Positions 1 to 60,416 are shown, numbered from the whole stretch's first letter. The stretch is DNA of 60,416 bases, filler included, from Sphacelaria rigidula (GCA_964200075.2; 8 parts of 8 records of this genome joined end to end with filler, not necessarily neighbours in it), one strand, 5' to 3'. Numbers and translations: made by a program. The notes: generated from the sequence alone by a model not told the origin.

Positions 1-662
1 CTATCAAAACGCTGCCACGGGTACAGATTTTGCATTTCACTGTCAGAGTTTTTTCACAAAGACTGTGGAGGACCCTGTACGGACCCTGCACAGTGCGCCC
101 CACAGGGTGCTATCTGTCCACGTGTGCTAACGGGAGAAACATAATTGCAAACAGTTCCAACGGGATCGAATTACACCCGAAATCGTTATGTTTCGGTCAT
201 GTGGAGTTTGGCGTCGTCGAATTTTCACTCATGATACGTGGCAAAGACTCAGGGAGCCTCGTGACGATATCCCTTATATCTGTTGTAGAAAAGCTCAGAG
301 GATCCTCAAACTCGGCAACCGTAGGTATTGATGCTTCACATGGAGCAAGTGTGTTATTGGCAAGAGTTCAAAGTTTCTCCGTTCTTTACCATCTTCCGAG
401 GGTCCCAGTACGAAGACCCCCGTAAGGTGGTGCAGAATGACTCAAGAGAAAAAAAGTGGCATGGTGCGTCCGGGAATAGTCCAAGGAACACATGTACAAA
501 ATTTGATGGAGAAACTCGAAAATCTCACGCAATGTTTCCTGCCTTGACGTAAAATTCACCCCCAAAATATGTTTTCATACTCAAACCAAGTAGTTGGGAG
601 TTTGCACGTCTTGAGCTCACATCCTCGCACAAACGCGCAAACCCTCACGCATTTATTAGGAG

Positions 663-1335
663 TTGGACCCTGAAACTTTGCACAAATGTGCTATGAGTCA
701 TTACGCACGTTTGGATCAACGAGGTTTTTCTGCTCCTCGAGTTTTTGCCGCTTTTCGAGGGTCCGACGAGATCGAAGTCGTTTTTCGAAGTCGTCCATTT
801 TGGGACCCCGGAAAACCGGCACTACGATATTTATTTCCACTTTTTTCGCAAACGCTGTGTCGCCGCAAAACCCAAGAAAGAACCCCATCAAGTTTCGTAG
901 CCAAACGCGATTAACTGGTGCTTGAATTCTCATGTTCACGTCGAAGAAGGCCAAAAAACACCATTATTACACCAAAATCTAGTAGTTTGCCGTCTTACCG
1001 TGGCACGGCAAGGTTCATCGCACAAACGCGACACACTTCACGCCGTTTGAAGAAGTTAGACCCTGAAACTTTGCACATGTGTTCTATGGATCACGACGCA
1101 ACTTTGGATGAACGAGGTTCTATCGATTTTTTCGTTTTTACCGTTTTACGGGGGTCCGACTGGATCGAAGTTTCCCCGAAAAAACTGGAACTCCGGGAAC
1201 ACGGTGAAAATAGTAAAATATTAAAAAAATGAAGAAGTAAAAAAACCTCGGCCTTAGAAAGTTGCGTAATAACCCATAATAGGACACCTGTGAAACATTT
1301 CAGGGTCTGACTCCTTCAAACGGCGTGAAGTTTTG
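663..1335. repeat. Composite non-coding repeat element (MITE-like)
   Basis: Diverged ~115-bp direct repeats at ~663-780 and ~1056-1172 (both begin GACCCTGAAACTTTGCAC). The segment ~1298-1330 is an inverted copy of ~1036-1068. Confidence 0.55.
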
Positions 1336-2019
1336 CCGATGAGTGTTTTTTGGGTCTTTTCCGTGAACCAGCCTGTATTGCATTTATGTGGGCCAGCTTT
1401 CGTTGGGGTTCCTGTGCTGTCCATCTCTTGCCGTTGACGTTACACAGAACACCGGGAACCGGTCTTCTTCAAATTTCCCTCAAAAAAGGTTTCTCCTACT
1501 CCAGCAGAAGTAGCTCGAGCTTACCACCCACTCTGTGAGGCTCCGGACATAATAGCCTTCCCATCGCGTGACGAGGCATGCCTGTCGCGGAGAGTGCAGT
1601 CCAAGGGCCAAAGCGCAAAAAATTTCAACAATTTTGAGAAAAACGAAGTGATTCGGTACCTCCTTGCTGCCACATAAAGAAACGGTCCGCAAAAAAACCA
1701 ACCCGGACCTGAGTTAGACCGCATTTTGTCTTCATTACCTTGTTTATATTCGCGATCAGAGTGAGTATTCAGGTAGCTTTTGAACTGCCCGACGTGTGTA
1801 ATCTTCTCATCATCATGGTGAAGAGCCGTATCGGACGGTTGCGGGGCTACTCAAAGGTACCCACATCAGTGCGGTACCATTTTCAACAAAAATCACCACG
1901 ATAAGATTATTTGTTTCGTGTAGGGCGCCTCATGCCCTACCGTTTGGAGCACGTGCACACTCCCAGAAAGTACGTTCGAAGGCAGAAGGCAGACAGCACA
2001 GAAACCCCCAAAAAGGTGA

Positions 2020-2953
2020 TAGGTGCCCGACCACAAGAGCCTGCCACAGGCCAGTTGGGGTGTGTGTGTGGGAGAGATCAAACACTTGCGGAGACCTTCT
2101 TGACATGCGGAGTGAAAAAAGATACCTATGGTGGTGACCTAACTGTTGCTAGCGTGGTGTGGAGGGGTGCGCCAAGGTTGCAATCCGAAGCTTTTGTTGC
2201 TCTACTCTACTGACTCCCGTCTGCAGAGAGGCCACCCACTGTAACAACATGTCATGTACCGAATTTCGGAACAGCTATAGAAACAAAACAGTTCGATTTT
2301 CTAAACTACGTCCACGTGATTGAAATGACTCTTGCTCCCTGAGGGAAAGTGGCCGATTTGGGCCCGGTCAAACATTCTCGAAGATACTGTCGAACAGCAC
2401 TACCAAATTTTGCTGGCATTGACATACCCCAATCAGTACAGAACCGAACAGAAATCGACAGGTTAACGTTCTTCTTAGAAAGCAACGAGCATTGAACGGG
2501 TTGCAGGTGGGAGGGCGGGGATATTCATAGAGGAGACACTCTCTGTTCCCCCGTGCGTGTTACATGCACTCGCAAAAACTCTGTCGTCGTTCCTTCATAC
2601 CTGGCGGGGGAACGGGAAAGCCACAGTTCCTCAGGGAATAAGAGTCATTTCAATCACGTGGACGTAGTTTAGAAAATCGAACTGTTTTGTTTCTATAGCT
2701 GTTCCAAAATTCGGTACATAACATGCTGTTACAGTGGGTGGCCTCTCTGCAGACGGGAGTCAGTAGAGTAGAGCAACGAAAGCTCCAGATTGCAACATTG
2801 ATGCACCCCTCCACACCACGCTAGCAACAGTTAGGTCACCACCATAGGTATCTTTTTTCACTCCGCATGTCAAGCAGGTCTCCACAAGTGTTTGATCTCT
2901 CTCTCACACACACCCCAACTGGCCTGTGGCAGGCTCTTGTGGTCGGGCACCTA
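2020..2953. repeat. Long inverted repeat with ~330-bp arms and ~270-bp spacer
   Basis: 2020-~2350 is the reverse complement of ~2620-2953 at high identity, e.g. TAGGTGCCCGACCACAAGAGCCTGCCACAGG versus CCTGTGGCAGGCTCTTGTGGTCGGGCACCTA. Confidence 0.95.
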
Positions 2954-3409
2954 GATGGTCACATACGTCATGTCGGGTAGAACCAACGATGAATAACACC
3001 CCCCCAAAGTTAAAATAGGATCTGTTATTATTGCCGCAGCGCACCGTCCTTGCTGGCATGTGTGTGACATAGAACAGTAGCAGCGGTGACGGGAACATTG
3101 CCCTGTTTTTCAACGACATGTTTTTCAGCGCACAGAGGCGCGTCCTGTCCACAAGGAGAGGCAAAGAGAAATCGATCTTCGCATTGGTGAGCTCGACAGG
3201 AAGAAGAGAGGAAATCTCTCCGCACCTCGATGTTCTGGCACATGGAAAATTGGGCACATGCTGGTAACATCGATGATGCCAGTCTCTCGAGAGTTTGATA
3301 ATCGCCGAGCGAGGACACACAAAGGACACGGACGAGGAGCTTCCTCTCTGTCGTTGCTTCTCTCTGGTGATACCGTCGTCGACACGCGTGTACACCGCAT
3401 TCCTTAGGT

Positions 3410-3545
3410 GCACCTAGCCACAGCTGCTCAACTGCTGCAGACATTTGGGGGGAGAGATGGCTTCGCTCGGTCGTAAGTGTTTCGCGTCATCCCTGCAAAA
3501 AAGAAATGCCACTTGATTCTCATTTTTGAGATGGACCCCATTTTC
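3410..3545 (+). repeat. Dispersed repeat, copy 1
   Basis: GCACCTAGCCACAGCTGCTCAACTGCTGC...AGATGGCTTCGCTCGGTCG... is shared with 34070-34206. Confidence 0.85.
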
Positions 3546-3927
3546 CAGGATCCACTGTTGAATGCTGTGTGGGTAACAACACGGAAACAGATCACAGCCG
3601 ATTTATGCACACAAGATATCGAGAATTGGGTTTCACATTTTCCCGGCGTCGCGTCAGCGGCGAGAACCCCCCCCCCCCCCCCCAGAGCGCAAAACACCTC
3701 ATTTTCCTTTGCGGCTCAGTATCACGCTCAAACGAAAAAGGAACATGAGTTGACCTAGCAGGGCGCAAAGAGCAATTTTTATTCTAGACTACGCACTGAC
3801 GATGTATGAACAGGTCAGCAGAGCCACGATGTTTCAGCTGACTGCCTGTACATACTAAAAAGAATATGTAAACCATGCGATTAACACAAACGTGCATCTT
3901 TGACCGAACAAGGGTCTGTCGAGAGAA

Positions 3928-4178
3928 GACACTTTCTACGATAGCCCCTCCCCAAAACCAGCCCAAAAGTGTCACGAAAAAAATGGCCATACAGCGCCTG
4001 ATGTTTGGTTTCAGGCCGCATGAAGCGCCCCATATTGGCGACATTGGCTAAAACGAACCCGAGCGTGGGGATTCCCAGCTGCTCGTTGTGTTCGGCTTTT
4101 CCCATTTCGGTTTACCTGAAGATTTTGCCCACCAAAACCATGCACTTTGGGGGGGGGGGGGCTATCGTAGAAAGTGTC
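3928..4178. mobile_element. MITE with GAC...GTC termini and 4-bp TSD
   Basis: TIR GACACTTTCTACGATAGCCCC / GGGGCTATCGTAGAAAGTGTC, flanked by AGAA on both sides; 251 bp. Confidence 0.85.
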
Positions 4179-4612
4179 AGAAAACAGTCGGACACGGTGC
4201 CCCCCCCCTCCCCCCTCCCGGAGAGCAATGTTTCGAAAATTGACGTGATTTTTTACATTAAAAAAAAGTCTTGTTGAAATTGTTGAAGGAAATAGATCAA
4301 CAAACACTGACAGAAACCGAAAAATTTGGCGGGCTTTGCGGGATATGCTTCTGCTCCTTGCCCGCCCTGTCCCGACGACCTCGGGTGCCGCAACGCTCAC
4401 ACACAACAATGTACACTACAGGAGCGCACGGTAGCGACAGCCTGCAGCCAAGGTAGCAAAATTGTATCACGCCTCGCCAAATTTTCCCGAACTACTAGTG
4501 GTAGGTAGTCGAGTCACACGACACGGAAGCGCACTTTAATTAGTAGTGCACCTCAGCGCACGGCCGAAAAAATTCCTCGGGCCGAAAACGGCCGTTCCTC
4601 GCCCCTATTCCG

Positions 4613-4850
4613 GAGCTATGTCCCGATAGCCCCCCCCAAGCCAGCCCAAAACTGTCACAAAGAAAATTGTCATGCAGCGCATGGCTGGTTTCAGACTGCA
4701 TGAAGCGCCTCATATGGGCGACATTGTCGGCGAAAATGACCCAAAGCGTGGGGCTCCCCGCTGCTTGGTGTGCTCGGCTCTTGTAAATTGCTTTTGACAC
4801 GTAGGTTTTTGCCCCCTAAAATCAGCCTTTTTTCTGCGGGAGCTATCATC
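4613..4850. mobile_element. Older copy of the 3928-4178 MITE family
   Basis: Colinear internal similarity (GATAGCCCC...CCAGCCCAAAA...GCATGAAGCGCC...GCTATC); outer TIR decayed. Confidence 0.7.
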
Positions 4851-5639
4851 GCGTCATCAATTAGTTCGCGAGGGACTAAAAAGGTAACGAGAACGTACAC
4901 GTCGAAGAAAGAAAAGAAGTCATCGTTGCCGTCACTGGAACTTATTGCTAGGTAATCCCAGGCCCCAGTTAAGGGCTAATCTATCACATTTAAATATACT
5001 CTCCACCCCCGCCCCCTGCCGCACCGCAACCCCGGTGCGCTATGCACTCAAGTTATGCTCTCTCAACTTAAGTAGTGTTTGATTGTAAACCTCGAAGAGG
5101 CTTTGTCAACTTTCACTCCGACGTTTGTTCTAGAGGTCGTGCTCCCCAGTGTCGTCTATCTCAACTATATTTCTGTCGGGTACTCGGAACCAACGCGGTA
5201 GCGCTCGGTGAGCGGACCTAGAATGCCCCTCGGCACCCTTGAGTTGTGTGGCGGAATAACTGGCCCGCGCAATCTCCACCGCCATGGCGTAACGGCGGTT
5301 CAATGATACTTTGGCGCCCCATGTACGGCATGGGGAAATGTGCGCGGGAGAGTCCATCGCGCTTGTGGTATATGGTGGGCGATGAAACGTGGAAATGCTT
5401 GCCAAAATCTTGAAATATATATAGCTGTATAGATTGCTCTACTTTGCATCGCGCTTCCAATTTTTTTTTTTCTTTTCCTTTGTTCTGATGGAAAAGGAGC
5501 ATAATGAAAAATCATGCGCCGTTCTAATCTAGCAAGCTAGGGTGAGAAACAAGTGATACCGAGACGGTAAAACAGCACGCGAATAGACCAGCGACTTCAA
5601 GGAGGGCGGCAGTCACGCGCAAGGGTGTACACGGTTTGG

Positions 5640-5754
5640 GAGAGCTCAGTTCAAGTGCTGGTTTAAGAGAAGTAAAAAAAGTTTGGCACACCACTCTCTT
5701 CAACCAAACCCTGGTTTCTCTCAAACCGGACCCACTCTCTTGAACCGAACTCTC
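5640..5754. mobile_element. Possible miniature TIR element (~115 bp)
   Basis: GAGAGCTCAGTTCAAG ... CTTGAACCGAACTCTC inverted termini (14/16 match); no clear TSD. Confidence 0.4.
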
Positions 5755-7108
5755 TTTTCTCTTAAGCCGGATCTGCCCCCAACCCCCCCGCTCTTTTACT
5801 GCACAGTACTGTAGCCCGAAAAACAACATCTTAGTACGTTCGGCAGTTGAAACACACAAATAGCTTCAAGCTCCACTGACTGTAAGCACGATGCCTTGCA
5901 CGGCGGGTAGTACAACAGTGCTTGTACGGCAGGATTGCAGTAGAGAGGTGCAATATGGCGGAGGTGTCGTACCATCTTCGTAAGGCCAAGCGGCTGTCTT
6001 ATGGCAGACGTTTTCGAGACAGAATCCAAGGCATGCCCGACGCTGCTGGTCCTGGTATCCAAATTTCCGTACTCTGTCGTTCTAGCACGATGTCAGATAC
6101 GCCTTTCACTTCAGATGCGTTGCTATGTGGCGGCCACAACTGCTGCTATTCGTGTTCTTACCTTGTTATCTTCGCAATGGTGGTAAACGTGGGGTGACAG
6201 CTCGGGGGCATTCGCTTCCCGACTGGTACAGCAGCTGAACACTAGTGCACCAACAGTTTCCACCCACTGATCTGGAGCGAGTTATCCGGAGGAACAATAT
6301 CATCTCAACCCCGAGCACTCACAGGCTTGAAGATACGTACCATGTTTATATAGTACATTTCATATGAGCCAGATCGTTGTTTTTAGTTGACGCGTGTATT
6401 TTTGGCTCACCTCCCACATTAGGGACCAATCAAAGTGAAATGAAATATCTTCGCGTTTTTGACTGATAGCTGCACAGTCATGTATGTGCTCGTTTCAACT
6501 CTGTGTACAGCACTTTGATCTCACCCCACTTCTGTGCAGGTCGGAACACAGCATGCAGCACTACAGCTGTTCACACACTCTCCAGCAAACATCAACCTGT
6601 GGTCGTCGTAGAGTGTGTAGATGCACAACAGCACAGCAACGACTACAGCGAAGAAATAAATGATGGGTGTGAGAAGCGCCTTGTTCGTTTGACTGGAGTG
6701 TCTAGAGACCGCTGCGTGCCGACAACATTATGTTTTGAAGCGAACGCCATGACAGACGTAAAGCAACTTAGATAGTCAGTCCCGGCGGCGACCAAGCCGT
6801 CTTCGGAACGGCCTGGAGACACCACAGCGCAGCGGCAGCTAGAGCGCAAGAGACAGCGCATGAGTGTGTTTTTGCTGCGGCACAGTGATACAGGACATGT
6901 CCCATGCGATACTGTACTTCTTCCCCTGATTCCGGATGGGCTCGAGTTTGGCAGAGAGGCGGCTTTCAAACGCTGGGCCAATTTATTTCACACCTTGAGT
7001 TACCTCCCTGCTTGCTGCTCTGCCTTGCCTGTTGCGGGATCGGATGATCAGTGATACGGTAGCTCCCTTGCGGGATTGGATGATACACCATCGTTGTACT
7101 ACAATTTT

Positions 7109-7201
7109 TCTGCTGTCTGCGGTGCGGTATCTGTATGTACAGTAGGTTCTACGAGTTGTCTGCTGTCTGCTGTGCGGTATCTGTGTGTACAGTAGGTTCT
7201 A
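7109..7201. repeat. Tandem duplication of a ~42-bp unit
   Basis: CTGCTGTCTGCKGTGCGGTATCTGTRTGTACAGTAGGTTCTA occurs twice. Confidence 0.8.
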
Positions 7202-7465
7202 AAAAGCACAGCTCTGTAGGCGTGTGTCGTGGTCTGATCACGAGGTGATACTGGCTTCACTCTCGAAGGACATGCTAGGCCAGGGGTGACACGAGGTCAG
7301 AGGCTGGCTATTGTAAACAATTGCAGGCGAGAGGAATGACCCCTTGCACTCGTGAATAGCAGACACTCGAGCCCGGCCAGTACTGCAGCATAAAGCAAGC
7401 AGGGACTCAATTTCACGTGCAGAATAGGTGCTCTTGACGTGCTTGCAAGCGATATGTCTCCAAGT

Positions 7466-7565
7466 NNNNNNNNNNNNNNNNNNNNNNNNNNNNNNNNNNN
7501 NNNNNNNNNTTAATTAATTAANNNNNNNNNNNNNNNNNNNNNNNNNNNNNNNNNNNNNNNNNNNN
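7466..7565. other. Artificial scaffold linker 1
   Basis: N44-TTAATTAATTAA-N44, exactly 100 bp. Confidence 0.98.
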
Positions 7566-7619
7566 ATCTAACTCGAAATCTCGAGCAACAAATGCCCCAA
7601 AATACCTCCACTCCTATCG

Positions 7620-8520
7620 TAGGATGGCTCTGCGGCAATAACAACAGATAGATCCAATTTGAACTTGGGGGGTGTTATTCATCGTTGATTTTCGCCGACC
7701 TCCCCCAACCGGGTGGCCGAGCAGAAGGGCGTGCCACACGCCAGTTGAGGAGGGTGTATGAGAGATCAAACGCTTGTAGAGACCTTTTCGACATGTGTAG
7801 TGAAAAAGGATACCTATGGTGGTGACCTAACTGTTGCTAGCGTGGCGCATAGGCAATCTGCAGCCCACGGTGGTCGCGTGGATAGCTCGGTACAGCACGA
7901 GTACCTTGCCACCATAAGTAATAATTATTCCGATGTCAGGAGGTCATGGATTATCACATGTTAGGAAGAGAGACGAGAGTGCTCTACGATCAACCGCATG
8001 TCGCTGCATTCGAGACCCACGCCATCAAACCGCCGACAGCAAGGGTCTTGTGGCTTTCACGCGACGCTGTCGGCAGTACGGCAGGCAAGTCGGATCAAAG
8101 CTACCTTTCGTTGCTCTAGCGCGTACTCCCGTCTGCTCAGAGGTGGTCACGGTAACAAACTGCAACAAAGTCGCAACATCTGTGAAAACTAGAGAGTTTG
8201 ATTTTTATGAACTACATCCACAAAATTCAAACTGCTATCAAAGCCTGAAGGAGGACAGGTTCACTGTCCCCCACCCAGGCTTTGATGAACGAGGTAATAC
8301 CTTCGACAGGCTGATACAACAGAACTGAGAGTCCGGAGAAGTTTTTTTCCATCACAATCGGTGACTTCCAACCTGCAAAGCGTTCCATGCGCACTGTTTT
8401 CTAATACGAACGGTAACTTGTCGAGTACTGTTCCGTTGTTCAAGGACTGCCTGATGCCGATTCCCGAAACATTTGGTGTTGCTGTTCGATGGTATCCTCC
8501 TATGTTTAACTGGACCCAAT
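7620..8520 (+). repeat. Diverged copy of the repeat family that forms the 2020-3050 hairpin locus
   Basis: GATACCTATGGTGGTGACCTAACTGTTGCTAGCGTGG is shared with 2121-2157. 7620-7700 matches the reverse complement of ~2970-3050, and ~8360-8520 matches the reverse complement of ~2355-2510. Confidence 0.75.
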
Positions 8521-9153
8521 GCTGATTCGTTTTCAGCCTTACGCAAACCAGCCTCCAGCGCTGCTCGATCCATCGGTTTTGAGGAGCAACCCGTGCAGTT
8601 CTCATCACCCCATCCCAGCTCCGATTTCGATCATAGCTTGGATTCTCGTACCCTTCCGACCCTTCCACATCACCCCATCCGTGACCATCCCTCACCGACA
8701 CGCTCTGCGCCCCAACCCTCTGCGACGCTTGTGGCACCCATTGTACATCACACCCCTTCGGACACACTCGCCAACACTGGTTTCCCCCCGACACACTCGG
8801 TTTCCCACTCCTCTACGACGCCGGTGGCACCCGTCGTAGCACACACCTCATCGGACGCAGCCGTCGACACTGGATCCACCTTGACACACCTCGTGTCCCA
8901 CCCCCCAACCACGCTGGTGTTACCCGTGGCCCCAACCCCACCCCTTCCCTCTACTGCCGGCGCGGATCTCGTCGTACAAGCTTCAGTCCAAGACCGTTCC
9001 GTCGTGCAGGTGGCACCCACGACCGGACCCCCAACTGCTGGCACTACTACCTACGCTGCCCCGCCGGTACACATATTGTCAACATCCGCGACTGCTTTTC
9101 CTGCCCCGGCTGATCATGATTTATTTGTTGACAATATTTCGTGGGCCCGCTGA
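8473..9153 (+). other. Pro/Thr-rich ORF with a ~31-aa tandem repeat, probably the internal region of a decayed element
   Basis: TLVAPIVHHTPSDTLANTGFPPTHSVSHSST / TPVAPVVAHTSSDAAVDTGSTLTHLVSHPPT; contiguous with the 7620-8520 repeat. Confidence 0.3.
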
Positions 9154-9369
9154 GCTTTCTCCACTGGCCTGTACCCGTGCTGCGCTGTCGATTCCTCTTC
9201 TGATTCGTGAAACACGCGAATGGGGTCCTGAACAAACAGAGCATCGTAAAATTTCTCGGCTCGAAAATATCCGATCACCTGCACTTGAAACACACGAAGC
9301 TTCGACTCCAAACTTTCCCTGATTTAACTGAGCCGTCCCATGAGTGAATACTCGTATTACTACATACTC

Positions 9370-9690
9370 TTACAAAGGTCGGTTGTGCACTTTGTCCTCC
9401 CGTGAAGTTATCGTCTCGGAATTTTTGGAAAAGACGTAGGTTGTTCTTTTAGACGCGGTTTGCTGTACCCACCGTGGGATTACTTGTGCGCCTGCGCCCA
9501 AATGCATACTCCTATCTCTTTTGTAAGCTACAGTAGCATCGCGTTTTGCAGCCTCAATAAGCTCTGCCTGTTTTTCTTCCATCTCTGCTTGTTTTTCTTC
9601 CATGATACGTAGTTTTTCGCTCTTCTGTACCTCCATAAGCCGAAGCTTTTCCGTCGACTCTTCGGCACTATACTTCTTCATGTTAGCCAT
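9370..9690 (-). CDS. Hypothetical small coiled-coil protein (may be truncated or a pseudogene)
   Basis: True ATG start in a CCATGG context, TATAAAA about 20 bp upstream, and E/K-rich helical repeats (EKLRLME/EKLRIME, EEKQAE x2). Confidence 0.35.
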   Translation of the reverse strand: MANMKKYSAEESTEKLRLMEVQKSEKLRIMEEKQAEMEEKQAELIEAAKRDATVAYKRDRSMHLGAGAQVIPRWVQQTASKRTTYVFSKNSETITSREDKVHNRPL

Positions 9691-9785
9691 GGATCGACTG
9701 AAATTTTATATCACTCTTATTCGTTGTTAAATGGACTATCCAAAGTTTTATCGACCTCACACTTGTTGACTACCTTCCTCGTTGA

Positions 9786-9944
9786 CTCAAGCGCTATCAA
9801 ATGCTACTCTATTGTTCAAACTGTAAAAAACGCTAAATGCGTGACGCTTTTGAAGGCTCAAGCGCTATCAAGTGCTGCTGTATGTTGCCTCTGGCTGTAA
9901 CAAACGCTAAATGCGTGACGCTTTTGAAGGCTCAAGCGCTATCA
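9786..9944. repeat. Tandem repeat, ~71-74-bp period, upstream of ORF 9370-9690
   Basis: Identical 43-bp block at 9828-9870 and 9902-9944; CTCAAGCGCTATCA occurs three times. Confidence 0.85.
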
Positions 9945-10955
9945 TAACACAATCCGTTACCGCCGACGATATCCGATACCCATGATATTTCATCAATCTT
10001 CACCGCATGTACCCGAATTAATCCACGTACACATGTACTTTTGTTCAGCTCGACGATAGTCAATGAGAACTGTAGCCCTCATGAGGGTATTCATGGTCGT
10101 AGATAGTTGTGCTTCAGCACATTCTTTTGACACCTAGCTGATGCCCAGTATCGGAAAGCGAAATGCTTGGCTCTGCCAAGCTGGACCCCCTTACGCGCAT
10201 CCCAGCAGCTGGACATCATCTACTCCACGGCATCGGGAAAGGTATCATCCACTCCATCGCCATCGATTTCCAGCGCATTCAGTGCTCCATGTGCTTTTCA
10301 GCCGTAATCGCATCCGGTTTTTGCAGACGCCTATTTTCAGAAGTTGAAGCATGGACAAAAAATGTATCGACGGTTTTTTCAGTCAGTTCACAGATAGAGT
10401 TGAGGAATTCCAAAGTCGAATCAACGGCACCTGCGATCGAGGGTCATACTATATTGACATGAAGATTGCTCAAGAGTGGATCAGCAATCACGGCTGAGGT
10501 AGTTTCTGGCGAACTAATTAGCATGGGCGGAACTCTGTTAGTAGCAATACTTCCACCGGACGTCGCGCCACCAGGAGCAGCCAAGACAGCGAAATCATAA
10601 TGAATTCTAATTCCCAGCAGGAAGGTAAAGGTAGCCGACGGTTCACCAAGAAAAGGAAAAGCGACAACGAACGGGTAATAAGTGTACACATGTTGTAGCT
10701 GGATACGTATCTGCGACTGTTGTGCTTCTGTTCTCAAATGATAGTGTGTTGCCATCACTCCTATATATTATGTACCATCCTGTCCTATCATGTCTACAGT
10801 AGCTCCATATGGCTGCGTTCCGCTGTTGCCGTGCTGCAGCCGTTCGTGATATGATTGGCTCAAATTGCGTTTTGGCGCTTTATTGTACCGTCTAGTCAGG
10901 TCTAGCCTGTGCCACTGTTTTGTGGTGCGTCGTTGCTGCGCTTCATAGTGCTCTC

Positions 10956-11379
10956 AATAGTCGGTCATCGAAATTGAGGATGAGAACCCCGAGAAATAAA
11001 ATATTCGTATCCGTACAAACAGTTCAAAATATGGTTCCATCCCTTCATCTACTGGTGTCTACTGACAAGTACTACCCGCCCGACAAGTTTGGATTTCGAT
11101 AACGAAAAGGTTGGGATCGTAAATGAAGACACGATTTTGGGTAATTAAGATGATTCGATCGGATCGCCAAAATTCCCCGAAATTGATTTTTCAGCAAGAT
11201 TCCCGACATTCCGGTTATCGAAATCCAAATGGGTATGTCGTGTAGTACTTGTTAATAGCTACCAGTAGGTTAAGGAATGGAACCATATCTCGAAGATGTG
11301 GTTCGGATACGAAGAGTTGATTCTCTGGGTTCTCATCCTCAATAAAAAGCTCCATCCTCAATTTTGATGATCGGCTGTT
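10956..11379. mobile_element. Foldback/MITE with ~145-bp diverged arms
   Basis: 10956-11103 is inverted relative to 11214-11379 (e.g. TTTGGATTTCGATAAC / GTTATCGAAATCCAAA). Confidence 0.8.
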
Positions 11380-12018
11380 TCTTGCCGGTGTTCTGCGTTT
11401 CTGTTTCAAGTATTTTTGCAGCGTGTTGCTGTTGCTTCTGTTCTCCGTTGCTGTAATTGTTTATCGCGCTATACTATACACGCTATCCCGCAATAGTTAC
11501 TCGTAACCCCATCGCCTTTTTTTGTTTTTACTTTGCTATCCTGTTCGTTGCTGTTGGTTCTACCCTGTGTGTTGCTGTCTCGTCGTTGTAAAACATAGCG
11601 AAGGGATAAAAGGTGTAGCATAATGTACCTGCTTTGTAGTTGTGTTTTGGTGCGGTGAGGTGTACTGCTACTGTCCTGTGTGAATACTGTTGCTGCATGT
11701 TGCTGTTGCTCTCGTACCGCTGTCTTCGTTGTTCTCGCTGCATTGTGCTGTCTAGCTCCATGTAATGTGCTGATTTCGTTTGTTGCTGTGAGTTGCTGTT
11801 GCTCCTGTCCTGTGTCTGTTTTGTTACTGTGTGTAAACACGGGATTACGACTTGCGGGTGGATTCGTTTTTTAATATTAGCGTTGGGAACCTTCATAAGT
11901 ATCCAAATATTTCCCAAGAAAAAAATTGATGCGCCTTCCGGCCGTCAATTTTGACCTTGTTTCTCTGGGGAACAATCAATCCGCAGTTCGGAGAATTTCA
12001 TGTTGACCCTCGGACAGC

Positions 12019-12466
12019 GAGAGAATATCATCCAACAGACAATTGTATGGAATGAGACTGTACACGATGAAATGAGGGTCAAGCCTGAAATAGTGCTTTC
12101 CCCACACTTACAGCGATGGTGTCCAGTGACGTTTTCGTCGGCCTAATGCCGCTTGATCGCGTACATACTATTTCAGCGCATTCTCCCGACTCTGTGAGGT
12201 TACAGCGCTGACCGAAACCGTCATTTTCCCTGATTTTTGTTTTTTTGGGGGGGGTGATATCAGGGGGAACGACGGTTGCAGTCAGTGCTGTAAGCTCACG
12301 GAGTCGATAAAATGCGCTGAAGAAGTAACTACGCGATCGGGGGGCATTAGGCCGACGGAAAAGTGATCGGGTACCATCGCTGAAAGTGTGGAGAGAGCAT
12401 TGATTTGGACTTGAACCTCATTTTATCGCACATAATCATTTTATAGAGTTGTCTGTTATCTCTCTC
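12019..12466. mobile_element. Nearly fully palindromic foldback element
   Basis: Arms pair to within about 25 bp of the centre (~12245), e.g. CGTCGGCCTAATGCC / GGCATTAGGCCGACG. Confidence 0.8.
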
Positions 12467-14167
12467 CAGTACAAAAGCAATTGAGCTTCGGCAGGTTACA
12501 ATGCGTGAGCGGACCGCGTGCTTCTTGGGCCCCATTGGAGTTCAAAACAACCCGGGACTGTGGTTTTCAAGACCGCTCAGGTCAGTCCCTGCAGGGACCG
12601 CGCCCCTGACCTCAACACTAACACTAACCCTAGCACTAGTCCTAACCATAGGAGGTGTTTAAACTCCGATGCGATCAAAACAACACGCGGTCCGCTCGCG
12701 ATTAAAAAGATCCCCGTCCTCTTATCAAGTCAATATTCGTGATGGGTTTTTAAATGCACACGCCGGTGACATCACTTCGAGTTTTTAAGTTGACACGTTT
12801 TGAGGTAACCAAGTGTGCGAGCGACGATTGCGCTCACAGGCGGGACCCAGCTAGAAGCTGGGAAGTGACCCCCTTCTGCATGTAAAGAAGGAAAATCGAA
12901 CGGTCATAGACACGTCGGGGATGCCTCGTCATCCCTACTAGGTGTCTGATATGATGCCAGGGGAAATGATTCGGTTTCTTCTTGCTAGTCGCTTCGAAAG
13001 GCAACACGGCTACTTGGGATTGGTTTTCGTCTAACTCCACGTAAAACGTCCACCACTCAGGAAAGGTACAGTCCACAGGCAGCAAATATGTCCGCTTCAC
13101 TATAGCGTGATCGTCACTAAGCGTGATTCAACCGACTAACGGTGTGCGTTCACCGAATATACAATATTACAGATGATGAGCGTGCCGCCTTTTCTTTTGC
13201 GGTCATGGAGTTTTTTTGTAATATCGACACTCACCACAATCAACCGCCGCTGCGAAGTAGTCGGCCACCGTTGCCGGGCGAGACTTTGCTTCCATTGTAA
13301 GAGCCGAGGTGGAAACCTGTGGGACAAAGACGGTAATCATAACGAGCGCTTTGTACTACATGGTGCATGCAATTTGTCTGTCGAAAGCGATCGTTTAGGG
13401 GTGAGATTGAAATTTTTGTACCACCGCAAAATAATGCGCCCTACATACGATACCGCACACTCGCTTTTGTATCCACAGTTTGTGACATTTACCACCAGGA
13501 GACATGTATATGTTCACATTTTCTTGCTAAATGGCCACGGCCGATTATGAAAAGTGACTTTTACGAAGTACTCGTTAGCTGAGGAGGGTTTTACCGCGGA
13601 TACGGAGGCTTCACAAACGGCCATAACGTCACGTTGGGAGAGTCGAGCACCGTGGGTCGCCAAGATCTGTTTTTCATGATATTCATGTCGCTAGATTTCC
13701 GTACTCGCGATGAGTGGCAGACGAACTCTGCCAAGAGTATTTCGCAGTCTTGCCTTCTATGAAGCTTGAAGAGGGCTCCGTTGGAGAGGGCTTAAGCAGA
13801 TGTAAGGGATCAAGTGGGCCGCTAGGGTTGATTGCTACCCGCCGGCAGACATCTGCTCGATCCGTATCTCGTCGCCAAAGAGCCAACGCGCAGGTTACAG
13901 TGTCGACGGCTATGCTTGCGCTTATCTGGATGTCTGGAAGCAGAAATGGAAGCCGACGGAGCACGTATCAAGCTTAAAGACCACAGATGTGACCTCGTGC
14001 AGAGGCCCATCAACACTGCAGGTTCGCAACTTGTGGATGATGCCGAGACCACACATCGTCCTTGTGGTAACCATTACAGGTTTGCCGGCATGCTTGCAAC
14101 CCCTCCCCATTCCGTCGTCAGGATGACTCCGTAGTCTCAATCCATCAACCCATCTCTCCCTCGGTAC

Positions 14168-14241
14168 TGCTCCGTCTCGAAAGGCATGCGTGGTCAATGG
14201 TCAAACGACTGAGGCAAGCAACAAATGAGTACGCCCCCCCC
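14168..14241 (+). mobile_element. ~75-bp C-tailed short interspersed element, copy 1
   Basis: TGCTCCGTCTCGAAAGG...GGTCAATGGTCAAACGACT...ACAAATGAGTACGC8; flanking direct repeat CCCTCGGTACTGCT / CCCTCGATACTGCT. Confidence 0.85.
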
Positions 14242-15030
14242 TCGATACTGCTTGGTGCTTGGTACCGCAGATTGGATCAACACTCTCGAACCACGCGGAC
14301 TCTTCTTTTCGTCAGTTGTTTTTTGCTTTGCACGTGCGTACGTTTTCAACAACGCAAACAGCATACTTCCCAGATAAAACCGCATATATCGAGATAAAAA
14401 TCTCAACCTTACGCCTCGACCGCTTCAAAGTCTACCAGTTGAATCACCGGGGCGCAGCGATCTCGTGCAGGGGGGAATTATGTACTTGGCCCCGCAGTGT
14501 GTTGTCGCAATGTGATATATACCCGGTTGCACTGACAATTCATCGTGTATCGTTGTCGTTGAACATGATCCTGTGTTGATGAAAAAACATAAAATGCCCT
14601 ACTACCCTTGGCACTTGGTTTACCGCAGCCAGCGTTGGCTTGAGCGGTCATCCGTGGCGAATCTCAGCACTGGATATACTGCAGCAGTCACTCACATGTA
14701 GCAGGGGATCTAACTTATTTGAGAGACAACTATCTTGCATCATCCTTATACGACCGCTGCCGCACGATCTCATCAACATTGTTCGAATCTGTACTAGCAT
14801 GGACATGGGGAGGTTTTGGCAAGCAACGGCGGGCGAGTTCGCTCAATTAGTATCCCGAAACATATTTATACTTCCACCACGACATATAGAAATAATTCTA
14901 ATACTAACAGTGTTTTCGTGAGATTGAGAGTAGATGATACGATCGAGAGTGGCTTTGATCATTCCCTTTAAGTGAGTCATTTTTTCTTTTCTGCTGTTCT
15001 TGTCTTTACCTCAATTACCTTCGGGTGCTT

Positions 15031-15130
15031 NNNNNNNNNNNNNNNNNNNNNNNNNNNNNNNNNNNNNNNNNNNNTTAATTAATTAANNNNNNNNNNNNNN
15101 NNNNNNNNNNNNNNNNNNNNNNNNNNNNNN
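15031..15130. other. Artificial scaffold linker 2
   Basis: Same 100-bp N/TTAATTAATTAA linker. Confidence 0.98.
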
Positions 15131-15395
15131 TCACCCAGGGCGAATATGAGCTGATGAGCTACGGGTTGGTAGCTCACCTATCGCAAACGTGCATAGCTCA
15201 TACAGCTCCCATAGCTCACTCAGGGCGAATATGAGCTGATGAGCTACGGGTTGATAGCTCACCCGGGGCAAACATGTGCAGGTCATGTAGCTCTCACAGC
15301 TCACCCAGGGAAAACATGAGCGGATGAGCTACGCTCGATAGCTCACCCGGAAAACATGAGCGGATGAGCTACGCCCGGTAGCCTACCCCAGGGAC
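15131..15395. repeat. TAGCTCA/TGAGCTA minisatellite, block 1
   Basis: Near-copy of ~16030-16220; dense TAGCTCA motifs in both orientations. Confidence 0.85.
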
Positions 15396-15839
15396 ACATT
15401 GTCGTGGCTCACTCACATCATATACCTAGCTCGCCGCTGGCCAACCCCGTGTCGCTTATGATGTAACATTCTTTTTCGAAGGGATGGCTCCACATATCAT
15501 TAGCTTGTGACGTTTTGCCTCACTCTTCGCGATAGGAAGAAAAGACGCCAACACATATCCTCGTTCGCTTGGTTGGATGGTTAAAAAAAGTATTAGTAGT
15601 CAGTGTCTACAATAATCGACCGATTCATTTCTTTTGATCGGTTGGCCGCGAGGGTACGAGTCCATCTGGTCATGCATACGTTTCTCAAGTGGAATCGGAG
15701 ATGATTCAACAGATGACTTATGCTCGCCGTCAAGGGCTTAGCCCCTTGACGGCGAGGGATGGCGATCTGATAAATCAGCATGTTTCACTTTATTTTTCGG
15801 GTGTGAGTGATGCCGATTCAGAGATCTCCTACCCTTGCG

Positions 15840-16310
15840 GAGCTCTCATAGACCTCATAGCTCATCCTGAGCCCACATGTGTAGCTCATGCATCTCTCAT
15901 AGCTCATCCAGGGCAAACATGTGTAGCTCATGCATCTCTCATAGTTTATCCGGGGCAAACATGTGTAGCTCATGCAGCTCTCATAGCTCACCCAGGACAA
16001 ACATGCGTAGCTCATGTAGCTCTAATAGCTCACCCAGGACGAATCTAAGCTAATGAGCTACGGGTTGGTAGCTCACCTATCGCAAACGTGCGTGGCTCAT
16101 ACAGCGCCCATAGCTCACCCAGGACGAATATGAGCTGATGAGCTACGGGTTGATAGCTCACCCAGGGCAAACATGTGTAGCTCATGTAGCTCATGTAGCT
16201 CTCACAGTTCACCCCAGGAAAAAAATGCGTAGCTCTCATAGCTCTCATAGCTCTCATAGCTCACTAGGGAGCTACGCTCAAAAAGAGCTAGCTCGAGCTA
16301 CAGGGAGCTG
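15840..16310. repeat. TAGCTCA minisatellite, block 2 (42-bp unit)
   Basis: CATGTGTAGCTCATGCAKCTCTCATAGCTCAYCCAGGGCAAA-type units in tandem, followed by inverted units. Confidence 0.9.
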
Positions 16311-19300
16311 ATATGTCCGACGTGTGCACTGATTTCCATGCTCCAAGAGCCGTTGGTTACAAACTAGAATCCGACATGATATGGAGGAGGTGGTGCATTT
16401 CTTTTGCCTTCAGCGGGGTCCCTCACCAGCCGTGGGGGGTCGTCAGCGAAATTCCACTGGTTTTGCACAAGTGGGTGTGGCGCCATGTATCAACTCAGCC
16501 AATTTTTTGGCTTATTCGGATGCGAATATTGCGAGGAAAAATCTGCAATATTTCCTCAAGGTAGATGGCTATTGACTCTTTGCCCGCTGGGGACGTGTCA
16601 GTTGACCCGCCTCATGGCACACCACACCAGCCTCTCTAGCCCCTCTGGTGGAAAAAGACATGAGCATCACGCCGTTGTCAAGTGCACAGTCGTGAGCAGG
16701 GGTGTAAACAACATAGGAGGTAGACGCGTCACACGAATCGGCGGAGCCAAGCCATTTCTTTGTTGACGTGGGCTGGAAGTCGTCATCTAGAGGTGAATGT
16801 AGACATGAAACGGGCAGATGGCGGATCGATTTTGTCCGCCGAGGGTACTCCGCCTTGGTTGTCGACAAGCAGCTCCTGGTTGTTCTCGGCATCTGCTAGC
16901 TGAACTGATATCCGTGACGTGTCGCTGCTGAACGACAGTGGGACCATGCTGTTCCGCCCCATTCTCGAGACCACCACCGAATGCCTCGCCACCGTACGAA
17001 CCAGACGGAAGCTGGGATAAGTGGGAACGAATATCGTTGTTCAGAGGTATGCTTCCCTGAAGACGGTAGGCTTGACCGGCCTGTCGGAATGGCTGGTGGT
17101 GGTGGTTCCAACAAACACCCAGACAAATCTAGCCTACATATGGGCGCCGACCTTGCGCTGCCCAAATCGTGGAATTATGTGCTGGGCACGCTGCCCCGCC
17201 GGTTTGTCGGGGCGACGACGCCTGCGACCCAACTAACGTCTCGTTATCGTATCGTAACATCGCTCGTGACTTGTGCACTGCGCACTTCCATCTCTCATAC
17301 GAAGGCCGCTGTGGTGATCTTCTTGCTTTCGGCAGGGGAGTGCTGGAGTTGTCTCATGAAAACGGACCTCAACCCTCAAAAACAGACAGACGCATTGGAT
17401 TTCAACTATGCCTGTGAGTTGCATTTTCTCTGCAACCGGTATACTTATCATATTTTCGTGCTTATTTTACGCCCAGGGTTATTTAGCACTAAGCACATAT
17501 CACTACCGTTTCCTAAATAAGTTGGATGTTCTACACATTTTCAACGTAACGGGTGCCGCAACACACCACCGCAACCAACAAGAATATTCGGAAATAAAAA
17601 AGAACGGAAAACGCCCTCAAAACTGTAATTGATCTAGACCATGTACCAAGCCCTACGTGACTTGGAGTAGGTATAGGTGCAGTGGTGCAAGGTGTGAAAT
17701 CTCGCTGGGGTGACAGAATCTTCCGCTGTTTGGCGATTTCAAAACTTGAGCAGTGAATCTCTTTCTCACGTTGCACGCGCTAGTACGGGGGTACAGTGCA
17801 GTCGCTCACCTTGCTTGATCTTGGTTTCTTCCGCGACGATATCCTCCTCTGCGTTTTGTAAAGCTTTCCCAATGTCCTGCATGAGCATGGGAATCCGGGT
17901 GCCACAATGATGGCTGCGTTACGAACTAGCATGATAAATAAAATGGCGTCCTACACAACATGTAGGGTGCCATCACGTTGTACGATATCACACCCTGTTT
18001 AGCTACAACTAGTTTGCATTCGCCTGGCAACAACACTCGCGGAACAGTGTCGTTCAGTCACTCGTCTGTTGACAACAGTTGGATGAATGTTAGGGAACGA
18101 GTAGCCTCTAGACAGCTACTGGAAAATGTCATTAAACTTTTCCATTGAGGAGTCGGTAGGATCTTCCTAGGGTCATGAGAATCGAAGATACTTAAACAGG
18201 ACTCGTGGGAGATCAGTACGGTCTAAATAACCAAGGATACACGGGTGTGTAAGTTGTAGCTTGTCACTAGTGTATATATGGATAGTGGGCGGAGCGTATA
18301 GGAACGTGACGGGGACTTGGAGTTGGTGAGCCTTGCAAAAGCAGGACTTAAGACAAAATACGAAGTCACAGAAGGTGGGCATTGGGTGACAACGTCCAGA
18401 GTGAAAAGCACGAGAGTCCCGGGGTTGACAGCTCCGGGATGACGGGTTCGGGTTGACGAGCCCGGGGCATTATGTGCGGATCGGATCAATGGAGGTGGTA
18501 ATCACGGTGATTTTGTTACTTTTTCAGAGCTCGGGCCAGTCACAGCACTGAAAAATATGTGCTATCTCAAATTACGATTTTTTCTCGCCGAGATCCGCCC
18601 CAAGGCACAGTTCATGTCAACCAGAAGCTGCCAGCTACCACTGCGTAAGACATCTGCGCAACTATTATAGCTTCCCGTAGACAACTGTCGGACCAGAAAC
18701 CTGTACACCTCGTTGCGTTAAAAGATCTGCTACGTAACAAGCATCCGGAAAACAACTACCGGGTAAACATGTTACGCAACTTTTTGCCGGTAGACACCTG
18801 ATGTGTTCTGTTCGGTCCAATCGAAATAAGCTTCATGTCCTATCTTCAGCTGCCAACGACGGTTTCAAGATCAAGGTCATGCCGATCAAGATGAAGTTGG
18901 CGCCAACGCAAGTGCCGAAAACACAAAACCAACAAGCCAGTACCCGGTAGCACTGAAGAATTAAGACAAACGTAAGGGCGCTCCAGTACCCACTCGCCAA
19001 GCGCAAGCGAGGTATCAAGTCAACAGGGGTTACGAACTGTACCAAGAACTGTTGTGCTGCTCAGTAATGATCTGACTAATCGAGTGTTGCACAGTAACTG
19101 ATAAAGTACCAGATCGTAAACTAGAAAAAAGGTCAATCGTATTTCGTACCTCGAGTTCGAAAGTTGCCAGGGTATTGACCTTCTCTTGGAGGTCCTGGCC
19201 CATCTTCGCCGCTCCATCGCTAAGGTTTTGTGTTATATCAGTCACCTGCATAACGTGTTCGGCAGTCGACGGCAAAGGGGATACTGACTATCTATCTGTA

Positions 19301-19401
19301 ATGCCTGTAGTTTTTTGTTCTACATGAGTAGTACAACACCCTTCTCTTTCTGTCTCCACTCCTTTTATAGTAAAGTGCGTGTTATGTTGTCATCCCATCT
19401 A

Positions 19402-20304
19402 CAGTAGTCAGCGTCAGAAGTTTGCAGAATCCGTAATTTGTAATTTCTTAGTTTCTCAAAGACTGTCCAAATTTGTTTTGCTTGCCACCATTCATCACAG
19501 TGACTGTTGGATGCCAAGAAATGGGCATCCGGAGATATTTTATGCCTCTTGACAAATATTGAAAAAAAATCATCTGCGATCAATAATGAGTGACTTACGG
19601 GCTTTACCGATCTTCGGGGGTCCTGCGAAAATATGACCCCAGGCTCTAGCTAATCGGTATTTTCGGTGGACCGACTCGATCTGGATCATATAAACGAAGA
19701 CTCAAAAAGGATTGTTTTTTTGAAATTCCACCTAGTCACTGCGCTAAAGCAGGAAAAGTATGTTTCTTGGATCATTTACGGTCAATAACACCCTCCTGAC
19801 AAACGGGGTCTTTACCCGGTATCGCTCCCACAACACCAACTCAGGCGATTGTGATTTGAGCACGGTTTGCCTTTTTTGCCAAAGCTATCGACGTTAGCAC
19901 TTTCAAGTGCTCATGAAAAATGTTATGCGAAAAAAATCCGAAAATAGGCCATCCGCAGAAAATGCTAGACTGAGGTGAAACACGATCTCGATTGTTATTG
20001 TGACGAATTTAATGCGTATGAATTTATTTGCATATTTACCGTTTCGTCGCTCAAGAGCGGGAAAACTGCTGATATTGGATCAAAAATGTTCAATAACACC
20101 CTCCTGATAAACGGGGTATCAAGTCGGTATCGCCCCAAAAACACAAAAACACCAACGTGAGCCCTGCAGTTTGAGCGCTGCCTACCGTTTCTCCCTAAAT
20201 CTACCGGCGCTAGCACTTTCAAGTAGTGGTGAAGAACGGTACTCCAGGAAAACTCAGAAAAAAGGACAACTACCAATGTTGAAAACTTCTGATGCTGACT
20301 CCTA
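19402..20304. mobile_element. Tc1/mariner-like MITE (TA TSD)
   Basis: TA|CAGTAGTCAGCGTCAGAAGTTT ... AAACTTCTGATGCTGACTCCTA|TA; internal direct repeat AATAACACCCTCCTGAYAAACGGGGT. Confidence 0.75.
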
Positions 20305-22595
20305 TATTCTGGACGGCATTCCATATCTTGTGGTGTATGTGGGCGCATCAGCGGGGGTCACACAGGAGGAAGGTCAACACAAGTGTTTCTTTTTTTAGCA
20401 CTCCACTTTCCTTCTGCGGTACTTGTCATATTTCAATCGCGAGAAGGGCCCAGCAGTCCCTTTCCCTCATCAACGCTGAAGTTGAACTTTGCGTACCCAT
20501 AACGTAGTCGCTCTCCACCGTTGGGCACGGCACAAGAAAAAATCGACCGAGATTCGAAACTTACGTCTCAACCGTCAGAAGGTTGAAGGCTTCAATCTTA
20601 AAACAGTATCAAGGATCTCAGTACCGTCACGTCTTTCCTGTTCTTCGCCTTGCTGTGCTGTGCTGGACCGTTGGCATGCCGTAAATATTGCAGAGCGAAC
20701 TGCACACAAAGGGTATATGAGAATGACAGTGCCGGTCAGTCAGCTCGCCTTCATCTTAGCAATGCTGGATGACCTGTTATTGACCTGCACTAGGCAGGCA
20801 GAATAGCTAGTACCGTACCGGACGACATTTCAGCGGGGGCATATGCTGTGTATGTACTACTTCAAGTCCACATGGTCGTACTTACACGGCGCTTCAATCC
20901 CGCAGTTCACCAGGATAATACACAAAATGGCGCAAATTCCATACCTTGGCGACGATTTCAGGCATACTAAACCATCCTGCCATGTTGCCGAGGGCCTTGA
21001 GCGCTGCCGAGCGAGTTAGGACAAGGCAATTGTGCTGGCAGTTGATGCAAGTTACAAGTCGGTGCAGTTAGGATACGTCACATATGGCCCTTGGTTATAT
21101 CGAACCCGCGATCGCGATGGGAATCGTCTCGTGGCATCATCATTTGTACGTATCGTTAAACTGCGCGGTATAAGAGTAAAATCGTAGCGAAGATGCACAC
21201 GTCACTCACTTGGAGGCAAGCAGTTTTCTAAGAATGGTAGATAAAAACAAATTGCATGAAGTCCTCGGGAATCTCGACAATCCTCGGCAAGTCTCGGCGA
21301 CGCAAAACAACACCTGAGATGATAAATGAGAAATGACGTTTTCCAAATTGGATCTGGTCGCACGCACTGGCTCTTTTGGCGATGATCCTGGTGACGGCGG
21401 ATACTGAGTACTCCCAGTACCCCGCGACTGATTGTGCTGTCGTTGCCAGAAGAGTGTCTGAGGTTCCTCGGTAAGGTACTGAATCAGTTAGTGAGATAGA
21501 GGCAGAGATTGGTGGAAACATAACCCAGCAAGGGAGAAAGCGCAAGCCACAGGGAGCGTGTTGATTGAGTCGTGGTTTTACTACACCAGCATGGACGAGC
21601 CACGATTTAGGGAAGACGATGAGTTGCGAGCCCGAGCCATACACGCGATTGCAGCCAGTACGCTAGAAAGAGAGGTGAGCTGGCTGTGGATTCGTAACTA
21701 GAGTCCTGACGGCCAATGACGCCAACCAGTACAGATCGTGCAGCGCAATATATAATGTGCAGGTAGGAATGGCTGTCATATGATGTCAAGACTGAAGGCG
21801 AGCAAACGAGCTACAGTATTGGGGGTAACCTTTGAGTACCCGCAAGCCACTATTATCGGAGCTACCTCCTGACTGACTGCATATCTCACCATCGTCGAGT
21901 TCCCACATTCAGTACAGTAGTGTCACGAACGATGAGGGTAAACATCACAATTATAGTACACTACAGTGAGCATATACTACTATCGTGCGCACAATAGGTG
22001 AGCAGCCGGCTCTTGGCAGAAGAAGAAGGGGCGGGAGGCGTAGATGATGTACAATCATCAGTCGGTGCTATGGCGCCAGAAGACCTCAAGGAAGAGCTGT
22101 TTCCAGCAAGCCTGCCACACTATCGACAGCCTGCGGTGAGCGTCTTTGTTCAGCCACCATGACATCAAAACACCGAGCGATTTGAGACGTATCGTGTTGA
22201 TGCCGTGCAATGCGTTATATGCAATGCACTTAAAGTGTCAGGTTCAGTGTTCGCGATGAGCGAGATCAGAGCTTGTGGAGGATTTAAGACGAATTATCAC
22301 TTCGGATACGCCGAAGTATCCACGCGTCTTCAGCGTGCGTTCATATACCGAGAGATCCCCACGACACAAAACGTGTATCACTCATAACTGGGTATCCATC
22401 TCTGCGATCCGTTTGGCATCCACCCACTGCATTTCGATATATGTAGTGCCAACCCCTCGCGGGCATCACTCGGTAGAAGTTGAACGTAGAGTAAATTACG
22501 GATGAAGGCGCGCTTTAGACCCACTTTTATGGCAAGCACGAATCTTGATTTTTTCAAAATCGGGGGGACAAAAAATCGGGAAACGCATTTTATGG

Positions 22596-22695
22596 NNNNN
22601 NNNNNNNNNNNNNNNNNNNNNNNNNNNNNNNNNNNNNNNTTAATTAATTAANNNNNNNNNNNNNNNNNNNNNNNNNNNNNNNNNNNNNNNNNNNN
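22596..22695. other. Artificial scaffold linker 3
   Basis: Same 100-bp linker. Confidence 0.98.
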
Positions 22696-24489
22696 TAAAA
22701 AATGGGACGACAACATACACACACACATTACTGTCTGTACTGACTGTAGTGCTCGGACTGTTGCAATGAGCGCACCGCCTGTTGTACATCAAACTCTCAC
22801 GTATAAAAGTCTTGCGTTTGAAAGAAGGCCCGTAAAATCGCACACTAGTGCATCGTGCTTCGCCTAATATAATAAACTGGAATCACGTAACAGTCGTGTG
22901 AAAAGCGTGTGTTTGGCATGCTTATCATCTACGATCACTAGAGGACCCTCCGGTTCGAATTTAAAAAGAGTATGACAGGGGAGCTTGAAGAGATCAATCC
23001 CTGGGTGAACGGATTCTCCTGTCTCAGTTGCAGATGACCCTGTGCTGCAAACTTTACGGTAGGAGGAAAAAAAAGAATCAACAAGCCAAAAAAGTACTCC
23101 AGAAGGCCAAGAGAGGGCTATGACTATTGCTCGTGAATGAGAGAGGATGCGAGGGTTCTTCACCCCTATTTTGTGGGGGAGAAAGCCATACTTATCCACT
23201 CGATCACGCGCATTGGAACGCAATAACACCGCCGGGCAAGCCGCCGCTGTTCCCTCGTAGTAATTCAGGAACAGAAGAGGGAAAGAGCATTTTTGATCTC
23301 GTGATCATTCTAGCAGTCAACAAGACATAAGGTGGACTATCCGTCACCTGAGATCACGATACGGGCGCTCACGCTACCGCCAGGATATTTCCATGACGAT
23401 GGCCTGGGACGAACTCTTGAGGAGTGTGGCGGTACCATGTTCCTACTGTTGTCCGTGAACACATGCGCAGTGCGGCACACAACGGTTGTCGGCACCCGTG
23501 CCAACATGAGCGTTGTGTCCTCAAACTGTGTCATCATGAACTACAGCCGCTTTTCGCTATGTGTCGTGATTTTCGTTGAAAAATCCAGAAGAGTCTTGCT
23601 TGAGAGCGTTTACAGTTACGGGTTAGTGTCATGTTTCCCACCACCACCCCCAAAATGAAGACGCGACGGAGTCTAAGAAGTGTACAAAAGGTTATATAGC
23701 AACTAAATCAATACACAGCTGTAGTATATGTCTAAAGCTCCCTTCTGATCGTAGTCTGGCTCAATTCCACCCAGTACACAGCTCACAAACCAGTGATGGA
23801 TACCCCTAAAAAAAGTTGTAACTATTTGTACAAGAAAAAACGTCATTTTCCAACATGCCCGTCCTTCACGCGACACAAGATTACTCACTACTGACGAACG
23901 TTACAAAGCCGAAACTCTACAGGCAGGTACTACTAGGCACTAACCGTCGTTCAATTTCTGGCAGACTTTGATTGAGTGTCGAAACAGTGCAATATCCTCA
24001 GTAGATGATCTTCACTTCACCCCGACTTCCAATTTTTAGACAAGGGTGTTGGCCGCCAAGAAGTGGAGGACTGGAAGTGGAGGACTGGTAGGTACGCGTT
24101 TCATCTACACAGGGCAATTTGAATTATGTCGATAGTATCCGTGTGCGTCGAGATATTGCCATCTCGGTGACGGGTGTTATAACATGTGAGGTGCGCCGTG
24201 AAAACCCATCGGGTCACATGTGATATCCACATTGATCAGGTAGTAATTGCGCCGCGTCCACTTGGTTTGTAGCGTGGGAAATACCTTCTCCCGCAAGCAT
24301 ACATGCAACAATTAACATTGCCCGCCAGTGGGAAGGACGTTCCAGACATGTGCTTCTCATTGTCGCTGGGGCGGCGCATGAAGCGTGCTTACGGGATCGC
24401 CGCGCAAAGTGTAAACGACACTTGATTGATTGATTGATTATCTCACATTAGCTGGTTGCTACAATCCAGCCCGTGGTCAGGAGCAGCAA

Positions 24490-24800
24490 AAATAGAACAT
24501 AATAATAAAAAACAATAACAAAAAAGAAAGGAACAGAAAAAGACAGAAGCAACGGCCTCAGAAAGAAAAGAAAGGGGGCAGCGATGACAACAACAAAAAA
24601 AAACACCACCGCCACCACCACCACCACCAAGCGACAACAACAAGAACAACAACAAAATAACGACAAACATATACACAAACACAAGCACGAGCAACACAAA
24701 AGGATTATGATCGCGCATTACGTAGCTGACTGCAACAATCCAGCTCGTGATCAGAGGAAAAAAAAGGAGAAAAATGAAAAAAAAATTAAAGATAAGAAAC
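24490..24800. repeat. A-rich / (CAA)n / (CCA)n low-complexity tract
   Basis: Runs of ACA, CCA and A-rich simple sequence. Confidence 0.8.
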
Positions 24801-25699
24801 ACTCACGGTCTGCCGATTCCTTGTGTCGTCAGTGATACTGTAAGCTGTCGGAAACAAAAGAGAGATGCCACGGAAGCTGCTTCAGGGTTTGCTTCGAAGC
24901 ACACGAAGTCACATCGACTGTGCGGTGTGATGGGGACCGAAGTTTGGTGGGCAACAATGAAGGGTTAGGGACGGAAAACATCATCTGATGTCCCTCCATC
25001 GTGCAGCACTTGGAACTACTGTTCTGCGACATGGAGGATGGATTACGTGTTCCATCTTCATCACGTACCCGCCCCCCCCGCCACCATGACCACAGACCAT
25101 ATACACATCGGACCCCAGAAATTCGGTCATCGGATTTCAATCTTGTATGGCATGCAGAAATTGGTGATAGCCATCGGTACGCGAAGGAATGCAGGCATAT
25201 TTTTAAAAAATGGTCCACATATATGAAGATTGTAATAAACCGACTTATCATCGTCAATGAAAACCGTTGTCCTAAATTTTTCACGGTCGGTTGTTATCAC
25301 ACCAAATATTCGTGGCGGTTCGCCCGCTGTGCAGAGCGCTATGAACGCCGCCTCAAGACTGGAGTCCACGCGCGTGTGGTGGTCGTGTTGCACAGTATTC
25401 CATAAGGTTCTCTGCAACACCATGTCTTGATCATCATTTTCGCTTTATTAGTCGTTCGTTCCACTACTATCACGCATTATCTTGAGATACAACCGGCGAT
25501 TCGCCCAAGGGTGTCGCCGGACGACCCGCCGTAGACGTCTGCACACAAGGGCGCACTGCACCAGGCACTCTACAACGTCCCCACCAACCCTACGCACGGG
25601 TTGTAACATCCGTCTGCAGAAGATAACTCCAACGGTTACTTATATACCTACGCAACTCATCTGCACAAAACATGTCTACGACTTTCGCTACAGGTGCAA

Positions 25700-28600
25700 T
25701 CAAAACGCGAATTCGTCGTCGTGGTCTTTGCCCGCTTCCGATGCCGAATCCTCTTCCTCTGAGTCGCTACACTCGGAGTCCGAATCTCCAAGCCAGATCC
25801 CGGCTGAATGCTTCGATCCGCCCTCTGATGGACCATCTAGACCGCCGTCGCAACGACTGCAACTGGTAGGATCTGGTCCCGAATACGATTTCCCTTCCGC
25901 TACCCTCGCCATCCTCTCGCCATCTCGTCGTCAGCACTCCTTACCACGACTACTATCAACACCTGCCCCCGGGGCCTTCCTCACTCCATTCGCCTGCCCC
26001 CCGCCACGCAAAGCCGCTGACCCGCCCCTTCCACGGTTCGCCGTGGATCCGCCCCTCCCCTTACGAAGTTGCTCCGTCTCGAAAGGGATGCGTGGTCAAT
26101 GGTCAAACGACTAAGGCAAGCGACAAATGAGTACGCCCCCCCCTTACGAAGTCGGCGGGACGTATCGACATATCCTCCGCCGGAATCACCTGCAGCAGTT
26201 GCGTTGGTCGCTGGGTCAGGGGTGGCGGCAAAAAGCAGCGGCCCTGGCAACCGCAGCTCAGCGTACAATTCCCCAGACATCTGCAATCTCGGCGCCGGTG
26301 ACGTCTTTGCGCCGCCCTTTCCGGCTTGCACGCGCATCTCAGGGTTCGCACAATCCCGGATGTATCGACATACGTGTGGCTTGACGAGTATACAGCTATG
26401 TTGTCCCATGTAAGCTCCACCGCCCCTCTGCTCGCCGCCTTTACCCCACCCTTGTGGTGAGTCTTTTTTTCTGGTTCAACGCCCCATTTGCGCCCGTTGA
26501 AGTTCACTGTGGGCACGCTCAAAGCCCCCCCCCCCCCAGTATTTCAATACTGCGTCGGCCTTATCCACGTGCTTCTGGCAGGCGTCCAAGTCTTGTTCAC
26601 GAAAGACTCCAGATTATGCCCTGTCGTGGTGAAGAGATATCCAGGGTCCGCGGCGACTTGCGCAAATACGTTTTCGTACCTGAAGAAAAAAATCGTTGCC
26701 AGTAGCTTGACCCCCTCGTCCACCTCCGCCCTCGCCTTATCCTCGTCGATCACCACTATCGCTTTCGTGAACAGATTCGGCGTTCTCAGTGCCTTCAGAA
26801 CGAATTCCCACATCTTGGGGAAGGGAATCCCGGATACACGCGGCAGGAAGTCGCAGCCAGCCAATAGATAGATGAAAACGAACAGCACCACCTTTACAGG
26901 ATGCGTCAGCCAATCATACAGTCCGTCGGGAGGCCACGCACTTTCGCTATCGTCCCTCAGAGTCACGATTCCGCGGTACACCCTGTTCACCATTATGTAC
27001 CGGGGGCCTCCGTTCACAATGCATTTGACAGTCACCTGCACCGCGTTGGAGCCTTGGGGCTCGATATGCCCGCAGGACATGGCCAACAGGACAAGTATCC
27101 ACTGATCAGTATCAGTGGAAGTCACGAGCTATTTCTTCAAATGCTTCTGAAATAAAGTCCCGGAGTGAATGATAAAGTGCACTGCGGACATCTCCCCCTC
27201 ACCTATGCCGGGTCCGACTGCGCTTTGGATGCTCCGGTCAGGCCCCTTGCCATCACGCCACCACAACAGATGGGGTTGCAAGTCACCAATTGAATGGTGC
27301 CCCCCCCCCGCACGTGGTGATTATGGTTCTGCTGCCGCCGCTGTGTCCACGCTCCCGCTCTCTGATGACACCGCGAGAGACGACGGTGGAGTTGTCGAGA
27401 CCCCGCCGTCGGCGCCGACACCAGCGCGTGGCGCCGTTCTCGGCGCCGCCGTCGCCTCACCTGTTCCCCTGCCTGTCACCACCTCAAGATATGTCCGCGG
27501 GGGCGCCCTGGCCAGATCGCTGCAATCGACACCTCCGCCGGCCGCAGCTGCCGCCACCCGCGGCACCGCCGTTCTCCCCCTCCCCCCCCGCCCCGACCGA
27601 TGCCGCCGCTGAATTGCACCCACTGGCCCCCATCGAAACACTATCGCCGTAACCACTCGCACTCGACGTCTCTACCGCCGTTTCCGTGTCCACCGCCCCT
27701 CCCGGCAGCTCGCCCATCACCACTGTTGCATCCCACTGCTGGGCTCCACCCCCCTCTGTGCGTCCAAGAGCATCGGCGCGTCCCACCGCATATGCCATAA
27801 TCGCCGCCGGTGTCGCGGCCCCTCCTTCGACCGGTAACACCGCCGCCGCCGTCACCGCCACTTCTTCCGCTGCCACCGCCACCAACGCTTCTTCCACCGC
27901 TTCTTCCACCGCCGCAAACACCACTGCCATTTCTTCCACCGGAAGCCTTGGCGTGGAGCCGCTTCGGCCGGGCGGTATTTCACTACCGTACGTCAATATC
28001 AAGGGTCCATAGTGATTTTCGACCAATACTCGCTCGAAAACACCGCTAGCCAGATAGTTTCTCGCCTGCTTGCTGTTTCCCCGCAGCCAATTCTGGAAGC
28101 CTGACCCGCGGGGCAGGGCCTTGGTCGATGTGGGACGGGATGTCGTCTGACCCTTTCGCATCTTTTCTGTCCGCCCTCGCTGCTCACGGGCTTTGATTCT
28201 TCCCACGGCATCGGGGTCGTCGTGAGCAACTATCAATGACTCGGTCCCGGCGTCGGTCCATTCAGTATGCACCTTGTCGACATGGTAGCTTTCCACGGCT
28301 GGATAACCGCCCTCAGTCGCGGCCTGAGGAGGTTCGCGGTGGACCTCCGTCGCGTAGTCGACGGCATGACCCTGAGCTACGTAGAACGGGTCGAGCTGCT
28401 CGGCATCGGGGCAGGCGGATCGTATCCACTGATTCGCGACGCTCTTGTTGGAATGCCCTAAACCTGTAGGCAACGTGGGGGTGCGGTGATAAGAGAAAAG
28501 NNNNNNNNNNNNNNNNNNNNNNNNNNNNNNNNNNNNNNNNNNNNNNNNNNNNNNNNNNNNNNNNNNNNNNNNNNNNNNNNNNNNNNNNNNNNNNNNNNNN

Positions 28601-29200
28601 NNNNNNNNNNNNNNNNNNNNNNNNNNNNNNNNNNNNNNNNNNNNNNNNNNNNNNNNNNNNNNNNNNNNNNNNNNNNNNNNNNNNNNNNNNNNNNNNATCA
28701 CTACAAATATGTGCGAAAGCATCCGGCACTAGTGTACTGACGGTAAAAAAATCCCCAGGGTCAGACACAGCCAAACTGCAAGTTGCCTACGGCCGAGTGC
28801 GATGTGAATGTGCTCGTTTCCCGGTATTGTGTCCACTGCAACTCTGGTCAGCATGAGGTATTCCTCTCACCTCCGTTGGAATTGAGAATGCTGAATGGGA
28901 CGGACCCCCCGAGTTTAAGAAGTACCCTCTCCTTCTCCTCCTGGGAAATTTCGGGCGCCCCCACAATCCCTCTCAAAGCGGTCAGCAGCTCCTGCGTGTA
29001 CATGGTGTTGTTCTTGGTGTTGGACTTCAACGTCGACTTCCGGCCTTGAGTCGCCGTCGGTGTGGTTGTTGTGTTCTTTGGCGGGATGGTATATACCTTC
29101 TGCTTCGTTGCCCCCTTCTTGGTCTTGTCGCCCAACACGTAACACGCGATGTTGTCCTCCAGCTTTTTCTGTGACACGTCGGAGCAAGACAAAATGACAC
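25700..29200 (-). pseudogene. Decayed FEN1/XPG/XRN-like (PIN-fold) nuclease + CXC-domain gene, likely transposon-borne
   Basis: Ordered motifs on the minus strand: AVDY...IVAHDD...IKAREQRGR (27484-28722 frame); GIGEGEMSAVHFI...*LVTSTDTDQWILVLL (one in-frame TAG at 27129-27131); LLAGCDFLPRVSGI; KWG; RCACK...DCRCLGNCTLSCGCQGRC; acidic tail ending DDEFAF*. Contains frameshifts and an N gap at 28501-28696. Confidence 0.65.
26070..26143 (+). mobile_element. ~75-bp C-tailed short interspersed element, copy 2
   Basis: Same consensus as 14168; perfect flanking repeat CCCCTTACGAAGT at 26057-26069 and 26140-26152. Confidence 0.9.
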
Positions 29201-30160
29201 ATCGGTTCGACTCGTGCGCCGGTGTGACCGTCGGCGATGTCCCTCACATTTTCCACCGGTGCTGCACATTCGGCGTGCGTCAGGGAAGATCCACTTTCGA
29301 CCGCGGATGTGGCATGTGTCGGTCGAGATGGAGGCGACAATGGTGCAGACACTTCATTACCTGCCCGGAATAGACGGGAAAATGATAGATTGACGCAACG
29401 TATCAGTCGTGTAGTCTTATTTGTTTTTAGATTGCAAAAGACACGGGTTCGTGTGAAATGATGATATCCCGGAACGTGGGCATCCTCAATTTAGTTCAAA
29501 TATCACAGTCATCAGCGGGAACAAGAGGAAAGCAATCAGATGAGCTGGGTCTTCAGCACCTCTATTTCGCACGGTGATAGTGCAAGAGGGGTATCGGGGT
29601 GCTCTTACCTCGAGACCGATTGCGGTGCCGTATTTCATGTTCGGTCTGCCCCGGCCGGCGTCTCAAAAGTGCTCCAGACGTTGCACCCCAACCGTGAGTC
29701 TTGGGGATCTTCCACATCTACGGTCAGCGAATGCGCGTGGGAGTGGATGCGTGTAGGACCATACGTCGATTATTTTTATTATAGGTATCTTCAATCGTGC
29801 GGTTATCATGCTGTACTGTCCAACGATAACGGGGTTTTGGTTGCCGCGCCATCTAATGTCATGATCCTGCATGTGATCGTCGTACTGATGTACTGTCCAA
29901 GTTCACAACTCGAAATCTGTGTCGTTCATGAGTCTGATAATCTCGCTCCACGGAGGAGGTCGTCCGAACCCGAGTGCAGGATTCCAACATGCCATCGATG
30001 CGCAATAAAAAGGCGCCATGTGGGATCAATACTTTTCTTCATGGAGTACCTACCCCGCAGAATCACACATGACCCACGGCCGCATGTCGCTCATCGTGAA
30101 TGCGGGTGGCTTCGACAAGACCGTGACATAACTACAACGGTACTGTACACACTGTTTCTT

Positions 30161-30260
30161 NNNNNNNNNNNNNNNNNNNNNNNNNNNNNNNNNNNNNNNN
30201 NNNNTTAATTAATTAANNNNNNNNNNNNNNNNNNNNNNNNNNNNNNNNNNNNNNNNNNNN
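30161..30260. other. Artificial scaffold linker 4
   Basis: Same 100-bp linker. Confidence 0.98.
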
Positions 30261-31712
30261 AGCCACCCACGCTACTTTGAGGGGCATGGGTTTTGTAGGG
30301 CGTTTCCCGACATGTCGTGTATCTACCTTGACCGGCGTCCATGGATTATCTAGATGGAGCACAAGCTGTTGAGGGGAGGGGGTTTTTCGCCCGGATGGCC
30401 GGGTTTCCCACTTGAAATCTTTTTTTCTTTTTTGAGAGGAAAAGCCACGACGACTGATGTACCAGTTCAGAGGGAGTGTTCATGTGAACAGGTACACTGA
30501 GTGAACATGCACACGTGCGGATAGATTAATGCGGACGTGCGGGTACTGGTAGTCAAGTGTGTTTGTGACTACAGTACCCCGCTCATGCCAGCTACCAAGC
30601 AGCCATGAGCCTTACTCTCAACATCTGATCCCTCAGTCATAGGGTCAACTCAGTCTAGGCACTCTCCAATAATACAAAAGACAAAACTATCTTTCCTTCG
30701 CCAAGGGCCATGGAATACATCCCTCTCGCGCTATAGCATTGGCCCGCGAACGAGGGTGCGCGATTTCTCAGTAGATGGTACCATACCAGTGCGCGTCTGG
30801 TCTTAAAGTACATAGCCACGGTCAGGGAGCCATGACCATACTACGTTCACTATCGTCTCTTCCCGTCCTCTCTGTAAAGTCAATTGGCGTTAGGCCAAGC
30901 AAATGCTGTGGTTGGGGACTACGTGGGAAGCGTTCATGCTTCCCATTTTTTATTTTCCTCTCTTCGTGACCTTGAAGTTCAGCAGCTTCGGAGCGAGCCG
31001 TTACTGCTAGTACCATTCACTTCTTCCTGTTCCTTTTGTTCTGAGTCGAACGAGATTGTCATGGCGCACAGTGATGAGAACATCCAAGGGGTGCTGAGGT
31101 TCTGTCAGCGATTCGACGGCAGAGACAAAGCTAGTTTCAGGGAGAATAAAGACGAACTCTGCGTCATAGGTTCACTTCATCAGCAGGCGGTAGCCGATAT
31201 ATCCCTCAAGGCCAGCCGACGTCAGATACCACCCTGATCGGCAACGACACGTCACTTCGTGATGCGGTAGCTCCGACGGCAAGGAGCCTTGCTAGTCACG
31301 ATTCGTTCAGCATTTTGTTTGGTAGGACAGAACTGTCTGCGCATGTCGCCGTTCAACGACATATGAGCGAGACGTACGAGGGTGAGATCGGCAACGGGAT
31401 AGCGATGTGGGTAGCGTTGGGAAAAATAGGAAAATATGTGAGGCACGGAAGGAGTGCCACGAGAGGCTACACATCACCATGACGCAGTCAGGAAATGATC
31501 CGGACGATTCCCTCTACATCATGGACGGATACCGCGACGGAATTGAGGAAACGGACGAGCTGATACCTGATGAACGTTACGAGTATATTGTTCCCTGAGC
31601 CCTCCCTGCCGCGTATGAGAGGGTCCGTATTGAAAGTTGCAAGAAACGCAATTTTAGTTTGACGGACAATCGGCATATCGTCAGCACCATGTATGTCGAC
31701 TCCCTTCCACCC

Positions 31713-33151
31713 TGTGACACCAGCAGGTTGCTAGTACCGCAGCGTCTAATGCTGTCGAGGGACTCCCCAGTTCCACTGGCCTCAGGTTTCAGTTGTTAGC
31801 CTTCACAAGACCTTTTATTATCCTGGAGTGACCTTCCACGGCACCCATCTAGACACGCCAGGGTGTCAACTTAGTGTCCCCGGTCATCACCCAGATCATC
31901 ACTACCAACGTTCATTATCCATATAATCACTACCAACTCAACGTACGGTGTATTTTCGTCACAGCGTGAAAACGCGTTGGAGGGGGGTAGGCACGAGTTG
32001 CACCATGGAAACCATCTGATGTCTTACCGCACCCCCCGCATTCGCATACTCCACCCGTTTCTTGTATTTCAGAATAAACCGAACGAGAAGCAAACTCAGA
32101 ATACGATTTCCCGTAACTGGGAGGCCGCAACTCTTCTCTCAGAACAACTGGAGTTACAGTCGTCTCCGCTGGCTCTATTGCCGGTTCCGAGCGGACCTAG
32201 TCGAAGGCTTCTGAACCTTCTCGAACTCCACAGTTCACACCCGCCTTCGTCGCCGCTTCACACAGCCGTGGGGTCCTATAAACTCCCGCTGCACGCAGCT
32301 CCGGTAGGTCTCCAGTCTGGATCAATCATGGGCCAGCCGCATTTGCAGCTATCTCGGCTTGAACCCTTCTCACGCGTCCGTCAAGCAATTTGTCCAAAGC
32401 TGTCCACACTCCTTTCTGCTGAAAACATTCCAGCAGTCACTAGCGATAGCAAACAGCCTCAGTCCGTTTTTGAGGTTCAACATTTTAATGATTTTCAACT
32501 CGAAAACAGTGCTTTCCCTGACCTAAAGTCATGACCAATGCATTTCACATGGACGACCTTATGCCCCCCGACCTCCTTGACACTATCTTGGGGGTTGCCC
32601 GTCTTCCGTGCCCCCAAAGCGTATGTGCGAAAGCACCTTTTCGCCTCGATATCGGGGCGGGAAAGGGCAATTGGTGCTCTCGCATATACACTTTGGGGCC
32701 ACGAAAGACGGGCAAACCCCGAAAATAGTTTTAAGGAGGTCGGGGGGCATGAGGTCGTCGATATGAAATTCATGGGTCATGACTTTAGGTCAGGGAAAGC
32801 ACTGTTTTGGAGTTGAAACTCATTAAAATGTTGAACCTCAAAAACGGATCCAGGCTCTTAGCACTGCTAGCACGACTAACACTACCACTAATATTGATAT
32901 TGTGACGCCAGCAGGTTGCTAGTACTGCAGCGTCTAATGATGTTGAGGGACTCCCCAGTTTCACTGGCCTCAGGTTTCAGTTGTTAGCCTTCACAACACT
33001 TTTTATTATCCTGGAGTGACCTTACACGGCACCCATCTAGACACGCCAGGGTGTCAACCTAGTGTCCCTGGACATCACCCAGATCATCACTACCAACGTT
33101 CATTATCCATATAATCACTACCAACTCAACGTACGGCGTATTTTCGTCACA
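31713..33151. mobile_element. Non-autonomous two-LTR mini-element (TRIM-like) inserted in the Copia gag
   Basis: 251-bp direct repeats TGTGAC...GTCACA at 31713-31963 and 32901-33151 (about 12 differences by eye); flanks ACCC / GCCC; Copia gag resumes immediately after. Confidence 0.85.
32455..32856. mobile_element. ~400-bp palindromic foldback element nested in the TRIM-like element
   Basis: Arms pair almost to the centre (~32650), e.g. AAAACAGTGCTTTCCCTGACCTAAAGTCATGACC / GGTCATGACTTTAGGTCAGGGAAAGCACTGTTTT. Confidence 0.9.
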
Positions 33152-34069
33152 GCCCGGACGCCGCAAACTTGGTCGTCGCAGGTCGTGGCGTTGCTACGCA
33201 GGGAAGCGGGAGAAACGACAGCGGTAGCAAGAGCGGTATTAAATGCTTTTTTTGGGTGAGGTGAGATCATATCAAGAGAGATTCTGCCGGTTGGAAAGCG
33301 GTCCAACTGACGAACAGAGGAGGCGACAAAGCGAATGGCGGAGGCGGCAAGTCCCAATGGTGTTCACTCCACATGATGAGCAATCACTACGAAGAGGAAT
33401 CTGTGTCCTTCAGAGGCAGAACAGTGAGAACGTGAGCGCAAACCTCGCCAGTCAGTGGTTAGGCTACCCGGCGGTCCTCGGCGCAGGTGAGCCGCCTTCG
33501 GCCATCGTCTTCAACACGGTGGAAGCGCTGAACACGAACAGTCCCACGGAAGTGAGGGATATCTGGCCGTTCACTCCAACCAACGAATCAGTTGCTTCGT
33601 TCGACAACAGTGGGCTATCCGAAGCCTTTGGGAGGGTCGACGGCGAGGAGGCTGGGGTCTCAGCTCCTATAACGGAAGATGAGTCAGTCGAGGGACTGGA
33701 GCTTCGGGGCAGAGCCATGAATAGCATTCTGGTGATCAACGGGGCGCAGTCCACCCTAGCCCGTTCATTGGTGATGATGGCAGTAGTACGTGACGTTTGA
33801 CTAACATGCCGTAGCTAGTTGTACCACGGAGTAATGTCGAACAGCAATAGCCAGCTTGGAATGTTTAGCGGCATCACCATTGTGGAGGATAGGTTGGACC
33901 GACCGTAAGAGAGTGAAATGTGGTCGCTGCGATACCATCCCCTCCAAAAACTCCCCTCAACGTGCACAGAAATCTCCTCTGGAGAGGGGATTTCAGGAAG
34001 TGCAAAAACACTTCCTATAAATCTCTTTTCAAAAGGGGATTCCCGGACACCTCGAAGGGCAATATACGC

Positions 34070-34206
34070 GCACCTAGCCACAGCTGCTCAACTGCTGCGG
34101 TCATTTGGGGGGGAAGATGGCTTCGCTCGGTCGCTAGTGTTTCGGGTCTTCCGCGCAAGAGAGAAATGCCACTTCAACCCCATTTCAGAGATCAACCCCA
34201 AATTTA
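34070..34206 (+). repeat. Dispersed repeat, copy 2, within non-Copia sequence between the Copia protease and integrase
   Basis: Matches 3410-3545. Confidence 0.85.
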
Positions 34207-37200
34207 AAATCGGCTGTTAAGTCGTGGTTACATAGAGTACACCGTCCTTGGCTTTCAAGAGTAATATCCGTCGACTTGATTTACTCAAAATATTCCGCGG
34301 TATGGCCAGCTAGTGATGGTTGAGAGTTCGTGCCCCGATCCGGGGGAAAATGTCACGTCGAAGAAGTGTGCCGACGCCCAACGGTACACCATCACACTGA
34401 CGGTATTTTCTAGCCGTTCGTACAATGGGTGGTTATTCCTGGCGAAGTTCATGTCCAGCGACGACGGGCTGATATAGGGTGCGAGTTCATTGGCAATGGA
34501 TTCAAGGGCTACTGCCATCGGACAGGAGGAGTATTGCTGAAGTACGCCAGCACGAAGATGCCACAACAAATAGGCCTATCCTCACCCGTTGGGAGAATGC
34601 TCGCAGCTAGGGTCCGGTGGATGCTCGCCGACAGTGGACGGCCAACCTTCCTCTGGAGGAAATTGATGTTCATGGCGGCGTATCTTGCAAACAGAGCATC
34701 GCATTCCGCGCTCGACACGCATTTTCAATGCAGTACATAAGGGGACGGAACCAGATCTACGATATCTCTGCATGATTGGAGCGAGGGCTTTTGTACATGT
34801 CGAGAGGCGCACCCGAAAAACTCGCTCTCAAGCTAGCTAAAATCTGATGGGTTGGGTACTACGACGACAGCAAGAATCACCTCGTTTACGCCCCGACCAC
34901 CCGACGTATCATGGAGAGCAGGAGCATCGCCTTCATCTAGACGCCATCACGTCTTGTGCCCCTGTGGGAGCCACAGCTTCTGATACATCAGCTTCCACCT
35001 CGCGACGAGGCGCTTGGCCACAGAGAGTGTCACAGCTACACCACCGACGACGGCTTTCTGCGCAACCTTCGCGACCACACCTTCGTACGAGCTCAACCGG
35101 CCTGTGTCTCTACCCATCATGTCACTACCAGCGGGGTCTCGAGCAATCTACAGGTGAATGATTTTCTCGAGAGAAGCAGCACCATCACCAGGAGGAATAT
35201 GATAGGAGACGATTCCCAGTCTCACTGAGGGACGCTGTTAGCATGAGCCGAAGGGCAGTGAACCGCCGGAGCAACCCGTGAAACCTCCGTAGGACGAGGT
35301 TGGCGACCCGATGGAGATACCACCAGCCGGATCACCGCCGCTCCAACATTTTCAGCACTCGTGCCACAAAGTAACGTCAGCGTTGACACCTGCAGGTATT
35401 CCAGCGCGCTCCTTCGGTGAGCAGAATACCACCTACAGCCCCGCTTTCACTCATCTTGAAGCGATCACCGACGACAACACTCTCTGCGAGCTGCGGCGGC
35501 TGGGACTCGCAGCCATCGCGCTCCTGCTGGATACCGTGCATATAGACGCATGAAGCAGAATCCATTGTGGAGAATGCCTGCACAATGACAGGCTTCTCAA
35601 ACTATTCGGCGGGGGATAAGACTGAAAAAACCCCGAACACATTCATGGAGGTCATGAGCCTGCCGGAAAAGGAACACTGGAAGGCGGCCTTAGACAAAGG
35701 AATGGCAAGACTCGAGACCAACAACGTGTACACCCTTTCACCGGCTACCTCCGTCCCAACCTGGAAACGAGGTGATTGATTTTCTATAGGTCTACAACAG
35801 GGAAGTAGACAACTCCTCCAATGGTCAAACCGTCATTCTGGGCTGGGAGCAAGGCCCCGGCGTCGACTGCGGCAGGACGTTCCCTCCGGTTTGCAGGATT
35901 CAGAGGATCCACATGGTGTTTCCCATAACGACGGAGTACAACATAGAGTAATGGCAGCTAGACGACAAAAACTTCTTTTTGAATGAACTTGAGGAGGAAA
36001 TGTACGTAAAAATAGCGACAAGATACGAGGAGTTTGACACCAACGGAATTTCGATGGTAATAACGCTCCGAAAAAGTCTCTACGGCCTTCGTCAAGCCCC
36101 AAACTGCTGATGGGGTACGGTCGACAAACATCAGGCGAAGATCGGACCCCAGCGTATGATCCCCTCGGAGAGCGGTGATGTCTACATATTAGCCTTGTGC
36201 GTGGATGACGATACTACGAGGGAAAGAGCTCAAAGTGTTGGAGAAGATCAAGCGGAAACTGAAGGGACGTTTGTCGAATACCAACATGGGAGGCGTGTCG
36301 TTGTTGCTCGGATTGGAAGTTGCCCGTGACCGCAAGAGAAAGACGGATAGTATTCACGTGGAAAACCAGACCAAGCTGCAATCCAGTGTACACTCCCAGG
36401 GTGAGACAGGGACTCTCACCAGATCAGTGGCAGGAAAAGATAATGACCGGTGGGAGGCAAGCAGCGCTGCCAGGCCATCACGGACAGCGTTATGTACTTC
36501 GGACGGGTGACTCGCTAAGCGGCATTGAGTGCGCCGTTAATCAACTAGCGCAGGCTATGTCCAAATCGTTCACGGCACGCATGGCAGCCAACCCCCTACT
36601 CCGGTTTCTGACCGGGACGATGAACCACAAGATAGATGATGTAATAATCGGCTGCTTCAAGCTGACAAAGTTACCGACGCAAATTGGGTAGCAACCCGGA
36701 CAACTGGAAACCATATTTATCATACCTTGTCCTTCTTTCGCAACACTCAATCAGCTCGAAGGCGGGGCCACAAGGGCTGGTGGAGCAACCGATCATGAAA
36801 GCTGGAATCGCGACCGCAGCACGAACCGCGAAGGGTGCCGCATTTCGCTCGAACATGCTGCGCGAGCTGGACTTCTGTACGCGCGTCGACTGTGTTCCCG
36901 TCTACATCTACAGCACCTCAAGTTTTCAGGACGTTGAAACCGGACCCTCAACTCGCGAGTCAAGCTCACAGCTCCATGGTACTTCTTCATCCAGGAACTG
37001 ATCACGGAGGGAAGAATCAGCATTCATTTCGTCCAGAACGGGGGCCAAGTTGCTTGAGGAGTTCATGGAGTCAACGCTTCGTAACGTGGTGTGCTGTGTG
37101 AGATCAGGGGGCAACTATAGCAGCGTCTTCAGATTGGTGCATATGAAGTAGGAGATGGGGGGGAGTAGAACCATGGATCACCGCGGACTGTCACCGACAT

Positions 37201-37226
37201 ATCAGTCTGAAGTGTCAATCATAACA

Positions 37227-37446
37227 CGATAGCCCCGTAGAAAAGTGTTTGGTTTGAGGAATTAAAACCGACACGCAAACCAACACGACAAAAAATGAGC
37301 ACATCGGGCCGCTGGGAACTCCCATGCTTGGGATCGTTTCGCCAATATCGCCCATATGAGGTGCTTCCTGCAGTCTGAAACCAGCAATCATGCGCTGTAT
37401 GGCCACTGGATGTGTTGGACTGATTTTGTTTTTGAAAGGGGTATCG
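37227..37446 (-). mobile_element. Old inverted copy of the GATAGCCCC MITE family
   Basis: Reverse complement aligns with 3940-4170 and 4625-4848 (TGGCCATACAGCGC...TGGTTTCAGACTGCA...CCTCATATGGGCGA). Confidence 0.65.
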
Positions 37447-37725
37447 CGGCATCCCTCCTGTGACCTCCCTTGTGTACTCTTCTACAGACTGTACAACACA
37501 GTGCGGTGTTCTGGACGTCTCACCCGCAAGTGAGACCTTTAGCACAATCCTCTTTCTACACTCCTAGTACAGTGTAATTGATCATGGGAACGTCTCTTAG
37601 AGGATGAGCTCTGGACAGGGGAATGTGTCGTAACTTCTTCTGGTATTGAACTCGTATAAACAACAAATTGTGCGAACTGAGGTTTAACTCCGAGATGAGG
37701 TTCAAGCCTAAAACAGTGCTTTCCC

Positions 37726-37825
37726 NNNNNNNNNNNNNNNNNNNNNNNNNNNNNNNNNNNNNNNNNNNNTTAATTAATTAANNNNNNNNNNNNNNNNNNN
37801 NNNNNNNNNNNNNNNNNNNNNNNNN
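37726..37825. other. Artificial scaffold linker 5
   Basis: Same 100-bp linker. Confidence 0.98.
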
Positions 37826-38026
37826 CCCTCCTGATAAACGGGGTATCAAGTCCGTATCGCCCCAGAAACATCAACGTGAGCACTGCAGTTTGAGCGCGGC
37901 CTACGCTTTCTCCCTAAATCTACCGGCGCTAGCACTTTCAAGTAGAAGTGAAGAAGAACGGTACTCCAGAAAAACTCAGAAAAAAGGACAACTACGAATT
38001 CTGAAAACTTCTGATGCTGACTACTA
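37826..38026 (+). mobile_element. Right end of the Tc1/mariner-like MITE (truncated by the scaffold start)
   Basis: Close match to ~20099-20304; ends GCTGACTACTA|TA. Confidence 0.85.
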
Positions 38027-38759
38027 TACACGATTTTATGTTCAGTAAAATTCGCCAAAAGTCGACAAATATATCTGTACTGCAGGATCTCACAGGTTCC
38101 TTAGCCTGTTAACCGATTATAGCGGCATACAATCAGCCCCCTCCAAGTGCAACGCAATTGCTCAGACGTCACGTCCATACAATCGAAAAATTACGTTCGT
38201 TTCTAAACCCACGGGGTACCTTGGACAATTTGTCCAGGAGCGTAGCATTCTAGTCCCCCCGATGAACGATATTGCTGCACGATGTAGGTACACGCGCGCT
38301 CTCCTTATGCTGTCAAACTCATGTGCCGTACAACTGCAGCAAGCCTTCACCACTTGTCATTTCTGTGCTTTGTCTCCGTATATTCAGTACAACGTACCTC
38401 ATTATTATATTTTTTTTCAGCGTTGTCTAATTTTATTTTGTCGCCGTAATTATGTCTACAGTTTCACAGGATTCGGGAACCTAGGGGGACGGCTGCTGAC
38501 AAGGTTACAGAATTGTACAAATCTTGGCCCCGGAGAAAGTACGTTTCACGCACACTCTTGCGCAATCGTACCCTACCCGACGACGACCAAACTGGAACGC
38601 CACACCCACATTCCACCTGACCCCTGAATTTGTGTCGTGTTGGACTGCATTGCCTCTATATGTCACCATGTTGGATTGTCGAGAACTCTACGTTGTTTCA
38701 GGCACTGACGGGTGGGAAATAGGGGAAGACTTCAAAAGGGGGGGCGTACTCATTTGTAA

Positions 38760-39210
38760 AGAGCATCCAAGTAATTCCCCTAGCTGTGTTTCCAACTTAT
38801 ATACCAACTTCACTGCATCCAAGTATTCTCTGAGCTGTTGCAATCTGTACTGTTCCCAACTTCTTCACTAATTTTATTGCATCCGAGTATTCTTTTAGCT
38901 GCTGCCAGCTGCACTGTTTCCAATTTCTCTAGGAACTTCACCCCTTGCTTTGCCATGTCTAATGCTAGTATCAGGTCATCAAAGAATACCTATAGTAGAG
39001 AGAGAGGGTGATAACATACATCCTGGTGCGACTCCTTGCAAAATATCGAAATATTTTGATATTCCCCTGTCTAGCATCATCGCACTTTTGGCACATTCTG
39101 TCGTCTTCATTGTCCACACCTTTCCCTTGATCACAGTTCCTCGTATATTTTCCCACAGCCCATTGCCCCATACTGCGTCATGAGACTTTTGCACCTGCAT
39201 CACCCCACAG
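38760..39210 (-). mobile_element. LINE (non-LTR) reverse transcriptase fragment
   Basis: DAVWGNGLW...SKYFDILQGVAPGCMLSPSL (GVxQGCxLSP motif), followed by post-RT KLETVQLAAAKRILGC-type segments. Confidence 0.8.
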
Positions 39211-39589
39211 CTTCTTCGACCCCGTCATCGCACTCGAAGCACCCCGCGTCCCCACGTAGTGATGCCTTGAAGCTTTTGCCCATAGGTGCTACCTCCTGGA
39301 AAGGCTATAGCAGTGCCGAGCTGAAGCACCACGTGTATGATTATGAGAATTTCTTTCGGTGAGTGCGATACTAAGATGAAGACTGGACAGAGCTTGAGCT
39401 AATTTGCCGGAACTCGAGCGCCCCAAGCTGGAACGGAGGAACCAAAGAGAGACTGGAGTCATGGACGTTTACGAATAGCTGGTGTGTGATGTGGAAAATG
39501 ATATTATTGCGAGAGGAATGCGGTGATGAAATAAGGGAATAAGCAACTATAGATCGATGCTACCGTACGCTTCAGTCACAGATTTCGAG

Positions 39590-40450
39590 TGTTGTCTTTT
39601 TTTTTTGTCGTTTTGTTATTGATTGCTTCCCATTTGGTAATATACGGGCACATGTGTGAGCCAAGGCGCGTGGGCTCTAGTTCCAGTAGAATAGGCGTCA
39701 GTAGTTACAGAAGAGCACCCCTCGAAAGCTGCACTCCTGTAACTATTGATCAGTTCGTGGTAAGGCTGCTTTTAGCGAGGCTCAAGCCCTGCACTACCCC
39801 AGAATCCAGTGAAACTGATCCAGGTTGTCGACGCGCGATCACGCTAACTAGCCGATCGTTTTCCAGTCTAACTAAGATCCCGGGAAAACGACAGCGACCG
39901 TACTTGTCTTCTGTTTCTGTCGTTAGAAAGAGCGTTATAGATTTTTTCCCTTCCTTAACGGATGGAGGTTTCCCCTGCTTATCAGGGTTCACCTATCCAT
40001 TAGATCTGCAACGAGTTTTCCCCTGCACTGTAATTCCGCAGGTTTTTCTCCTTTTACTTTCAGGCGTATGATGCACAGGGTTTGTTTTTGTTCTGGCCCT
40101 TCCATCCCTCCAATGGATTTTTGTTTAGCCACATAAATATGGCTAGGGGGATGTTACATATTTATTGGTCATTTTCCAGTCCACTAGGGTCCATGTGTCA
40201 TACTTTGTCATGCTTGGTACCTTATGGGTCATACTACATTGTGTGACCGGATTGAGCAGCCTGCCCCCCCGTTTTACAGCATTTTGGACTATGCATCTTA
40301 ACTAGTAAAGCACAAGCTAGCCTGTACGCCAATAATATAAGAGCATCTACGCCATCATGGACTGCTATCTCCGAGGATTCTCTGGTCTTCACAAATGTAA
40401 GCCTGACCTTCATGCAACATAGGTTGTTCTGGCGTCTGAGCGGCTCATCG
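39590..40450 (-). mobile_element. Fragment of an unclassified element homologous to 48405-48697
   Basis: ~40150-40440 is the reverse complement of ~48405-48697 (e.g. GGTACCAAGCATGACARAGTATGACACATGGA...GACTGGAAAATGACCAATAAAT). The left boundary is uncertain. Confidence 0.7.
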
Positions 40451-40798
40451 GATCTGCAGCCCAACGCTGCGAACATGACTGGCTCTGCACTCGGTAAAGT
40501 CGAGCTCGATGGCTTCGATACTCATGATTGTGTTTGAGCCCGCTAGCCCAGGTGCCCACTGAACTGGCACCTTTCTACCTAGGTGGTGAGTATCGTACCA
40601 TGACAAAAGGTAAAATTGAAACAGGTTCGAGCAAAATAGGACAGCAGACTGAATAAAACAAACCAAACCAAGCCATGACGAAAACCAAACACAAGAGGAT
40701 GTGAAAAAACGGCAAAACAAGCGGTATCGTCAGCTGGTCGCGAATCTCGCCTCGCCATCTGCCTCTTCCGTCTTCGTCTCTGTTCTGCCAATGGTGCA

Positions 40799-40873
40799 GG
40801 GGGGGGGGGCATACTCATTTTTTGCTTGCCTTAGTCGTTTGACCATTGACCACGCATCCCTTTCGAGACGGAG
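40799..40873 (-). mobile_element. ~75-bp C-tailed short interspersed element, copy 3
   Basis: Reverse complement of the consensus with an 11-C tail; its 5' end abuts a 10-N gap, so the TSD cannot be read. Confidence 0.85.
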
Positions 40874-41133
40874 NNNNNNNNNNTGTTGTGTGTGTGGGGG
40901 GTTTGGGGGGGGGGGGGGGGGGGGGGTTCCGCTTTCTGGATTCATCTTTGTCCCCCCGTCCCCTCGCTATTTAGCTTTCTTCTCGGTCCGTCCGCAGCCT
41001 CGCTTTCCCTCATTCTTTGGTTTTGCTAGTTTCAACTCTCAAGCATGCTTCCTGCTCTTGTCGGCGTCATCCCGTCATGAACTGACTCACCCCTTTTCTC
41101 ACCTTGCCTACCATTCCTCCGATTCCTTGGCGC

Positions 41134-42277
41134 GGCGTGACCTATTCGCAGGTGGGGTATGTAAATAAGAGCTCACAGATCGCGGACGCCTCCAGGACCA
41201 ATTCCACAACAAACCCAATTTCAAATGCTGAAGAGCACACGAAACAACAGAAGGCGTACTCCACAGTAGCGCACAGCAGGGCTGTAACACCGATCATATT
41301 TATTTTGTTGTAGGGCAGGATGCTGCAAACCTAGTGCTAGGTGGCGATGATTTCTCTGCTCCATACTACTGGGAATCGTAAAATCATTCGTTTTTCCTTG
41401 GAGTACTTCTTCAAGGCAATCTCTTGAATAACGAAAATATGTTGATAGTTGATAGTTGCTGCAGCATGGACAACAAGATATTAGCTGGATGTTCAAGTGT
41501 AATCCTTCCATGAGAGTGTGCACTACGTAATGACAACCGTTCACACCCGCCGTTGCCCATGCACAGGGACACAGTGTATCCGGGTAGATGACGACAATTT
41601 GATGCTCTGAGAGTACTATACACGGCGGCCGTATACCCGCAAGAAGAGAAACTTGTGAAATCACACCATCATTCTACTACAGGTACCATTCTGCTGTCTG
41701 CTGTGCGGACTGCACACGCACGATGTACAGCGGACAACAGACGACAATAGTAGTTCAGGAGTACTTCTGTACAGGGCCTATAGTGCTCTTAACAGGTGAC
41801 GAGTGGTGCGATACAAGAATACTCCCACTAATCGTGCTGCCGCTTGGATAACCTGCACAGTACACAGACACAGTGTACAGACAGCGTGGTGTCTTGTACA
41901 AGTGCAGTGCAACAACAGTATGAAATGACGGTATTCTCGATGCCAAGCAGCTGACGCATACTGTGTAAATAGTCCGTGCCGTCAGAGCATCCATACAATC
42001 GAGCATGCGCGGTGCTTGGCTGGCCAAGAACACAAGACGACTGTTTGCTCGTCAATATCGAGCAGAGAGCTCATCGCCGCAGGCGTGTGTGGTCTCCTGC
42101 CCTACGACAATATGCTTTCTTTACCCCCCGGTTGTGGACTGCTGTGAAGTGCGACTGGCCGTTGTTCCGTGTGCCCAGCATTTCGATTTGAAATTGGGTC
42201 CATGGTGAGTTGGTTCTGGAGGCGTTCGCTACCTGTACTCTCTTATTTGCATACTCCACCGGCAAATAGGTCGCGCC
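41134..42277. mobile_element. Non-autonomous DNA transposon with ~100-bp TIRs and 9-bp TSD (MULE- or Merlin-like)
   Basis: GGCGTGACCTATT...CCCAATTTCAAAT inverted with ATTTGAAATTGGG...AATAGGTCGCGCC; flanks CCTTGGCGC / CCTTGGCGT. Confidence 0.75.
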
Positions 42278-43971
42278 CCTTGGCGTCGATTACCTACCTT
42301 CCCCCTGGGTGTGGTTGTACAGTAAACTGGTGCACATCAAATGTATGTGAATTACACATATATAGCGTGTGCAAACAAGTTAAGGTGCGTCTTTTTCGTA
42401 ACATGACGTACGATAAGACCAATTAAATGGTACAGTAGTATCAACAATCGCCGAACCGTGACCAACAAACTGAGCCAAAACCCGGAAAAAGCGAAAGCAA
42501 AGAAACACATCTCGCAATTTCGGCCGTAATAGAGTGGAGGACAGCTCTGGAGGATTACCCATATGGTTGCAGTTGTGCCAAGTACTATCCGCTGTGCTTA
42601 CAGTGCATGCGCGTAAAAAGGGAACGACAAGGCGCGATTTCAAAAACCTGAAGTCGGGCCATTCTTCGCGCCCCGATAAATCAACTCCGTCACCGCTTGA
42701 CCCTCAACCACACCCGGAACGACAGCACATGCCTTTTCTCGACCACTGCTCCTTCGACGTCCACACACGGACCAAGCTACGGTTTCATAGCCACCGTGAC
42801 TGTTTCTTTCCTGAATTTTCAGACCAGTTGGCAGGTACTCGCATGATTACCCTGTTGAAATTTCAAACCAGCGCGCGGTGTTGACCCCACCAGAGGGATG
42901 ACAAAAGATGCCGGGAGTCCAAATCCGCTGATTGCATTGAAAACAACCCTTCATGGAGCGAACCTAAAGAGACGCTTCGTCATCGCGATGGCCATGCTCA
43001 ATCCCACCAAACGCAGCAGAATTAGAAGTCGAATCGGCTGACTACTTCTGGCATCTTATTTTCAAATAAAAGCAGATATGAGCGCTCACGACAGACATGC
43101 ATCGGCGGCAGCTAACCAACCCTCACTGCTCTCAACGCGATAAACACGTCCAACGGCCCACAGTAGAGGAACCACCTCTCCACCTACACACAATGGTGCC
43201 ACGTTCGGCGAGATGTCCAATCCCGACTCAACATGAAATTCTTGAAACCATTGAATCGGTAGACCACGTACCGCAGTTTCCAGCCTACCCTCGATAGCGC
43301 CGATCGTCTTGTCTGAACACGCACAATGACACCACGCGCTCTTTCGTTGCATGTCAAGCTGCGACAAACCCAGCCGGCACGGCAATCCGTGACCTGTTTA
43401 ATGTACGAATCGAGTTGCATACATCAACATCTTCAAGGAAGCAGATCGCTTCCTGCGCAACTACCGCGCAAGCTTGCTCCAGGTGCCTACCTCAGCATAC
43501 TCCTCAGGTGCCTCCTTAGCATGATCCTCAAGCATATTAGATATTTGTGAGGCCGTGCCGAAGAGAGCACGTTGTGTCAACCAACATCTGCACGCCCTCG
43601 ATGAACGGAAGACCTTTCGGAAATGAACAACTTCTGCACAAGATGTGAGAACGTGCTTAGTTATGGCCTCCATTCTTGACTGACAAATCTGTGTTGTACG
43701 CTTGAATTTGTATCCTTTGAGAGTCAACAGACAGACCCTGGTGACTCTTTATTGGACACCAGTCACATCTCCATACATGATGTTGACGCCACCAACAAAG
43801 CGATCAACCAATGAGCAGATAAAAGCAGGCACACCTCAATATCCTACACAGTCATAAGTAGTTACCAGCTAGTCACCAACAGTCCTCTGGCGACCACCAT
43901 CATAGCGCTTACACACCACCATCGTGAGTAGCAGCGGATACGCGTGTCGCAGTCAAGCCAGGAAACTAGTG

Positions 43972-45289
43972 CTATGAGACGCTCATCTCCGCCTTCACGT
44001 TCGTCACGCCCTCGCACATCAGATCGCCTGCGGTGGTCATGCTACGGGCAACATGCTCCGTAGATGGTGTACCAGTTGTACGAGTGAGCCCAGCTCTCCT
44101 TGTGGTGCTACTCTTCGGAGCCTCACCCTGCTTGGACTGCCGCATTCCGCGAATGCGTGACCGTCTCGGATATCCTTCACTGCCATTTGACTTTTGCACA
44201 GCTATCTCTAGCTTCATCTTTTTCGTGCGTATTGTCGGTTGTTCAAAACGGCAAGCTGCTGATCGGACATTTTTCCTGGAGCGGACGCTCACCATCTCGC
44301 TGTGGGCGTGCTGTGCGCAGAACTCCGCCTTTGTGCTTCCCGCCAACCCAAACGACGGCCGCTTGGAGCAGCTTTCTGTGCAGCACGTCTTCTTCGTGAC
44401 GTTAATCATGCCCTCTCCGGCATGCTGTGAGCAGAATTCCGTCTTCCTGCTTCCCGCTAACCCAAAAGACGGTATCTTCAAACAGCCCTCCCTGCAGCAC
44501 GTCTTCTTCACGATATTCATCATCCCGTCCTCAGCGTGCTGTGAGCAGAACTCCGCCTTCTTGCTTCCCGCCAACCCCCAGTACGCTTTTTTCAAGCACC
44601 CCTCTCTGCAGCACGTCTTGGTGACGACATTCACCATCCCGCCATCGGCGTGCTGTGAGCAGAACTCCGCCCTCTTGCTTCCAGCCATCCCCCAGTACGC
44701 TCTCTTCAAGCAGCCCTCTCTGCAGCACGTTTTGTTGACGACATTCACCATCCCATCCCCGGCGTGCTGTGAGCAGAACTCCGCCCTCTTGCTTCCCGCC
44801 AGCCCAAACGACGGTAGCTTGAAGCAGCCCTCTTCGCAGCACGTCTTGCTGACGACATTCACCATTCCGTCCTCCGCGTGCGGTGCGCAGAACTCCGCCT
44901 TCTTGCTTCCCGCCAGCCCAAACGACGGCCGCTTGGAGCAATCGTCTCTGCAGCACGTCTCGGTCTTGACATCAACCATTCCGTCCTCGGCGTGCTGTGA
45001 GCAAAACTCCGTCTTCTTGCTTCCCGCCAACCCCCAGGACGCTTTCCTCGAGCAGCCCTCTCTGCAGCACGTTTTGTTGAGGACATTCACCATTCCGTCC
45101 TCGGCGTGCTGTGAGCAAAACTCCGCCTTCTTGCTTCCCACCAGCCCAAACGACGCTATCTTGAAGCAGCCCCCTCTGCAGCACGTCTTGTTCTTGACAT
45201 TGACCATTCCGTCTCCGGCATGCTTTGAGCAAAACTCTGCCTCCCTGCTTCCCGCCAACGCCCAATACGCTCTTTTCAAGCAGCCCCCC
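43972..45289 (-). CDS. EsV-1-7 cysteine-rich repeat protein, 5'-truncated by the scaffold end
   Basis: 8 complete plus 1 partial 38-aa repeats CCxxxCxKxxxxGLAGSKKAEFCSQHAEDGMVNVxxKT in an uninterrupted 435-aa frame, followed by a basic ~100-aa tail. Confidence 0.92.
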
Positions 45290-45389
45290 NNNNNNNNNNN
45301 NNNNNNNNNNNNNNNNNNNNNNNNNNNNNNNNNTTAATTAATTAANNNNNNNNNNNNNNNNNNNNNNNNNNNNNNNNNNNNNNNNNNNN
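45290..45389. other. Artificial scaffold linker 6
   Basis: Same 100-bp linker. Confidence 0.98.
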
Positions 45390-46278
45390 CATCATGTACT
45401 ACCACTAGGGACTATCATGTACTGTACTGATGAAGTGTCCTACACTGTATGACCCCAGGGTATTAAGGTACGACACTGTACTCGAAGGATTGTTTACCGC
45501 ATGTATGCTCTTCGGCTTCATACACGAGAACACAGTACAACACTCATGCAAAGAATGACCATCTGTGTACAGAACCGTTTCACAAATCTGTGATACTGTC
45601 CTGTGGTGAGCCGATCAGTTGGTGACTTCATTGTTTTGTATCAGATAAACACAAATCAACAAAAATGTTATGTATGTATAAGAGTTGAATTGTTTGAAGC
45701 TAGAAAAGACCGTCGTTCGTAACATAAAGGAAAGTTATGGATTTTTAAGGTACTTGAAGCCATGAATTCAGTGTAGGGAACAATCTGTGTATACCTACTT
45801 GTGTCCGTTGTAGATAGAAAGGTACAGGGGAGCATGTGTCCAGGATCGGCAGTTCAGAGAGTTTTGTACTGGATACAGTCAACTGTCAGAACAATAAAGA
45901 ACTTTTTGGTTATAACGGCTTTTCTGATAGGTACATACCGAGGTTTTCAGGCTTTTTGAGTGAGGTACGTTGGCAGGGATGAAGAGGTCGACAGGGGGAG
46001 CGTGAACCAGGTCTTAGGTTCACCCCCCCATCAAGACACTTCCTACCTTCCCTTCTCTCGCCTCACTTCACTCAGTTTTCCTGTTTTCAGAGTGAAGCAC
46101 TTGCTGTACAAGTGCGGGATTGGAGTCTATTTGGTTGAGTTATAGAAATCTATAATAAAACAAAATAGAACAAAATATTTCTGTCTTTTCGGCATCAAAC
46201 ATTTTGTCTTCGGGTTTCACACCAGATACAAGTCTACGGTCATCTCTGTCACGTCTTATCCGTCACCCATAAAAGCGA

Positions 46279-48697
46279 TTGAACCCATATTTGAAAGGGA
46301 GCTCGAGCTTCTCTCCCAACAGTGGCGTCGACGGCAGTCGCGGGGTGAACATAGCTGATGACCACATTTCTCCCTGCAATGTAAATGTGCCACAGAATGC
46401 CCGAGCCAAGCTAGGCGAAGGAGCTCAAACCTTCAAGATTAAGAAGGCGGGGCTGGACCGCATATTGGGTGAAAAAGCGTTGGTGGCCCAGCGATTAGAT
46501 GAAACCAAGGCTCAGTTAAAAGCGCTTGAGACACAACAACAACAACTGGATCATTCAGCCACCGTTGAAGAGGCGGTAGTCAACCAAGCCCGTAAAGAGA
46601 GGGAAGTTCCTCCTTCCAAGTATGGGCAGAAGGCCAAAATTCTGCCGAAACGGCTCGATCCTTCCAGCTTACAACGGCACCAGCAGGGGGTCAACAAAGC
46701 CGGGGGTGGAAAGAGGACTCCAGGGCCCAAGGTAGATCCCACTTCTATAGTTGAGATGGCCCCGGTGCAGCCGCACCACAATCCAAATCCTGCCACCATC
46801 GAAGTAGGAGGGGTGTCCATCACCATTGATGACTCCCGGTTCCTACAAGGGACTTGTCCCCAAGGTGTTCGTCTAGTAGAATTGCACCATGTCCAGCTAT
46901 TCCGGCGGTATGTCGAGGCACTAGAATTCGGCACCCCGCTGCACTCGCCTCCGGGACCAAGAGAGATCATGGATAGCTGGGATGGGAGCAGGGTCTCAGA
47001 CGCCGGGCAGGGATGGGCAGCCCAGGTACTATGCTGGAGGACATGAGTCCAGAAAGAAAAGGTATGCCTCACGTACAGTAGAGAGGACGGACTTAAGTAG
47101 TAATAGGGACAGAAGCGTGGCACCTGACTCGAATGTAGCTAGAGTAGTGTCATCAGACCCGGTTGCAACTACAACTGTTGTCCCGTCTACTGCTCCTGTC
47201 ACAGTAGTAGCTCAAGGTAAAAAATCATCCGTCACAGAAAAAACTGCAGTAGACATAGCACGGGAATATGCCAAAATGGACACTTCTGTCCTGATTGAAT
47301 TACCAAAATGACCTTTGAGCGTAAATCATGACGTGGCAGACTTGGTTGCGTTTGGAGCAGCTCTCCGTGATTCCATACAAGATATGCGCATAATTGTGGG
47401 GGACTCTGAACCCATTTATTGGAAAAGAGGGTGGGGAAAGTGTCTACAGGAACATCTTCTCAGGGCACTTCGTGGAAAATCTTACCACAAGTCTCAAACT
47501 ATTTCCACATTAAGATCGCAAATATTTGATATGACAACGGGAGCAATAAGAATGCAAGAAGCGGGATCAACCGGACCTGAAGCCTTCGACCATGTGCTGC
47601 GTATACTAAGTAGGGCACTCAGTAAGGTCACGCCCGCAGGAGTAATGGGACTGTTGGTCAACTTTACGGTTGAACCTGACACCACTATTGCTACATATTT
47701 GGCGGAGTTGAGGATGTTGGTAGCGAACGTTCAAAGTGTTGGTCGCGAGTTGGCTCCTGGTAATGGCTCAATACAATCCGACATTAAAAATGGTATAGAC
47801 GATCAGTTTCCCAACATAAGTGCCCAAGCTTTCGCTGGTAGATATCATCAACCTCTCCCCTTTCACGATGTCGAACAAATGATGAATGCCCTTCGTGATT
47901 TCGACACGAACACGTCAGTAGCTGTAGCTCCTTCGCGTTTCGGTACTGGCAGTGCGGGTGGTGTAGTCACCATATCTCGACACTTCGCTAAGGCTTTACA
48001 CAGTCGCAAGTTTGGTGGAGTCATGGCGATCTCGGAATTATACGAGGAAGAGGATGTAGAAATGCAACATGTCCATTCCATTGGGGCGGGACAAAACCAG
48101 CGTTTTGGGAAAAAGGGTCGTGATCCTCCTTTCTTTGAACCTTTTTCCTCTATGGAAGCAAAGGATGCTGCTCGCAAAGCATTCGGACCGTTCTGTTTGA
48201 ATTACGGTAGTTCCGAACACATACTGGCTCGGGATCGTCCCCATGAGTATATGAATAAATCGGGTATAATACATCGTGGGATTGGAGAAGAGTCCCTCAA
48301 AAAAGTTTCCGAAAAATGGCGGAGGTGGCAACGTACATCGTGCGATTACCATCGTAACAGAAACAACAATTGAAGATGCAACGGTGAAGATCGGGCACCT
48401 TCATCGTTCGGAGGCCAAAACAATAAATCTTGCATGAAAGACAGGCTTACGTTTTGAAAAGACCAGAGATCCCTCTGATACCGCAGTCCGTGATGGCGTA
48501 GACGTTCTCGTATATTTGGCGTACAGGCTAACTTGTGCTTTGCTTGTCGAGATGCATAGTCCAAAACGCTGTAACACATGGGGGCAGCCAGCTCAATCTA
48601 ACCACACAATGTAGTATGGCCCATCAGGTACCAAGCATGACAGAGTATGACACATGGAACCTAGTCGACTGGAAAATGACCAATAAATCTGTAATAG
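46279..48697 (+). mobile_element. Unclassified retroelement-like region with a disrupted gag-like ORF
   Basis: Consecutive ORFs 46279-47046 (coiled coil), 46982-47311 and 47315-48373; decayed CCHC-like knuckle CLNYGSSEHILARDRP; the downstream segment is repeated at 40150-40440. Confidence 0.55.
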
Positions 48698-50078
48698 TGA
48701 TGTCGCACTCACGCAACAAGTATATTCTGCTGTTACTTGACCGCGCCTCCCGATTCCCGTTCGGGTTTCCTCTGCCATCAAAGGAAGCGGACCAGATCGC
48801 ACGCATCCTAGCAGAGTTATGCCTATAACTTTTGGTGTCCCACAAATGGTCCGCTGCGACAGGGGCAAAGAGTTCAGGGCCGATGTCGTCACGCATCTGT
48901 GCAGGTGGTTGAAGGCGGACATCGCCTTTGGGCCGTCAGATCAACCACGTGGTCAGGGACCGATCGAGCGACTTGGGGGATGGCAGTTAGACATGCTATC
49001 GGAACTATGTAGGCTGTGGCCCCAGAGGTGGGATGAGTATGCCCCACCCGCTCTCTGGATCAAGCGCACATTGCCCGACACATCGCTACCCCTGACATGA
49101 ATGTCCTCTTTTGAGCTGCTGTTCGGCCGCAAACCGCACACATCGCTAGACTCGCTCGCGCCCCTCTCACAAGAAGCAGAGCCGAGCAAGGGGCTAGATG
49201 CCTCCGTTGAACAGCGCAAACAGAACCTCCGCGAGGTAAGGATGGCGATGGACAAAAGACAGGGGGCAAAAGCAGCGTCGCGGGAGAAGGGCAATGTAGC
49301 CATCTCGAGACCATCAGCAGACGTGTCGGTCGCGGAAGGGGATCTGGTAATGGTGAGGGAAAGAGAAAGCTCCACGTATCGAGATGGCAGGGGCAAGAAG
49401 CTGCAGCACGACAGGTATACGGGACCTTGGACGGTGAAAAAAGTACTGATGGTCGGACACAGCCTCGAGGTAGTGATGCAAGGGCGAAAACTACGTACTC
49501 GCACAGTTGCCCCGTCCGATGTCAAACCGTACCATGTACGGCCGCCGCACTTGAGACAATCCATTGCCGACTAGTTCGCCCAGTTTGCATGGGGATCGGA
49601 CTTCAAGATATCGTCTTCGCCTAACTCCACACCCCGCCTCCTTACCCTAGTGAACCGCCGCGAGTGCAAACCAGGGAAAGGGAGTGCAGGTTGGGAGTAT
49701 CAGGGAAGGATTCAGGAGGGGGCGACGTCAGAGTGGCTTCCGAGGAGCTAAGTCCTGGAGGGCTTCACACCTCTGCAACTGGATGGGTTTCACGCACTCT
49801 GAGCCCTCTACCACCCAGCCAAGACACCAAGTGCGCCGTCTCGCCCGAGCATCCGCCATGTCCCCCTGTCACGCAGTGATGCCCTGAACTTGTTCCTCAT
49901 AGGTTTCATGTTCTGGAAGAATTTCGGTGGGGTCAAGCAGGAGGGACAAGTATTCGACTACGGCAAGCTTTTCTGGAGAGTGCGATACGACGACGGGGAC
50001 TGGGAGGAGTTGTCACGCAGAGAACTCCAACAGCTAGCGCAGTGTAGCGAGACAGCAACACCGCCAGTCACGAGCTAG
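48698..50078 (+). mobile_element. Ty3/Gypsy integrase fragment with GPY/F motif, chromo-like and Tudor-like C-terminal segments (frameshifted)
   Basis: KYILLLLDRASRFPF...FGVPQMVRCDRGKEF...GQGPIERLGG (DDE core), SSFELLFGRKP, RYTGPWTV, WEYQGR...SEWL, WRVRYDDGDWEEL. Confidence 0.85.
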
Positions 50079-51254
50079 GAAGCGGTGTAATGGAAACAAA
50101 GAAGAGAAAAAGAGAAATACACTAGATGAGATAAAGCAAAGAGTATCAACCCTCTAACACGGTACCTTGAGAGTGTGCAGTTTACATCCTTTTGTTTCCG
50201 ATTTTCTTTATTTCGATTTCATATATATAGTTTTGGGAAGAATATACGAGTCGTTTTTTGAGTCTCTTTTTTTTCTTCCTTTCTTCGCTCCCTTCCCCCT
50301 TATTTCATGTAGATAAATACTTCTGGCGGATGGATCTTTTTGGGTTAGCCGTTTCTTTGTCTTCCCTGGGTTCCGTAGCCTCTTTTGCTTGTTTTCTACA
50401 GCCCTTTCTTGTCCTATAGCGCCTACGCGGCTCCTCTGTTTCTTCACAGCTTCGTTGTCCTGAATGGATGCGGAGTTGCGGTGCCCTTTTCCTCGCTGTG
50501 TACTATTGCAGTATATATATATATATATATATCTTTTTCTTTCTTCTGTGGTCAGCCCTAGTTCTGATTCATGCTTTTTTCTTGTTTGTCTCCGTGAATG
50601 CGCATCCGACTTTAGGGTTCCTCACTCTTTTCGAGTAGAAACAAATAATCTCGTAGAATCAGCATTGTACAAGAAGGGTGGGCACCGAGTACCTGCCTGG
50701 TGGACACTGCATCATGACAGAGCTCTTGATCTAAGATGTAAGAACCCCCGGTGTCCAGTAGATCAGCGGTTGCTGGTCGACGGGAGAAAAGCCTGCACAC
50801 TCCCATCAGCCAGCAAACGTATTGTTTTTTTCAGTGGATCAGCTTTTCGCGAGTCCCACACTACCCAGGATTGGTGTAACCAATGAGGGGCGTCTAAGCG
50901 CCGTTACCACCTGAAAATAGTTTTTGACGCTCTCAGTGGTTTCTGTTTCCAGTGTAACTGGGATCCCGGGACGACATAGCACATTCGAAAGCACTCGCTA
51001 TGATCCGAAAGGGCGTGAGAGAGATTTTCCTCAAACGATGAGGCTTTCCCCCTGGATGACAGGTTTGGCCCATCTTTTGATTTCATGACGAGTTTTTCCC
51101 GTGGTCATCGCTAGTCCTGAAACTCCGCGGTTTTCTCGTCGTTGGCGTGATATAAGGCTGATGGCATGTATGTGAGTGGATTTCCCCGGTATGAAATAAG
51201 CCGTGACATTCCCTACTTTGCATTGAGCAGCGCGCACAAAGCAAGAGAGGGGGG

Positions 51255-51427
51255 CGTTACGGCGGATACCAGTCGCTTATATAGAAGGCGCTCTCGATGT
51301 GCGTGATATGGGCGATAGGTCGTATTCCAGCCGTACGTTATTCGGGTTATATTCCAGTCGAGTTTTGCAGTACGCTAGTACCACCCGGCCGGTCAATCTT
51401 TTTAGCTACCTTGCAAGCCTTATAACA
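51255..51427 (+). repeat. Candidate 3' LTR of the Gypsy fragment
   Basis: Purine tract AAGAGAGGGGGG immediately followed by CGTTAC (TGTTA-like) ... ATAACA, with an internal TATATA. No second copy in the window. Confidence 0.35.
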
Positions 51428-52296
51428 AAGCTATCAGCCACCACCTGGAGACATCTCGCTTGCAAACAAGTCAAGAGCACTCTTCTGCACGCGAAAGTGA
51501 GTCCCTGTTTGGCCTTATGATGCAGTGCTGGTAGGACTCAAGGGTATGTTAGCCACGAGGGTCACTCCTCTCGACTGCGATCGTTCATTGCGGCCAGCCG
51601 GTGACTTCGTGCCACCCCTGGCCTGGTATGTTCCTTGAGAGTGATACCAGTACCACCTCGTGGTCAGACCTATACCCTGCTCCTGTTTCCGAGTAGACCT
51701 TTGCTGCCGAGAGCGCCATCGATTCCCCAACATTTTGTACCGGTTCCTATCCTTCAAGATCCCAAGATATCTACGTATCGCTTGGTGCTCCTTCTTGTTG
51801 GCCATGAGCTCAGTCATTGGTGCTTCTTCATGAGTATAGTAGGTCTCAACGTTATTGTTATGCATCATCCACACCCCTCCCCTTCATTTGACGCCTTTGC
51901 ACCAACTGTCGGAGGTTTTAGAATGATGTTAGACGAGATATTCATTGCCCAACGGAAATCGGGACAGCCTCGCGGTTATCTCACGACGTGACCAACCTCC
52001 ATGTGAATCTGACATGCCGGGTTGACCTTACCACTTATTCTCGTGTATAATTGTATTCTCCTCTTTTATTTTTTATTTGTCGCACTTTGAACCCCCCCCC
52101 TTCTTCGGGACGAGTCCGTGGTCTCAAGTGATCAACCCATCTCTCCCCGGCACATGCCTTGTATTGTGAACTCGCGGATTGGCTCAGCACTCCCGCACCG
52201 CGACAAATTTCTTCAAACAAACTCCGTCAACTACTTATTGTTTACTCACGTACTCACGATTTCGATGGTGGAAACCAGATACTTGAAAGGGAAAAC

Positions 52297-52366
52297 CCAA
52301 CGCATCGGGAATCGAACCCACGCTCTCTCCACTTTAATTACGACATGGACCATAGACCACCGGGGC
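52297..52366 (-). mobile_element. tRNA-derived (Pol III) SINE-like head
   Basis: Minus strand GCCCCGGTGGTCTATGGT (A box) ... GGGTTCGATTCCC (B box) at tRNA-like spacing; no full cloverleaf. Confidence 0.45.
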
Positions 52367-52489
52367 GTCGCGCCACTTCTGTGTTCTCGTTTTTGGCAGG
52401 TAGGGTGGTCAATCTGCCAGCTATTACGCACATGTGTAGGTTTTGGTCTTTGATTCATGTCCTACTTTAGGTGAGACAAAGAAAGTAAT

Positions 52490-52785
52490 GTTGGCTGGTA
52501 CTGTTTCGGTCCGAGGGAAGGAAAATGGGTAGTTGACTTATTTCATGTCCATATCCGGCCTATGTTTGGTCAGTACAAGGAAAATAATGGCTAGCTTCGT
52601 CATTTCATGTCTATGTCCGTGATGTGTTCTGGCTATGCAAGAAAAACTTGGCTAGCTTCGCAACTCCATGTCCATACCCGGCCTGTGCTCTGCTTGCGCA
52701 AATACATAGGATGGTAAGCTTCGTTACTTCGTGTCTATATCCGGGCCGTGTTCTGGTAGAGCAAGAAAAAATAGTTAGCTTCTGC
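52490..52785. repeat. Diverged ~61-bp tandem repeat (4-5 units)
   Basis: Recurring TAGCTTCG...TTCATGTCYATAYCCGG...GCAAGAAAAA units. Confidence 0.75.
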
Positions 52786-52853
52786 ATTTAACAGCCGATT
52801 TTATATTTTGCGATTCATACAAAATATGGGGCTGAAGTGGCATATCTCTCTTG

Positions 52854-52953
52854 NNNNNNNNNNNNNNNNNNNNNNNNNNNNNNNNNNNNNNNNNNNNTTA
52901 ATTAATTAANNNNNNNNNNNNNNNNNNNNNNNNNNNNNNNNNNNNNNNNNNNN
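52854..52953. other. Artificial scaffold linker 7
   Basis: Same 100-bp linker. Confidence 0.98.
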
Positions 52954-53380
52954 CCCCCCCATCTCTTCATATTTCTCGCTGTGTTGATCATTGGACACCC
53001 CTGACGAAATTTTCCAATAGCGTGCAGCATCTCGATCTCTGATGTGGACACGCTTTTAAAAGTATCCACGCTTGTGAAAACATTGATAGACGTTCCTGGG
53101 GTTCTGTGATCGCAGTCTCTTAGAAAGTGTCCACGGGCTGCCATTCCCCACGACCAGCAGCTTGCTAGTTGTGTGGTCTCAACTAACGAATCGCCCTATG
53201 TGCAAGACCATCACCCCATGTGTGCTCAACACTACATCCACCGAACCAGGGCACCCACACACACCCTGTGGTAGCCAGTCTTCCGTGGGGATATATAGTT
53301 GCTGTTGCTTGTCACAATAGCCATTTTGAAAAATCTAGCACCCGTGGTCACAAAACCGAGGGGCAAATATATAGAATACA

Positions 53381-53458
53381 GGGGGTGGGGGCGTACTCCT
53401 TCGTTGCTTGCCCTAGTCGTTTGACCATTGGCCACGCATTCTTTTCGGGATGGACGCA
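53381..53458 (-). mobile_element. ~75-bp C-tailed short interspersed element, copy 4 (more diverged)
   Basis: Reverse complement of the consensus; flanking repeat CAGGGGG at 53379-53385 and 53457-53463. Confidence 0.8.
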
Positions 53459-56400
53459 GGGGGAGGGGAGTGCTTATAAGTTCTCACCGACGGTATGTCG
53501 CAGGCAGGGTGTGAGTCAGAGGCGTGCGACGAGCTCCCCATCTTGAATGTTCCCTCTTGCTGATAGTCGAATACGACGACCAGACTATACCCTGCAGCCT
53601 GGGCATTCAGCACCTAATTGGTCACACGAGTTTCGACGTCAACGTTAATATTTCAAGACTTTCTAGATTATTGTAGGTAGCAAAGAGGGCCCATCGATGA
53701 AAATACATTCTCCTCGTCACTGAGGTCATATTTTCTTCTCTACAAGAAATGTATATACACAGTACACACATATATATATACATATAACACATGCCTGCAG
53801 GTGAAAAACAAAACACACATGGAGAGCAGACTATCCCGAGTTATTCTACTTTGTGGTAGCCATTTTCGAAACGTATTTTTACTCCCACTACTAAGCGCAT
53901 CAACACGCAATATCTGCCCCGCAAAATGACGCGTTGTATAACGCTCCATGCTCATGTTCTCTTGTTGACCGTGGCAAATACGTTGCCGAAGGTAAGGGGA
54001 AGGGACGAGGGAATGGTCGACATTTACCTTCTGAATATCTACTTCGTACAAACAGAACAGTTCTCACGAACTCGCCGACTCCTGGAGCGTCCGCAAATCG
54101 GTTTCCGGCAGTCGTACTCAAAGGTGCCCGTCCAACAGATTAGACGCGACCAGGTGCTTTACGGGCTTAGGCATACACTACTGTGGCTCCACATAACTCG
54201 TGAAATCGTCCTGCAGTCAAGGCCGACAATCGAATCAAGCCCTCTGTTCATGTAGAGGACGTGTTGTACACCGTTATGCTTTCAAACTGGACAGACAGAC
54301 ATCTGACACATTCTGCTGCGCCCCGAATCCATGGTTTCACTTGCACACACAAAAAAGGACCAAATATTCAGTTTCAACCGTGATCATCCGCACATACTAA
54401 CAACCCAGGACAGGTTCATTAACCCCCCCTCTCCCCCCATGGGGTTGGTGTCGGTCGGCAACGATGCTGTAAAACACATTAGAAGCTGGGCAACCAGGTA
54501 CCGTTTTTTGTGCGGTGGCCGTGATGGTGGTGGAGCTCGATCATATTGTGTGGGGTGGGATAACCCGAGCTCCGCGCTAAGGGGGGGATGATCATACTAC
54601 GTAGTGTTTAACGGTGAGACAGCCATGATGCAGTGTGTGATCCATAGCTGTCTCTGGAAGCGGCGATACCAGAAAATGAAGCAATCCGTTGGAGGCTCTC
54701 ATCCTAATGCAAGATGACCCGTACGCTTCAGGCCGAAATTTTTTTGCAAGATGCAGCTCACCCTTCATTCGACTCGCCGAACACATCACGGCGCTTCGCG
54801 CTCGGTGATTGACTGCGAGTCTGGTCCGGCGAAAACCCGCTGTGCTCCGTCCCGGCCTTGTATGGATGCGACATCAACGGCCATATGACTACGGCATACA
54901 CGATCATGAGTATACTCCTCCCTGCTTGGTGATCGATTACGAGCCTGGTGCGGCGAACCAGGCGTGCGCCGTTCCGACTTTACAGGGATGCGAGATCAGC
55001 GATCATATAACTACGGCATGGAAGATCATGAGTACCCCCCGCCCCGCCCCCCCCCGGGAACATATCAAGGTCCATGTGTAGAATACCCATAGAAGGGGAC
55101 TATTCCCACTACAAGACTTTGTACAGGAGTACCCAAGGCTCTCTTGACATGGCCCCACCTTTTGTTCGAAGGTACAACCGCTGGGATCATTCGGCAGCGA
55201 CCTCGACACCAACACTGCCGTGGGCAAAAGCTCCCCCGAAGCTACGGCGGTAGCAGCTGCAACACGTGCGGCTGCCTCCATCACAGCCTTATCGTTGTCA
55301 TGGCGGTGCGTCCGAATCCCGCCGCCGCGTAGACTTCGATTCGTCCCGGAGGCTTCAGCTGCGGCTTGTATCGGGGGGTGGAGCTCCGAGCAGGCGAACA
55401 TGTCCGGCGTGGCTGCTTGCAGATAGCCCTCAAATCCCTGTGGGATGGCGGATGACATCATCAATGCGCGCGTGTGCGCGTGCGTGCGTGCGTGGCGTTC
55501 AATGACTTTGAGAGGGAGACATTCAGCCATACTGCACCATCGCATGCGACATGAAAACCGAACCCCCCAAAGGACTACAGGCGGCATGCATACATACATG
55601 AACTGATTTCAATGGACACCTTCGAAGTTCGATTTGAGCACGAAATGATGGGAAAAAATAAGGACCAAATACGAAAGAGGGTATACCTTCACGATTTTTT
55701 TTTTTGGGGGGGGGAGGTACCGCTTCACAAAAATGGTACGCGCTTTAGCATAAAAGGGTACGTGTGGAGGTCGTGAGACTCCCGGTGACGGTAGGAATCG
55801 TCGGAGGTAGCGGATGATTTTCCTCGTGTGAGGTAGTTAAGGATTGACCGTAAGTCGTGGAGTTGAGGCAAATAGATCACTCGGGAAAGCTCGGCGAGAG
55901 CGAGCGAGTTAGCGGGAAGAAGTGATCTCCACAGATTGACCGCAAGTCGGTGGATAGATCCCTTTCAACTTGGGGGCCCAGATCCGGCTGCATAGATATG
56001 GGGGTTTCGGGGCTCCCGGGAACTACCCCTGTAACAGCCGTTCACAAGGTTACACGTCACAAAAAAAAATCTCTCCGCACAAACGAAAACGCCGATCTCA
56101 ACGTACACACGTGAGACAATTTTTGTAGCAGAGTACCTTGTGCCTCCTGGTTTGTTGACCATCAAGGGTAATTTAACAGGCTCTCCTTTTCCGCGCCGTC
56201 GTTAACCCGAATACCACGTGTGAGAAAACAAATGGTCGGGCATGCTGCTCAGGTACCTTGGGCCTGGGGCTGAGACGCTGGAGCGTGTTTCCGAGGTGGT
56301 CAGCTCGGGTGCGGCGCGGCGCCTAGAACCGAAAAAATCGGGACACTTCTCGTTCCAAAAACATGGGGGTATACCCTCTTTTGTATATCGCCTACATGAA

Positions 56401-59212
56401 GACACTACCTACAATTCTTCTTCTGCAGTCAAGTCCAGAAAGGGTGTACCTCGCGGTTGTTGACCGCTCGAGGGAGCACATAGGGTACAATGACCAGCGA
56501 GGTGTTCACAAAACAAATGTAGCTGTACTCACTGTTCATGGGTTGTGCTTTAGTTACGGCAAGCATCCACCGACCACTCGACAACGGGAACGGGCTAGGC
56601 AGAAAGAAGCGAAGGCTCTTGATACATATATGACAAGGCAATGCTACGATGGTGCACTCTTTGCGCAGAATCTTGTCTGGATCAGGGGCTCCTAGCGATT
56701 CGAGATGCACAAGAATATGGGTCAGGGCATCCCCGTTTGCAAATTCATTCGGGGTATATCCCTAGCACATTGAAATAGTAATCTTGGCAAACCCTCATAA
56801 ATTTCAAAGGTCGTGTCCTGGATGAGATTAAGGGCTCCTAACAATGCTAGCCTCAGAAAAATATTCGTGTACCCCTACCGTAGCATCACTCGACACCTGC
56901 ATGGTGGCAGCCGACAAGAGACTAGATCTCAGCCTTCATATGAAAAAAGTTCTCCCACAACACTAGAAATGAGCAGGATTCACTTGTTGGAAAGCTGTTC
57001 CTTCTATTCTTGTCGGGTTCCCGTCAGAGAGTGCTTCCGTTGATTATTTTCGGGTCCTACACATGTCGCTTGCGAGTACGGCTGGATTATGACTCGCAGT
57101 AGATCAATTGGTGTTGATGTCTGATGAACATCCAACCAGTCAATTCCAACTACACCACTGCGCCAACCCACCGAGAAGAGTACAGTAGGCACGCTGGGAA
57201 AAAACATTTCTTCCCCAGTTTCTCACAGATGAACCACATTCTCCAACGTCTAAGTTACTGATACCACATACGCGAAAAAACATTTTTTTTTCCCAACTTT
57301 GAGACAATCGCAAAATACAGCGCGCAGCATAACCGTTTTTGGTCGCCTGCAACCCACCGTACTCAAAACATGAAGCAGTCGAGCACGGCAACCAGCAGCA
57401 CTGCGCAGTACGGGAGTAGACGGGAGAGAGAGGGGGCGAGTATCGCGTACGCTTGACTACCAACCCAAGCGCAATCCCAAGCAATACAGTTGCACCACAT
57501 TCAATTCGTTTTTATAGCAGCTCAGACTCAAATCACGGCATAACTGCTGCTGCCAACAGATTTGCTGCACACCGTATTTCTGTAGAAAATCTCTCTGCTC
57601 AATATATTGCGGCGAGACACGCTGAATGCGACGGTGCCGGAGGCGGCAGACAAAAAGGGGCTGTCATGTGTGACGTGCCAACTGCTGAGTGCATTAAACG
57701 GTACAAACCGTACAGTGACCGCAATCTGTCGTGGGACAGTCCCCGTTGGTACCTACGCCAACATCAATCCGTTTTTGTGGGGTCATATACTACACGTCGC
57801 AACGACAGCTTCAACATGACATACACGATCATCACCCGAGTGTTCCTAGTCTATGTCTCGCTCTCAAACATACTCAAATAGCTGAGATATATGCGCAGGT
57901 CCGGGTGCAGATTCAGCCTTGGAACGCATACACTCGCTGGGCAAACACACTTCGGGAGAACCCTTTAGGCGACGATGCCCATTTCAAATACTTCACATGG
58001 ATAGGGGAAGTTGCTCCGATGACCTCGGTACCTGAGGAACTCTTGTGCAATTTGCCGATACCACCCCATGAACCAAAAAGATCTTCAAGAAAAACCAACA
58101 AGTGGCTACGCCATGACCAGTGAACAAATATCTAGTCTCGCGGCTGCGGCCACCATCAGATGTCCTTCGCTGTCCACTGGCGCTGTACGTGTCCATGCCC
58201 ATTTTTATGGTGTAGGCTAGTTAAGGTATTCGTTGTTTGAGACGGCGGTGACGAGGAGTATGCCACAGAGGCTGTTGAGGGCAATGCGGCGATCATCTAT
58301 ACACAGTAGGCAAGATCTAAGGTGCTCTGTCAATCTGCGACTTTCTATGGCGCGTCGAGAGAGAGAGAGAGAGCAACGATGACCTCGATGCCCAAGATAT
58401 CCACGCTGAACGGAAAGTAAGGCACGAGAGAGGTGCGCCATAAGCGACAAAATGCCCAGCGGCTTCCAGGATCGGCGAAGCGGCAAACTATGCCCAGAAA
58501 AGGGTACATACAAAGTCGTTTCGGGCTACTGCAAGACGATGGGCAGTGCAATAATATACTGATGGAATACCCTGAACTCGCAGCTGTACTGAGTACCTCA
58601 TCCTGGACGTTCGTTTACTTGTTCTTTAGGGTGTATGGTCACTGATTTATTGTCGCACGTTGACTGACCCCCTAGGGATCCACCCGTGGTCACATGATAT
58701 ACGTACCCGAGATTAACCTAAACGGAAAAACTCGGGGAAGGAAAGTGAACAAGACGGAGGGGGGACAGGCGCAAAGAGCAGACAAAAAAAAGACGCCAGC
58801 GAACCAACAACTAGAAATGACCGTCTTCTGAACGTGACTTCAGGCGGAAAAGGTCTTGCTCAAGAGCATATACATTCAAACCCAAACAAACAGACGAAAA
58901 ACAAGAAGTCGTGAGGACAGATTGCGGAAAATTCGGCCACACTGTTTTCGGTATGAGCTCTCATCCATTAAGCCTACGGAAGCGAGGCAATAATTTGCGA
59001 CGTATGCGGAAGCAAGGCACTAATTTGCGACGTGTGTACACCGGGAGGCAGTATCACACGTAGATTGACGTGGAGAGAAAGAGAGGACAGAGAAGGATAC
59101 TGCAGACGTGATCAATTCAAGTTTAGCATTCATGTGTGTGAAATGAGGAAGCGACAGGGGTTGACTGAAATCCAAGCGTGTCGCACCGTAGAATAATCCA
59201 AGATTGTGCTCT

Positions 59213-59850
59213 GTAGGGTACGGGTATGTTTCGTAGGGTATGGGATTCCTTACAGAACATACAGAAATATCGGGTACCGGTTGGAAAGTATCACAGAAAA
59301 TACAGAACTTGTCGGGTAGGGTATGGGAGGCTTACAGAAAAGCCGTACCAGCGATCGGGTATTACCTCAAGAGCATACCCTCGCTCCGGGTACGGGTTAA
59401 CATTATGTACGGAACTCACAGAACTATCGGGTAGGGTATGGAGGCTGCACAGAAAACCGTACCAGCAACCGGGTATCTCATCAAGAGCATACCCGTGCCC
59501 CCCGGTAACTGTACAGGAGGCTTACAGAACTCACAGAACTATCGGGTACCGGTGACTGCTGCCGAGATAGCCCCCGCCCCAAACCGGCCAAAAACGTGCA
59601 CGGAGGCGATGATCATAATTGCCGTTAAAGCTGGTTTCATGCTGCACGACGCGACTGATTTGGGCGTTGTAGCTGATTTCGGACTGCTACAAGCCTCTCG
59701 TGTGGGCGAAATTGCTGCAAACAAGCCCAATCGTGGGATCGCAGCCGGTTCGTTGGATGGTCTCCGGTGCACTTTTTGTTGGGGGGCTATCTCGGCATTA
59801 GTCCGGTGTGAAATTCTCACAGAAGTCACAGAACTGTCGGGTACTGTAGA
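59213..59850. repeat. Tandem array of ACAGAACTCACAGAA / TCGGGTAGGGTATGG modules, interrupted by a MITE
   Basis: Repeated modules across 59213-59553 that resume at ~59815-59850. Confidence 0.8.
59554..59803. mobile_element. MITE with GAC...GTC termini and 4-bp TSD
   Basis: GACTGCTGCCGAGATAGCCCCC / GGGGGCTATCTCGGCATTAGTC, flanked by CGGT on both sides; 250 bp. Confidence 0.85.
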
Positions 59851-60360
59851 AACCCGGGAAAATACCCCCTACAAAACGCGACCCTGGTATCATCATCACC
59901 CCCGTGGTGGGACCTACGTCACCAAAGTGGCGAACTCTTGATGACAGTTCACGACAAGTCTGAACGGCTTCATGGGGTTGATAGGGAAAGACTACATGAA
60001 CACTCGCAGTACAATAGTACATGTGCACGCGATCGTCAACATCAATCGGCTTCACGTACACTCCGAGAGAGTACAAGGAGCATTCACGGCTGCACGCTCT
60101 CTGGAAACCTTTCGGCACGACAAAATCGTCGACGGCTTCGACTTCTGGTGGCAGCTCATACCCTTTGCTGTGCACGTCGATAACGACCTGGGATTGATTA
60201 CCACGACAGAACCATCAACGTCGATGACGTGCGTCTTGCTACTTGATCCCTTGGTGGCACAGATGAACCGCCCCCGCTCGAGCCACCACTCGAGTCTGGG
60301 GGCGATCCATCCTGACGGTCTGGAATGCTGCCCATGTTTCGTGTTTTCCCACTCTGCGTA

Positions 60361-60416
60361 TAGTAGTCAGCGTCAGAAGTTTTCAGAATTCGTAGTCGTC
60401 CTTTTTTCTGAGTTTT
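60361..60416 (-). mobile_element. Terminus of the Tc1/mariner-like MITE (truncated by the window end)
   Basis: TA|TAGTAGTCAGCGTCAGAAGTTTTCAGAATTCGTAG... is the reverse complement of ~37971-38026. Confidence 0.85.

Follow-up and report, generated by a model that had tools for sequence, protein, structure and literature searches.

The window, a 60,416-nucleotide stretch of Sphacelaria rigidula DNA taken with its filler, is, as read from its N runs, a chain of unplaced scaffolds of ~7.5 kb with artificial N44-TTAATTAATTAA-N44 linkers between them. A broken nuclease gene lies on its minus strand, running from 29168 to 25700, in the ~7.5-kb scaffold at 22696 to 30160 (no strand assigned), which has such a linker on each side and an internal N196 assembly gap at 28501 to 28696. 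The DNA beyond the bounds of this scaffold has no physical linkage to the locus. This layout was overlooked in the sequence-only reading that had pointed to the gene. The GC content of the locus is above that of its surroundings and is 0.639 in 27001 to 28000. On a neighboring scaffold, ORF fragments at ~35546 to 36691 (plus strand) have, judged by eye only, the look of a Copia-type pol, and Pfam gave no match for them at E ≤ 0.001.

The gene parts follow one another along the minus strand. A pre-nuclease linker exon (KKLEDNIACY...FSILNSNGG) occupies 28871 to 29168 and was identified by tblastn to residues 219 to 332 of the relative P0009 and to P0052, with a probable acceptor AG upstream at 29170 to 29169 and a GTGAGA donor at its end. 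It is followed by a canonical GT-AG intron of compatible phase (28464 to 28870), whose splice sites were read directly; the intron includes the N196 gap, and its real length is therefore not fixed by the assembly. Splicing joins ...NSNGG to GLGHSNKSV..., in agreement with ...NATGGAKHATK... in relatives. The gene had been described as intron-poor; it is not intronless, with at least this one canonical intron and the probable acceptor at 29169/29168. The N-terminal part of the nuclease (28012 to 28463), delimited by the family alignment and tblastn, holds the first acidic position in AVDYATEV (AVDY; 28342 to 28365), the second in LIVAHDD (AHDD; 28216 to 28236) and the basic motif IKAREQRGRT (28168 to 28197). 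The two halves of the nuclease, N and I, are separated by a GC-rich, Ala/Gly-rich low-complexity spacer at about 27321 to 28011, recognized by sequence and composition. This is the Ala-rich stretch that had been placed inside the fold, and it is real. It is far longer than the equivalent in relatives, with a stop at 27484 to 27486 and frame changes inside it; residues 200 to 223 of the relative P0006, the equivalent of the spacer, are disordered in the AlphaFold model.

The segment HLLWWRDG...GPGIGEGEMS (27132 to 27320), supported by tblastn and the family alignment, carries acidic positions 3 and 4 in GIGEGE (27192 to 27209) and contains a C10 homopolymer at 27300 to 27309 on the plus strand. 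An in-frame TAG at 27129 to 27131 takes the place of a Trp that is conserved in relatives (KKW-LVTS), as seen in the alignment and in tblastn. Beyond it lies the nuclease core (26547 to 27128; tblastn and alignment, with the fold taken from the model of a relative), with acidic positions 5 and 6 in TSTDTDQW (27099 to 27122) and position 7 in LAGCDFLP (26841 to 26864), a stretch that structure search aligned to the C-terminal half of EXO1/FEN1. An intron donor at GEGE (G/GTGAGG) was considered and dismissed: P0001 reads through in frame (GEGE or GEAE), and so do 17 to 18 of the 19 alignment rows with a residue at this site. A lesion zone follows at 26525 to 26613, in which tblastn and direct reading show ~18 codons to be missing relative to P0001 and the frame to shift into DLDACQKHVDKADAVLKYW. 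Then come NFNGRKWG (26481 to 26504), a CXC-like Cys cluster (26235 to 26339; tblastn and family alignment) and a degenerate C-terminal linker containing a unit of ~73 bp with C runs on its flanks (26070 to 26143, no strand assigned; direct repeat D8), which is extremely abundant in sequencing runs with the same organism label. The gene ends with an acidic tail, GIWLGDSDSECSDSEEEDSAS...DDEFAF (25703 to 25801, stop at 25700 to 25702), with 46% identity to residues 508 to 628 of P0001. The short motifs were all read directly, and the ordered acidic motifs, KWG, Cys cluster and acidic tail, as well as GEGE and STDTD in one frame with a lone TAG between them, stand where the sequence-only reading had placed them.

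The gene is visibly decayed. In the lesion zone a TGA lies at 26544 to 26546, and the frame is restored within a G13 homopolymer at 26525 to 26537 (plus strand, C13); contigs from sequencing runs show indel variants at 26527 to 26529. The third of nine Cys conserved in the family is an Arg, and the other eight are kept. Some of the frameshifts lie in homopolymer runs and could be assembly errors. On the strength of the TAG in place of a conserved Trp, the deletion and frameshifts, the lost Cys and the expanded spacer, we conclude that the window copy is dead: an incomplete pseudogene from a probable transposon gene that is repeated in brown algae, without the capacity to make a protein.

Its closest relative is a protein of S. 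rigidula itself (P0001; 63% identity over 408 amino acids, tblastn E value 8e-157), compared with which the window copy contains in-frame stops as well as a stretch with a deletion and a shifted frame. This score, and the retention of the motif columns across the family, argue that the motifs are not due to chance. Nine of 957 candidates were relatives at E ≤ 0.001, and those with names were all from brown algae; another search found 243 representatives at E ≤ 0.001, of which 33 had E values of 1e-30 or lower, and a homologue search with the A4 profile returned 10 matches, none of the named ones from outside the brown algae. The family occupies several loci per brown-algal genome, as is directly seen from the seven family proteins on seven contigs of Ectocarpus sp. 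CCAP 1310/34 and the six on six contigs of Pylaiella littoralis, each of a different size. Sequencing runs from several studies contain thousands of short contigs with 90 to 99% likeness that span the whole gene, and as many as 28 of them cover a single variant site. Metagenome contigs gave 110 pattern matches, none of which was confirmed. A viral insert had also been suggested as the origin, and an integrated, phaeovirus-like giant virus genome would be one form of it. Phaeovirus insertions do occur in brown-algal genomes, and the raised GC content of the locus would fit one; however, a scan of 2.9 million viral contigs with alignment A3 gave 34 pattern matches and no viral relative confirmed by tblastn, the gene contains a spliceosomal intron, and the upstream partner found in relatives is DUF6589, of eukaryotic transposon type. 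We regard a viral origin as very improbable.

The fold of the nuclease was examined on an AlphaFold model of the relative P0006, from alignment A1, and not on the window copy. The model has a pLDDT of 74.2 and a pTM of 0.73, with 316 residues at pLDDT ≥ 90. Foldseek against the PDB gave 44 matches at E ≤ 0.001, and those listed were XRN1/XRN2/Rat1, EXO1 or flap endonucleases; the best among them were XRN1 (9e70_A) at 6.5e-9, EXO1 at 2.5e-5 and FEN1 at 2e-4. With VIA-align, in which 118 of 1,000 chains reached Z ≥ 8, EXO1 (3qe9_Y) aligned with a Z of 16.1 and an rmsd of 3.3 over 273 residues of its 345-residue chain. The values for FEN1, Xrn1/2, XPG and Rad2 ranged from 12.6 to 15.1, including 15.1 for FEN-1 (1rxv_A), 15.0 for Xrn1 (3pie_A; 353 residues aligned) and 13.8 for XPG (6tur). 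The model thus directly supports a fold shared over the whole catalytic domain with the structural superfamily of FEN/XPG/XRN 5' nucleases, as predicted for P0006. The conserved residues are likewise seen directly: the seven acidic columns hold Asp or Glu in 9 of 11, 11 of 13, 18 of 19, 17 of 19, 20 of 20, 19 of 21 and 22 of 24 rows with a residue, and the window copy retains all seven in the proper sequence, which for the metal-binding residues of the superfamily is D, D, E, E, D, D, D. From this order and the predicted fold, we infer that they are equivalent to the metal-binding residues of FEN1 and XRN1 and that intact members would be catalytic.

The family shares the predicted fold, and probably the order of the seven acidic positions, with both the Rad2 nucleases (FEN1, EXO1, XPG and GEN1) and XRN1/XRN2. 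XPG carries a spacer between its N and I halves, as does the family, in which its length varies, and the motifs of XRN resemble the GEGE and G-x-DFLP of the family. In contrast to these nucleases, the family has no detectable profile similarity to either group, its nuclease domain lies between a transposase-like region and a Cys cluster, and it is multi-copy rather than housekeeping. No Pfam model matched the region of the locus, and XPG_N, XPG_I and XRN_N matched none of the 28 A1 members at E ≤ 0.1 and none of nine further members at E ≤ 1; none of five pieces of the window matched the XPG or XRN models at E ≤ 1, and the same was true of four relatives. A sequence search of the PDB and a search of it with the A1 profile retrieved no FEN or XRN chain, only low-complexity or chance matches such as mistletoe lectin (E value 0.017), and the structural alignments to FEN/XRN-type nucleases show 10 to 16% identity only. 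The assignment as a nuclease is thus supported by predicted structure and by no sequence model. A degraded housekeeping XRN1/XRN2, FEN1, EXO1 or GEN1 gene would account for the fold and for the order of the acidic motifs, but not for these profile and identity results, nor for the fusion of relatives to DUF6589 and the Cys cluster at their end, and is effectively refuted. Of the two outcomes that had been named as contrary to the sequence-only reading, a single-copy housekeeping XRN/FEN1 orthologue and the lack of a PIN fold, neither occurred.

After the nuclease, the family alignment shows nine conserved Cys columns in the arrangement C-x-C ... C-x2-C-x-C ... C ... C-x-C-x3-C. The Pfam TCR model (PF03638) matched none of the 37 sequences scanned, which were family proteins and pieces of the family from the window (28 at E ≤ 0.1 and nine at E ≤ 1). 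In the Atlas, 36% of the 66 members of the cluster nearest to the nuclease and Cys module have TCR, and the next cluster bears the automatic name "Tesmin/TSO1-like CXC domain-containing protein"; both serve as leads only. In its nine Cys and CXC-like spacing the cluster resembles the Tesmin/TSO1 CXC domain (CRC, PF03638) and other Zn3Cys9 CXC domains, but the loop that leads from the first CxC to the third Cys is longer than in Tesmin/TSO1 CXC. From the spacing and the Atlas lead, it is probably a Zn-binding, CXC-type DNA-binding module. HHpred or Foldseek had been expected to find both a PIN-like XRN/XPG nuclease and this domain; the former was found with the P0006 model, and the Cys-cluster part, with a pLDDT of 53 to 65, lay outside the stretch that the fold searches covered.

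The transposon link comes from the region upstream of the nuclease. In P0004 (1,802 amino acids) and P0009, a DUF6589 region and then the nuclease are found in one protein, and the upstream half has 55 brown-algal relatives. Pfam DUF6589 (PF20231) matches 16 of 18 aligned A2 members, with a best E value of 3.6e-12; P0160 scores 31.1 bits, above the gathering cut-off of 27, and P0004 22.3 bits, below it. In the Atlas, 19 of the 30 nearest clusters are DUF6589 sets (best score, 0.95). Pfam assigns no function to DUF6589. When a model of the domain was compared with 48,161 chains, the sole match at Z ≥ 5 was the Drosophila P-element transposase (6p5a_A; Z 6.9, 236 residues aligned), a value in the middling range by the tool's own scale, and Hermes transposase ranked seventh (Z 3.4). 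Foldseek of this model against the PDB gave no match at E ≤ 0.001, and helical proteins, for instance FPPS, led its list with E values of 0.06 or worse. DUF6589 is probably a transposase of the DDE/RNase-H type, as judged from these models. The domain is absent from the scaffold at 22696 to 30160, where a homology search of 29200 to 30160 against relatives found no match, and the transposase link for the window copy therefore rests on its relatives. No terminal inverted repeats or target site duplications were found at the locus, which within this scaffold is a partial copy only. The decayed inverted repeats suspected at ~25025 to 25250 and ~29760 to 30090 are no better than chance: 24975 to 25300 scored 18 against the reverse complement of 29710 to 30140, shuffled sequences averaged 18.4 (standard deviation 2.1), with 122 of 200 reaching the score, and a repeat search of the window found no inverted pair that matches the suggested one. 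Taken as a whole, the sequence-only observation is partly confirmed, and the interpretation drawn from it is supported in all three of its parts to different degrees: the PIN-fold nuclease by the structure of the relative's model, which matches EXO1, FEN1, XRN1/2 and XPG; the CXC domain by the position of the nine Cys, with its CXC character left to the spacing and the Atlas lead; and the transposon origin by the DUF6589 fusion in full-length relatives, the several loci per genome and the decayed copy.

Two other explanations were weighed. The protein might be a host gene, a transposase-nuclease domesticated in brown algae for DNA or RNA processing, with the window copy a dead paralogue. The family is kept across several brown-algal orders, the gene has canonical introns, and a member annotated "expressed unknown protein [Ectocarpus siliculosus]" represents 27 member sequences. 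Against this, there are many loci per genome with fragmentary gene models, the window copy has decayed and is covered by many diverged short contigs in sequencing runs, and the DUF6589 clusters in the Atlas form large sets with many copies, from arthropods, cnidarians and Mucoromycota; we consider domestication unlikely. Alternatively, the element could be of the KDZ/Zisupton type, a class in which CxC zinc clusters occur alongside the transposases. The family has a Cys-rich CxC-like cluster; TET/JBP genes are found in KDZ elements, and a preprint passage names DUF6589 next to Tet-like oxygenases among the domains enriched in rust fungi. However, neither the KDZ transposase nor the CxC1-6 Pfam models matched P0004, P0006, P0001 or P0009 at E ≤ 1 or the 18 A2 members at E ≤ 0.01, the model that does match is DUF6589, and the Cys cluster is C terminal, after the nuclease. 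A KDZ-type element is accordingly quite improbable.

Our results make it likely that the locus is a dead, incomplete copy of the 3' half of the single large gene of a brown-algal cut-and-paste DNA transposon of the DUF6589/Academ-like kind. The transposon reading is supported because AcademX, a lineage of the Academ superfamily of eukaryotic DNA transposons (Kapitonov & Jurka 2010; Kojima 2020, Mobile DNA 11:15), is reported to combine transposase and nuclease in a single protein. In the abstract of Kojima (2020), the AcademX nuclease is reportedly called "XPG" and fused to the transposase. A passage of PMC10045372 assigns a nuclease to AcademX and a helicase to AcademH, and puts the target site duplications of AcademX at 3 to 4 bp. 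A passage of PMC10294476 gives a mean Academ length of ~5.6 kb in bivalves, an animal group reported there as Academ-rich. Like AcademX, the brown-algal family combines a probable DDE-type transposase region with a nuclease, both joined in P0004 and P0009, and exists in multiple, decaying copies; an ORF of 1,800 amino acids would imply an element size that fits the bivalve mean, and the Atlas clusters nearest to the nuclease and Cys module are molluscan and arthropod. In contrast to the "XPG" of AcademX, the family nuclease matches XRN no less well than XPG. In the literature searched, no paper described Academ elements from brown algae or joined Academ with an XPG nuclease; the Fanzor paper mentions Academ only as "RecQ Helicase in Academ." The domain order in intact relatives is observed directly: an N-terminal region, DUF6589, the 5' nuclease, the nine-Cys cluster and the acidic tail. 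From it we infer that the family belongs to Academ and acts in transposition: the transposase part would cut and join the element ends, the fused 5' nuclease would process 5' flaps or the second strand, either where the element was excised or in the target, and the Cys cluster may hold the DNA.

A bolder proposal, which we put forward tentatively and give somewhat less than an even chance, is that the nuclease and nine-Cys module forms an undescribed, profile-invisible branch of the FEN/XRN nucleases, at least as near to XRN as to XPG, that DUF6589 (Academ-type) transposases recruited and that spread among the brown algae, with the intact P0006 and P0004 being active transposase-nuclease fusions. 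If this is true, second-strand or flap processing by fusions of the P0006/P0004 type would explain the short target duplications of AcademX.

The window copy itself is ordinary genomic debris that matters little and is better masked as a repeat than given a repair-gene annotation. At the level of the family, a few hundred Pfam-blank proteins gain a fold and a likely activity, that of a metal-dependent 5' nuclease with a Cys cluster behind it, and DUF6589 becomes tied to an accessory enzyme, here a nuclease. The finding points to Academ-like transposons in brown algae, copies of which annotators of the Phaeophyceae would otherwise call orphan genes. A transposase with a built-in nuclease of the FEN/XRN type would be a tractable system for relating accessory nucleases to the length of target site duplications.

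Our results indicate that the minus-strand locus is an incomplete, decayed copy of a gene probably belonging to a DUF6589/Academ-like transposon, the C-terminal half of which is a FEN/XRN-fold nuclease followed by a Cys cluster. The sequence-only reading, which had proposed a PIN-fold nuclease gene of transposon or viral origin, made a real observation, and its interpretation was essentially right. All of the motifs that it named were found by direct reading of the translated minus-strand frames, namely, AVDYATEV (28342-28365), LIVAHDD (28216-28236), IKAREQRGRT (28168-28197), GIGEGE (27192-27209), TSTDTDQW (27099-27122), LAGCDFLP (26841-26864), NFNGRKWG (26481-26504), the Cys cluster (26235-26339), and an acidic tail ending in DDEFAF (25703-25801), followed by the stop codon of the gene (25700-25702). 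GEGE and STDTD do share one frame with a single TAG (27129-27131) between them, and the GC-rich, Ala-rich low-complexity stretch is present, Ala/Gly-rich, at about 27321-28011, between acidic motifs 2 and 3 (GC of 0.639 in 27001-28000). The gene had been described as intron-poor, but it is not intronless: the splice sites, and the product compared with relatives, define a phase-compatible GT-AG intron at 28464-28870. Its splicing links ...FSILNSNGG to GLGHSNKSV..., reproducing the ...NATGGAKHATK... of the relatives, and the preceding exon begins behind a good acceptor at 29169/29168.

A 194-aa core ORF retrieved 9 longer proteins (E<=0.001; 957 candidates), and those that are named are all from brown algae (Sphacelaria rigidula, Pylaiella littoralis, and Ectocarpus sp.), the best match being P0001 of S. 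rigidula (72% identity). A full HMMER search with the intact relative P0006 gave 243 representatives at E<=0.001, mostly fragments, with 33 of the 243 at <=1e-30; a profile search for wider relatives added no further named match. With tblastn, the C-terminal ~700 aa of the family could be mapped onto the minus strand of the window: residues 219-332 of P0009 (Ectocarpus) at 29195-28866, residues 1135-1284 of P0004 (Nemacystus decipiens, 1802 aa) at 28464-28012, and residues 21-421 and 508-628 of P0001 at 27305-26172 (63% identity) and 26074-25703, respectively. The family is multicopy, with 7 proteins on 7 different contigs in one Ectocarpus strain and 6 on 6 in Pylaiella, and sequencing runs of several studies contain many short contigs of 90-99% likeness that together cover the gene from end to end.

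Pfam detected no known domain in the nuclease, whether in the window pieces, four relatives, all 28 rows of the family alignment, or 9 further members, and PDB searches by sequence and by profile returned nothing relevant to it. An AlphaFold model of P0006 that used the family alignment (pLDDT 74.2, pTM 0.73; core >90) gave 44 Foldseek matches in the PDB at E<=0.001, and those listed are all XRN1/XRN2/Rat1 (best, 6.5e-9), EXO1 (2.5e-5), or flap endonucleases (2e-4 and weaker). VIA-align matched the model to EXO1 (Z 16.1, rmsd 3.3, 273 aligned, 345-residue chain), archaeal and human FEN1 (Z ~15), Xrn1/Xrn2 (Z ~15, 353-363 aligned), and XPG/Rad2 (Z 12.6-13.8). These structural matches cover model residues 33-512 or 33-554 and bear out the proposed XRN/FEN1-like fold. 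The tied Z values do not decide between kinship with XRN and with the Rad2 family; for the modelled fold, a leaning toward XRN comes from the Foldseek E-values and the greater aligned lengths. The family conserves seven acidic columns, running D, D, E, E, D, D, D; all are retained in the window copy and presumably correspond to the residues of the two-metal site. The N and I halves are separated by the low-complexity spacer, at the place where model residues 200-223 are disordered.

The nuclease is followed by nine conserved Cys columns (C-x-C ... C-x2-C-x-C ... C ... C-x-C-x3-C), a spacing that we take to resemble that of Zn3Cys9 CXC domains. The nearest Atlas cluster to the nuclease and Cys module is molluscan (score, 0.94; TCR in 36% of 66 members), and the second (0.93; 1399 members, mostly arthropod) is auto-named "Tesmin/TSO1-like CXC domain-containing protein," which is a lead to a tesmin/TSO1-like CXC nature rather than a test of it. 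Of the CXC Zn domain proposed earlier, the conserved Cys and their CXC-like spacing stand, but Pfam TCR did not match the cluster, which is weakly modelled (pLDDT 53-65).

Comparison with P0001 and the family alignment shows that the window copy is dead. A conserved Trp (KKW-LVTS) is replaced by the TAG at 27129-27131, and ~18 codons are absent, with a shift of frame into DLDACQKHVDKADAVLKYW, a TGA at 26544-26546, and recovery of the frame within a G13 run. The spacer, several times the length of that of the relatives, is interrupted by a stop (27484-27486) and by changes of frame; the C-terminal linker holds one more stop, and Arg replaces the third of the nine conserved Cys. Assembly errors could account for the frameshifts at homopolymers 26525-26537 and 27300-27309, since run contigs differ in length at these places; neither the TAG nor the ~18-codon deletion can be explained in this way. 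In 4/4 runs, the summed contig depth over a ~73-bp unit at 26070-26143, which is flanked by C runs (direct repeat D8, 26053-26069 and 26136-26152), is 100-500 times the value for the remainder of the gene, and run contigs show many joints that go back 67-75 there, together with loose ends rich in C. The unit resembles one copy of a short repeat, tandem or dispersed and very abundant, that either inserted into the degenerate C-terminal linker or originated from it.

The window consists of unplaced ~7.5-kb scaffolds, artificially joined by 100-bp linkers (7466-7565, 15031-15130, 22596-22695, 30161-30260, 37726-37825, 45290-45389, and 52854-52953) of the form N44-TTAATTAATTAA-N44, with a stop in all six frames. 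The locus is not linked to sequence beyond 22696-30160 (internal 196-N gap at 28501-28696), so neighborhood arguments stop at those bounds. On this scaffold, ~900 bp downstream of the stop codon, lies a purine-rich low-complexity block (24440-24835) of A/G runs and AACAACAA-type repeats, in which no coding signal was found. On different scaffolds, plus-strand ORF fragments at 35546-36691 resemble by eye a Copia-type pol (...YILALCVDD...), a likeness unsupported by Pfam (no match at E<=0.001), and the longest open frame of the window (47312-48370, plus strand, 353 aa stop to stop) had no Pfam match.

P0004 and P0009 extend upstream into DUF6589, which was matched in 16 of 18 aligned brown-algal relatives; P0004 falls under the Pfam cutoff, and another relative, P0160, exceeds the gathering score. 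Among the nearest Atlas clusters of this half, 19 of 30 are DUF6589 sets (arthropods, cnidarians, and Mucoromycota). A model of the region (pLDDT 66.8) had no Foldseek match; in exhaustive alignment with 48,161 chains, the only Z>=5 was for the Drosophila P-element transposase (Z 6.9, 236 aligned), with the Hermes transposase ranking 7, and this predicted likeness to the P-element transposase is suggestive only. In full-length family proteins, a further conserved N-terminal region (1-560; relatives P0004 and P0074) precedes DUF6589, with Cys/His-rich stretches in P0074; the gene model of P0074 seems to jump from there directly to the end of the nuclease. The DUF6589 half of the relatives, the multicopy family, and the decayed copy all support a transposon gene. 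The rival idea of a viral insert found no relative in the viral contigs searched, nor did metagenome contigs yield one, and the decayed inverted repeats suspected at ~25025-25250 and ~29760-30090 are at chance level.

The AcademX nuclease is said to be of XPG type and joined to the transposase (reportedly Kojima, 2020). Set beside Academ by such descriptions, the family may be assigned to it. In the literature, a nuclease is described for AcademX and a helicase for AcademH (PMC10045372), and a RecQ helicase is mentioned for Academ (Fanzor paper). Consistent with the assignment, Academ reaches its highest abundance among fungi in Pucciniomycotina (PMC5751038) and is expanded in bivalves (PMC10294476), and DUF6589 is noted as enriched in a rust pan-genome. 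A literature search for Academ with Ectocarpus or brown algae found no report, and the present element is probably the first of Academ-like kind to be noted in that lineage. There is nothing unusual about the locus itself; the family represents a modestly interesting branch of nucleases that is invisible to profiles.
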